Shown: one piece after another, positions 1-64,000 of the stretch | Layout: every line of letters starts with the position of its first letter | How positions within the stretch are numbered: the first letter of the stretch is position 1 | NCBI RefSeq assembly: GCF_006345805.1 | Contig: NC_043004.1 | Location: forward strand, 59,148,001-59,212,000 | DNA from: Octopus sinensis | Lineage: Eukaryota | Direction: 5' to 3' | DNA length: 64,000 nucleotides | Made by a program: the position numbers and the translations under genes | The notes under the pieces: generated by a model | Seen by the model: the letters and a program-made list of their open reading frames with translations, nothing else | Told to the model about the DNA's origin: nothing | Database searches by the model: none

Positions 1-139
1 GCACGTGCGCGTGCACGCATACACATCCATGCAGCGGAGAGGAGGGGTTATATGTTTTAGGAGGAGTGTGTGTGTAAAGAGAAAAGCAGACATACTTGCA
101 TACACGACTGTATGTGCTTGTGTATATATACACAAATAC

Positions 140-905
<766 letters not shown>

Positions 906-1397
906 ATAAATGTATTGACTTTATGTATTGTATGTGCGTTTACACACATCAATACTTTGAAAGTCCAATGTAATTTTTGTGCAGTTGTATTCATAGAAAT
1001 GCATCTGTTTTTGATATGCTTTCGTTAATCCATTGTTTACGCTCAAAATCTTCTTTTGTTTATAACAAATATAAATATCGCATAATGCTTGTGGTTTCAT
1101 ACCTGCAAGTAACCCATTCCTGCTCAGTCTTCTCCCACACACTACATTTCTGTGTCAACGCCATCATTCTATCTTTACCTGTGACGAGGCTTGCTTATCT
1201 ATAAGTCTTATTACATTTCCTCCGGATTTGTTTTACGCGAGCATTGTTTCCGTGAGTATGCAGGTATGCATATATGTACTTGCGCATACGTACATACATG
1301 TACTCATATTTATAGACATGCACTATCTATTTCTGTTCATTATTCTCTTTTCATACCTATATATATATATATTATATATATATATATATTATATTAT

Positions 1398-1470
<73 letters not shown>

Positions 1471-2173
1471 CATATGCAGTACGTATGTCTATTCCTTAAA
1501 TGTGGTATATTTTCACATAATCGACCGTATGTCCTAACAAATAAATACTTATATATTCATTTTTCTTAAATCAAATTTCTGTTGTTGTGTTGTTACTTCT
1601 GGTTTACAAACATGGGTTTTTAGAAAGAAATTAATGAAACTGACGTACATATATATCTATAGAAGGAACTTCCTTTTGTATCCTTTATTGTTTTAAGATC
1701 TGTTCTGTTGATATCATGCCGATATCGCACATAGATATTCTTCTAAACATAATTCATTTTATATATTCATGTATACAAATTTACTTCACTTATCCTATTC
1801 CGTTTGCATGTTCGCTCCAGTCGTCATGTACGACTGAGTTTCGGTTCTTAGCTGGTGTCATTGCAATTAATTTAAAATTTTTAATGCCACCAAATACTAG
1901 ACGGCGAATTAGCCAAAGCCCTAGAACTTCAGACCAAATACTTCAACGTACCTTTCGAGTCTGAGGAATCAGCTCAAATCTCACCGAGATCAACATATCT
2001 TTCATCGTTTTTGGGACTGATACGAATGGAAGTCAACAATTGACTATAACATATTTTTATTACTGTCACACTGCCTTCTACGCATGCGTGCTTATAGTTG
2101 GTACTATTGTGGTCACGTGATCTAAGTTTGAGCCTGATCACGTTATTTCTCTTTCTAGCTTTACGGTGTAAGC

Positions 2174-2465
2174 ATGGCTGCTCCACTAGCAATGTGCACC
2201 AAAGAAGAACAAAGTGCAGTGATCCGAGTGATGGTAATGGTGAATCGGCTCACCGTTACCATCATTCGAGCTTGCTGAATCTTCTCGTCAGTGATGGAGG
2301 TTGACGTGCGTCTTGCTCTCTCTTCGTGTGTCACGCTTGTTCGACCGCTTTCAAACTTCTCGATCCACTCATACACATTTATACGCGGTGGTGCACAGCC
2401 CCCGTATTGTGATAAAAGCCTTCGATAAATTTCAGCACCTGATACACCTTTGCCGCCAAAGATTT
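2174..2465. pseudogene. mariner transposase N-terminal (HTH) relic, internally inverted
   Basis: + strand from 2174 reads MAAPLAMCTKEEQSAVIR. The - strand (~2460 to 2240) reads GKGVSGAEIYRRLLSQYG...VYEWIEKFESGRTSVTHEERARRTSTSITDEKIQQAR, typical of a mariner HTH region. Confidence 0.8.
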
Positions 2466-2521
2466 TGTCCAGATCGCTAACGATTCTGTCAGTTCGCCGC
2501 TTCATTCAATGTATAACACCG

Positions 2522-3000
2522 ATTTTGCCTTTCATCCTTTCGGAGTTGATCGACAAGTTAAGTACCATCTGATTACTGGAGGTCGATGAAATCGACTGGC
2601 CACCAACCGCGAAATAGCTGACCTTGTACCAAGTTTTGAAATCACTCACTATATAATATTGAATTGTATGTTAAGGAGACATGACGGCAGAATTGTTGGC
2701 ACGCCGGGCATTATGCTTAGCGGCATTTCGCCCGTCTTTACGTTGAGTTCAAATACCATAGGGGTGAGCTAGCTTTTCATCATCTCAAGATCGATAAAAT
2801 AATTACCAGTTGAGTATAGTGGTCGACGTAATCGACTTACCCACTGTCTTGAATCTGTTGGGCGTGTGCCAAAATTTGAAACCAACATTATTTTATAAGA
2901 TACTTGTAATGGCTAATGTGCCGGGAGGGTAAAGTCACTTAGACCATCTCCAGTGCTTTACTGGTTCTTCTTTTATCGATCCCAGAAAGGATGAAAGGAA
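2522..3000. mobile_element. cluster of degenerate tRNA-derived SINE fragments (family A: ggcggcgagctggcagaa...gcctttcatcctttcggggtcgataa...gtaccag)
   Basis: Shares head and central box with better copies at 33172-33392, 40076-40530 and 45965-46195. Confidence 0.8.
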
Positions 3001-3924
3001 AATATAGTATAACCATATTTTGATAAGGTGCAGCACGTTATATCGGTTAGAAATCGGTTAGATATAATCAAGTTAATATCGATTAGAAGAACGGGCTCCT
3101 CTTGAAAAATCAGTGACATTGGTACTACGCAGTTACTACTCACTCTCTTACTTCTCCCTCTAAGTCATTGTCCATAACGTTTTGTTACCTCCCCGTAAAG
3201 AAGGATCATCATCATTATTAATAACAACAACAATAAAAACTACTGTTACTAGCACCACCGTCGCTGTCGCCACCACAACCACTAGAATAACAATAAAAAC
3301 AACAACTTAAGGATCATGCGATTATAATTGATTTAGTTTTCCTTAAACTTGCTTTGTCAGTTTACAAACATTTTTTACCATTTTCAATTATCTCGCCTTC
3401 AACAAAAAAAACAAAAAAAACACAAACAAACAAAAAAAAGTAAAGCAAACATTAACCTTTGAAAACAGCAACAACAACGGAAACAACAGCAACGGGGACA
3501 CATATTTCTCATTTAATCTAACATATTCTTGAATAATAGAATGAAAAGTCAGTAGATAATTGTACGATTCGAACCAAGGGACAAGACACATGACACAACA
3601 TACAGTGATTTACTTAGTTGGTATACATCTCTCTCTTTCTTAGACTCTTGTGTCGATACCGTTAGCAGAGAAAAAAAAAGAGAGTGTGAGTGAATGAGAG
3701 AAAGGAGGAGAGTGAGTGTGTGAATGAGTGAGGGAGAGGGAGCACTGTGTTATATTTGTGTCAATGCATGTTACTGCTACCAGCTCCGATCTATAAATAT
3801 ATGTCAAAGATGTTCTTGGCTTTGTCATGCTTGTTTCCAGTGGTTCAGTAAAAGATTTAGCTTCAGCAAATAATTCCATAAGTATAGTATTATTGGATCC
3901 AAAAGTCTGAAAAAGCATCTACAA

Positions 3925-3977
<53 letters not shown>

Positions 3978-4178
3978 ATATATACATATATATATGTGTG
4001 TGTGTGTGTGTGTATTTATATGTATATATATATATATGTATATGTATATATGCATATACATACATACAAATGCAAACAGAAATATATATGCGTGTGTGTG
4101 TATATGTATATACATATATATACAAATATATATTTACATATATATATTTATATATATATATATTATATATATATATAT

Positions 4179-4209
<31 letters not shown>

Positions 4210-4975
4210 ATATATATATATACATATACATACATACACACAAATATATGTATATATAGTATATCACGATCTTTCGCTTGTCACTGGAGCTCAACAGTCA
4301 TAAAAAAAGCACAACATTCCTCTATAAAGAACAACAGATAGATAAATAAATAAATCTAAATAGAAAATATAATTATAGGTAAGGAAATCAAGTGAAAGCA
4401 GAGAATACAACTTGTGGAGCTTCACTTGATTGCAGTATTCTTTGTTGTTGCTGCCTTTTTTTTTTATCCAGTTAAGATCTCCCACAAGAAATTCTCATCA
4501 GTGTCAGATGCACGTCAGAGTTCTGTGACATTCTAATCAAAACGAGTTATGCATAATGGTTTTAAGTTATCTATTTTTTTCCCTGATATATTTGTATCTA
4601 TAGCTTTTTTTCTTCTCCTCCAGTATAACTTATATAAGAAGGATTTAAAAAAGACGTTTACTCTAGCGCTTCTTTTCTTGCTAAAATCTTGTGATTGCGA
4701 GCCAATACTTGTAGTTAATCATGGTGGGTATAAACTGTAAAGCAAGTCAATTAAACAATATTACTAGAATGTTGAGTATGAACAAATTGCATTAGTATTA
4801 TCAGCGAATACGTTAGTGGGAAACATGACTGAGAATGCTTCCTGTTGCCTCTGCTGAGAAACAGAACACAACTATCAGAGTATAGTAGTGAAATTGAATA
4901 AAAAACATCAAAATAACGCACATTATTTACATTATTTACATTCGTGGGATATTTGTTCTCATCTTGTTTGTCGTT

Positions 4976-5021
4976 AACACTACGTTTCGACTGATATACC
5001 CTCCAACATTCTTCAGGTGTC
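4976..5021 (-). ncRNA. type I minimal hammerhead ribozyme, stem II degenerate
   Basis: GACAC-CTGAAGA-A-TGTTG..CAGTC-GAA-ACGT-A-GTGTT. Stem I is GACAC/GTGTT and stem III is the palindrome ACGT. Sister copies at 5349-5394 and 8301-8341. Confidence 0.65.
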
Positions 5022-5076
5022 TTGGGGAAATTTCGAACCTGATTTTTCATTCCTAAAGTATTTTTCGATGTTATTA

Positions 5077-5137
<61 letters not shown>

Positions 5138-5154
5138 CATTATTATTATTATTG

Positions 5155-5231
5155 TTCAGGTCATTGCTTGGAATCGAACTCGGAATCTTGTGGTTAGTAA
5201 CCCGCGCTCTTAACAACTACGCCATATGCCC
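5155..5231 (-). promoter_or_regulatory. tRNA-derived segment with Pol III A and B boxes (not a functional tRNA)
   Basis: - strand reads GGGCATATGGCGTAGTTGTTAAGAGCGCGGGTTACTAACCACAAGATTCCGAGTTCGATTCC. A box TGGCGTAGT(T/G)G, B box GAGTTCGATTCC, imperfect acceptor and anticodon stems. Confidence 0.75.
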
Positions 5232-5558
5232 AAGTCATATGGCGTAGTGGTGAAGAAAGAAAACAACAACAACAACAATAATAATAATAATAATAACAAC
5301 ATCGAAAAATACCTTAGGAATGAGAACCCAGATTCAAAATTTCCTCACGATACCTGAAAAACGCTGGAGGGTATATCAACCGAAACGCTGTGTTAACAAT
5401 AAACAAGATGATAAATATCCGTCGAATGTAAATAATGTAAATAATGTACATAATTCCTCATCTCTTCAATACAGAACTGTATCAAAAAGAACAATAAAAT
5501 ACAACAAGAGGACGGGCACACAAAATATATGAGATTGTCGCTCTGTATATATAGAGAG

Positions 5559-5595
5559 TTTTTGACGTTTCGAGCATAGCTCTTCGTTGGAAAAA
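5559..5595 (-). ncRNA. degenerate minimal hammerhead-like motif (second family)
   Basis: TTTTT-CCAACGA-A-GAGC-TAT-GCTC-GAAACGTC-AAAAA. The core has two mismatches to CTGANGA; stems II and III are intact. Confidence 0.4.
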
Positions 5596-5835
5596 AACCC
5601 AAAAGTCCAAAGAAAGGAGGAAAAAATCACCAACACATCGTGTGCAGTTACATTGCTGAAGTCATCGTATACTATTTAGGGTGTGAATACCTATCATCGA
5701 TGAGAGAATAAAAAACATAACACATACTTAAAATTCGTATTAAAGTAGTCGAATACTACAAATATGTACAAAGTATTCTAATAGAGAAGAGAGTGCAAGA
5801 AAATAATACAATCGAGAGCACAATATTTTCATTCA

Positions 5836-5928
<93 letters not shown>

Positions 5929-5994
5929 ACGTATGTATGTATGTTAATATCGACCAGTGGGAGTGAGTGATCAACACCGTATTGGGAGATAAAG

Positions 5995-6200
5995 ATTCTC
6001 TATTTATGGCTTAAGGCCACAATTGGTTTCATGTTAAGGGAAATCCCTTAACAGTTAACATGACTATCATATGGAACATCGGTGTTCGTGCCCCTTTTGG
6101 AGAAGAACACCGATGTTCCAAGTGATTGGCTTGATAATTGTTAAGAGACATCCCTCAACATGAAAGCATTCTTAGACTGAACCCACAAATAAATATACTC
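5995..6200. repeat. imperfect fold-back palindrome (~90-bp arms)
   Basis: Inner arms tggaacatcggtgttc / gaacaccgatgttcca; outer arms diverged (tttcatgttaaggg / ccctcaacatgaaa). Confidence 0.65.
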
Positions 6201-6228
6201 ATAGACACACACACATATGTATGTATAA

Positions 6229-6262
<34 letters not shown>

Positions 6263-6629
6263 TTATGCAATGTCAGATGAGTCGAAAGAATGTCGTGATT
6301 AATAATAAATTCTCATATATTCCATTTTCCGTCTTTCATTTGTATATAAAAAGTATATGTATTAACCACGGTGCATCAGCATGGCCACAGCTCTGTGCTG
6401 AAACTTGAAAAAAAAAATATATATACTTTTTAAATAACAACAAAAATATCACAAAAACTGTTACGCAGAGTTTCTTGATCTCGTTTATCGGACAGTTTTG
6501 TTCAGAATGGAGCAAGATAAAGTTATATGCAGAAATATAATTACTTTGATAGATACACATCTGAAAATGGTTTTGTTTCATTGATCCTTTCAACAAACAG
6601 TATTTTCAATAACTGCTTGCATGAAATTA

Positions 6630-6997
6630 GTGGAGGCGCAATGGCCCAGTGGTTAGGGCAGCAGACTCGCGGTCATCGGATCGCGGTTTCGATTCCCAGA
6701 CCGGGCGTTGTGAGTGTTTATTGAGCGAAAACACCTAAAAGTTCCACGAGGCTCCGGCAGGGGATGGTGGTGATCCCTGCTGTACTCTTTCACCACAACT
6801 TTCTCTCACTCTTACTTCCTGTTTCTGTTGTACCTGTATTTCAAAGGGCCGGCCTTGTCACTCTCTGTGTCACGCTGAATATCCCCGAGAACTACGTTAA
6901 GGGTACACGTGTCTGTGGAGTTAATTTCACGAGCAGGCTGTTCCGTTGATTCGGATCAACCGGAACCCTCATCGTCGTAACCGACGGAGTGCTTCCA
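6630..6997 (+). mobile_element. tRNA-derived SINE (family C), apparently full length, with target-site duplication
   Basis: Head GTGGAGGCGCAATGGCCCAGTGGTTAGGGC...GGTTTCGATTCCC. TSD gcatgaaat at 6619-6627 and 6998-7006. Second copy at 60319-60512. Confidence 0.88.
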
Positions 6998-7811
6998 GCA
7001 TGAAATAACAAGTTGCGGTTAAACATTATGTCATTATAAAAATTGAAGAAAACGTTAAATCAAAGATGGCCTATGAAGAAGGAAATGGCCTGAATACCCA
7101 GGGTAAATACTTAGCTGTAAAAATAATAATAAATTAATAAATTTAAAAATATATCCGTTTGAAAAATTTTCACTTTAAAATACATATACATTTAGCAATA
7201 TACCAAACAATCTATAATATACGTAAATACATTAAACATACATACGTAGGTGCATAACTACATACATATACAGACATATATAGGCAAAGCATAAATATAT
7301 ACAAATGTATATATATGTATGCACGCACGCACACACACACGCGCGCACAAAACCTCCTGGAGTATGCTTGTACAAGTTAGTTGTTACAGGCGAAAGAAAA
7401 AATAAGAAAAATATCACAGAATTACAAGGTTGGGGAGAAAGAAAAAGCGGGAAAGAAGAAAAGAAATAAAAGAAAAAGAAACAGAAAATTAGAGAGAGAA
7501 ATGGAAAAATAGAGGTAGAGAGAGTGAAATGATTGGCGTTCCTATAAGTATCTAACGAAAGTTAGATGCTTCGTTTAGCTTGCGAAAAGCACACAATACT
7601 GCACACATAAAATTAACACAAACATACAAATACGCACACATACAGACAAGCATACAAATATACAAATAACTTGTGCAAATACATGCCTACACACATAAAT
7701 ATATATAAACACATACATACATATATATTTATGTACACACACATATATATATATACATATACATATATATATGTATATATATACACATATATATACATAA
7801 ATATATATATT

Positions 7812-8297
7812 TAAATAATGAGGGTGATAAATTGAATATTAATTTAATTAACATCAATTTAAAACTAGTAGCCTAAGCATATAGAAAAATCTGAAAATTC
7901 AGGAAAATTGTAATACATGCGTATAATAAGGGATGACCACTAAGTGGACATCCCATATGATAGAAGAAGATCATCTACGATCTAACTACAAAGAAAAGAA
8001 TGCTCTCTTGAGAAATTCAGCAAACTCCCGAACAAAAGCGGGTAAGACAGATGAAAATATACAAAATAAAGAATTAATCGTACACCGGTTTCGTCATTAA
8101 CAATATTTACTTACGCAATTCTCGTCCGTGGATTCTTTTGTACGATCGTTCCAATTCAATATAATTTATAGAAGTATACACGAGTTGTCCTCATAAAATT
8201 AGACGTGTGCTCATAAATTTAGATGTGTCTAATTTTATGAGGACAACTCGTGTATAGTTCTATAAATTACGTTGAATTGGAACGATCGTACTAAAGA
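7812..8297 (-). mobile_element. Penelope-like pseudo-LTR relic ending in a fold-back hairpin
   Basis: 7818-7880 (reverse complement) resembles 9100-9165. Degenerate HHR on - (CGGACGA...GAAACCGGT, ~8075-8130). Inverted arms at 8134-8204 and 8227-8297. Confidence 0.6.
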
Positions 8298-8300
8298 GCC

Positions 8301-8432
8301 CTGATGAAGGCTGGAGGGTATATCAGCCGAATCGTTGTGTTAACAACAAACAAGATGAGCAGAAATATCCGTCAAATGTAAATAATGTAAATAATGTACA
8401 TAATTCCTCATCTCTTAAATATAGAACTGTAT
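8301..8432 (+). mobile_element. 3' part of the tRNA-head/hammerhead module, starting at the HHR core
   Basis: CTGATGA-A-GGCTG-GAGGGTATAT-CAGCC-GAAT-CGTT-GTGTT, followed by the same tail as 5395-5480 (aacaaacaagatgag...atgtaaataatgtaaataatgtacataattcctcatctc). Confidence 0.8.
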
Positions 8433-8474
8433 TTCACACACACACACACACATACACACACACACATATATATA

Positions 8475-8686
8475 TGTTTGTGTGTCTGTGTTTGTACCTC
8501 CACCATCGATTGACAACCGATATTGGTTTGTTACGTCCCCGTAACTTAGCGTTTCGGCAAAAAGCTACCGATAGAATAAGTACTAGGCTTACAAAGAATA
8601 AATCCTGAGGTCAATTTGTTCGACTAAAGGCGGCGCTCCAGCATGGCCGCAGTCAAATGACTGAAACAAATACAAGAATAAAAGAA
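8475..8686 (+). mobile_element. 3' half of SINE family B
   Basis: ...gacaaccga..acgtccccgtaacttagcg...ggcggcgctccagcatggccgcagtcaaatgactgaaaca matches 49030-49230. Confidence 0.88.
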
Positions 8687-8731
8687 CACATACATACATA
8701 TATACATACATACATACATACCTACCTACAT

Positions 8732-8778
<47 letters not shown>

Positions 8779-8873
8779 CGTATATATGTATATATGTATA
8801 TATGTATGTATATATATATAGATAGATAGATAGATATATATCTATGTCTGCTTGTCTATTTCTCTCTCTCTCT

Positions 8874-9593
8874 CTAGGCCACCTAGTGGCCTAGCGTCTA
8901 AATAGAGTTTATCTATTTTTTCGTTATTTTTCATTTGTCCTGCTCGCTTACATTCTTGGCCTGTTGAATTAATTCTTGAGAACAATTCTTTAGTGGCGGA
9001 CTCCCTTTGCGAATCTATATCTAGCGTTAGAGTGACCACATGGTGGACTCTCTCTTATTGTTTTGTATTAATAATTTTTACTGTATCCCAGTCTTTTAGA
9101 CGCTAGGCCACTTGGTGTTTTGAATTGATATTATTAATTAACATTCAATTTTTTCACCCTTATTGTGACTTTAATTATAAATTAATATGTTCTCAAACCG
9201 GCAGTAAATTACTTGGGCAGTATTTACATCCGGAGATTTAACGCGCCAAAATGAGGGCATTTGAATGTTACTGCGAATATAATCGGCTGTACCGTTCGTC
9301 TCTGTTTAACTTCGTGTGGATTTTGCCGTTCGGTTCAGCAAATTATATTTCTGATGTACTCTACTGACGATTCGAAAATACTTATGTAAGTAAAACTACC
9401 TAATCTATTAACGATGAAACAATTGTTTAGAGTTAATCTATTTTTTCGTTATTTTTCATTTGTCCTGCTCGCTTACATTCTTGGCGTGTTAAATTAATTC
9501 TTGAGAACAATTCTTTAGTGGCGGATTCCCTTTGCGGATCTATATCTAGCGTTAGAGTGACCACATGGTAGAGTCTCTCTTATTGTTTTGTAT
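8874..9593 (+). mobile_element. non-coding hammerhead-bearing retroelement (PLE pseudo-LTR / retrozyme-like) with 166-bp terminal direct repeats
   Basis: 8903-9068 matches 9428-9593 closely. A short inverted 5' piece (8880-8902) is the reverse complement of 9095-9117. Flanked by microsatellite on both sides. Confidence 0.75.
9358..9433 (+). ncRNA. type I hammerhead ribozyme with long loop II
   Basis: ACTCTA-CTGACGA-tTCG...CGAt-GAA-ACAATTGT-T|TAGAGT. Perfect 6-bp stem I and palindromic stem III; predicted cleavage after 9427. Confidence 0.7.
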
Positions 9594-9924
9594 ATATACA
9601 CACATATATATATATATATATAATTGTTAAAGAGGACAAAACATCAAATTCTTGCTGATGTTTCTGTGATATCCCAGGGCATAGGATATTCCGACCATAT
9701 TGAGGAGCGTGGTGTCACCCCTTCATTACTATTCCTCTCGGTCCCGTTCTGACTCGGAATAGTAATACTTGTTAGGGTCCCATGTTTGGGTTATATATAT
9801 TTTCTAAGGATAGAGGACGCTCCCGTTATTTTTGGATAATCCGTGGTAAAGCACCTCTTCTAGGAGAAAGTTACTCAGAAATAAAACTTACAATTAAAAT
9901 ATTGCTAGTCATCTTAGAATTCTT

Positions 9925-10320
9925 GTCACTGAAATCGACTACGGCGACCAAGAGAAAGCATTTACTTTATTACTTCAATTGGATGAAAGGTAATGTCGAT
10001 CTGGGTTAAATTTGAACGCAGAACGTAAAGACGGGCGAATTACCACTTAGCATTATACCTACCGCGCTAAAAATTTAGTCAGCTCACCGCCTCGCTTATA
10101 GGAATATAATGTTATTATATGTTGGCTCAAGGCCAGCAATTTCGGGAGAGGGATCAAATCGTTTACATCGACCTCAGTGTTCAACTTGTGTCTGTTTTAT
10201 CGTTCCCGATGGCATGAAAGGCAAAGTCGACCACGACTCAATTTGAACTCTCAATGTTAAGACGGCGAAATGCCGCTAAGCATTCTATCCAGTGTGCTAA
10301 TGATTCTGCCACTTCACTAC
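9925..10320 (-). mobile_element. two degenerate SINE family A copies
   Basis: Reverse-complement motifs gatgaaagg..aagtcgac..atttgaactc..aatgccgctaagcatt..gattctgcca. Confidence 0.8.
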
Positions 10321-10321
10321 C

Positions 10322-11550
10322 TTGCTTGACCAACTTACTAGTAATGGAAGAATTGGTGACGCGCATCCTCGATGATAGTGATGCTGTTGACATCGTTTTA
10401 TTGGACTTTGCCAAAGCTTTTGACTCGGTAAACCACCGCCTATTACTTGTCAAGCTTCAAGCATATAGTTTCCATCCGGATATTGTACGATGGGTTGGTG
10501 CCTTCCTCTCAGATCGCTCCTTCCAAGTCCAAGTTAATGGCTCGCGGTCCGACGTCTCCAGTGCGAGCAGTGGCGTGCCTCAAGGTTCAGTGCTTGGGCC
10601 CTTGTAGTTCTTAGTCTTCATAAATGACTTGCCCGACGACCTCACGCAACACACCCTTCTATTTGCCGACGATATCAAACTGGTCGCTCCTCGCGGTAAT
10701 ATAGAGGATCTTCGTCGATGCCTCCACCAAATTTGGAAGTGGTCTAACGATTGGGACCTGTGTCTGAACGTGTCAAAGTGCTGTCATCTGCCTGTCGGCT
10801 CTACTCCTGCAACTCAACTTGATTTCGAGCCGGGTCGTCTGCTGCTGGAGAGGACCGATCAAGTAAAGGACCTGGGTATCTTGGTGGATTCCTCCTTTTC
10901 GCCTTCAGCCCAGTGCATCCATGCTGCCAACAAAGCACGCGGAATTCTGTTCATGATTCGACGGTCATTCGGAATGCTCACCGCAGCCATATTCCTACCA
11001 CTCTATGTCACGCTGGTGAGACCCATATTGGAGTATGGGATTCAAGCCTCTTCTCCGTATCTCCTCAAAGACATACATCATCTCGAAAGAGTTCAGAAGC
11101 TGGCTACCCGCATGGTTCATGGTCTCAATAATTTGTCCTACGAAGAAAGGCTGAGGACGCTCGACCTTTATTCTCTTGAAAAACACCGCCGCCGTGGTGA
11201 TCTCATTCTCGCCCACAACATCATAAGCGGAAAGTGTAACCTCTCGAAAGAGCTGTTCTTCACTCCTGCTCCAGAGCGTCGGCTGCGGGGTCATTCCGAA
11301 AAGCTCTACCTGCGACGATTTCATCTCAATCGAAGGAGAGGAGCTTTCTCCGTCCGGGTTGCGGATCCGTGGAACAAGCTGCCAGACGAGATGGTGAAGA
11401 TGCCGACGACCGCTTTGTTCAAAGCCTCCCTGGACCTCAAGTGGCCTGAACTCTTTACATGAACACCACCCTGTACTTAACTCCATGTCTCCCTACATGG
11501 CCTTGCTATTTGCTTTTGAGCCAAATTAATTAACTAACTAACTAACTAAC
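10322..11550 (+). pseudogene. 5'-truncated CR1-group LINE: reverse transcriptase and C-terminus, 3' UTR with (AACT)n tail
   Basis: Motifs CLTNLL, LDFAKAFDSV, SGVPQGSVLGP, LFADDIKL, RPILEY, LERVQ, RRRGDLI. One in-frame stop at 10605-10607. Tail taactaactaactaac. Confidence 0.93.
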
Positions 11551-11602
11551 TTATAGAACTGTATTTTATTAAATACTCATAAGTTCTAAAATTATTATTC
11601 TT

Positions 11603-11722
<120 letters not shown>

Positions 11723-12291
11723 TTTGCGGGTGCCGGCGCACACGTATGCACAATTTTATACGCTTTCCTGCAATTCATTCAGAGGAGATTAAAATGCCAG
11801 AACGTATAATGAAATTACGACTGACGTTAAAAAGGTGTATTAGTGATTGAGTATGCGATTTTGCAGTCAATTACTACATGTACCTTGTGAGAATAGGATA
11901 TGCCCCTTAAATCGAAATAGTCTCTCTACAATCAACGCGTATTCGTAATTTTGTGAAGCATCTGTGAATAACTTATCTGTAGTGTCTTCTCTTTTGATAC
12001 GCTTTCACAACGGCAACTGTTGCAAGGGCAAACGAAATCAACTCTAATATACAATATCAGTTATTTCTTCGAATGTCCACTTGTCAGAACAGCCAATATA
12101 CATTACGTGTGAGTCTGTTCGTTTGTTTGTGTGTTGTGTGTGTGTGTGTGTGTGAGCGTGTGCAGTGTATTAGTTGCTTTCGATTCCATACCAATACACA
12201 TTTACGTACCCATACACGTACACCAACACCGCCATATATCTGCATATATATATATATACATACATACACACAAACGTATAAATATATACAC

Positions 12292-12340
<49 letters not shown>

Positions 12341-12362
12341 GATATATGTATATATAAATGTG

Positions 12363-12398
<36 letters not shown>

Positions 12399-13805
12399 AA
12401 TATTCATATATGTATGTATATATAAATGTATGTGTATATATATATACATATATATATATGTGTGTATGTGTGTGTGTGTGTGTGTGTATACATATATATG
12501 TATATATTTGTATGTATATGCATTTTAATATATATAGTTTATGTACAGATAGCTAGATATATACACGCTCACACACACATATTGATATATTTAAGGATAT
12601 ATTCATATATACATTCATATACATATATATGTCTGTACATATGTATATATTATTTTTTCCTGTGCATGTGTATAAATGCATGTATATGTGCGTTTATGCG
12701 CGTATAGTATGTATTTTTAAAAGAATAGTTTACACTGTGTGTTCATATGCAAAATACCGCAATGCTTGCGATCAGTAGACATATTGTTATGTAGTTATAA
12801 TATGTTGCTAGTTGGTATTTTTATGTCCCGGATGTTTGCCTCATTTCTGCAATCATTACATTTGTAAGACTAATGGAAAAACTGTCAACGAACGGCCATG
12901 TCACTTCATATCTGCTGTAATAGCTATCATAATTTCTAGCATTTATTATCACAACTTCCCGCCTCACCTCTCAGTTTCACTAGCTGCTAATTGATGATAG
13001 TCAAAGCATCACTACAGTGCCATTAGTCGCCTGTATTTCTGTAGTATCCTTAACAATTTGGTTGACCGCTCGTTGTCCGTGCAAAACGAAAGTGCTTTTG
13101 TTCGGTGTAAAGGGCCAATGACGGTGGTGATGTAATTGCTCTTAATTTATTGTAGATGTTGCTTTTGTTGTTGTGGTTATTGTAGTTGCTAGTGTTGTTT
13201 TTAGTGTTGCTGCGGACGGAGTAGTTGTTGTTAATGATAGGTGTCTTCTTCGTTGAAGGAGCGATAATGGAAGATGATAAAAATGATGATAGAGTAACAT
13301 AGTCGAGGTAGGGAGAGGCACAGAAGTAATAGAGCAGCCCTGAAGTTGCTCAGTTATTGTTTTTGTAGTATCTGTTGTTGTCGCTGTTGCTGTTGCTTTT
13401 AACCATGGTTGTCTTTGATGAAGGGGAGTTAATGATAGTGTATATGGTAACGTGGAGGAGATGATGAAACACTGTATTAACAGCATGGAGCTGATATTGC
13501 AGTCTCTTTTGTAGCAGTGGCTGTTGTTGTTATTGCAGAAAAGGAAGGATGAAAGATGTTGGAAATTAGGGCAGAATCACAAAGAAGGTGTGTTTGATGC
13601 AGAGTAGTCAGTAATATGTAGTTTTGTTGTTGATATTGTTTAACCCAAATCATCTGTTCACGAATAGGAAGAGGCTGGCAATCAAAGACATCCCAGCTAT
13701 GATCATCCAATCTGTTTAGGTGTCCTTTTCATTCACTAGGATACGCTATTTGCCTGCTATTTCTAACATACGTGCATACATATACATATATATATATATT
13801 TATAC

Positions 13806-14072
<267 letters not shown>

Positions 14073-14431
14073 TACATGTAGGTATATATGAATGGAGATA
14101 ATGATGCAAATATGCAAATAGAATCGCTTGGGATAGATATACAAAATATAGATACATATATACAAGTAAACAGAGAAAACAGACTGAAAATATTCAGACG
14201 ATGAATATTCATGTATAAATATCTGGATAATTATATAACAAGAGTAAACTTACACAGAATACAAAGACACCGAAAACGAAGAGGAGAACTTATGTTCGTA
14301 CAGGTCCGACACCTGTTTCAGGGGGCTCGGAATTATTTCATAATGTTGGCAGATGTAGTTCGCAAAAAGTCAAAGATATGCAACCATTATTGTAAGCATG
14401 AAAATATTAGGTAAATCTGTGGATAAGTATC

Positions 14432-15272
14432 GGATCTTTTCCTTTTGAACGGCACTTTGTAACATAATTTCTAGGTAACTAAAACGTTTTAAACTGCGTA
14501 TACTGGTAGAATGTGTTTATAAAACATCATTTTCTCTTGGCTTTATTGAGAAAATTCTATAGGTTGTAACATATTTCGTCTAAAATTTCTTGCATTTCGG
14601 CTATTTTAACCAATCAATTACCTCCATTGACGTAAATAACATTCTGTGCATAATGAATATGTCCCTCCTTTAAGAAATAGATTGGGTTTATTTACATTTG
14701 TGAAGCAAACCCCTAACCCTAACCCTAACTAACCCTAACTCTAACCCTAAATTTAAAATAGACTGAAATGCAATAGATCGATACTAGGGCCATAATTATG
14801 GGTGACATTTTCATTTGACACCACTAGAAAAAAATCCCGTTTTCCGTAGCGGTGTCGTATGAAATTGTCACCCATAATTATAACCCTAGTATCGATCTAT
14901 TGCATTTCAATCTATTTTAGATTTAGGGTTAGAGTTAGGGTGAGTTAGGGTTAGTTAGGGTTGGTTAGGGTTAGGGGTGGGGGAAGGGTATCTTTTTTCT
15001 TCACAATCTGTTTCTTAAACTCAATCTGTTTCTTAAAGGAGGGACATATTCATTATGCACAGAATGTTATTTACGTCAACAGAGGTAATTGATTGGTTAA
15101 AATTGCCGAAATGCGAGAAATTTTAGACGAAATATGTTACAACCTATAGAATTTTCTCAATAAAGCCAAGAGAAATGATGTTTTATAAACACATTCTACC
15201 AGTATACGAATTTAAAACTTTTTAGTTACCTAGAAATTATGCTATAAAGTTCCGTTCAAAAGGAAAATATCC
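14432..15272. mobile_element. fold-back non-autonomous DNA transposon (MITE-like) with ~400-bp arms containing (CCCTAA)n/(TTAGGG)n
   Basis: Ends ggatcttttccttttgaacgg / ccgttcaaaaggaaaatatcc. Arms pair to a centre near 14835. Flanks taagtatc / taagtata form an 8-bp TSD with 1 mismatch. Confidence 0.85.
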
Positions 15273-15289
15273 TAAGTATATAACATTTT

Positions 15290-16130
15290 CAGTTACAATG
15301 CAGGGAAATTGATATGTAAAGTGGGTGAAGAATAAGGCAAACAGAAACAACTAAAGAGAAGAAGTAGGTAGTTCGATAAGGGTATGAGAAGAGTTGAAGC
15401 AAGGAAGGGCAAGAAGAGATTGGAGAGTGGATGAGGAAGAGGGAGAGGTGAGTTATCAGCTAATTGAGAGTAGAAGTAGAGAGTTGGGAGATAAGTGCGA
15501 GGGGTGGGATAGATAGTATTGTGAAGGGTGGTCGTTGTTGTTGCGTTTGATATTATATCTTGTTAGGGTTGGTGGGGGCTATAGAACTGAGAAAGGGAAA
15601 CAAGATTAGCGAGTAAAGGGAAGGGTGAGTATTAAAGGCAGGGTAAGGATCTAGTTATAGATGATAGCGGGGTGGCGAACCTGGAATTCCAAGAATGAAT
15701 ACCATATCCTGTTCCATTATCTGTGAGACACACCCCTAAAACATTAATGGACTAGGATAGGACATCGGAAATGCTGTAGGACCTGAGGTTGAGTGTGTGA
15801 ATTGCTAAAGGTATAGTTAATCCAGAAGTTCAATTGGAGAAAGAATTCATATGTGCTCGGTAGCACTGTTTGAAAAGACTAGTGCAGATAATGTAGTCCT
15901 TTGCCTGGTGTGAGAGCGGTGTACGACCCAGCATTTATAGACTATATTTTTCCGTAGACAAAAGCCTTCAAGAAGACAGAGTTGAGACACCTAATGGCTA
16001 GAGGTTTCTTGCCTCTACTGAGATTGGAATTGATCCCTAGAAAGCTCTGTTTCATATGGTCAGTTCCCACCAAAGCGGAACGGGAGGTGTTATCTGTACC
16101 AGTGTCGGATTGAGAGGGAGTATCACCGCT
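15290..16130 (-). pseudogene. Penelope-like element relic: Cys linker, GIY-YIG endonuclease and 3' region
   Basis: - strand ~15990-15760 reads CLLEGFCLRKNIVYKCWV...(fs)YIICTSLFKQCYRAHMNSF...L.IH...SI, matching CxxxGxCL..VY.C..YIG.T..FK.RY..H..SF of PLEs. Contains stops and frameshifts. Confidence 0.65.
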
Positions 16131-16239
16131 GCTATATATGATATAAGTGTGTATGTATATGAGTGTCTTTCTCTCTGAAATACAAACATATTTACATATG
16201 TATATATGTATGTATTATGTGTGTATGTGCGTGTGTGTG

Positions 16240-16283
<44 letters not shown>

Positions 16284-16467
16284 ATATATGTATATAGACA
16301 TGTGTGTGTACACGTATGTACGTATGCATAGATACGTGTCCGAATGTATATAGTTTTTCGTATGTGACAAAAAAATTGATTCGAATGTCAAAAAGTTAAT
16401 GGTCCATCGTTGTAGAAGATTGTTTTCGGAAATAAAATATTTTAGTTTGGAACGCAAAAATCAAATA

Positions 16468-16504
<37 letters not shown>

Positions 16505-16769
16505 ACACACACACACACAGAGAAACCCACGAACACATATGCTTACATACACATACACACGCGCACGCACACATATACATAAATATAGACGCAGGCAGAC
16601 ACACATATACTGAAACTTCAGAGGTCATTCGTTTTTAAGATAACAGAATCTCGTATTTTTCCTGCATTGATCGTCTCATCTGTCTGGCCGCTGCTGCTGC
16701 TGCTGCTACTACTCCAACTCGTACTATTACTGCTGTATCCTGTTTTGCGGCTGCGTCAAATTATAATAC

Positions 16770-17172
16770 TTTTTTTTACACTTTTTACTTGTTTCAGTCA
16801 TCTGACTGCGGCCATGCTGGAGCACCGCCTTTAATCGAGCAAATGGACCCCAGGACTTATTTTTGTAAGCCTAGCACTTATTCTATCGGTCTCTTTTGCC
16901 GAACCACTAAGTTACGGGGACATAAACACACCACCATTGATTTTCAAGTGATGTGGTGGGGGGCAAACACAGATACACAAACATATGCGCACACATACAT
17001 ATATATATACACATATATACGACGGGCATCTTTTCAGTTTCCGCCTACCAAATCCACTCACAAGGCCTTGGTCGGCCCGAGGCCATAGTAGAAGACACTT
17101 GCCCAAGGTGCGCAGTGGGACTGAACCAGGAGCCACGTGGTTCGTAAGCAAGCTACTTACCACACACCCACT
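16770..17172 (-). mobile_element. SINE family B (tRNA head, CORE-like box ccttgggcaagtgtcttctactat, internal microsatellite)
   Basis: Reverse complement of 48826-49240. Confidence 0.9.
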
Positions 17173-17581
17173 GCTATAATAGTAACCATTAGTAATAATA
17201 ATTTCAAATTTTGGCACAAAGCCAGCAATTTCGGGGGAGGAAATAAGTCAATTAAATCGACTGAAGTGCTGCACTGATACTTGCTTTATCGACCCGGAAT
17301 TGATGAAAGCTAAACAATCTTCGATGAAATTTGAACCTAGAAAGAAATGCCTGACGAAATTATGTCAGGGTAAGCATTTTGTCCGGCGTTTTAACGATGC
17401 TGTCTTAATGACCGTAATAAAATCTTAGCGGCTATGAACGACGACTTGCTATACGTAGCTGACGTCGTGCAATGTCGCAGAAACACATGCGTCATTCATA
17501 CGGTCCGATGACGTGTTTCATAGACCAATGGTTATGAGACCATAAAAGATGAAAGATGAAAGATGAAAGTCAATCTCAGCT

Positions 17582-17748
17582 GAAGTTATATTCTCGGACG
17601 AGTCATCCTTTTACCTTATTTCCGATCACCGACCGAGTATACGTGTGGAGACAGTCAAAAGAAACATTTGAGCCAGACTGCCTTCTTCCAACTGTAAACA
17701 TGGAGGAGGATCTGTGATGATCGGGGGAGGAGTTATATCTTGGAAATC
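17582..17748 (+). pseudogene. Tc1-type transposase internal fragment
   Basis: KVIFSDESSF..VYVWRQSKETFEPDCLLPTV(K)HGGGSVMI, the region around the first catalytic D. Confidence 0.75.
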
Positions 17749-17758
17749 AGAACGTAAC

Positions 17759-18183
17759 GAAGAAGAAGAAGAAGAAGAAGAAGAAGAAGAAGAAGAAGAA
17801 GAAGAAGAAGAAGAAGAAAAAGAAGAAAAAGAAGAAGAAGAAGAAAAGAAGAAAAAGAAGAAGAAGTAGAAGAAGAAGAAGGAAAGGAAGAAGAAAAGGA
17901 AGAAGAAGACGAAGAAGAAGAAAAAGAAGAAAAAGAAGAAGAAGAAGAAGAAAAAGAAAAAGGAGAAGAAGAAAAAGAAGAAGAAGAAGAAGAAGAAGAA
18001 GAAGAAGAGAAAAAGAAGAAGAAGAAGAAGAAAAAGAAGAAGAAGAAAAAGAAGAAGAAAGAAGAAGAAGAAAAAGAAGAAGAAGAAGAAGAAGAAGAAG
18101 AAGAAGAAGAAAAAGAAGAAGAAGAAGAAGAAGAAGAAGAAGAAGAAGAAGAAGAAGAAGAAGAAGAAGAAGAAGAAGAAGAA
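17759..18183. repeat. (GAA)n microsatellite
   Basis: Direct reading. Confidence 0.97.
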
Positions 18184-18184
18184 A

Positions 18185-18575
18185 TCCTCCCTACATAGCC
18201 TGAAATTTTGGGGAGGCGAGTTACACGATTACATCGATTCTAGTGCTAAACTAGCAATCATTTTATAGACCCCAACGGATTTTGAAATCAGAACGTAAGA
18301 CGGGCCAAATCTTGCTAAGCATTTTGACCGTGCTATCGATTCTGCCGGCTCACCATCTTAATAATAATGATTTCAAATTTTTGCTCACGGTCAGCAATTT
18401 GAGGTTGAGGGATGAAGTCGATTATATTGTAAGCGGATTTGAACTGGTGCTTATTTCATCGATTTTGGAAGGGTGGTACCAAATCGACATTGACGGAATT
18501 TGAACTCAAAATGGTAGGTGCCTGAAAAAATGCTGTGAAACATTTTGCCCGACACGCTTACGCCAGCTCACCGAA
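18185..18575 (-). mobile_element. two old SINE family A copies (others at 17200-17400, 39395-39540, 48230-48540, 58200-58410)
   Basis: Degenerate gattacatcga..ctggt..tttatcga..atttgaactca..aagcattttg motifs. Confidence 0.65.
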
Positions 18576-19034
18576 TGACGACGGCGATGATGATAAAGAA
18601 GAAGATGATGATGATATATTCCTTAACCAAAACAATGTCTCAAAGAAATGACTGATACTCCAAAGTACGTAATACACCAGAGTGATTGCTGACGTTACAT
18701 AAAATATGTTTGAAAAGTATAGGAAAAGCAAATAACAACAAAATCACAACTAAGGTTCCGGAATAGGGTGGTAGGTGCATTGACCTGTTAAGTAAAATTC
18801 ATAAAATCACCCTAAATCATCCTGGAAGCTAACGAACACTCACCTCTCAAATCAAGCGTTCTTCGTTCTACAAGTCTTTTTTCAGAGTAGTTTGTACTCT
18901 GCCCACTACTTTCATGAATGTATCATTTAAAACAACCCTCTCCACCAGGTGTTTTAGTGGTCACAATGACCATGAGGGAAAGGCTAAATTATAACTAAAT
19001 TATACAAAAATAAAGCGATCAGGCGTGCATGTAA

Positions 19035-19360
19035 AGTAAGTAGTTTACATCGCCGCCACATATTTTCGGTTTCAGACTCAATGTGTAATAACCTCGGCAA
19101 TTGTCTTCTATTCTATCCTTGGGCTGTACAGTCTCGCGAGTGAATTTGTTGACGGAACCTGGAAGACACCTGTGACACACACACACAGACACACACACAT
19201 GCCTATACGTTTGTGTGTCCTCTTAACTAAGCGGTTCGGCAAAAGTGAACGATGGAATAAGTTCTAAGTTTTAAAAGAATGAGAACTGGGATCGATTCAT
19301 TCGACTACCTTTCTTCGAACTTGACCGCAGTTTGATGATTGAAACCAGGAAAAGAATAAA
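19035..19360 (+). mobile_element. old SINE family B copy (others at 34050-34210, 34610-34815, 44960-45280, 55140-55195, 63595-63760)
   Basis: tgtcttctattctat..gagtgaatttg..gacggaa..gcggttcggcaaaa..gaataag..tgattgaaac. Confidence 0.65.
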
Positions 19361-20175
19361 AGATGGAATGGGGGGAAATCATCGGAAAACAACAGCATGG
19401 AAAGTAACGAAGTTAATGAAGCCAACGGTTGGGATGAATTAGGGAACTTGACGAATTCATAATTTACGAGGCATCTACGAGCAGGGGCCGTTTCAGTGTT
19501 GAGATGCCGGGTCAATAGGAATATACTGGAGGTAATCACATTTACCAAGACCAAGTTAAACTGGCACACTCATTTTCAGAAAAGGCAACTAATGAGGAAG
19601 CCTGTACGTGGTCGCTCAAACTGCTAGAAATTACAGCGAATCACTCTGGAAATAACATATCCTACCATCTTAAAAAAGTAAAAGACTGCTCACGTGATGT
19701 TGGGTTTTCAGCACTTAGGAAATGTTGAGCCGATGAGACGGTTTAATTTTGCTTCATCAAAATTCCGATCGATTGTAGCTGACCTTGTCCAAACAAGAAC
19801 AACTTTCAGAATATTTTCTCTCTCTCTCTATCGTCATCATTCTCTCCAAATATTACTTCGTAAAAAGTGATGATAACTTAGTCGAAAAGAAACACATCTG
19901 TCATAACAATTTTCAATGTCGCCCGCCACTCAACCTCTCTATATTAATATGAAAATGTTGTTTGGGTTTGAAAAACAAAAACCCATTTATTTTCTAAAAC
20001 AATTTTCTTCGATTATGGACCATTAACTTTGGACATTTGATCAATATACTATCACATAAGCACAACTACATATATCCGAGCTTATTTCCATACACATATA
20101 CATGCACATAGATATATCTTATATCACATATAAGTATGCATACGCATGAATAATATATATATATACATATATATG

Positions 20176-20210
<35 letters not shown>

Positions 20211-20768
20211 TATGTATATATATTTATATGTATATGTCTCTGTGATTACCACTTCATGGGAGGCTGATTGCGTCAATTGACCGAAAGAGCAGACATTGCA
20301 AAAATGAATGGTCAATATGATTTATGAAAAAAATAATGGGTCCTACAAAGAGCCTTATTTTCCGCTTTGAAGTACGTCGGATCGGAATATAATGTGCATT
20401 GTGGCACTCATTGCCTTTGGCACGCACACACACACACGCACGCACACACACACACATACGAGCATGTATACATATACATACACATACAAATGTATCACGC
20501 ATAATCGCCAGATAAAATCTTAATGACATTTTTAGCTGAAGGCATATTGTTCGACGCTCTTCACGATAGTGAACAATAATATTAATATTTGTTTGATGAT
20601 GATGACAATAAAGCATAAGGATATGTGGATGAATTTGACCCGAGCATATTACAGTTACTATTATTTATTATCATTTGTAAAACCGTTTGGTGGGATTTGC
20701 GACATGAATGTAAAAAAGAAGGCAACTAAATACAAAACATTTTGTCCTGTAGCCTTGTTGTTATCATT

Positions 20769-21279
20769 GAATGAGAGAGCAGTGCATGACATCAAAGTGA
20801 CACTGGGCTAAAATATACGAAGTCCAGTATAGCCATTATGACTACCCTTCTGATAAGGGTACACAGGCACATGCATCACAACCATATGTGCGCAACATAG
20901 TGATTTTATATCAAGATAAACAGAGTATGACTTTGCAGGTGGGTCCGATCCCGCTCAAAAATCCCTGAATAAGGGTTGTTTAACGACGTTGAACAAAATA
21001 CCAATGTTTCCAGTGGTGAATTTTCAAACCCGCCAAAATTCATCTGAAAACATGGCTATGACTCCTACCCATTACTTCTGCCCGTGATCAGCGATGCAAA
21101 TATCGCCAGCCACCAAAGGACATGCTCAACTGGTTATGGTCAAACAACTGACAGTCGAATCTGTGGTATTCAGCAGAATATTTGCTGTAGATCATCTTTT
21201 ATATCAAGACAAAAGAATGTACGATAACACTTCCAGTCACATAAGCCATGAGAGGCAGTGGCTGATACTGCATCAGAAC
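20769..21279 (-). mobile_element. non-coding retroposon next to (TAA)n tracts (family D)
   Basis: Homologous to 24931-25156 and 58832-59290; no ORF. Strand inferred from the shared end (ctgctctctcactc followed by (AAT)n on -). Confidence 0.75.
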
Positions 21280-21303
21280 ATAATAATAACAATAATAATA
21301 ATA

Positions 21304-21376
<73 letters not shown>

Positions 21377-21380
<4 letters not shown>

Positions 21381-23158
21381 TAATAACTCTGCGAAACTTC
21401 TTGACTGTAAGTATGAGATCATGGAGAACCACACTAACTCTGAACAGTGACAGTGAATCCCTAAATGCTGGTGATGTAAAAATTTCGTGTGGCATTTTCC
21501 AGGGTGACTCACTGTCACCACTCCTCTTTTGTTTATCCTTAATACCTCTCTCAAAGCTGCTCAATGACGCGCAGTACGGGTATAAAATGTTTGATAAAAA
21601 TATAAATCATCTCGTTTACATGGATGATTTAAAGCTTTTTGCAAAAAATGATCAACTCAAGGGCTTACTAGCGATAGTCAAACAATTCAGTGACGACATC
21701 AGAATGCAATTCGGCCTCGATAAATGTGCAAAGGCTACCTTTATCAAAGGAAAAATGACAGAAACATCTAACGTTAACCTTGACCAACAGAATGTCATAA
21801 AAGAACTAGACCCAGCGGAGAGCTACAAGTACCTAGGGGTAATTGAAGGGAACGGAATAAGGCATTCAGAGATGAAGGAAAGGATCAGGAGAGAATGCTA
21901 TCGAAGAGTGAGAGCAATACTCAAGACAGAGCTGAATGCAAGAAACAGGATCGAAGCAATCAATGCATTAGCTATACCAGTCGTGACTTACAGTTTCAAT
22001 ATTGTTAACTGGTCAATTACTGAAAAATGTCAGCTCGACAGAAAAATAAGGAAACTGTTAACAATGCATAGAATGCACCACCCTAAGGCAGATACAGAAC
22101 GACTCTATCTGCCAAGAAAAGAGGGAGGCCGTGGTCTTTTGCAACTGGCAATAACAATGAAGATTGCTACAATTGGCCTAGACACCTACCTGAAAAACTC
22201 TGAGGACTGGATGTTAAAACTTGTCTCAAAACATGAAAACAAGAAAGCATCATACTCAGTCACAAAACAGGCAAAGGAATATCTAAGTGAATTCCGAATA
22301 CAACCAATTTCGGAATTAGAGATAGATATACAAGAAACAAGCACAGAAAAAGCTAGGCGCATGAAAACCCGTGCCAAAACTGCGGCCTTAGATATTCTGA
22401 ATAATAAATGGCAAGAAAAACCTCTCTATGGCAAATACCCAAAGAGAGCGAATAATGCAGATATCGACAAAGCCCTGACCCATCAATGGCTAATGGCCTC
22501 TGGCTTAAAATCTGAAACAGAGGGGTTTATCATAGCAGCTCAAGATCAATGCCTACCAACAAGAAACTACCAGGCCAACATATTAAAGATCAGAAGCAGT
22601 CCAACGTGTCGTGTATGCAAGCAACAAAATGAAACCATTGACCATGTGGTCTCCAAGTGCAGTCTTCTAGCGCCTACAGAGTATCTCAACGATAGAGCTG
22701 CACAATATATTCACTGGGTAATCTGTAAAAACCTGGATTTGCCCCATGAAAAAAACTGGTGGGAACACAAACCATCCCCAGTCCTTGAAAATGACCACAT
22801 CTCACTCCTCTGGAACTTCACCATTCAAACTGACAGGAAGATAGATGCAAATAGGCCAGACATCATATTGAAAGACTTCAAACAAAGAACATGCCTCCTC
22901 ATTGATATGACTGTCCCAATCGATATAAAGACCTACCAAAAACTGAGCAAATATAAAGATCTTGAAATAGAAATCAGCAAAATGTGGAAGCTGAAGACTA
23001 AAACAATACCTGTTGTCATAGGTGCCCTGGGAATGATAGCAAAAGGGGCTGATAGCTACCTAACTCAGATACCAGGAAACCCAAAAATGGCAGAAGTTCA
23101 ACAAAAGATAGTGCTCATGGGAACTGCTCATATCCTACGCAAAATACTCTCTATGTAA
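21377..23158 (+). CDS. R4/Dong-type non-LTR retrotransposon ORF (5'-truncated): RT, CCHC knuckle and restriction-like endonuclease
   Basis: GIFQGDSLSP, YMDDLK, YKYLG, GGRGL, CRVCKQQNETIDHVVSKC, RPDIILKD...IDMTVP...KLSKYKDL, PVVIGALG. The ATG is supplied by the flanking (ATA)n. Confidence 0.93.
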
Positions 23159-23373
23159 TCTCAAGGTTTAAAACAAACATAATTTTCGGTTTAAAAAAAA
23201 AAAAAAAAACAACTTTTTTTTTTAGACATTCATTAGTACAACATCCCCACCCCCCAAATATATGGCACACTAGGCATAACAACAACATGAACTTCCAACC
23301 CTGTTGTCTCTTGAGGTCACTGGGTGAGACTTGGAGCCAACTTGTACAAATATAAAGCAAAAGTCAAACATAG
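21386..23373 (+). mobile_element. R4/Dong LINE copy with 3' UTR, inserted in (TAA)n
   Basis: (TAA)n on both flanks; 3' UTR 23159-23373 shared with 24533-24734. Confidence 0.9.
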
Positions 23374-23440
23374 AATAATAATAATAATAATAATAATGAT
23401 GATGATGATGATGATGAGGAGGAGGAGGAGGAAAATAATA

Positions 23441-23649
23441 CTCTTTTACTCTTTTACTTGTTTCAGTCATTTGACTGCGGCCATGCTGGAGCACCGCCAT
23501 TAGTCGAGCAAATCGACCCCGGAACTTATTCTTTGTAAGCCCAGTACTTATTCTATCGGTCTCTTTTGCCGAACCGCTAAGTTACGGGGACGTAAACACA
23601 CCAGCATCGGTTGTCAGGCAATGCTAGGGGGACAAACACAGACACACAA

Positions 23650-23690
<41 letters not shown>

Positions 23691-23855
23691 TACAACAGGC
23701 TTCTTTCAGTTTCCGCCTACCAAATCCACTCACAAGGCATTGGTCGGCCCGGGGCTATAGCAGAAGACACTTGCCCAAGATGCCATGCAGTGGGACTGAA
23801 CCCGGAACCATGTGGTTGGTCAGCAAGCTACTTACCACACAGCCACTCCTGCGCC
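23441..23855 (-). mobile_element. SINE family B, full length
   Basis: Reverse complement of the family consensus, including the (ttttactc)n tail and head ggcgcaggagtggctgtgtggtaag. Confidence 0.92.
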
Positions 23856-23892
<37 letters not shown>

Positions 23893-23903
23893 TAATAATA
23901 ATA

Positions 23904-23939
<36 letters not shown>

Positions 23940-23943
23940 TAAT

Positions 23944-24140
23944 GAGGGCCTTGATAAGCAGCTCAACAAACTCTCTTGCAGTAATAACGTGGGAGAACTT
24001 CAGAAGATAGTGTTGCTATGTTCCGCGAACATTTTTTACGCCGTGTACTCTCCATGAGATGAGGACCTGCTGTGACCCTAGGGTCAAGGAATAACCCCGG
24101 TTCAGCAGAAGACAACGGACCATATTTTATTTTTAAAAAA
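23944..24140 (+). mobile_element. 3' end of a second R4/Dong subfamily in (TAA)n
   Basis: EGLDKQLNKLSCSNNVGELQKIVLLCSANILRRVLSMR* parallels ...QKIVLMGTAHILRKILSM*; (TAA)n flanks. Confidence 0.75.
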
Positions 24141-24350
24141 TAATAATCCTCTCTATATTGACCAAAATTAAGTAGATTGACAAATTTAACTTTTCAAGCA
24201 GTTGAAGACACACAAGATGTTGAAATATCGTTCATTAGATAACAATGGCACTCTTCTTTTAATTTTGACATAATAATAATAATAATAACAACAACAACAA
24301 CAACAACAATAATATTAATAATAATAATAATAATGATAATAATGATGATG

Positions 24351-24400
<50 letters not shown>

Positions 24401-24401
<1 letters not shown>

Positions 24402-24734
24402 CCCTGGGAATGATAGCAAAAGGGGCTGATAGCTACCTAACTCAGATACCAGGAAACCCAAAAATGGCAGAAATTCAAAAGATAGTGTGCATAGGAACTG
24501 CTCATATCCTACGCAAAATACTTTCTATGTAATCTCAAGGTTTAAAATCAACATAATTTTCGGTTTAAAAAAAAAAAAAAATTTTTTTCTTTAGACATTC
24601 ATTAGTACAACACCCACCCAAATATATGGCACACTAGGCATAACAACAACATGAACTTCCAACCTGTTGTCTCTTGAGGTCTCTGGGTGAGACTTGGAGC
24701 CAACTTGTACAAATATAAAGCAAAAGTCAAACAG
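24401..24734 (+). mobile_element. short 5'-truncated copy of the same R4/Dong family, in (TAA)n
   Basis: Near-identical to 23024-23373. Confidence 0.93.
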
Positions 24735-24767
24735 AATAATAATAATAATAATAAATATAGAACATAA

Positions 24768-24930
24768 TCGCCCGTACAAATACATAGGATTAGATGAAGC
24801 AGCTAAAATACAACGCGCATAAATGAAAGAGAAAGCTACTAGAGGATATTGCAGAAAAGTTAGACTTATATTAAATACTGGCCAAACAGGCAGCCATACC
24901 AGTCATAATTTACAGTTTTAACATTATAAA
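24768..24930 (+). pseudogene. old R4-type RT fragment
   Basis: PYKYIGLDE...MKEK...Y.RKVRLILNT..AIPVIIYSFNIIN parallels 21820-22010. Confidence 0.65.
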
Positions 24931-25156
24931 CATAGTGATCTCATATCAAGATAAACAGCACATGACCTTGCAGGTGGGGCCCAGTTAGAAATTTCTTCTG
25001 CTCGAGTAACCCATCTCGCTCAAAAGGTCCGTGAATAAGGGTTGGTTAAGGATGTTGAACGAAACACTCATCTTTCCAGAGATGATTTATTCAAACCTCT
25101 AAGAATTCCTATGATGGTCCCCCACTACTTCTGCTCGTGATCAGAAATGTACATAT
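24931..25156 (-). mobile_element. family D fragment
   Basis: Matches 58960-59197; abuts (ATT)n. Confidence 0.8.
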
Positions 25157-25182
25157 TATTATTATCATTATTATTATTATTA

Positions 25183-25250
<68 letters not shown>

Positions 25251-25367
25251 GTTGTTGTTGTTGTTGAGTTATTATTATTATTATTATTATTGTTGTTATT
25301 ATTATCATTATTGTTATTATCATTATTATTATTGTTATTATTATAATTATAATTATTATTATTATTA

Positions 25368-25401
<34 letters not shown>

Positions 25402-25465
25402 CATCATCATCATCATCGTCACCATCATCATCATCATCATCATCATCATCTTCCTCATCATCACA
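25156..25465. repeat. (ATT)n/(CAT)n compound microsatellite
   Basis: Direct reading; similar tracts at 21280-21385, 23857-23943, 24270-24400 and 59291-59457. Confidence 0.95.
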
Positions 25466-25744
25466 TCGTTCGTAATATTATGTGACAGACCTTGTATCTA
25501 TAGTAAAATCTTAATATTATTTGGTGGGGGAACAGTAAGAGAATCGGAAAAAAGTACTTTGGTTTACTCACGTTGATTAACTTCCGCAAGCGGTAGTTAG
25601 GGAGTTGTGCCTATGTCCCAAACCATTTACCATCATCCGTTCGCCTCCTCCTCACCATCCTAATTTTATTTTTCATCTTCCTCTTCTCCTCCTCCTCCTC
25701 GTACTACTACTACTGCAACTAATACTACTACTCAAAAATAATTT

Positions 25745-26061
25745 TGGCGAGCCGCTTGTTTACAGGGACGTAAACAGACCGACACTGGTTGCCAAGCGGT
25801 GATGGAGGACAGACACAAAGATATACACTCACACACGCACGCGCACACACACACACACACGCACACACGCGCACACACACACACACATATATATATACAA
25901 CGGGCTTCTCTCAGTTTTCGTCTATCAAGCGCACTCACAAGGCTTTGGTCGGCCCGACGCTATAGTAGAAGACGCTAGCTCAAGGTGCCATGCAGTTGAA
26001 CTGAACCCGGAACTCTGTGGTCGGAAAGCAAGCTTCTTACCACACAATCACACCTGCGCCT
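25745..26061 (-). mobile_element. SINE family B, 3'-truncated
   Basis: Homologous to 23570-23855. Confidence 0.85.
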
Positions 26062-26062
26062 A

Positions 26063-26135
<73 letters not shown>

Positions 26136-26208
26136 ATCTCTATCTATCTATCTGTCTATCTATCTATCTATCTATCTATCTCTATCTATCTTTCAATCTC
26201 TATCTATA

Positions 26209-26274
<66 letters not shown>

Positions 26275-26312
26275 GATATCTATCTAGATATCTATCTAGA
26301 TATCTATCTATA

Positions 26313-26386
<74 letters not shown>

Positions 26387-26401
26387 ATTATCTATCTATC
26401 A

Positions 26402-26438
<37 letters not shown>

Positions 26439-26524
26439 CCTTCAACTGAAGTAGTTTCCAAAGGATTCATACTTTGTTTAGAATTTACTGGTGTAAACAG
26501 GCATAGATATGATAAGTTATATAA

Positions 26525-26733
26525 GTATAATAAGTATATGATTTAAGTTATAGGACAAAATTCGACAAATTCAATAATATTTTTTTATAAACGGAGGAGA
26601 TTAGATGGTAATATGGTATAAAATATTTATTCAATATTTTATACCATATTAACATCTAATCTCCTCCATTTATAAAAAATTATGATTGAATCTGTAGAAC
26701 TTCGTTCTATAACTTAAATCATATACTTTATAA
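26525..26733. repeat. AT-rich fold-back palindrome (~100-bp arms, 5-nt loop)
   Basis: ...ggaggagattagatggtaatatggtataaaatatt-tattc-aatattttataccatattaacatctaatctcctcc... Confidence 0.85.
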
Positions 26734-27052
26734 TATATATATATATATATATATATTATTTTCAGGATCCAATGCAATCAAGTTATTTAAGTAACGAAGG
26801 CATCAACGCCTGGTCGGGTACAGCATATATGTACACTAACAGTGCGCACAGTTGCTCATGTACTTACCAGAGTAAATACGGATTTGTCCTGAGATTTATC
26901 TCTTAGATGTAACCATGATGGGAGGATCAATATGCATGATATGCTGTGTGAGCGAAAAATCCTAGACGTTCAAAGACGCTCTTAATTCACTATAAAAATA
27001 ACGTCTCAAACAATTGTAGTGAACTTGAAACCATGTGTGTTATTGTATTTAT

Positions 27053-27087
<35 letters not shown>

Positions 27088-27577
27088 AAAGCAAAAATGC
27101 TAGTTCTAAAAGCTGTCTAAGAGATGAACACTTGTTGCAAGATCAGCGACTGTGTGTTCACTTGAAATATGTATATATATATATTGCGTGCAGAAGCGAA
27201 CTACTGTCATTAATGAGGAGTGGTATAAATAGACCGAAACCAGGACTGGTCTACTGGATCCGTCGCTAGGAAATGGTAGGGGTTTGGTCCTTTTCTCGCA
27301 ATTTTATCGGATGCAGCTGTCCATCGTTAACCTCTGTGGGTTAAAAATCGCAGTAGAGTCCGCTCGAACGGACAGCCATGTTAAAGTAGTTAGGGATATT
27401 TTATATATATACACACATATATATATATATATATATTGTATATCGACCTGCCTAAATTGCTTGTCTTGACACTTACCCCTCTACCTACTCATGGTCAAAT
27501 CTCTTGAGCACTGCAAAGCGTTTTCTATACAGAGAATACCTATATCTAATCTCTCTGTGTCTCTTTCTCTGTCTCTG

Positions 27578-27656
<79 letters not shown>

Positions 27657-28294
27657 TGTGTCTATATGTATGCTGTATGCATATATACATATATTTGTCT
27701 GACGAAGGATGGCCAGGGCGAATTATTCGGATGAAAGATCGCCTTCGGACATGTGTAGAGCTAAGCTAATGCTTCTTAAATTTTGATAAAAATTCACATT
27801 AGTTTTTTTGTTCTTTTTTCGTTTCTTCGTCTATCACTTGTCTTATGTATGTTATTATTTCAAGTTGAGAAAATAATAACTATGTGAAGAAGAATAGAAG
27901 CGAGAAGAAATCACAGTCGAAAGTGACAAATAATTCAAAATATAAAATAACACTAATTGAGAAAAAGATATTCAAATATATAATTAATACGATAGAAATC
28001 GAAATAACTATAAAAATAAATTAACTACTGTCAAAAATATCTTGGCTATTAAGAGGTTTAAGTAATCATTTCTTTTATAGACAGAAGCAATTTTTTCCTG
28101 CGAATGTAATTGGGCGGGGCTGGACCCATCTATTATGTTATCTGTATTGTGTTTATCGACATCTTTGGAATGTAAGGTTAACACTATCACGGTTTCAGAT
28201 GTGAAAGAGTGCTCCAAGATATACAAACATATGCGCACAATATAGACGTAATGACAGATATTTGAACACGCAGACGTTTGCACGCACATTCACA

Positions 28295-28362
<68 letters not shown>

Positions 28363-28624
28363 ACATGTGCATACACATATCCGTCTATCACGCTTTCTCT
28401 CACTTTATGTATACATACATATATATGTGTGTGTGTGTGTGTGTGTGTATCTCTTTTGTAAAATCATAAAAACGAAAGAAGTGTACTCTAAGATGCAGAG
28501 CATTATATATTAAAATTGCGCAAGGCCAGTTTATGGGATTAGCTTAGCTTTCCTGTCCATAAAGGGTTTCACTTTATGGCATATCGTCAGATCCCAACAG
28601 GTTTTCTGTATATATATATATAAT

Positions 28625-29070
28625 ATCACTTTGATCACTTTGACCGACCAGTCCGTCAGGCGTCCGTTTGACACCGCTCGTCACGGCACGCTGTCCACTC
28701 CTCTCTGGATCGCGCCTTTCTCATCCACGTGATCCCAATCGTCCTCCTGAAATCGTTACTCCACCGTCGTGGAGGTCTTCCGGGTAGTCTTTTCCGCTCA
28801 CGCGGGTACCACTCGACAACTGCATGTGTCCATCGATTATCGGTGAGCCGGCCGACGTGTCCAGCCCATCTATACTTGCTGCGTGTATACTCTGCGATGA
28901 CATCTCTCACGCCTGATTTCTTTCTGATGATCTTGCTACTTATGGGCTCTCTCAACGAGATACCAAGCATTGACCTTTCCATGGCTCTTTGAGCCGTTAC
29001 CAGTCTTTGCTCTTCTCTCTTTGTGGTAGCCCATGTTTCACTACCATATAACATTGCAGGCAGAACTGCA
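28625..29070 (-). pseudogene. RTE-clade LINE 3' fragment
   Basis: LPAMLYGSETW...QRAMERSMLG...KYRWAGHVGR..DNRWT..VVEWYPR..KR.PGRP..RW; short repeat tail (aaagtgat)x2. Confidence 0.9.
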
Positions 29071-29078
29071 TATATATT

Positions 29079-29286
29079 TATATATTAGAAGAAATAAGGT
29101 ACTCAGAAATCTGAATGGCTTTATATTTACAGATATTTATTAATATGCCACATGTTTTTATAAATTATATATATCATATATATTAGTGCTTGCGTCCACT
29201 CTATTGGAGTCGTCAGACATATTAATAAATATCTGTAAATATAAAACCATCCAGATTTCTGAGTACATTATTTCTTCTAATATATA
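29079..29286. repeat. fold-back repeat (69-bp arms, 70-nt spacer) at the 3' side of the PLE relic
   Basis: 29079-29147 is the near reverse complement of 29218-29286. The spacer carries ATGT-CTGACGA on -. Confidence 0.8.
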
Positions 29287-29353
29287 ATACCTGTACATCA
29301 TCTCCAAACCTACGCCATATGCCCGTGGACAATTATGGTATGAATTTTAGGGT

Positions 29354-30470
29354 TTATAAGTCTAATATTTTTCTATCCTTCCTTAATATCGGTTCCCATA
29401 TGCTATTCATATCTGCACTCGATCTGCTTAAGAGATTATTATGTACTAGCATATGTTCTGCCTCTTTTAGTTTTCGTATTTTCCATCGCTGTTCTCTGTC
29501 TATTATTTTAACTTCATCCCACAGGAGGAGGTGGTCTCCGTTTTTCCATACATGATCAGCTATACCCGATTTATCATTAACTCTTCATGTCACAGCTATG
29601 CGATGTTCCTCTACCCATATTTTGAGGCATGTTTCACCTTTGTATAACCTACCACAGCTGCATGGGATGGAGTACACGCAGTCTTTGGTCATATTCTCTT
29701 CTGTTGGTGGTTTTACTCGAATGAGATATTTGCTAAGTGTTGTATTACTCTTGAATACTGTCCTGATGTCATATGGGCCGCATGTCTTTTGTATCTTTTC
29801 GGAGAGGATTTTCACATAGGATAGACAGACTGTAGTCAGTTTATGGGTTTCACCCTCTCTTTATAATTGGAGTGGGTAGTATGTTTTGGGGGCAGTTGTT
29901 GCTTAATAGATTGTTACTTAGCCTGATCATTTCTTTGTGGTGTGTATCAAGATCGTTACCTATAATCTTTGTTCAGTGTTTTAGGCACTGAGCAATCCAT
30001 CTCTTTACTCTGTATGGATGGTGGGAACTGAAGTTGAGGTATCGTCCAGTGAAGATTGGCTTGCAGTATACAGGTGTCCTGAATCCATACTTGGTTTGTG
30101 TTATTAATACGTCCAGTAACGCTAGCCGATCGTCTTTTTGTTCCCATTGTGAAATGCATGGATGGCTTTATTCAGTTCACATGACCTGACAGTACTTGGG
30201 CATCTTCCTGGTGGAGCCAGTGTATAAAGGTGTCATCAACATATCGCAGTCATAGGGTTTGTTTTACTGGTGTTGATCCTAAAGCCAAATTCTCAAAGTA
30301 TTCCATATATATATTGGCTATTATCGGTGATAATGGCGAACCCATAAAGAAACCCTCCAACTGTCGATAAAGAAACCCTCTATCAGCGTCCATGCTGAAG
30401 TAGGTAGTTTCGACACAGATGGTCAAAATTTCCATCAAGTTTCCTATCGGTGCACTAGTGCGCTCTGAGG
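29354..30470 (-). pseudogene. Penelope-like element ORF relic: RT and GIY-YIG endonuclease
   Basis: YRQLEGFFMGSPLSPIIANIYMEYFE, LRYVDDTF, HFTM, VYSIPCSCGRLYKGET..EEH, SGIADH, RKLKEA, WEPILRK...* (stop 29354-29356). Several stops and frameshifts. Confidence 0.9.
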
Positions 30471-32189
30471 TACTATTGCATTGAATGATAGATACCTAAA
30501 ATTAGTTTTATATCTAGATTTAACTTAGTAATTACATCTTTTATTATTAACTAATTTTCCTCTCGTATGCCAATATAATTATGTATATTGCAATATTATA
30601 TATAACAAAAGCCTTACGCATAGTAGAGTTTAGCAAGGTGTTGGATTAGCAAGTCCATTAATGTGTAGTACAAAATGATCCTGCTCTTGACGTTCCTGGT
30701 TTAAATCCATCCGAGTAAATTTTATTATTCAATCTTTTAAGTCGATGCAAAAAAGTACCATCCCAGAAGAAGACTGTCTTCTGCTCTCGAATTTGGGACT
30801 TTGCGTCTATGTTGGAAATCACTACACAAACAAATATAATTTAGTTTTTTCTTTTTAATACGAATTGAACCAAATCGTGTAATTAATACGACTGATGAGA
30901 TGAGTTGCATATCTTCTAGCGCCTGTTGTGAAATGAGTAATCTGAGGCTTAATTCAACTGAATAAATTCTTTGGTAAATAGACAATCTTTTTAGAAGGCT
31001 TGCATAAAATACCGCTTAGAATTCTTAGTAACCCGACTACTGTTTGAAAGTGACTATTTCGTTTCCTCAAGCTTTGAACAAGAATATAATCTGATTAGTT
31101 CATTATGCACTTGGTGCCCTCTGATAGTAGCTATTGTGAGGGAAATGATAACGTCTTGATAATTACTAAATCGTGGCGTGGTGAGAAGTTTAAATTTTAA
31201 GTATATAAAGAACAAGGCCGGTTCACAAAGTATATAAGATGAATTTTTTTTTACTCATTACTAAAATCCTACATATATTTTAGTCATAGGTAGCTATGTA
31301 TAAAGCCATTTCATCCTTATTTGAAATCTTCAGCATGACATAACATTAAACATCTATATTACATTAAGTTTGATATCTGACGAAGCGAGATAGTTTAGGA
31401 AACATTGAAGCAATGTTTCTTCTTTTTCTTCACCGATCTTTGACTTTAAAAAATGCCAGAAAGCTGTATCTTAGGTCAATGATCATTCGCATTTAATATG
31501 TGTCCATATACTTCGGTGAAATTTACAATACATATATCAGATGCAGATCACACTATATTTTCTTTAGTTTAGTTTGCGTGTCATGTTTTGGTATTTCGTC
31601 ATGTGGTCAAGAATAGTTCAATATGAAATAATCTCCAGTGGTTCTCTTTGATGAGAATATTCTAACGTGTCAGTCACACAATAGTTATCATATATTGTCA
31701 CACAATATTTGCTATTTATTATTCTTTCATTCAGACAATAACTAGACAAAGGGAAGAAAAGAACAAAAGTAGCATAAGTAAAACAGAAATTCCCTTAAGT
31801 ATTCTCAATTCATAAGAATTCTTTAAATTTCAATAAATATACACTGTAGAAGCATGAAATACTGTTAGCAAAGGCAATGCTTCATGTAATTTGGCAGGTT
31901 TCCTAAAGAAAGAATAGCAAAGTGAAAAATGATTTACTTCTACAGTTTGGGAATATTTCTTAAAGATTTTCGGATTAAAAAAATCGATGCGTATTAGTTT
32001 TGAAAATCAAAAGCATTAGTGACTATGAATAAGTTTAGTTCACCAGTTCTCTTTCGTACTATAATGTTTTGAAGAAAATATCCTTTATAGGTATAAGTTC
32101 TTTGTTTCGGAGATACCGTTTTGTAACTATAGGTTTATACTAATTCGCTTAATTTGAGTTGTTGGTAATTGTAATAAGCAAATGTTGGT

Positions 32190-32912
32190 GTAATGGACAT
32201 ACTACGTTAATGTTCCGTTCCTGCTGATGTCAATTGATTCCCGAGAAGCGTTTATGTTTTTAGCACTGTAGACACCACCGGATGAAATGATACTGCTTGT
32301 TGTCGAAACCACAGCGTTAACCATTTGGCACCTGAAGATAGGAATATATATGTATTTGATATCCTTGTTTGTGAATTTTTTTGTCTTATGGTTTAGTTAT
32401 TCTGAATTATTCCTCACTTTTCTGAGTTAGTTTTGGGTCCTCGATTTAGATATTTGGGGAATATCTTCCATCGCCCTAGTCGAATAAGGGGAATGGTTGT
32501 CGTTATCAATCTCACTCATACGGCTAGTGCGAATGCATCTTGAACCGACGAATTCTCTGATCAAAATCTTGAGAACCGCATCTGGCATGCACCTTCCATA
32601 ACATAATCCTATTCGTACACAACACATACTATCTTGAAGGTTTCCACCCCTTTCTGTCATATTTTAAAATGAAAAAACGAAAAACAAAGACAAGCATAAC
32701 GCGTTGATGGTGTTCTTTTCGGTTCTCCATTGTCACGGTGACACTAAACCCAAAATACAACCTGTCTCATTGCATGTTCATGTCGAACAACCTTAAATTG
32801 TGAAATATCTAATGAATGAGCGTGCGCAAGGATCAGATTGAAGTTAACTATTTATTAGGGTACTTGAAATTTAGTGTCAACAAAACCCGAAAGGACTTTT
32901 TGGCCAACCCAT
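32190..32912 (-). mobile_element. degenerate mariner element (5' TIR and N-terminal transposase)
   Basis: TIR-like gggttggccaaaaagtcctttcgggtttt at ~32880-32910 (-); decayed HTH (..CYG..DAV...R..EIDND). Confidence 0.5.
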
Positions 32913-33171
32913 CAAGAAACAAGAAATAATAACTGATGTCATCATAAATCTCATTTTAATTTCGTTTTACCACAATCATTTCAGACATTAAAGCAAGCTT
33001 TCAGTACTCAAGGCAGAGAGTATTACACCGTCGGTGATAGAAGAAAAATAAGACACTTCTACATTTATATAGACGTGGGGATTTGTCAATATATAACATG
33101 CAATGTCGGATTAAATACTGACGCAATACGGGGAAAATAGAGATCAATGGTAGTGGTGTGCTGGCATTACC

Positions 33172-33392
33172 TATTTCTTTACTACCCATTAGGGGATAAA
33201 CACAGAGAGAACAAACAAGGACAGACAAACGGATTAAGTCGACCCCAGTGCGTAACTGGTACTTATTTCATCAACCCCGAAAGGATGAAAGGCAAAGACG
33301 ACCTCGGCGGAATTTGAACTCAGAACTTAGCGGCAGACGAAATACCGCTGAGCATTTCGCCCGGCGTGCTAACGATTCTGCCAGCTCGCCGC
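33172..33392 (-). mobile_element. young SINE family A copy with 15-bp TSD
   Basis: TSD tgtgctggcattacc at 33157-33171 and 33395-33409; tRNA-like head with B box gagttcaaattcc. Confidence 0.92.
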
Positions 33393-35009
33393 AATGTGCT
33401 GGCATTACCGTGGGCTCTCCTCCCAAATATAAATTCACTCACGGTTTACAAATTACATTATTCTCGATGCTGTCTCGTCCAGTGTAGTATAAATTACCTA
33501 GGTTACACTCTAATTTAATTCCAGTATTTATTCTGCTAAGTTAGAGTCATTCTTACAGCGTTCTTTCAGACTTACAGACTATGCTTAACTATTCATAACA
33601 CAGAAACTATCTTCACTCAGGTAGCCATAAAGAAGTATAATACACAAAATACAGCGGCAACGATGAGGTTAACAGCCTGTGCAAGTATTCAATAATATAT
33701 ATATTTTATAGATTCCTATTTTATAAACATTTACACGTAGCATAGATTTGCTAAGCAAACCGTGTGTAACGTTTTGGCTGGTGATTAGGAGTGACGAATT
33801 TATTGCCGTAGCTCATTAGACCATTACATTTATATTATGCATGAATACAAAGGCAATGTTATGCAATATATGGGGTCGTTCTCCCACAATATATAGAAAC
33901 GTTACTCAGCAAGATATTGGATCCTTGTCTCAAAATACATATAATTGTTTTCCTCAATTCAAGAACAAATATATAATGCAATACACATATTTTACATGCT
34001 AGTGAGCTTAGGCGTAAACTTGAGTTTTATATATCTACCTGCAACGAAAGGGAAGTTGCTGACTGTGTGATTAGAAGTTCGCTTTGCAATCACGTAATTT
34101 CGACCTCGGTCTCTGCGGTATCTTAGGTAAGTATTTTATACTCTAGCCTCAAGTCGACCAATACCTGATGAGGAAATTTGGTAGAGGGAAAGTATGTAAA
34201 AGCCAGTATCACACACTTGCATGCCCCACATACAGCCTACGCGGTAAATATAGTAAAAGAGTAAATTGAACTATTTCTCCGAAAATTAAGAAAAAGGATG
34301 AATAGCGTTAATCGATTTTCGAATCCTATTCACTTCCCATCACAGATGTCAACATTGCTTGACCCAGCCCAGAGAAGCAAATAGCCAGTCTGTTTATATA
34401 CAAAACAAATGCATTAGCTTTAGAGAGCTGGAGCTATAAATATTCATACCATAAATATATAACACTTTATTTAATATCATCGGCCTGTCAACGGGGATAT
34501 CAGTTCACAAAGTCTCAAGGTATGATATGCAACATATATGTAAACTGTGACGTATATATACATATAAGGCAAATTTAACTATTTATTCATGTGTGTGTAT
34601 GTGTTTGCATATGTGTGTGTGTGTGCGTGCGTTTTTATTTGTTCCTCTACCACCATTTGATAACCAGTGTTGTTTGTTTATTTCTCGTAACCTAAAGGTT
34701 CGCCAAAAGACTCCGATAGAATAAGTGTCAAACTTGGAGACGAATTGTTCAACTAAACCATTGAAGGCGTGCCTCGGCATGGCTGCAGTTCAATGACTGA
34801 AGCTAGTAAAAGATAGAAATACGATCACTATATCAAACAGCGCTATCAGTAAAGTATTTGCATCGATTTGGCATTTGCGGTTCACCGAGCTTCCCTGCCA
34901 GATATTTCATGACATACCCTGTTTTTCGTAGTCATTGGTGCGGGTTATTTTCCGTCAGTTACGTAGTTGTAATCCCCAATGCTTTATTTTTTTACATTGT
35001 ATAGGTTTC

Positions 35010-35560
35010 AGCCAGAGGCTGAGGCCATACTAAGCACTTCCCTTCACTGTGTTTGGGTTTCTTTTCTGTAATCGTTCTCGTGGAAATAGTGAGTTGGATG
35101 GAACTGCTCTTCTTTGTGCTTACAGCAGAGATGTGGATTCATCTGGTATGTCAGATAAAAATTTGTCCAGTCGCTGTTTAAAAACCTGCACATCTACACC
35201 TCGCAAGTCTTTGAGCTCGTTTGGCAGAATGCTGAATAATTGTGAACCCTTTACTCCTGAACTATTACAGTACTGGGTCGTTACTTTTTGATAGAGAAGA
35301 TAAGATTTTTAGTACTGTGTAGTGCCGTCTAGTTCGGCGGTTGATACAACATTCAGTTTCAAAGTTGTGGGCTAAATCTTCCAGGGACGTCTATATGTAT
35401 ATCACTCCATATCTTTCGCACATTATCTCTAGGGAGTACCGCTTCAGTTTCTTGACCACAGTTGGCAGCCGTCATCCATATGACTAAGAATGAAGTTTTC
35501 CATAGGAGTAGTATGGTTTCTTTTCTCCTAGTTCTGACTGATAAAAAACCTATTTTCATT
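35010..35560 (-). pseudogene. old CR1-group LINE 3' relic
   Basis: ...KGSQLFSILPNELKDLRGVDVQVFKQRLDKFLSDIPDE, a typical LINE ORF2 C-terminus. Confidence 0.6.
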
Positions 35561-36031
35561 TATCTGATACTTATGACAATGTACGACCGAAACATGATGT
35601 GTGCTGCCATCGGTTAAAATTTCTTAATTTTGTTTAGAATTAAGTTCCAATATGGCGTCCTAAAAATCTCTACGAAATTGTAAATAGCCGTCAGCGTTGC
35701 TTTCAATCGACTATACACACACTCCAACACGCGCGCACGGACTGAGGCACAGACGCACTCACGTGTGGATAGATATACGTATACTTAAATATAAGTGTGT
35801 GTATGTGTGTGAGTAAGCGTCAATCATTTTAGTGAAAAAAATACGAAGAAATTGGTATCTTTTTTATTGCTATAAATTTTCTCCAAAACAATTACAATCA
35901 TAAATTACAAAAGTTCTATTTTCAATGCCTCACTTAGCAAGTCATTATTTTAATAATTATTGCCATATTCGCCACAACAATATATTGTCATTATTCCTTG
36001 TCTTGAATGTTTTTAATAATATATATATATG

Positions 36032-36184
<153 letters not shown>

Positions 36185-36385
36185 ATATATACATGCATAT
36201 ATATATTAATATGTATATACATACATATATTTATATATATATATATAGATATATATACATATATATATACATGTATACATATATATATTTATGTGTATAT
36301 ATAACGTATACATATATATATAAGATATACATAAATATGTTATATATATATATGTATGTATATATATATATATAGATATATATAC

Positions 36386-36438
<53 letters not shown>

Positions 36439-36473
36439 ATATATACAGAGAGAGATCGGGAGATAGATTTGTG

Positions 36474-36534
<61 letters not shown>

Positions 36535-36977
36535 TATATTGGGACAAATAAGTATAAGTCGATTAGGGTGTTGAAATGTTGAGTAGAGCATCGTTACAGT
36601 TTAGGTTATCTGTTATCCACACTCGTTCGTTGTACGCTTCTGTTCGATCTACTTCTGGAACTGAGCAGTGGCCGTTTTGGGTACTAATATTAATTAACAG
36701 GAGATGGATTTGGTATCAAATCTTTATTAGGTACAACTTATGTCCCGATCCATCAGTCTGAGTCCCATCATGTATATCGATAAAGATATGTCTCACTACA
36801 GATTTCTAGTGTCAGTTGATTTGTTGTTGTATATATATATATAGAGAGAGAAAATTATACAAGTATATTTATACTTCCATATATGTATTTATGTATGTAA
36901 ATATATATATATATGCGGATAACAAAAGAGTGCTCAATATATTTGTTCTGTTTACTAAGGTGAAGCCAAGATTTCGT

Positions 36978-37019
36978 CTCGTAACTCGTGTTTCATGCTA
37001 GCGCTATCATCAGGCGAAG
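36978..37019 (-). ncRNA. degenerate type I hammerhead upstream of a PLE relic
   Basis: TTCGC-CTGATGA-TAGCGCTAGCAT-GAAAC-ACGA-GTT-ACGAG. Core intact; stems I and II imperfect. Confidence 0.45.
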
Positions 37020-37154
37020 CAAACTGTATCCCTATTGTTTGTATATTTTTTATCCGTTTATATGTGTGGATTATCTGATACTGTAGTCATTTCATATGTT
37101 GTCTATTGTATCTATGATTTCAGTAGAAACATAACTATAGATCGTAAACAACAA

Positions 37155-37612
37155 TGATATCATATTGAACTGGAGAAGTGGAACACACTACATACCCAGT
37201 GAGAAAAACGCATACTTAAATATAAAATCCATTTATCCGCCATCCATAATAAAGACACATTAGTAAAGTCAGGAAAAGTATCTCGAATATTTCATCTGAT
37301 AAGAAAATATCCGAAAACGCGGATTTAAGGAAGAGCTGCAATACACTAGAAAAAAACCCCCACAAATCGACGCTAAAAGTAAAGCCACAATCTGAATGAT
37401 TGTTGCAACTTACATAACACACGCCTTACAAACATTAACCAACTGAACAGAAGCGCCAAAAATTCTCGAAAAGAAACAAAACAAGAGTCATGTATAGCCG
37501 CGCAAAAACATAAAAAAAACACTATGCAATCACCAAACAACAATACACATGAGAGTACATGTGCAGTTGTACAAGTTTTAAAACATGCCAATTACGCGGA
37601 AATTGCTAACAA
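37155..37612 (+). pseudogene. Penelope-like element relic (RT C-terminus and Cys linker)
   Basis: DIILN...YLNIKSIYPPSIIK...ISNISSDKKI.ENA..GFKEELQY...CSCTSFKTCQLRGNC, matching the PLE CxC..CPLxGxC linker. Confidence 0.65.
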
Positions 37613-37624
37613 AATAACATAGAT

Positions 37625-37922
37625 TCTTTTCTACTCTAGGCACAAGACCCGGCATTTTTGGGGAAGAGGTCAGTTGATTATATCGACCCCAGTACGCAAC
37701 TGGTACTTAATTTATCGATCCCGAGAGAATGAAAGGCAAAGTGGGCCTCGCCGGAATTTGAACTGAGAAGGTAAAGACAGATGAAATACCGCTAAGCATT
37801 TCGCCCGGCGTGCTAAAGTTTCTTTATTGCCCACAAGGGGCTAAACACAGAGAGGACAAACAAGAACAGATAAACGGATTAAGTGGATTATATCGACCCC
37901 AGTGCGTAACTGGTACTTAATT
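37625..37922 (-). mobile_element. composite of SINE family A copies
   Basis: Two joined partial copies. Confidence 0.85.
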
Positions 37923-38210
37923 TATTCATACCTTACACTCGGCTGACATCCCGATGCACTCTTTGCCTATATTGTCATGCATGCGCTTATACTCTTTTTG
38001 TGTTAATATACTGCACTCACTCAAAACGTGATTAGCACTCTCGACTCCTTTCCTGCAGATTCTACATTTGATGTCTGACTGAGTTTTGTTGATCTTTGCC
38101 TTTTATCGGATTTGTTCTAGGCTTCTTCCAGAGCAGCTATAGTTACTGTTCTTTTTTCCAGTTTCAAGCTCACGTCTATCAACGATCTCCACTTCCAACA
38201 CTTTCGGTTG
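37923..38210 (-). pseudogene. R4-type LINE CCHC zinc-knuckle fragment
   Basis: DIKCRICRKGVESANHVLSECSILTQKEYKRMHDNIG. Confidence 0.8.
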
Positions 38211-38356
38211 GTTGCATGAATTGACCATGCAGTTGCATTTCTTACCATTTGTTAATTCTAGTGGTTTTTTTACTTATCTCTTTGAAATCTTCTACTATTT
38301 CAGTCAGTTTTTGAATACCCCTGGCTACCGAATTATTATTATTATTATTATTATTA

Positions 38357-38395
<39 letters not shown>

Positions 38396-38615
38396 CATTA
38401 TTATTATTATTATCATCACCCTCATCATCATCATCCGCAAGAACAACATCATAATCATTATTTCTATTAATATCACACAACTAGTGTTCTTACTTCCATG
38501 CGATCTCATTAAACCATTATCATCATAAGGTCACTATCACAATTTAACAGCCACCGCAGGGCGGTAATAAAATGTAGCATGAACATGTGTGCGTATAAAT
38601 ATACGTTTGCTTTTA

Positions 38616-38679
<64 letters not shown>

Positions 38680-40075
38680 ACATTAATCATTTCCAGTATG
38701 TAACATTTAATTTTCACGCCAACAAATATTTATTTCCACATTAAATATATATATATATATGGTAAATAACATAATAAATAATATTAAAATAATAAATCAA
38801 TAAACACGGGCAATAGAATATATATGAATATATATGTATATGAAAGAAATATCGCAAAAATTATAATAAATATGTATTTAAAAGCGTTAAATAAAATAAC
38901 AAAACTAAACTGCACTGGAAACAAGATAATAAATATAAACGATAAATAAGTATAAATAAACAGATAAATAATGAATGAATATAGAAATAATATAGGAAAT
39001 AAAATTCATCAATCAATGTTAGTAAATACAATAATTATAGCAAAAATAGCGTTGAAAATAATATTAAAAACTGATATTTGCAACTGAAAGTAATAATAAA
39101 TATAATTAGTTTGATTGAAGGATTAAATGGATAAATTAAAGAGAGGCTTAATGAATAATTGAATAAAGAATGAACGAATGATTGATTCAATGAAAGACTG
39201 AATGGATACGTCAATGAATGAATTAGGTAGTTAATTGATTAATTATTAGTCATAACAGTCAATTAGATAAAGAAACAACGCATAAAATAAACATATAACA
39301 ATAGATTTGTAACCAAACGAATATTAAGTGGCGAAGACCAACAACGGCAACAACGGTAACGCGCAGAAACATAATCAGCAACAGCGACAGCAAATTTAGT
39401 CTCAAGGGCAGATGCGTTGATAGAAGTAGATTACATCAACTCTAGTATTAAACTGATACGTTGTTTTATCGACCCGAAAGAATGAAGGGCAATGTTAGCT
39501 TCCAGGCTAGATGACCTCGGAGCGTACAGAGCTGGAAAAAGCACCCCAATGGAGACTTTGCTAACTAATAATTGGTTTTTAGTTTAGGCATAAGGACATC
39601 AGTTTTGTTGGGAAATGATTAGTAAATGTATGTATGTGCGTGTGTGTGATGAAGTATCTATGTAAATGTGAGTGTAGGTTTATTTTCTTTTATTCCGTTT
39701 TGGGATTGTGACCATTTTTTAAACATAAATTTGTTTTAGTGACTATATCGTGACACAATTTCATTCTTTCTTGCTTACCATATGTTTTCCGTGATTCTGT
39801 GGTATTTTTCTCTGGTTCAGAGGAAGGAAGTTCCAAATCCATTTATAAATAAAGGTGCGTCGTCTATAACATTCCATTATATATTTGTGTTGAATTTCAT
39901 TTAATTTCCAGAGAAAGTTTTGACGAGCATGCTACGTTCATCTTTGTCATGGTTTGGAATGTATGTGTATGCGCTACGTATATAACTTTATAGATCTATC
40001 AATGGTGCCTACCAAGCCTATTTCTCTTTATTATTCTTGTGAAACTATTGCTTACTAATCTATGATATTTTGAAA

Positions 40076-40530
40076 GGCGGCGAGCTGGCATAAACGTTAG
40101 CATGCCGGGCGAAATGCTTAGTGGTATTTCATCTGTCTTTACCTTCTGAGATCAAATTCCGCCGAGGTGGACTTTGTTTTTCATCCTTTCAGGGTCGATA
40201 AATTAAGTACCAGTTGCGTACTTGAGCCGATCTAATCGATTGGCCACTCCCCTAAAATTTCGGGTCTTGTGCCCAAAGTAAAAATGGTTATTTAGAAAGG
40301 CGGCGAGCTGGCAGAAATGTTTGCACGCCGGGCAAAATGCGTAGCCGTATTTCGTCTGCTGTTACGTTCTGGGTTCAAATTCCGCCGAGGTCGACTTTGC
40401 CTTTCATCCTTTCGAGGTTGATAAATTAAGTACCAGTTACGCACTGGGGTCGATATAATCGAATTAATCCGTTTGTCTGTCCTTGTTTGTCTCCTCTGTG
40501 TTTAGCCCCTTGAGGGTAGTAAATAAATAG
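40076..40530 (+). mobile_element. two tandem SINE family A copies
   Basis: Heads ggcggcgagctggca at ~40076 and ~40299; B box gttcaaattcc; central gcctttcatcctttc..gataaattaagtaccagtt box. Confidence 0.92.
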
Positions 40531-40539
40531 GTATGAATA

Positions 40540-43500
40540 CAACAGAAAAGTGGTATGGATACAAACCAGAAGCTATGATAGAAAATGGAAATTACAAGAT
40601 CTTGTGTGATTTCGTCATAAAGACTTACCATACTGTTTAGGCGAGAGATCTAGATATGATTATAGAAGACAAAATAAACAGTGTAATATCATAGATTTTG
40701 TTATTCCCTACAATAGCAGAGTTGATACCGAAGAAATTGAAGAAAATTGAGAATTATCAAGGCTGTAAGAATCCTAAGAAAGATTCTTAAGATTTGAGGA
40801 GAATCGTTTTCACCAAACCTCTAGATAAAATATCTGGGATTTTTGGATATTTTTTACTTTTGTTTATGTTTTGTGTGTTATTGTTGTTTTCGTTTTTGTT
40901 TTTAATGTACTCAACTAATGCGTTCTTTTGAGAAGCTAATATTGAAAGGAGAATCTTCCAAGGTGACTCGTTTTCTCTGTTACTATTTGTAATTGCACTA
41001 ATACCCATAACAATGACACTTAGGAAAGTTAAGATGGGTTACCGATGTGGGAAGAAAGGCCCATCATTGAACCATCTTCTGCTTAAATTGTTTGGGAAAT
41101 CAGAAAAAAAACAGATATATTCCTTAACCAAAGCAGTCCAGAAGTGTGATAGTGACATCGGTATATTTGGTTTTCCACTCTTTCATGCTTTGCATCAGAA
41201 AATTTGTGATTTTATCAGCAACAACAAACTTCTGCAAGCATTCAACGATCCAAGAATGAGACATCATATATGACTTCTTAAAGTCAATCCAAGCCATAGA
41301 CATGTTTGTATGATGTTTTTTTACAATGCCTCAAAACTGTTTTATCGATGATCAAGTGATCCTTGGTACCCTGAGAACTCTTTCTACACTCTTTTTGTTC
41401 CCTTGGTAGGAATTTTCCTGTGCCAAGAAAATATATGTCTTTGCCATATATATTCCAGTGAGTATCTTCCAGATTATGTTTAGGCATGCTATGGGACGGT
41501 AGTTTCCCACAATATTCCCCTTTCTTCTATCTTTCTATATAAGTGTTGTCCTCCCTGTCACCATCCACGCGGGGACTGCACCTTTCTGGAGACACTCATT
41601 CAACTGGGCTGCTAGCCTTTCATGTACAGCGTGGCATCTCTTCAGCCAAAAGCCATGAATCCTATCTGGTCTGGGGGCTTTCCAGTTAGGCACTTTACCC
41701 ATTTGTTCTTTCACGTCACCCGTACTTATGCCAATATGCTTTTGTTTCTTTTCTAATTCTGTCTCGATAGTTTTTACCCACATTACATCCCTTTTATAAA
41801 TAATCCGCTCATTGTTTCCCCATAATCCGCTCCAGAGCTCCTTGGTTTGATTTGCATCAGGAACAACATTTTCCCCATTGTCTCCTTCTAACGTTCGGAA
41901 GAATTGCTTCGGGTTTATTTTGAACAATCTCTTCTCCTCGAACTGCTTATTTCTGTTCACAAATCTTCTGATCTGGCTTTTTACCTTGATCCTTTGTTTT
42001 AACTGCTCTATTACTGCATCAAACACGTTCTTCTGTATTTTATATTTCTTCTCGAATTTTTCTCGGTCGGTCCTTTCCCCATTTATCCAGTTTCCTCTTA
42101 AACATTGCTCAATTTTCCCTAGATCTTTCCTTGCCCGCATTATGCCCCTTTCAATGCGTCCTTTCTACCATCTTACTTTTGCTCCACCATTTTTTGTTTT
42201 CTTAAGTTGTAATTTCTTCACAGCAAATTATGCCAGATGCCCGAAGAAGATTCCTTGTTTGCGTTATGTCCTCCGCCTCATGGGACCCACTCAGCTTCTT
42301 CATCCAATAACCTTAGACGGATCCCATCTGGTTCTGAGCCCTTCCAGTGTGGGAATTTTCTTAACTGCTTTTTTGAATCACTTTTGTAGTTATCTTTGTC
42401 TTCTTGGACCTCTATATTTTTTAACCTATCTTGGATTTCATGCAGCCCCTCCGCTTCATCATTATACTCTACAGGTTGGACCCAGCTCCCTCTCGAGAAT
42501 GCCTTGCTTTCCTCTGCATCTGGTATCATTGTTACGTGTATTTGCCCCCCATCTACTTCCTGAAAGAATTTCTTCTGATTTGCTTCAAACAATCTGTTTT
42601 GCCTGAACTGCTTTCCAGTTTTGCTTTGATTGCTCCTACTCTTTGTGTCAATTCTACCAATATCACATCATAACCTTTATCTCTTATTCTATATGTTCTT
42701 TCCAGCGTTATTCGTGTTCTTTCGTTCTGTAGTTCCCCCCTCTTCTCAATCTATCAACCTGTCCTTAATGTCTTTTTATCTTTCTTTCAGAAATACTAAA
42801 TTTCTAAATCTCTCGTAGAGACATGTACGGTGGTGGGGCGATAGAATGGTTGTATACTGTAAATCTAACACGAACGTAACAGTAGGGGGGTACACCACCG
42901 CTGTATAGCCCTAGGAAGCATCGACGCCTCCTGATGGCTTTGACACATTTTTCCTGTGTCCTTATATACATTTACGAAGGGGAGACAAGGGTTAAATGTA
43001 TATAAGGACACAGGAAAATGTGTTAAAGCCATCAGGAGGCGTCGATGCTTCCTAGGACTAAAACAGCGGTGGTGTACCCCCCTACTGTCACGTTCGTGTT
43101 AGATTGACAGTATACAACCATTCTATCTTTCTTTGTTTCTCACAAATTCCTTTACGTTAGAATGATTCTTTACTTTCTGTTTGTTCTTTTCTTTTATACT
43201 CACCTGTATCTGCAGCAACCACAGCTGCAGCCCTAATAATCTTGTTAATTTTATTTATATTTCTGGTCTGGAACTTTCAACTTTGAGCCTACGTCGATCA
43301 ATGTACCTCAGGTTGGATGGTGCTTGATCCTGATATTCTCTAATATCGACACGGCGTCCTATGTCTTGATGGTTATCATTGTATCCTTGTGATATAGGTC
43401 TTCCTATTACTTCAGCTTCATTTGCTGAGAATGCATTTACATTTACCCTTTCCTCTACGTCTTCACTGCCGCCTTTCATTTTCTGTTCTCACTGAGTACG

Positions 43501-44395
43501 TTATCTGTTGGTGAAGTATTATTTCTATCTTCTATTTTCCTTTTTATCGCTTCTATTTTCATGTCTGTTAACCACCCTTTTGCTCTTATTGCTCTTACCT
43601 GGTCGGCTAACCGTTGCTTGCTTGTTTTGAAGAGTCCTATCTCATTCCATTTTGCTTTCATTCGTTGTCGGAACCCCCTTCTGTTGGGTTCGTCCCTGAT
43701 CCAGCGTTCAATTACCGTTCGGCTTGCCACTTTATCCTAACTTCTTCACTGCCTCTGGCTTTGTGGATGACGATCAGGCCTGTGTTGACGATCAGGGCAC
43801 CTGCGGGGCGAAAGGCTTTCACCTTTGGTTCTAGCCTCATTAACACCATTATTTGATACATTTGTATTAGACATTTTCCCTTAACATTGAGGTATGTGTT
43901 TTAAGGTTAGCCATAAACCGGTGTTTTTATCGAGACACCATCACTAGTAAATTTGTCAACCAAATTTACAGAGCTCTTACTACCCATAAATTGGGTTTGT
44001 TCCTTTGTATTTCTGTGTGTTGTGGGCCATGATTGTGATTCTCACTATGAGACAGGTGAGCATCAGTTGCTCCCGTATCTTCATCCAAATATTTCTCCGA
44101 GGTTAAGTCCCGATTCGCAGTTCATTCGCCTTCATCCCAAGCCTTTGGACACTGACAGATTGTCACCACTGTGACTAAGGCGTCCTGTCTAACCCGTTTT
44201 AAAATCAGTGTTCCTTCTAGATAGAATGCCAGCCAAACCTCACAAGTTTTGTCTACCCGTTTTCGCAATGGCGATTGACTCTTCTGGGTTTCTCTACCGG
44301 GTTTTCTTTTTAATCCCGCAGGGTGTCAATATATCCATCCTCCTCACCAAGCGAACTTAGTGGGGTTGCCGGTTTAGTCGCCGACGTCTCGACGA
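40540..44395. mobile_element. decayed, rearranged R4/Dong-type LINE(s)
   Basis: On -: N-terminal [21 protein letters not shown] (43476-43730), [42 protein letters not shown]. On +: IFQGDSFS..NHLL (40935-41165) and KWYGYKPE..ILCDF..IIDF (40540-40790). Confidence 0.8.
42788..43127. mobile_element. hairpin-shaped insertion (~135-bp arms, 18-nt loop) inside the R4 relic
   Basis: 42840-42974 is the near reverse complement of 42993-43127; direct repeat tatctttcttt at 42777-42787 and 43124-43134. Confidence 0.8.
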
Positions 44396-45964
44396 TAATT
44401 ATTTACTAATTCACTAAAATAATTTCACAATTAGTACTATATTCTTATTACTTGTTCACTACTATAGTTTCGCAATTATTACTATACTTATATTGTTACT
44501 CTAAGGCCTAGCAGTCCTAATGTTGTCTCCCCTGATTTCTTTAGACAACAAATGATGACAGATTTACGGCTGTTGGTTTACCTACCACTGATGCTGCACC
44601 GTTAAATAGAAGAGCGGGCACGTTGTGTCTCCTAATACAGGCTGTTTGACTGGATTGCTAATTGACATGGCTGGCGGTAGATTGGGGGCGGTTGGGAGGG
44701 GATTTTTGAGAGGAGCGTCGACAATGGCCATCCTATCGTGTAAATGCATACAGCAGCACTGAAAACCTAATGGAAGAGGAAAGGGAGAGAGAGAGAGAGA
44801 CGGAGAGAGAGAGAGAGAGAGGGAGAGAGAGAGAGAGAAAGGAGGAAATCTAGATTTTTGGGGAGGACCTAGCATAACTAAGATATAGAAATTTATGAAA
44901 GTTTTGAGGAGATCGTAACTAGAAATTTATGAACAACATAAAAAGTTAAGGCTTTTTTTTTTGCCAACCGCCAAAAGCAGAGCTGGGGGATGAACACAAA
45001 TTCCCACAAACTCACAGACAATGACACACATATACACACACATGCAAACTCACACCCCACACAATATTCATACACACATACGCAAACATGTATGATGTAT
45101 ACACGTAAGATATACATATGTATATGATGGCCTTCATTCAGTTTCCGTGCACCAAATCCACTCATGAGGGTTTGATCAACCCGAAGCTATGATAGAATAT
45201 ACCAGTCCAAAGTGTCACGCAGTGGAACTTCATGCGGAACCGCGTGGTTAAAAAGCAAGCTTCTTACCACATAGCCACATTCTTGTTGTTGTTGTTGTTG
45301 TTGTTGTTATTATTATTATTATTATTGCCATTAATTACATCGAAATCAATCATGTAAGGATGTGTTGTTTCAACACCCTGATTCTAATTTTAATGAACCA
45401 ACATTTCTTTGTTTAGTAGTTTTACTGACAACCTCAATTGAGTATGAGGTGTTGGCTTGCACCCCTCTTTTGCTAATTGTTTTACGTGTGTAAGCAATCA
45501 CGAGTTGACACGGGTACCTTCAGTTTTGCCATCTTTCATCAACGGAAGTTTCGAGTGTCTAATGCATAATGCATAGCTGAAAAGTATTAGGTATCAGGAA
45601 AGTAATGTATCATTTCCGTGAGAATGGGTGCTGCAGTTGCAAACTTATAGGGAGCTACACACATGTTCACACACACACACACACACACCCGCACGCACAC
45701 ACACACATACACACACACACACGCACGCGCACGCACGCACACACACACACCCGTACGCACACACAAACAGAAGCACATGCGATCGTACATACATGTGTAC
45801 AAAAATGCCCCGTTTTTGATGCTGAAATTCCAATGGAGAGGCCTTGGATCTTGGTTAGAAACCGACTCTTTCTCTATTGACAAGAAATCTTGAAATAAAA
45901 CTAAAAAAGTCACATACACACACTCAGTCACATACATACATACATACATAGTTACATATATATG

Positions 45965-46195
45965 TTTCTTTATTGCCCACAAGGAGCTAAACATAGAGGG
46001 GACAAACAAGGACAGACAAAGGGATTAAGTCGATTACATCGACCTCAGTGCGTAACTGGTACTTAATTTATCGACCTCAAAAGTATTAAAGGCAAAGTCG
46101 ACCTCGGCGGAATTTGAACTCAGAACGTAACAGCAGATGAAATACGGCTACGCATTTCGCCCGGCGTGCTAACGTTTCTGCCAGCTCGCTGCCTT
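45965..46195 (-). mobile_element. SINE family A copy
   Basis: Near-identical to 33172-33392; flanked by gttacatatata. Confidence 0.92.
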
Positions 46196-46514
46196 TGTTA
46201 CATATATAGTTACATACATCGTTACCTGTGTACATGCATGCATACATCCATGTATTGTGTAAACAAGTGAGGACAGGAGCAAAAAACAAACAAACTTCAA
46301 TACAAAATATAAGCATGAATTTTCACATTTTATTAATCAACGCGGCCTACAGTTTAATCAGTTCATACAATTAAGCTTACTTCGTTAAATTAGGATGGTA
46401 GTTTTGCCATAGTTCAGCTTCAGAATGCCTTGTGTTTTGCTTGAGCGGTAGTTTGTGTGTGTATGTATGTGCGAATCTATGTGTAAGTTTTTTAGGGGGT
46501 GGGGTTGTATTTAG

Positions 46515-46571
<57 letters not shown>

Positions 46572-46710
46572 TCACAGATACGTATATATGTAACACTCCA
46601 CACACATATAAACATATACAAGCATCTATATGTATATCCATATATAGAATGACACACGTACATGATCATACACAGAATCAAACAAAGACAAACATATGTT
46701 GACGTGTATG

Positions 46711-46769
<59 letters not shown>

Positions 46770-47455
46770 CACACACACACATGCATATATAAGTAAACAT
46801 ATGTAAATTTGTGTGCGTGTGGAGTGCAATATATGGAAATGTATCGCGCAGTGGGTTATCAACTATTAAAATGGTGAAATGAACTGCGATAAATTTAATT
46901 TCGTTGAGATGAGAAAAGTATTACACAATTTTCTGAACTGCAAAATAAATGCAACACAATAGTCCCTTCAGGAAAAAGCAATGAACCTGATAATACTATT
47001 ATAGCATTATCTTATTATTTTTAACTAACAATTCTCTGAAGGAAATGACTCGGAGGAATAAAATTCTACCGAAAAATAAAACAGACCGTTTTATATATTT
47101 CTACAAAGCGTTTGCTTCCATACTTTGTGAAATAGAATATTTCACAAAGTATAGAATATTTATAACTATCTCATTTATCTCTGTTTTATTTCAAATAAAA
47201 TAAATTAGTGGTTGTGATAAATAGTTCCAAATTAGAGAGAACAGATAATTTCGTCCATAGATAGAAGAAACAGAAGAATGGGTGCCATATAAACAAATAG
47301 ATTACATGTAGAAAAATTTATAAAAGTAGCCGTTTTATTATTATCAATTTTTTTTTCGTTTGAAATAAGGACATTTAATGTGTTCTGTATATACCTTAAT
47401 GTATCTTTCAATTTTCAGATTTACTTTATTTCAATGTGTGTTATTTATTACATTA

Positions 47456-47559
<104 letters not shown>

Positions 47560-48147
47560 TTTTTAAATTCTAAAACAATCCGTTGATAAAATATATATTT
47601 TTTAATCTCGCTCACGCTATATAAAGAATTCTGTCTAAACAAAACTTGCAAAAATAATAATCACAAAATCATGATAATTGTTTTGTGTGTAAATGCAAAG
47701 TTCTTGACAGAACTGGTTATAATAAAAATATACAAAATGCTGATAGTTCTTGCGTAAAAAAGTTCTGTCTAGCGATAAAATCATGTCTTATAAATTAAGA
47801 ATACTAAAGAGTTAGACAAAAATGTTGGGTTTAATGTTTTATTTTAAATCCTATGTGAAGCAAATTGCACTTGCCAGTCCACGAGATTTATTATTAGAAA
47901 ATTATTTCAACAGGAAAGTATTAATTATTCATGGGGCCTTTAGCAATGAGCTAAGCGAAAGCGACAAAGAGGTAAGAAAAGATTCTACGAAAAGAAAGAA
48001 CGAAACATCTACTCCCAATATATGTAAAAAGAGGAAAAGCTTACACAACAAAAGAGATATGTCGGTTGAGATTGTTAATTAGGTGAATGGAATGGCTGAG
48101 ATTAAAAGAAATAGTAAGCAAAATGGTTACAGGAAACTTGAGTTTGT

Positions 48148-48183
<36 letters not shown>

Positions 48184-48825
48184 GACATTTTAAAAACATT
48201 ATAGCCAGGAGATTTGGACTGCATCCATGTCCCCTTATTGGGTCCACGAATTTGGTGGGATGGAGGGGTAAAAGTTATTCCGAAATCAAAAACCGAGCCA
48301 AAATCTTGCAACAGAATCGACTTTGGTTAAAGACATCTAAGGTTCAAGATGACCGTATGAGACCGGAAAAATGGTCTTGTATTTTACAATTGCTCACAGA
48401 CCCTTATAAGTGTCGCCCGCTGACACTCGTTGATGCTACATAGGCGACAGCATGATTTGAACCCCGAACTCAAAGAGTCGGAATAAATATTGCAAGGCAT
48501 CCTGTCCAACGCCCTCATATTTGCGCCACTCCACCAACCTAAACCTGAAACCTTTTTCTGAGACTCACCAAAGAGTTGTCTAAAAGGACTGAACATACCT
48601 ACCTCAGAATTATTCCCCTAAGACTCTCTAGCAGGCGAGATCATCTTAACATTTTATCCATTCGAATCGATAAAATAGCACCAATAGAAAATTCGCTTAT
48701 CACTAACACTTGGGCACTTTGACGAGAGTTTAGTATGTTGCAAGCATACGTCTCCTATAAATTGTTGTATATCTATGTAAACACGCTAATACTTCTGAAG
48801 CCACAAAACTTAAAGAAACACAAAC

Positions 48826-48976
48826 GTGGCTGTGTGGTAAGTAGCTTGCTTACCAACAACATGGTTCCGGGTTCAGTCCCACTGCGTGGCATCTTGGGCA
48901 AGTGTCTTCTGCTATAGCCCCGACCAATGCCCTGTGAGTGGATTTGGTAGACGGAAACTGAAAGAAGCCTGTCGTA

Positions 48977-49025
<49 letters not shown>

Positions 49026-49240
49026 TTGTGTGTCTGTGTTTGTTCCCCTAGCATTGCTTGACAACCGATGCTGGTGTGTTTACGTCCCCGTCACTTAGCG
49101 GTTCGGTAAAAGAGACCGATAGAATAAGTACTGGGCTTACAAAGAATAAGTACCGGGGTCGATTTGTTCGACTAAAGGCGGTGCTCCAGCATGGCCGCAG
49201 TCAGATGACTGAAACAAGTAAAAGAGTAAACAGAGTAAAC
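48826..49240 (+). mobile_element. SINE family B, near full length
   Basis: gtggctgtgtggtaagtagcttgc..ggttcagtccc..cttgggcaagtgtcttct..(TA/TG)n..gactgaaacaagtaaaagagtaaa. Confidence 0.93.
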
Positions 49241-49314
49241 GCTTACAGACGCACGCACACACACGCACACACACACTCACACACACACACACACACACAC
49301 AAACATCCTAGTTC

Positions 49315-49615
49315 ATCCCTTCGCTGTGTGGTCTTTGCGGGTAGTTGTTAATGATGTCACAACCAAACCTCGACTCCTCTCTCGGTCTCCTGCTGCTCCG
49401 TGTGACTTGACTGTCCCTTCTTTGATGTCACAAGCTCATCGTTTCCTTACCCTGCCTTTCTTTCGTTTACATTCCGCTGTGCCCTGCAGTATAGTCTTTG
49501 CTCGTTCGGGGCTTCTCGTGACGCGGCCATAGCATTCCAGTTTCCTTGATTTTACAATTGCTCACAGACCCTTATAAGTGTCGCCCGCTGACACTCGTTG
49601 ATGCTACATCGAAGA
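49315..49615 (-). pseudogene. RTE-like LINE 3' relic
   Basis: VKSRKLECYGRVTRSPERAKTILQGTAECKRKKGR resembles RKL.W.GHV.R....KTILQG...G.R..GR. Confidence 0.7.
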
Positions 49616-50476
49616 GGCCAGGAAACAGAAGAAAGAAGACATGCACCCAACACCAGAAATGAAGATCCCTTCGAAAGTGGGGCTCCGCCATGTCAAAACG
49701 GTAGAGGAGCAGGAGCCGAAACCGGACGTGGTTCCTCCTGATGATGTCTTGAGCTAACTAGATCCTATAAAGGGGCTGTTGTGGTAGCATACCACGAAAC
49801 ACGGTTGAAATTCCTTCCAATAGCCTGGGTTATTCTCACCCTCACTTTGTTAGACGTCACACGTACGCTGTATACGATATCTAGATACCTAGGAGTTGTC
49901 TATAACATCAAATCTCCATTAGGCTTACCTTGGAAGCTTGGACATAAATCGAAACACACACATACACACACATGTACACAGACGCAAATACACACACACA
50001 CACGCGGGCATACATACAAGTCTGCAGGTGACGAGCGACTGTAAATTGAAGCATAAAACATGCAGAAGCTTTACGCATGCAGAGGCATAGCGAATCAAGT
50101 GTATATCCGTAGAAATCTGCGTTTTATCGAAATGTTTCCTTTAAACTGCTGAATGCAAAAATATTTATCCATATGCAAAGATATTTCAATATAGCTACTA
50201 TTAGCTACACCCCAACCCCCCAGTAGAAATACATACGTACACACATATACGCACACATACATACTTACATACATACATACACACATACATACATACACAC
50301 ATACATAGTTACACGTGTATATATATATGTATATATATATATATATATATATTGTATAGAGGGCATTATTACACATAAATGCCTCACACTAGGAGGGACA
50401 AAGTCATTACTACCAAAATTATACTAATCATACCCAAATGCAGTTTTTCAAAGCAAGACATTTAAAAAATGAATTT

Positions 50477-50534
50477 AGTTCTGTATCACCGTGATTTCAC
50501 ATTCAACTTACGTCTAATGATCATCAGCAGAACT
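50477..50534 (-). ncRNA. intact type I hammerhead ribozyme (mirror copy)
   Basis: Exact reverse complement of 50622-50679. Confidence 0.85.
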
Positions 50535-50621
50535 GATTCCATGTGCTTGGCCGGAGTGAGCAGTTGTCTGTTCGTCTTCGCTACGTAAGGTTGGTAGTTT
50601 ATTTATGATGTGTTCAGAATC

Positions 50622-50679
50622 AGTTCTGCTGATGATCATTAGACGTAAGTTGAATGTGAAATCACGGTGATACAGAACT
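50622..50679 (+). ncRNA. intact type I hammerhead ribozyme
   Basis: AGTTCTG-CTGATGA-t-CATTAGAC-GTAA-GTTGAATG-t-GAA-ATCAC-G-GTGAT-A|CAGAACT. 7-bp stem I, GNRA-capped stem II, near-palindromic stem III; AUA cleavage after 50672. Confidence 0.85.
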
Positions 50680-50948
50680 AAATTCATTTTTTAAATGTCT
50701 TGCTTTGAAAAACTGCATTTGGGTATGATTAGTATAATTTTGGTAGTAATGACTTTGTCCCTCCTAGTGTGAGGCATTTATGTGTAATAATGCCCTCTAT
50801 ACAATATAGATATAATTAATTTGTTCAAAAGAAAAAATTATTTTCGAATTCTTTTCTTTTATGAGGTTTTCACGCTAGCTACCCGATAATTTCTTGTTAA
50901 GATCCCTTATTAAGAGATTATCCTTAATTGTTAAACTTATATATATAT

Positions 50949-51056
<108 letters not shown>

Positions 51057-51501
51057 ATATATATGGATATAGAATGAAGGTTAGGCCTAAGAACTTGTGG
51101 TGGAGATCAACACAAAAGGAACTAGAGAAAGGGGGACATTCATGGCAGAGTATAAGTACAGAAGTGAAGAATTATGCGACATGGAGTTCAATTATAAGTG
51201 ACCTATCCTCCTCGTTGGAGGGATAAAGGCAGAAAAAAATGTACACACATACAAAAAATAAAGCTTGCCATTTTTAGTTCTAGAGTTCATTGAGTATGAA
51301 GGAATATTTTAATGCAAAAAGCAATGCAAGCTACGCTGTATCTATATATCTACTTATATATCTACTTATAACTCTTGGGCCTTGTCTAATGAGCTCAAAG
51401 TAACAACTTCAAGGATGTATATTTCGTTACCACAACCAACGCGAGTAATTCTTTGGCTATACGTGCATGACTTGACTACCGCCAGAAAAGTTAGCGTATT
51501 A

Positions 51502-51732
51502 CTCTTTTACTCTTTTACTTGTTTCAGTCATTTGACTGCAGCCATGCTGGAGCACCGCCTTTAGTCGAGCAAATCGACCCCGGGACTTATTCTTTGTAAG
51601 TCTAGTATATACTCCATCGGTCTCTTTTGCTGAACCATTGAGTTACGGGGACGTAAATACACCAGCATCGGTTGTCAAGCGATGTTCGGAGGGTGGGGGT
51701 GGACAAACACAGATACACAAACACAAAGACAT

Positions 51733-51785
<53 letters not shown>

Positions 51786-51918
51786 CGACGGGCTTCTTTC
51801 AGTTTCAGTCTACCAAATCCATTCACAAGGACTTGGTCGGTCCGAGGCTATAGTAGAAGACACTTGCCCAAGGTGCAAGGCAGTGGGATTGAACCCGGAA
51901 CCATGTGGTTTGTAAGCA
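51502..51918 (-). mobile_element. SINE family B
   Basis: Homologous to 23441-23830. Confidence 0.92.
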
Positions 51919-52097
51919 TATGGTTGGTTAGCTACTTTTGGAGAAGAATTTGCACAATTCAATACAAATCGAAAATAAGTAGCAGCAACATTTTTGAAGA
52001 GGTATTTGAAGGTTTAGATACAACGTTTCGTACTTTTTAAATGAAGCAACTCTTGTGCCCCGCCATTACCGTGCCATACATACATAAGAGGGTAATG

Positions 52098-52423
52098 AGC
52101 TCCTTCAGTCATGTATGGCAATGGCATTTCACCTAGAAAATTTCCTTCCGAGTCACAAGTCGGAACAAGGTTTTTTATGGAAAACTAGCAGTCCCCCATT
52201 CATACCGAGCTCTCTTCTCCACGCCATCGTTGTTATCCAAGGGAGAAGCAAAGGCCGACACAACCGGGCACCAGTGACATCGCAATTCATTTTTATAGAT
52301 GAGTGAAATGGTGCAACGTTAAATAAAAGGTCTTGCTCAAGAACATAATAATCCGGTCCGGGATTCGAACTCATTACCTCATGACTGTGAACCCGATTCT
52401 CTAACCACTGGACAATGCACCTT
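52098..52423 (-). mobile_element. old tRNA-derived SINE (family E)
   Basis: - strand head ggtgcattgtccagtggttagag...gagttcgaatccc, then a ttcttgagcaagac box. Confidence 0.7.
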
Positions 52424-52605
52424 CACAACATACACGTACATACATATATACATACATACGTACACATGTATATATATAAATAAGCAAATATATGTGTATA
52501 CATATATACACATTCAAACATATATTGATATATACATGCAAACATATACATACATATATACATATAATCATACAATACACACATATATATATATACATAT
52601 ACACG

Positions 52606-52654
<49 letters not shown>

Positions 52655-53049
52655 TATATATATACAACATACACGTTCATACGTATATACACACATACGT
52701 TCACATGTATATATAAATAAATAAGCAAATATGTGTATACATATATACACATTCAAATATATATTGATATATACATGCAAACATATACATACATATATAC
52801 ATATAATCATACAAATAATACACACATATATATATATACATATACACGCACACACACATATATATATATATACAACATACACGTACATATATATACACAC
52901 ATACGTTCACATGTATATATAAATAAATAAGCAAATATATGTGTATACATATATACACATTCAAACATATATTGATATATACATGCAAACATATACATAC
53001 ATATATACATATAATCATACAAATACACACATATATATACATATACACG

Positions 53050-53105
<56 letters not shown>
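52424..53105. repeat. tandem repeat: three ~210-240-bp microsatellite-derived units
   Basis: Anchors aaataagcaaatat, cacattcaaa, attgatatatacatgcaaac and ataatcatacaa each occur three times in order. Confidence 0.85.
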
Positions 53106-55200
53106 CATAGGTATATATACTCATACACACACACGTACACTCTTACATTATGTGTGTGTGTCTATACATACAATCATATATATGAGTGAAATGAGATGGC
53201 AGGAGTAAATTTACGAAGTACCTCTTTGTAAGTCAGATTGATTACATTTAAACAATATTAAACTCAGTATAAAGATAATTACACTAATACTTTTATTGAA
53301 AAGGTGGATTAAGAGTCGATTATATATTGCTTCACCATTCATCGAGCCATTGGGTGTTGATATTTATCTGCCACTGTGAATAAGGAGAGAAAATGACGCA
53401 AACTGAAAGGGTATTTCGAATATTTCTCGAATTTAAGCTTAGAACGAAAATTAACAGCGATGAATAGGAAGGAGATTATAAAACAGGCCACCGTTCCCCC
53501 TTTCCTTTCTCTTTATCTCTGAGGCACACACACAAGACACATACGTATTTGTATGTACTTGTTTGTCTATCAGTCTGTCTAGATTTCCTGGAATTAAATG
53601 AGAAGATTATTTCCCTTTGTTTAGCTGCACGGGAGGGAGGGAGAGAGAGAGGGGGGAGAGAGTAAGAGACAGACAGGAAGGAAGAGACAAACAGAGTGAG
53701 GTGACTAGGATAAGAATGAGGCAGAACGAGGGAATGATAGAGAAAATATGATAGATTGATAGGGCGAGAGGGAGAGGGGAGGGAGGAAGAGCGAGAGAGA
53801 GCGCGCGAACGTATGAGGAAGAGACATGCAACGTTATCAAGGATCAATAAATGGAATCAACTTGACTTCTACGCCATTTTGTGGCCGACAGCAAGTCGAC
53901 ATTAAGTTTAATGAATTCTAAACCAATGATTAAGATAACAATAGAAATAATGTTAAACCAGTTAACAAAGCTGATAAAAAGAGATTACAGTGAATATCTA
54001 AAAATAAAAATGTATGAACGTTATATAAAATTACAGCCAGAGCAGCAACAACTACGTCGACAATGACAATAATAACAGCAACAGAAACAACGAAAAAGAA
54101 ATATAAAAATAAATAATAAGCGCAAAATCAGTTTCAGTAATAAAACCAACATGAACAGCAACAAGGACAACAACATGAAAACATGAGGAAGAATGAAAGA
54201 GCAAAAATCAAACTCATCAATAACATGGAGAACCTTAAATGGATAACAACAATAGTAATAAACATGAAAATTGACTGAAGGTCAAAAAAAAGCCACAGCA
54301 GTGTGCATATCAGAAAGATTGATGCAACAGGAAATACAACAGCAGACACTATTGTAATTACACAATAAATTCAGCTGTAGTTATAGTAGCAAAGACTTTA
54401 GACGGAAAGTCTGCAACGATCTAAATAGTGGAAATGGTAACAATTTAGCGATAATTCGAGATATTACGTACGATGCAGGATGATGCTTCTCGGAGGCAGC
54501 ATGTGAAAATGGATGAGGTTCTGAAAGCTACCTGGAGCAAGAAACAAAAATTACGTCTTGAATGTCATGCAAGGATTACGTGAAAATTCCACAGTTTCGA
54601 GCAGGAAGCAGAGGTGAGACACTTAATCCAAATGACTATAATGGTGGATGATTACTGTATCATCGTAACTCCTATACTCTTAGAATCCTTGCCACTTAAG
54701 CAACATTTGGATGATATTCAATAATTATCTCGATTCCAATGACAGAAGGAAATTGAAGCACACGACACAAAATCATTGAAACTCTTTTAGGACACTGAAA
54801 TAAGAAGGCAGTTGTTGGATCTGTGGTCTGATAGGTTGTGGTAGTTTAATTAATTCTTCAGTCTCGTGTGAAATATTTCAGTTACACGAATTTCAGGCCT
54901 ACTTGGCCTACTCTAATTACAACAGACCTTACACTCTCAAGCACACTGGACCCTACAGTCCTATAAACTCAAGAATAGATGAGATAATCATCTTTAGAAA
55001 AGCTTTTACCATAGATTTATCTGAATATGATTGACTTGGGTTAAAAAAGCAACAAAATTGACGACAATAAAACAATAGCAAAAGCTACGACAAGAATGAC
55101 AATGATGGCAATAACAGTAGCAAGCGTTTGCTCTGTTAGTCTTTTACTTGTTTCAGTCATTTGACTGCGGCCATGCTAGAGCACCGTCTTTAGTAGAGTA

Positions 55201-55249
<49 letters not shown>

Positions 55250-55302
55250 TATTAATAATATCTTCATTTCATACATACATGCATACTTACATACATCTAT
55301 AT

Positions 55303-55366
<64 letters not shown>

Positions 55367-55369
<3 letters not shown>

Positions 55370-56608
55370 CGTTGGCAAAAAATAAGCTCCCACCATTTGA
55401 TTTAAAATTTGGGAATTTATTACGTTTTTAAATTTTGGAATCTGTTTATTTTTCTAGTTAATTTTGTTTATTTTCGGATCATTAAAATGGAATGCCAAGT
55501 TAAGAAAAAGGAGCATTTTCAACACTTCCTTTTTGCTTTTAATCAAGGTTCTAAGGCCGCAAAAGCTACTCATGACATCTGTGCTGTGTATGGAGATGGT
55601 TCTATAGCTGAAAGAACCGCTCGTGATTGGTATGCCACGTTCTAAAATGAAAATTTTGAGCTCAAAGACGCACCTCGTACTGGCCGTTCAGCTGAGTTCG
55701 ATGAAGAACGATTGTACCAATTTTACACGAAAATTCTCGTCAAACTATAAGGGGACAGACAGAGAAAATAGAATGCTCCCACACTGCAATTGAGAAGCAT
55801 CTTCACTCGATGGGAAAGTTTCAGAAGTATGGAGCATGGGTTCAGCATGCTTTAAGTGACAACAACAAAAGTCAACGAGCCACAATCTCCGCTGGTTTGC
55901 TTGCTAGTCACCGCTCAACTCATGGACACAACCAGTGATTTCTTTACGGATCGTTACTGGCGACGAAAAATGGTGCATGTACATCAATATGAGGCAGCGT
56001 AAGGAATGGTTTAGCCCCGGTAAACAAGCGACACCGCGTGTGAAACAAGATCTTCATCCACGTAAAACGATGTTGTGCGTATGTTAGGACTGGGAAGGGA
56101 TTCTCCATTACGAATTGCTTAAACGGAACCAAACTGTCAACACGGAACTCTATGTTCCACAGATGAAACGACTCAGCACTGCTATTCAAAAGAAAAGACC
56201 CAATCGTCAGCATGGATTTCTTCTGCTGCACGACAACGCCCGCCCTCATATCTCCAATATGGCCATGAAAGCCATTCAGACGCATGGCTGGGAAATGCTG
56301 TCACGCCGGCTGTACTCTCCTGATTTGGCACCAATGGATTTCCACCTCTTTCGATCTCTTTCAAATGCTATACGTGGAGTTTCGTTGAATACTGATGCTG
56401 AATTGAGAGCTTGGTTGGATCAATTTTTCGAGTCGAAATCGTGTGATTTCTAAAAACGAGGTATTGAAAATCGTATTGAACGTTGGAAAGAAGTTGTAAA
56501 CAACAAGGGTGAATACATTATTGATTGTTATTTTTGTTGCTATTTTTTATTAAAACTTTTAAGACATTTAAATTAAAGAAAACAGCGGGAGCTTAGTTGT
56601 CAACCCAA
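55367..56608 (+). mobile_element. near full-length mariner (DD34D) transposon with inactivated transposase (ATG at 55487)
   Basis: TIRs ttgcgttggcaaaaaataagctccc / gggagcttagttgtcaacccaa with TA on both sides. Motifs WVQHAL, IVTGDEKW, HDNARPH, YSPDLAPMDFHLF; multiple stops and frameshifts. Confidence 0.95.
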
Positions 56609-57278
56609 TATATGGTTGACGGACGGTGCTGAGTTGTCAAAAATTTAAACCAAATTTTTTTGGTCTCTTAAATATACTGTATTTTGTGGCACTATTTCAA
56701 GCCAGTCGGCTTTTTTGTGCAAACTGCGCGTGCATTTTTCTCGCGCTTGCGTAGTATCGATCGCAACAGCTGATGTACTTGCGCGTACAAATGCACGTTC
56801 CCACGGTTTTATCGACCTACAATTGATTTTTGGAATTTTTTCAAAATTTATACACACCCTGGTACCAGATAGACAATACAAAGAAAAAAAAGGACGGGTC
56901 ATTCGAGTTTTCTTTCCTCAGTCGAGTTCTAGATTATCATTGCAATTTCGGCTGGTTATACTCGAGATTGCTCCAATCTGGCCGGCTCCAAGGAAAAACT
57001 AAGCTAAGAGCATTAGATTCCTTGGAAGAAAGCAGCGAATGTATACGAAAACAAGGACAAAAAAAACGGAGAAGGTTACACAAATACAAATAACAGGACA
57101 CAACAACAGGTGTTTTCGACTAAGGACGAATTAAATTAGGCTGGCGAGTGTAGAAGTAAAGCCTTACAGCAGGGATACAAGATTTCACAGGCACAGGGAA
57201 GAATATAGATGTTTCACGGACAGCGGCCGAACCAATCGCCCTCTCTCACATTTCATTGCCTTCTCTTAATGCTCGCCT

Positions 57279-57321
<43 letters not shown>

Positions 57322-57341
57322 GCGTGCGTACACTTTGGTCT

Positions 57342-57384
<43 letters not shown>

Positions 57385-57877
57385 TTACATATATATATCT
57401 TCTGAAAAGCAATTTTAATAAACTTTATAATAACCTGTTTATGTGAATCGCCGAAATGCCCACCCACGCGCACACACACTGGTGACACTTTTAGCTTGGA
57501 AACTCCGGCTTACGTCCTGATGTTACAAACAGGAATTACAATGTCAGTATCGTCGCAGAATCCATCAGAAATTTTAAATAACAGAAAGAACATAAATGTT
57601 CATGAGAATAGAACTTGCATGTATTGGTGGCAATCGTATCGAAAAAGAAGGGTTCTTTTGGCCAAAGTGCATAGGTTCCCTTCCGTAAAGTGTAAGGATA
57701 GGGTTAATCAAATCAGCTACCATGTATTATTGATATTTTTACGATCGATCTTGGGTGAGAAGAGAATTACAAAGGAACCTCCGCAGAGAATTCTGATTAA
57801 AAGTATATTGCTAGCTCGGCCTTCTGTTCTTGGTGCCAAGAAATGTCGCATGCGCGTGTGTGCTTGTATGTGTATGT

Positions 57878-57910
<33 letters not shown>

Positions 57911-58085
57911 GTGTGCGTGTGTGTGGTATTTTTATAAATGTATGTATATATACATATATATATATTTATATATATAAATACATATATACACACACATACG
58001 CATACACATATGTATATTAATAGTGACATATGTATATATCTAAGTGTATGTATGTGTATATACATACATCTAGGTATGGCACACA

Positions 58086-58143
<58 letters not shown>

Positions 58144-58482
58144 TAATGTATTACCTCAAACACCCGTTAATATCTGCGACAATGGTAATGGTTCCTAACA
58201 CTGGCAGAGAACCAATTCGCGTGGTGAAGTAGAAGAAGGAGAGGGGTTCAGTCGATTCATTCGATCCGAATAAAATATTTATTTTATCGATCACAACAGA
58301 TGAAAGTGAAAGTCAAATCCGGTGATAATTCAACACGGAATATATTGAGAGTGGTGACATTAAACACGATAAGTTTTTAGTCCAATGTTCAAACGATCCC
58401 TTCGATTTGCCGATTTAAGATAATTATTATTATTATGAGAAATCATTAAAAATAAAAGAAATTATTATCATAATTATCATTA

Positions 58483-58527
<45 letters not shown>

Positions 58528-58550
58528 GTTGTTGTTGTTGTTGTTGTTGA

Positions 58551-58765
58551 AGGCGGCGAGCTGAAAGAATCGTTAGTACTCCGGGTGAAGTGCTTAGCGG
58601 TATTGCGCCCGTCGATGCGTTCTGAGTTCAAATTCCGCCGAGGTCGACTTTGCCTTTCATCTTTTCGGAATCGATAAATTCAGTTCCAGTTGATCACTGG
58701 AGTCGATGTAATCGACTATTCCCCTCCTCCAAATTTGAGGCCTTGTGCTTATAATAGAAAGGATT
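58551..58765 (+). mobile_element. SINE family A (further copies at 59460-59665 and 59682-59885)
   Basis: Same head and central box; each copy abuts (ATT)/(CAT)/(GTT) runs. Confidence 0.9.
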
Positions 58766-58774
58766 ATTATCATT

Positions 58775-58806
<32 letters not shown>

Positions 58807-58831
58807 TATAATTATTATTATTATTATTATT

Positions 58832-59288
58832 GAGTGAGAGAGCAGTGCATGCCATCAAAGTGACACTGGGGTAAAATATACGAAGCCCAATATACCCATC
58901 ATGACTACCCGTCTGATAAGGGTACACCAGGCACATGTATCACAACCATATGTGCGCGACATGGTGATCTCATATCAAGATAAACAGCACATGACATTGC
59001 AGGTGGGGCCCAGTTAGAATTTTCTTCAGGGTGAGTAACCCATCCCGCTCAAAAGGTCCCTGAATAAGGGTTGGTTAAGGATGTTGAATGAAGCACCCAT
59101 GTTTCCAGAGGCGAATTATCCAAACCCCAAAGAATCCCTCTCAACACACGGCTGTGATGCTCCCCCACTACTTCTGCTCGTGATCAGAGATGCACATATC
59201 GTCAGCCACTAAGGGACATGCTCAACTGGTTAAGGTCAAACAACTGACAAGCAAATCTGTGGTATTGAGCAGAATATTTGCTGTAGCC

Positions 59289-59290
<2 letters not shown>
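58832..59290 (-). mobile_element. family D non-coding retroposon between (ATT)n tracts
   Basis: Homologous to 20769-21200. Confidence 0.85.
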
Positions 59291-59333
<43 letters not shown>

Positions 59334-59335
59334 CA

Positions 59336-59457
<122 letters not shown>

Positions 59458-59920
59458 GAAAGCAGCGAGCTGGCTGAATCGTTAGCACGTCTGGCGAAAT
59501 GTTTAGCGGTATTTCGTCTGTCGCTACGTTCTGAGTTCAAATTCCGCCGAGGTCGACTTTGCCTTCCATCCTTTCAGAGACGATAAAATAAGTACCAGTC
59601 AAGTACTGGAGTCGATGTGACCAATTGTTCTCCTCCCCACAAAATCCAGGCCCTGTGTAGAGAGCATCATTATTATTATTGAAGATGGCGAACTGGCAGA
59701 ATTGTTAGCACACTGGGCGAAATGCTTAGCAGTATTTCGCCCGTTGCTGAGTTCAAGTACCACCGAAGTCGACTTTGCCTTTTATCCTTTAGAGGTCGAT
59801 AAATTCAGTTACCAGTGAAACGCTAGTGTCGATGTAATCGACCTAGCTCCTGCCCCCACAGGCCTTGTGTCTATAGTAGAAAGGATTATTATCATCATCA
59901 TCATCATCGTCATCATCATC

Positions 59921-59967
<47 letters not shown>

Positions 59968-60318
59968 TATCAGTTTGCTCGGACGTATTTACAACGATTG
60001 TAAATGCATGATAAAAATTAGTTGCAATGTTTTTTCATTATCGGAAATTTTTTGCTCAGTAGTTAGTTAAGTATACCACATTTACTTAGGTGAAGAGGTA
60101 GGAACCGCCAAAGTGATCAATGCTTGGACTTTTATGTCATCAACGTTTGTTCTTTTTGCTTTTCGTTCTAAGTTATGGTGGCTTTAATGCCCACAAACTG
60201 CTTCATCGAGGAAGCAGCGAGAAGGCCTCACATCGCTACTAGCTTTATTAAAGAGCAGGAATTAGAGAAGAGCAATAACAAGAGCAGCAACAGCACCAGC
60301 AGTAGCAACAACAGCAGT

Positions 60319-60512
60319 GTGGAGGCGCAATGGCCCAGTGATTAGGGCAGCGAACTCGCGGTCGTAAGAACGCGGTTTCGATTCCCAGACCGGGCATTGT
60401 GAGTGATTATTGAGCAAAACACCTAAGCTGCATGAGACTCTGGCGGAGGAAGGTGGTGAACCCCGCAGTACTCTTTCACCACAACTTTCTCTCATTCTTT
60501 CTTCCTACTTCT
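60319..60512 (+). mobile_element. SINE family C, 5' half
   Basis: Homologous to 6630-6825. Confidence 0.85.
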
Positions 60513-60740
60513 GCCACAAAGCAGAGGAACCATGGTGTAACCAACTATGGTATGTAAAACTTTCAGATTGCGAATATTCTGTACCCTAGGGTAGTTCAGC
60601 TCTCCACCCGTTAAAAGCCACTGTTTACGGAATGGGGATAACAACGTAGCTTGTTATCTTAGTAGCTTAGTAGCTTAGTAGCTTAGAGTAGGCTCGAATT
60701 AGAGATTATTCTCTGTGGCTAATGTTGTGAGTCCTGATTG

Positions 60741-60867
60741 GAAGAAGAAGAAGAAGAAGAAGAAGAGGAAGAGGAAGGAGAAGAAGAAGGAGAAGAAGAA
60801 GTAGGAGGAGAAGAAGAAGTAGAAGAAGAAGAAGAAGAAGAAGTAGAAGAGGAAGAAGGAGAAGTAG

Positions 60868-60898
<31 letters not shown>

Positions 60899-62325
60899 GG
60901 AAGAGGAATGAGATTAAGAAGAAGAAGAGGAGGGAGAAGGAGAAGAAATAGAAGTAGAAGAAGAAGAAGTAGAAGAAGAAAAAAGAAGAAGTGGAGGGGA
61001 AGTAGTAGAAGTAGAAGAAGAAGAAGAGGAAGGAGGAGAAGAAAAAGAAGAAGTAGAAGAAGAAAAAAGAAGAAGTGGAGGGGAAGTAGTAGAAGTAGAA
61101 GAAGAAGTAGAAGAAGAAGAGGAAGGAGGAGAAGAAAAAGAAGAAGTAGAAGAAGAAAAAAGAAGAAGTGGAGGGGAAGTAGTAGAAGTAGAAGAAGAAG
61201 TAGAAGAAGAAGAGGAAGGAGGAGAAGAAAAAGAAGAAGTAGAAGAAGAAAAAAGAAGAAGTGGAGGGGAAGTAGTAGAAGTAGAAGAAGAAGTAGAAGA
61301 AGAAGAGGAAGGAGGAGAAGAAAAAGAAGAAGTAGAAGAAGAAAAAAGAAGAAGTGGCGGGGAAGTAGTAGAAGTAGAAGAAGAAGTAGAAGAAAAGAGA
61401 AGGGAGGAGAGAAAAAGAAGAAGTAGAAGAAGAAAAAAAGAAGTGGAGGGGAAGTAGTAGAAGTAGAAGAAGAAGAGAAGAAGAAGAGGAAGGAGGAGAA
61501 GAAAAAGAAGAAGTAGAAGAAGAAAAAAGAAGAAGTGGAGGGGAGTAGTAGAAGTAGAAGAAGAAATAGAAGAAGAAGAGGAAGAGGAGAAGAAAAAGAA
61601 GAAGTAGAATAAGAACAAAAGAAGAAGGGAGGAAGAAAAAAGAAGAAGTGGAGGAGAAGTAGTAGAAGTAGAAGAGAAGTAGAAGAAGAAGAGGAAGGAG
61701 GAGAAGAAAAAGAAGAAGTAGAAGAAGAAAAAAGAAGAAGTGGCGGGGAAGTAGTAGAAGTAGAAGAAGAAGTAGAAGAAGAAGAGGAAGGAGGAGAAGA
61801 AAAAGAAGAAGTAGAAGAAGAAAAAAGAAGAAGTGGAGGGGAAGTAGTAGAAGTAGAAGAAGAAGAAGAAGAAGAAGAGGAAGGAGGAGAAGAAAAAGAA
61901 GAAGTAGAAGAAGAAAAAAGAAGAAGTGGAGGGGAAGTAGTAGAAGTAGAAGAAGAAGTAGAAGAAGAAGAGGAAGGAGGAGAAGAAAAAGAAGAAGTAG
62001 AAGAAGAAAAAAGAAGAAGTGGAGGAAGAAAAAAGAAGAAGTGGAGGAGAAGTAGTAGAAGTAGAAGAAGAAGTAGAAGAAGAAGAGGAAGGAGGAGAAG
62101 AAAAAGAAGAAGTAGAAGAAGAAAAAAGAAGAAGTGGAGGGGAAGTAGTAGAAGTAGAAGAAGAAGAAGAAGAAGAAGAGGAAGGAGGAGAAGAAAAAGA
62201 AGAAGTAGAAGAAGAAAAAAGAAGAAGTGGAGGAGAAGTAGTAGAAGTAGAAGAAGAAGAAGAAAGAAGAAGAAGAAGAAGAAGAAGAAGAAAGAAGAAG
62301 AAGAAGAAGAAGAAGAAGAAGAAGA
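60741..62325. repeat. purine-rich array: (GAA)n flanks with a 93-bp minisatellite core
   Basis: The gtgg(a/c)gggga anchor recurs at 61075, 61168, 61261 and 61354. Confidence 0.93.
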
Positions 62326-64000
62326 TAAAAACAGCAGTAACGGTGGCAGCGACATAAACCATGGTAGAGGCATCGGAAGAAGAAGAAGAACAACATCAAT
62401 CCGGGCTGCGAATGGAATAGAGATAGCAGTAGTAGTAGCATGGGTGGCAGCGATGGAAGCAGCAGGAACAGCAGTAAGAATTCCCTGAGAGTAGCAGTAG
62501 GAACTTTTTGCCCTCACACTGCATGATGAATCCTTAAAATTTGCGGATGCAATTAGATTTAAGGAAACGGAAGGGAGTAGGGCAGCGCTTTCCCTACTCT
62601 TCCTGAAACTGTCACTGAAATTGATAAGAAAACCGCTAAATTTATATTCGTCAGCGTTCAAGGTAGGCGACTGGAAATTGTCACCAACACCCAAATTGAA
62701 AGGGCCCTCCATGATATATACAGGACATTGGCCATGTCTAAGGGCAAAGAAATTCGCTTGGGGGCGAGGTCTTATTTGAGTCTGATGCTTTTGTAATCCA
62801 ACACGAATTTGCCGCTTCCCATATTGATGATTTAGTTTCCTTCCTTATTTATGTAAAATCGGAGCGGAGAATATAGGCGACGGCAGGGTCTCATCAGGAT
62901 TAGAACCATGGTGGTTACCTGCATCAAAGTGCAGGTAACCACCAAAGAACAAAGAAAAAAGCAGGTCACAACAAAAGCAGGAAAGAGGCAAGAAATGCTT
63001 CACCACTGCAAATATCATCACTGCTAAAACAAAAGAAAATATGAGATTGTGCAACAATAGGAACACTATTACCTGTAGCAGCAATGTAAGAAAGAGAGAA
63101 AAGATAATAAATTCGCGATCAACAACATCAGGAAAATTGACAACACCCGCAATTGCAGCAGAAACCTGGAAAATAGCAACAGCCGTAATACCAAAGCAGC
63201 TCCGTCCGTAGTAGCTACAGAGACTATGGACATTCATAAATAATCGCTGACCAGTTGACATTCCAGCCTTACTCTCCCTCCTCCTAACCATGTTTCCCCA
63301 CTACACACATGCAAAATCACAAATATAATCACCGGAGGAAACATTGCCTTTATTCCCATCCGAGGCTGAGTCTTCAGGCCAAACATCAAATGATGAGGAG
63401 GAGAGGCATAAGGAAAGAAAAAAAGGAAAAAATAATCAAAGCACAAAAGAAATTAAGAAGTTCAAAACAACACCAACGCAACATTGATCCTAAACAAACT
63501 AAAATCTTCAAAAACAAATACGATATGGCCGTGAGTACCACTCTAATAACAGCAATCAAAGGTCAACAATCAAAAGCAAAACAGCGTAATTGGTGCAGGC
63601 ATGGTTGTGGTGTAAGAAGCGCGCTTTGGATTCACGTGATCTTGGGTTCAGAGATGCAGCAGCGCAACTTGGGTAAGTTTCTTTTACCGTAGCCTCGGGG
63701 CGACCGAATCCTTATAAGTGATTCTGGTAAACGGAAATTGTGTGGGACTCCATCGTATATATGTACATCGTTGTCGTCGTCGGCGGCAGCGTTTTATCGT
63801 GAGTAGATAATTTATTTGGTTTCTTCTTGACCCCTTCTTCACTTCTGTCCGTGTTTATGCCTCTCATGACTAATGGGACCGATTCTGCCAGGTGCTTAAA
63901 CAGAAGAGATTTGTTTAACAGAATCTACCATTTCCAGTATTTCAGCGTGCTGTGGAATAGATCTTATAACGTTATCATTAGTGCCTGAGGTTTCGAAGCG

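Follow-up and report, generated by a model that had tools for sequence, protein, structure and literature searches.

A tRNA-like head in the terminal repeat of an octopus Penelope-like retroelement as a candidate Pol III promoter

Poseidon of Anolis carolinensis, referred to as PAc, has a single ORF encoding a reverse transcriptase (RT) with a C-terminal GIY-YIG endonuclease, pseudo-LTRs (pLTRs) arising from tandem units, an ORF start that overlaps a hammerhead cut downstream of the AUG, and two 3' ends lying 30–40 nt apart within the 5' part of the ORF, according to the available sections of its description (Frangieh et al. 2024, PMC11167929). All these features are shared by a Penelope-like element (PLE) of the octopus genome, called family A here. 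However, the AUG of family A lies 33 nt before the hammerhead core and is preceded by a 74-nt tRNA-like head and an (AAT)n tract, whereas the same sections on PAc describe no tRNA-like head or Pol III boxes (PMC11167929). The minimal hammerheads of metazoan PLEs, as presented in the accessible part of their description (Cervera and de la Pena 2014, PMC4209133), also resemble that of family A, being of type I, with a long helix II, a preceding unpaired base and a palindromic helix III, and occurring mostly singly or as pairs on opposite strands that stem from truncated copies; that text describes no tRNA-derived part. In Schistosoma, Sm-alpha and Sj-alpha have a Pol III promoter followed by a hammerhead, an order that family A would share, but they are non-coding tandem repeats in the excerpts available from a review (PMC6765202), whereas in family A the module serves as terminal repeat and ORF start within a coding element. 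Non-LTR retrozymes, in the excerpts available (bioRxiv 10.64898/2026.07.22.740005; PMC7229834), are ORF-less hammerhead elements derived from pLTRs, like the solo modules of family A. In those excerpts, retrozymes form head-to-tail repeats of a short hammerhead unit and are thought to be mobile via circles, whereas the family A solos are dispersed head-to-head pairs with 5' ends that mark the head rather than the hammerhead cut site.

The last group for comparison is that of the tRNA-derived SINEs, of which Ohshima and Okada reportedly described octopus examples (OR1/OR2/OK) in 1994. Such SINEs, including those of octopus, resemble the family A solos in having a 5' tRNA-like head with A and B boxes and thousands of short copies. 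Family A is set apart from the octopus SINEs, on the descriptions of the latter, by a body that is the element's own ORF start, by two-armed insertion and by PLE tails. Its head is tRNA-related and contains both boxes, but it belongs to the unit of a coding element rather than to a separate non-autonomous family. The literature searched, which lay outside Repbase, Dfam and subscription papers, yielded no description of a tRNA head within a PLE pLTR; Repbase, Dfam or preprint supplements may already contain family A.

The locus studied lies on the minus strand of a 64-kb stretch of Octopus sinensis DNA, referred to as the window. A broken RT/GIY-YIG ORF of family A, recognized by alignment to the family and by PF00078 in a sister copy, occupies positions 29354–30466; it is a 5'-truncated relic starting at 30466, with frameshifts and stops. 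The relic ends in ...WEPILRKDRKILDL followed by TAA (29356–29354), and a 29-nt spacer (29353–29325), the last 14 nt of which can form a weak hairpin with the initial 10 nt of the head, separates this stop from the first 15 nt of the tRNA-like head (29324–29310, with part of the A box). This 15-mer is identical to 5231–5217, and these are the only two exact matches within the window. The copy aligns to family A from 30466 to 29310 with 89.6% identity over 1170 columns, and the alignment ends at 29310, where the copy is cut by the edge of family B, an unrelated repeat of younger age (29078–29310). Family B has two inverted 70-nt arms, occupies the place of the module remainder and overlaps the head stub by 2 nt, a microhomology at the junction; it is 97–99% identical to many other places in the genome, most of them located in (TA)n. 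The remainder of the module was not found in the window beyond family B, and was therefore deleted. An earlier note on this DNA had described the stop codon, the gap, the 15-nt match and the truncation at 29310, all of which were reproduced; it had also spoken of an RT/GIY-YIG ORF, for which the stop position holds but an intact frame does not. Family B itself is young and contains a hammerhead-like core with GCAA in place of the usual GAAA; no coding partner for it was found.

The other copy of the 15-mer opens the complete head of an ORF-less copy on the minus strand (5158–5231), in which the A box (5224–5214) and the B box (5179–5171) were assigned by the box consensus. The head is followed by an (AAT)n tract (5071–5153), the length of which differs between copies, and by a stretch (4912–5070) containing the ORF start (ATG at 5050–5048), an in-frame minimal type-I hammerhead motif (5021–4976, with a predicted cut after 4981) and the tail. 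The inverted partner arm of the same insertion (5233–5482, plus strand) comprises a head stub, AAT, the hammerhead and a longer tail, and a further ORF-less fragment with hammerhead and tail lies at 8294–8433 (plus strand). Two similar ATG-led stretches are present in the module, at +123 and +219 (window 5050 and 4963, minus strand, for example); both read M-R-T in the family summary, in different frames, and they are possibly an old short duplication. Elsewhere in the window, a 617-residue open frame of an RT element, presumably R4/Dong-like, lies directly after an (AAT)n tract (21305–23158, plus strand), and there are fragments that we take to be CR1/L2-like (10218–11462, plus strand), RTE-like (28656–29084, minus strand) and mariner-like (55944–56453).

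The 2.72-Gb assembly was searched for other copies. With window 29150–29500 as the query, 40 places were scored, and the best matches other than the window itself stop at or near query position 191, which corresponds to window 29310. The ORF end runs into the head in 29/29 other fetched loci, the hammerhead core being reached in 24, in a set that was chosen with a query containing the 15-mer; sets picked without the head were therefore also used. Selection by mid-ORF DNA gave 20 loci with 18 distinct ORF ends, and the head came next in 16 of these 18 and the hammerhead core in 12. Selection with a distant protein gave 30 loci with 21 distinct ORF ends, followed by the head in 19 and by the hammerhead core in 17. 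These two sets have a few loci in common, and 3 and 8 loci, respectively, have no ORF end. The four head-less ORF ends (2/18 and 2/21) still retain the spacer and have lost the head by deletion. Downstream of the ORF end the order is head, (AAT)n, minimal hammerhead and Penelope "tail". The bridge between ORF end and head is also present in contigs of runs labelled as organisms C, D and E, and no alternative 3' UTR was seen among the family A copies.

The same module also lies ahead of the ORF. In a search with the 5' part of the ORF, 11/30 loci had the hammerhead immediately before the ORF, in the same orientation and at a near-constant distance, and in three of these 11 the head was present as well; head, (AAT)n and hammerhead precede the ORF in L114, L118 and L121, and L113 has a hammerhead on both flanks of one ORF. 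The repeat unit reads ORF, stop, 29 nt, head, (AAT)n, ATG, in-frame hammerhead motif, tail and the rest of the next ORF. Because it directly precedes the ORF as well as following it, the module is the pLTR of a Penelope/Poseidon-type element. The continuations of other copies past the ORF end bear out the proposal, in the earlier note, of a 3' pLTR made of tRNA, (AAT)n and hammerhead, and the module was found ahead of the ORF as that note had predicted for tandem copies. Of the architecture that it had drawn (RT-GIY-YIG, tRNA promoter, ribozyme), the order stands, but the hammerhead lies inside the ORF start and not in a non-coding UTR.

A majority summary of family A was built from 43 fragments, and the copies are 85–95% identical to it. 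It contains a single 835-codon frame with its ATG inside the module, 33 nt ahead of the hammerhead core, such that the hammerhead motif is read through in the ORF frame. The N-terminus of the closest protein in the database can be aligned with the peptide that spans the hammerhead (44% over 131 residues, against 54% for the RT), and the reading frame through the hammerhead is therefore conserved. An intron in the tail with a later start codon was also considered and dropped, as the frame is open without splicing and encodes a peptide that aligns to the N-terminus of a relative; no splice joint of such an intron occurs among the RNA joints listed. No intact young copy was found among those compared with the summary, and family A may therefore be extinct.

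PF00078 (RT) was detected in a natural copy (P0001), and the relatives have the same precomputed domain set. No Pfam match to the GIY-YIG endonuclease was obtained in P0002; the endonuclease was recognized by alignment to relatives, from invariant Y, C, G, R, R and H columns. As in PLEs with a C-terminal endonuclease (EN+), there is one ORF with RT followed by GIY-YIG, pLTRs derive from partial tandems, upstream of which lies a truncated copy in inverted orientation, and the optional tail of 30–40 nt is present at one end. Translations of family A contain the DKG motif and the CCHH motif in the endonuclease, and lack a CX2-5CxxC zinc finger between RT and endonuclease. The Penelope/Poseidon clade is defined by DKG, CCHH in the endonuclease and the lack of a linker zinc finger in the excerpts available from PMC8557442, and the predicted protein features of family A fit this clade. 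In a quick RT tree built without named reference elements, family A and P0003, its closest relative, were joined (SH-aLRT 99), apart from family C. The latter (L343:177-2528, L364, L365) is a Neptune-type PLE of the octopus genome that is young (99%) and organized in 4.4-kb tandem units, with an intact frame of 784 residues and a linker zinc finger; no B box was found in it.

The hammerhead motif has the features of the minimal type-I form in both sequence and fold: the core CUGANGA...GAAA, helices I and II and a palindromic helix III. One dimorphic site of the core is the free N7 position. The monomer fold is no more stable than those of shuffled sequences and Rfam did not call the motif a hammerhead at its threshold; its identity as a ribozyme is a prediction from sequence. 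The 3' ends of 56 copies fall at +254..+261 in 8 cases and at +282..+296 in 47, one copy being longer, and the partner arms end mostly at +241..+260; the two groups of 3' ends, about 30–40 nt apart, represent the PLE tail. Hammerhead-cut RNA was rejected as the template, because no pile-up of copy 5' ends, or of read ends, was seen at the predicted cut (+192). This is in line with the use of mainly uncut RNA as the template by PAc, as stated in the available sections of PMC11167929.

The head aligns to host tRNAs with z values of 3.2–7.1, the best match being Arg(TCT) among the seven isotype groups compared, which are part of the host tRNA set. It retains the A and B boxes at tRNA spacing, whereas the anticodon and T stems are broken, and ARAGORN did not call it a tRNA at its threshold; its role as a tRNA-type promoter is predicted. 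T4 runs terminate Pol III, and of 28 host tRNA genes, 16 are followed by T4 as their first T run. The sense strand of the family A summary contains no T4 run at all. In the 835-codon majority ORF, this zero compares with 2.9 expected from a synonymous shuffle (P 0.027) and 4.6 from a third-position model (P 0.005), the deficit being that of one lineage, taken from the majority summary only, in a test devised post hoc. Decayed natural frames of family A, which are not independent of each other, have 31 T4 runs against 75 expected, whereas other long frames have 170 against 142. In the head-less family C, with the same T content, 6–7 are present and 5.3–5.6 expected, and in eight distant relatives 50 and 47.6. 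G4 runs are also absent from the majority ORF (0 against 1.0 expected, P 0.30). In a search for sister families, the best 30 genome matches of a distant relative were all family A; a metagenome scan with P0003 gave no matches, and one with P0001 gave eight distant loci, most of which do not extend far enough at the 3' side to be examined for a head.

Most copies in the genome are ORF-less, two-armed inverted inserts, the longer arm of which ends at the first bases of the head. Sixty 10-kb stretches taken at round coordinates as an arbitrary sample (600 kb) contained four module loci, all four of them ORF-less inverted pairs, corresponding to an estimate of about 18,000 loci genome-wide (95% range 5,000–46,000). 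The 5' end of an insertion, defined as the most upstream end of either arm, was tallied by hand for 58 loci chosen by hammerhead and tail only, with two query loci omitted and duplicates (L246, L250, L299) dropped to leave 55. These 55 distinct insertions divide into 26 with an end at -10..+8 of the head, 10 ending within the head, 15 ending further 3' and 4 ending in the ORF. Thus, among the 30 insertions that reach the head start, 26 stop within 18 nt, compared with 10/40 over the preceding 70 nt (Fisher p 2e-7). Of 29 loci selected by the head, 25 end at -8..+4, 10 of these at -7. Module copies about 10 kb apart (L298–L300, G000:C1:115.79-115.81 Mb), two of them with near-identical flanks, suggest a local tandem duplication.

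The best explanation of the whole, to which we assign a probability of about 0.65, is that transcription of family A begins at a captured Pol III promoter of the tRNA type. Such a start would make 5' ends stop sharply a few bases ahead of the tRNA +1, and the ends observed show a limit of this kind; the continuation of the ORF end into the head, the presence of the module upstream of the ORF, the boxes kept although the stems are broken, and the T4 runs absent from the family A ORF but at the expected level in family C and the distant relatives also speak for this reading. The head was probably captured from a tRNA or a SINE into the 3' UTR and, in tandem copies, would also have come to lie in a promoter position. 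Pol III would start about 6–7 nt before the tRNA-equivalent +1, in the module upstream of the ORF. The element's RT would begin internally at the tail, at two sites (about +250 and +287, as in the anole Poseidon) and on both nicked strands. Begun at the first tail of the RNA, it would copy back only to the RNA 5' end, giving SINE-like solo modules; begun at the tail after the ORF, it would give 5'-truncated or full-length copies, such as that in the window. A short palindrome at the head edge probably joins the two arms. That Pol III transcribes the whole ORF is a more doubtful proposition, less likely than not. RNA made by Pol III is uncapped and poorly suited as mRNA, which counts against the Pol III start, as do the single, post hoc and summary-based nature of the T4 result, the parallel absence of G4, and the failure of ARAGORN and Rfam to call a tRNA or a hammerhead at their thresholds.

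The sharp 5' limit coincides with the palindrome, and fold-back on a longer RNA could also cause the pile-up. The head would then be a passenger piece of a tRNA-derived SINE in the 3' UTR, transcription would be by Pol II, from an internal pLTR promoter or by read-through, and fold-back of the cDNA at the palindrome would make the ends. We consider this unlikely. The end of the spacer does pair with the head start, most junctions are fold-backs centred at -2/-1, and in the excerpts available from PMC8557442 the known promoter of Penelope lies within the pLTR and is accompanied by an intron. However, the hairpin is of low stability (-6.4 to -7.5 kcal/mol, with 16–25/200 shuffles folding equally well) and the RT gets past the hammerhead stem; six single-armed copies without an inverted partner (L245, L247, L251, L261, L280, L288) also end at the head edge, and the absence of T4 is left unexplained.

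The RNA data, from three raw runs under another organism label, are unstranded, and no defined molecule starts or ends stood out in them, which is in keeping with the passenger piece; these runs neither favour nor contradict Pol III. Depth over the module is several hundred times that over the 5' part of the ORF, and the same holds in a contig run of unrecorded kind, but depth tracks copy abundance. A step in depth at the head, matching the limit of the genomic 5' ends, is present in the reads and contigs of four other runs, with loose ends piled at -4 and continuing as an inverted head. In run X21, about one third of the head depth extends to the ORF end (about 740 against 2200), which exceeds the 4/30 of the genomic sample and is a point against the Pol III start.

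It is quite improbable, and partly compatible with the preferred Pol III start, that two tiers exist, with Pol II making the mRNA of the ORF, and the solo modules, as an independent "PLE-mobilised SINE", depending on Pol III transcription of solo masters and on copying in trans. The ORF-less copies are far more numerous than the ORF-linked ones (4/4 loci in 600 kb), the solos retain both boxes and lack T4, and S. mansoni has Pol III SINE-like hammerhead repeats in the excerpts of PMC6765202. However, both module variant types (sites +64, +161 and +230, read by eye) occur in ORF-linked copies and in solos, so that no solo-only lineage was seen. The solos also end at or before ORF nt 165, whereas the anole Poseidon requires template RNA past its RT start sites, to ORF nt 172, in the available sections of PMC11167929. 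There is virtually no chance that the 15-nt match is a coincidence or a one-off insertion, as the earlier note had allowed if other copies had a different 3' UTR: only its short length speaks for this, against an expectation from base composition of about 3e-5 in the window and a junction recurring in all 29 other copies fetched and in contigs of the three other labelled organisms.

Pol III heads are a hallmark of non-coding SINEs, and here a putative one lies within the terminal repeat of a retroelement that encodes protein. The boundary between SINEs and autonomous elements is thereby blurred, and Penelope elements could have led directly to tRNA-headed hammerhead repeats like those of schistosomes. 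The transcription of Penelope elements is known in very few cases, and family A supplies a candidate promoter that can be tested. If Pol III does read the whole ORF, family A would be a natural case of a coding RNA made by Pol III. Some thousands of copies in the octopus genome, likely to be annotated as SINEs or tRNA pseudogenes, are the ends of Penelope elements.

What the first reader, a model, noticed from the sequence alone, without database searches (positions are those of the whole stretch)
50348..50938. Inverted repeat encoding an intact hammerhead ribozyme on both strands
Seen: 192-bp arms with no visible mismatch, each holding a complete type I HHR (CUGAUGA, GAAA, AUA site, 7-bp stem I, GUAA-capped stem II). 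The two point outward from a 77-nt spacer and are embedded in (TA)n. Known: PLEs integrate with inverted pseudo-LTR copies. Inference: a very young non-coding insertion. A transcript starting in the spacer in either direction could self-cleave. A read-through transcript would instead form a 192-bp duplex that masks the ribozyme and offers an ADAR/Dicer substrate, so cleavage would depend on where transcription starts.
Basis: partly seen in the sequence, partly recalled or inferred. Interest (0 to 1): 0.75.

Follow-up and report, generated by a model that had tools for sequence, protein, structure and literature searches.

The report
Two-armed hammerhead retrozyme insertion
The palindrome is one short, back-to-back insertion of a young, protein-free 481-base repeat with a predicted self-cutting hammerhead RNA, which sits in TA microsatellites at an estimated 200 or more places in this animal genome and is likely pasted by a Penelope-type retrotransposon enzyme copying one RNA, probably a circle, from both cut DNA ends.

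Summary
In detail: two 192-bp arms, 100% complementary, 77 nt apart, each with a type I hammerhead motif. But the palindrome is not the unit. It is the overlap of two truncated, head-to-head pieces of a 481-nt non-coding tandem repeat (618 exact 31-mer hits; 0.63% divergence), a non-LTR retrozyme. The 'spacer' is the 5' part of the right arm, which runs on to 50940. In 79 mapped insertions, 64 are head-to-head; all 64 have exactly one arm ending at the long site A, and 59 have the other at short site B (0 A+A, 0 B+B). Both arms share one haplotype (3 of 35 informative sites differ; 91% in shuffles), and arms cross cleavage sites. A sister subfamily (12 of 12) and an autonomous TA-targeting Penelope-like element (3 of 3) follow the same pairing. 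Likely mechanism: double target-priming on one RNA, probably circular. Cleavage, expression and the partner enzyme are not shown. With one hammerhead per strand this copy cannot release a monomer; no evidence for a regulatory switch. Retrozymes and PLE inverted/tail insertions are known; this scan found the same architecture before in this and other genomes.

The parts
50348..50539 (-). Left arm: 5'-truncated retrozyme piece, unit positions 78 to ~269, 3' end at short site B running into (TA)n (end ambiguous to 50342)
50540..50940 (+). Right arm: 5'-truncated retrozyme piece, unit positions 1-403 of the 481-nt unit (natural reference L017:60-540), 3' end at long site A
   Evidence: 99.3% identity to the reference unit
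50540..50616 (+).
50622..50679 (+). Predicted type I hammerhead (stem I 50622-50628/50673-50679, CUGAUGA 50629-50635, GAAA 50658-50661, predicted cut after 50672)
50477..50534 (-). Mirror copy of the hammerhead motif, predicted cut after 50484
50809..50940 (+). One-sided 'tail': unit sequence between site B and site A, present on one arm only
50318..50347 (.). (TA)n target, left side
50941..51064 (.). (TA)n target, right side

Best explanation
This is one short insertion of a young 481-nt non-coding hammerhead repeat (a non-LTR retrozyme), made of two truncated arms joined head to head inside a TA microsatellite, and it was likely made by a Penelope-like reverse transcriptase/endonuclease priming both cut DNA strands on one RNA, probably a circular monomer. 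Shown: the unit, its tandem arrays, the TA target, two fixed 3' ends used once each per insertion, one haplotype per insertion, arms that run across the cleavage site. Inferred: tandem source arrays are transcribed, self-cleave (probably as hammerhead dimers) and are ligated into 481-nt circles; the enzyme cuts both strands of (TA)n; one 3' end starts copying at site A (tightly fixed, 50937-50940 here), the other at the TA-like site B about 130 nt upstream (looser, microhomology-like); each copy runs on, lap after lap, until it stops at a random point; the two 5' ends are joined, mostly through a few shared bases. This copy stopped after 0.8 and 0.4 of a lap, has one hammerhead per strand and so could not release a monomer or circle.
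For: Family: >=173 matches at 90-100% identity in 480-nt tandem arrays; unit 481 nt, 33% GC, longest ATG frame 33 aa sense; 618 exact hits of one 31-mer. Architecture: 46 A+B, 3 A+other, 0 A+A, 0 B+B among 49 head-to-head of 60 insertions; 13 A+B, 2 A+other, 4 single among 19 further loci; genome-order sample 27 of 33 head-to-head. 103 of 106 A/B ends run into (TA)n. One template: 3 of 35 informative sites differ between arms vs 91% in 5,000 shuffles; 2 of 63 multi-unit arm-by-site cases are mixed; variants private to one insertion lie in both arms in 5 insertions. Not a linear monomer: arms reach ~10 units and only 6 of 103 5' ends lie near the cut (3.6 expected). Arms independent in length (rho 0.10) and 7 of 46 not nested. 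Sister subfamily 12 of 12 short+long. An autonomous RT + GIY-YIG element that targets (TA)n has short and long 3' ends, paired one each in 3 of 3 scorable head-to-head copies. The anole PLE protein cuts and extends both strands and starts at two internal RNA sites (PMC11167929). Unit folds far better than shuffles (z -6.5 linear, -5.9 circular); hammerhead core nearly invariant in 215-223 units.
Against: Cleavage, circles and transcription are not shown here. No autonomous element with significant DNA similarity to the unit was found among 45 PLE loci and the end motifs of the candidate PLE match weakly (best P 0.022, 1 of 8 tests). That PLE is mostly single-armed in the sample (4 of 27 insertions head-to-head within 1.5-kb flanks, a lower bound) and its tail is ~35 nt, not ~130. 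Haplotype sharing fits two RNAs from one homogeneous source array as well as one circle; column 445, which varies inside two arrays, was left out of that count. PMC11167929 saw no difference in start site between the two strands. Near-mirror junctions are slightly enriched (13 of 46 within 40 nt, 7.7 expected, P 0.037), which hints at some fold-back.
Confidence: 0.7

Rival explanations
1. Same element and enzyme, but the template is an uncleaved linear multimer transcript (one, or two from the same source array), not a circle.
For: Source-size arrays exist (up to ~10 units); arrays are homogeneous, so two transcripts of one array would also share a haplotype; in PMC11167929 unprocessed RNA was the main substrate and the ribozyme was dispensable.
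Against: Variants private to one insertion run through every covered unit of both arms (5 insertions), though only about a third of loci were sampled; on a single linear RNA arm A should stop where arm B starts, seen in 1 of 46.
Confidence: 0.2
2. One priming at site A; the first cDNA folds back or switches template to make the second arm, which is then cut or annealed at the TA-like site B (self-priming model proposed for PLEs in PMC3846280).
For: Explains exactly one A end per insertion and one haplotype; B is loose and TA-like (G of the site lost in 41 of 48 B ends; 3 ends at unit 243-248); slight excess of near-mirror junctions; this copy is nested (arm B inside arm A).
Against: 7 of 46 pairs are not nested either way and 13 have B longer than A can supply; nesting is no commoner than in shuffles (7 vs 9.4); 5 single-arm insertions end at B alone.
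Confidence: 0.12
3. One reading: a bidirectional cassette whose cleavage depends on the start site, of use to the host.
For: Read-through RNA is predicted to bury both hammerheads in a 192-bp duplex, a spacer-started RNA leaves stem I partly formed (0.38).
Against: Junctions fall anywhere in the unit; the spacer is ordinary unit sequence; no host gene or start site was found nearby; the copy is too young to show selection.
Confidence: 0.04
4. Fragments of the pseudo-LTR of an autonomous PLE rather than an independent non-coding family.
For: Same footprint as PLE ends (PMC8557442, PMC3846280).
Against: None of 79 insertions continues into an ORF; units follow units; no similarity to 45 PLE loci; two related families are also ORF-less repeats.
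Confidence: 0.05
5. Fold-back sequencing or assembly artefact.
For: No contig bridged the junction in 4 runs, which proves nothing.
Against: Flanks are not mirrored; arms end at two family-wide sites; the rule holds at 64 loci, in a sister family and in a PLE.
Confidence: 0.02

Closest known systems
Metazoan non-LTR retrozymes (Cervera and de la Pena 2020, PMC7229834: passages and Discussion read; Li, Clavereau and Pollet 2026, 10.64898/2026.07.22.740005: parts 1-3 of 5 read)
   Same: Short low-GC non-coding tandem repeat, one type I hammerhead per unit, dispersed arrays; U-U at the base of stem II as in axolotl HHR_Amex2; PLE proposed as mobiliser; tandem cDNA from a circle proposed.
   Different: 481 nt (above the 170-400 nt of the 2020 paper, inside the 51-972 of the preprint). 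Neither main text describes head-to-head arms, two fixed ends or a (TA)n target ('inverted' 0 times in the 2020 text, once in a reference title in the preprint); the preprint leans to local amplification for arrays. Supplements not seen.
Insertion architecture of EN+ Penelope-like elements (PMC8557442 and PMC3846280: passages read; PMC11167929: parts 1-2 of 4 read)
   Same: 5' truncation, partial tandems, inverted 5'-truncated copy head to head, a tail on one end only, AT-rich or microsatellite target, two internal start sites.
   Different: No ORF; tail ~130 nt rather than 30-40; both arms often multimeric; inversion in about four of five insertions; strict one-A-per-insertion pairing is not quantified in the passages read.
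L1 twin priming (recalled, not read)
   Same: Two primings, inverted 5' segment, microhomology at the junction.
   Different: Second start is a fixed site and the first arm does not stop at it (1 of 46).

Membership tests
non-LTR retrozyme | Head-to-tail repeats of a few hundred bases at dispersed loci | tested here: met
   481-nt unit, arrays to ~10 units, 79 insertions mapped; this copy itself holds less than one unit per arm
non-LTR retrozyme | Type I hammerhead motif in each unit | tested here: met
   Core letters nearly invariant in 215-223 units; stem I letters change in pairs across three families, 80% paired vs 67% (max 78%) in shuffles, relatedness not controlled; Rfam gives no hit
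non-LTR retrozyme | Non-coding, GC below 45-50% | tested here: met
   GC 33%; longest ATG frame 33 aa sense, 69 aa antisense
non-LTR retrozyme | No LTRs or 4-bp target duplication of LTR retrozymes | tested here: met
   Ends are internal unit positions abutting (TA)n; a target duplication cannot be read inside TA repeats; PBS/PPT not searched
non-LTR retrozyme | Self-cleavage as monomer or dimer | not testable with these tools
   Predicted active fold 4 kcal/mol above the minimum; stem III self-duplex -11.9 kcal/mol suggests dimer cleavage
non-LTR retrozyme | Expressed as linear and circular monomer RNA | not testable with these tools
   Only assembled contigs were offered
Penelope-like element (autonomous) | ORF with PLE reverse transcriptase and GIY-YIG endonuclease | tested here: not met
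   No ORF in the unit or continuing from it
PLE-type insertion footprint | Inverted 5'-truncated copy, one-sided tail, AT-rich target | tested here: met
   64 of 79 head-to-head, 59 with A+B, 103 of 106 ends in (TA)n
PLE-type insertion footprint | Shared cis sequence with an autonomous PLE of the same genome | tested here: inconclusive
   None significant in 45 loci from the top 150 of 5,029 endonuclease candidates

The most novel reading that the evidence does not exclude
Each insertion is a frozen record of a Penelope-type enzyme priming both ends of a (TA)n break at two programmed, different sites on one circular ribozyme RNA and running round it in two rolling-circle laps. That would be direct genomic evidence that animal retrozymes move through circles, that their tandem arrays are born at insertion, and that the inverted-copy-plus-tail form of PLE insertions comes from asymmetric double priming.
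Probability: 0.45. Interest if true: 0.75.

Novelty: new member of a known kind. Interest (0 to 1): 0.5.

Why it matters
The locus itself is a dead-end copy. The family matters because how retrozymes are mobilised, and how PLEs make inverted copies with a one-sided tail, are both called open in the papers read (PMC7229834, PMC8557442, 10.64898/2026.07.22.740005). A 481-nt RNA with two mapped start sites, a known target and hundreds of near-identical products gives a compact substrate and exact predictions for an in vitro test.

Tried and rejected
Rfam: no hammerhead hit. Expression: no RNA holder listed; contigs of three runs guessed to be RNA and one likely DNA run carry the tandem joint, which cannot tell circle from tandem or RNA from DNA; a low-depth A>G cluster in one run (8 places, several absent from the DNA run) may be alleles or errors. 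Junction bridging: no contig spans 50539/50540 in 4 runs; a hole proves nothing. RNA edits written into copies: private array-wide A>G 3 vs T>C 1, P 0.32; singletons 16 vs 20; not supported in this subfamily. Truncation at the cleavage site: not enriched. Classical single-RNA twin priming: 1 of 46. Compensatory changes among the family's own polymorphisms: not seen as two-sided pairs. Partner hunt: the young 781-aa PLE shares target and end-pairing but no significant sequence; two related repeat families found from loose ends are further retrozymes, not PLEs. Host gene: the Acyl-CoA oxidase hit at 63291-63689 is below cut-off on low-complexity sequence; no gene context established. The sigma-70 scan is irrelevant to a eukaryote and was ignored. 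Literature: 'retrozyme'+'twin priming' 0 papers; octopus/cephalopod + ribozyme searches gave no description of this family in their listings; some searches gave the papers cited.

Full report
Observation. The arms 50348-50539 and 50617-50808 are complementary without mismatch over 192 bp, 77 nt apart. A regex scan of the window gives exactly two type I hammerhead motifs, one in each arm, pointing outward, with predicted cuts at 50672/50673 and 50484/50483. Rfam does not detect them. Only the left arm touches (TA)n; the right arm is followed by 132 nt of other sequence before the TA run.

The unit. Searching the window's own 2.7-Gb genome with 50540-50940 gave 173 matches from 40 scored of 881 candidates, mostly 480 bases apart in tandem. 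The unit is 481 nt (natural reference L017:60-540), 33% GC, without a long frame. One exact 31-mer occurs 618 times; its first 100 hits fall in 33 loci, so about 200 loci is a lower estimate. Substitution divergence from the majority base is 0.63% over 307 full or partial units. The linear monomer folds at z -6.5, the circle at z -5.9. The twelve core hammerhead columns show 2 deviations in 215-223 units each. Two relatives exist: a 474-nt sister, 73% identical, 1,849 exact hits, and an older group, 71-91% identical in pieces, 313 hits. Across the three, stem I letters change in pairs: 80% paired in 27 distinct combinations vs 67% mean and 78% maximum in 2,000 shuffles, a control that ignores relatedness. 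So the window locus is a minus-strand arm (unit 78 to ~269) joined head to head to a plus-strand arm (unit 1-403); the 'spacer' and 50809-50940 are just the parts of the longer arm that the shorter lacks.

Architecture. Of 60 insertions mapped first (one locus dropped because both ends ran off, two overlapping loci merged), 49 are head to head: 46 have one arm ending at site A (unit 396-405) and one at site B (268-288 by alignment; true end mostly <=270), 3 have A plus another end, none A+A or B+B; 11 are single (9 A, 2 B). These were chosen by similarity and the first query favoured A ends. Nineteen more loci taken in genome order gave, read by eye, 13 A+B (one interrupted by a nested insert), 2 A plus an end at unit 243-247, and 4 single. 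In the complete genome-order set of 33 loci, 27 are head to head (24 A+B, 3 A+other). Overall 64 of 64 head-to-head insertions have exactly one A end. 103 of 106 A/B ends run into (TA)n. 5' ends are spread over the unit, not enriched at the cut (6 of 103, 3.6 expected), and arm A stops near site B in 1 of 46. Junctions overlap by a few bases in 35 of 48, are blunt in 3 (this locus is one) and hold extra bases in 10. In the sister family, 25 of 40 fetched loci collapse to 12 head-to-head insertions (one duplicated pair counted twice), all short+long, and 6 single.

Template. At 11 polymorphic columns, the two arms of an insertion differ at 3 of 35 informative sites, against 91% when arms are shuffled among insertions (minimum 25 discordant in 5,000 shuffles); units within an arm are mixed in 2 of 63 cases. 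Column 445, mixed within two arrays, and rarer columns were left out. Five variants found array-wide in a single insertion lie in both of its arms. Arm lengths are uncorrelated and 7 of 46 pairs are not nested (9.4 expected), so those second arms were not copied from the first cDNA. Arms up to ~10 units cross the cleavage site, so the template was a circle or an uncleaved multimer. I favour the circle because private variants run through all units of both arms, but a homogeneous unsampled source array would look the same.

Mobiliser. The genome holds many GIY-YIG elements (147 matches from 150 scored of 5,029 candidates), among them a young family with a 781-aa RT + GIY-YIG frame that ends in (TA)n and has 505 exact hits of a 3' motif. 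It has a short end and a ~35-nt tailed end, paired one each in 3 of 3 head-to-head copies with both ends in view, among 27 insertions. It shares no significant sequence with the unit, so it is a model for the enzyme, not an identified partner. PMC11167929 (parts 1-2 of 4 read) shows a PLE protein cutting and extending both strands, starting at two internal RNA sites that define the tail, with no strand difference in start site. PMC8557442 and PMC3846280 (passages) describe the inverted copy and one-sided tail and leave their origin open; the latter proposes self-priming.

This copy. One hammerhead per strand cannot release a unit. Folding predicts stem III at <=0.01 in all three contexts tried, stem I at 0.93 alone, 0.38 in a spacer-started RNA and 0.0 in read-through; the active fold is -9.1 vs -13.1 kcal/mol, and the near-palindromic stem III pairs between molecules at -11.9. 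Dimer cleavage, as for axolotl retrozymes (PMC7229834), is the likelier mode. No transcription evidence or host gene context was obtained.

Comparison and novelty. It meets the testable features of non-LTR retrozymes and works like a non-autonomous PLE passenger; it is not an autonomous PLE. The main texts of the two retrozyme papers do not describe two-armed insertions, and searches listed no paper on this family; supplements and the non-open PLE literature were not seen and may bear on that. Earlier notes of this scan report the same architecture for other units in this and other genomes (none by sequence), and call the genome an octopus, which I did not test; my architecture and haplotype counts were made before reading them. 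Verdict: real feature, new member of a known kind, with a footprint that makes an open mechanism testable; interest 0.5.

Noticed in passing
L240:3730-5430 (G000:C1:115742229-115743929): 1.7-kb insert inside a retrozyme unit with a duplication of about unit positions 19-37 and a weak CCHC-knuckle frame (E 0.04); 1 of 79 insertions; may be the second retrotransposon that earlier notes describe.
   Followed up: partly
L152:1142-5958 and related loci: Young (TA)n-targeting Penelope-like family, copies about 98% identical, 479-aa upstream frame plus 781-aa RT-CxxC-GIY-YIG frame; no canonical hammerhead found by my scan; short and tailed 3' ends.
   Followed up: partly
L167-L206 and L207-L231: Two related retrozyme families (474 nt; about 500 nt and older) with the homologous short end; hammerhead stem II differs in length among the three.
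   Followed up: partly
L159:7015 (+): Hammerhead-like motif near a second PLE family (775-aa frame on the opposite strand); link not checked.
   Followed up: no
L082:5618-6897: An A end faces a second 55-nt A-ended piece tail to tail across a 14-nt TA run: a later insertion into the same microsatellite.
   Followed up: no
window 48381-48441 and 49549-49609: Exact 61-nt direct repeat 1,168 bases apart, unexplained.
   Followed up: no
window 48920-49230 and 51506-51840: Inverted pair of SINE-like repeats, about 90% complementary, flanking the insertion; a read-through RNA would have this duplex as well.
   Followed up: no
window 21305-23158 (+) and 10218-11462 (+): Reverse-transcriptase frames of LINE-like elements.
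   Followed up: no
window 60741-62325: 1.6-kb (GAA)n array.
   Followed up: no
L017:440-920: Runs under four organism labels hold over half of the unit's words, so close relatives occur beyond one label.
   Followed up: no
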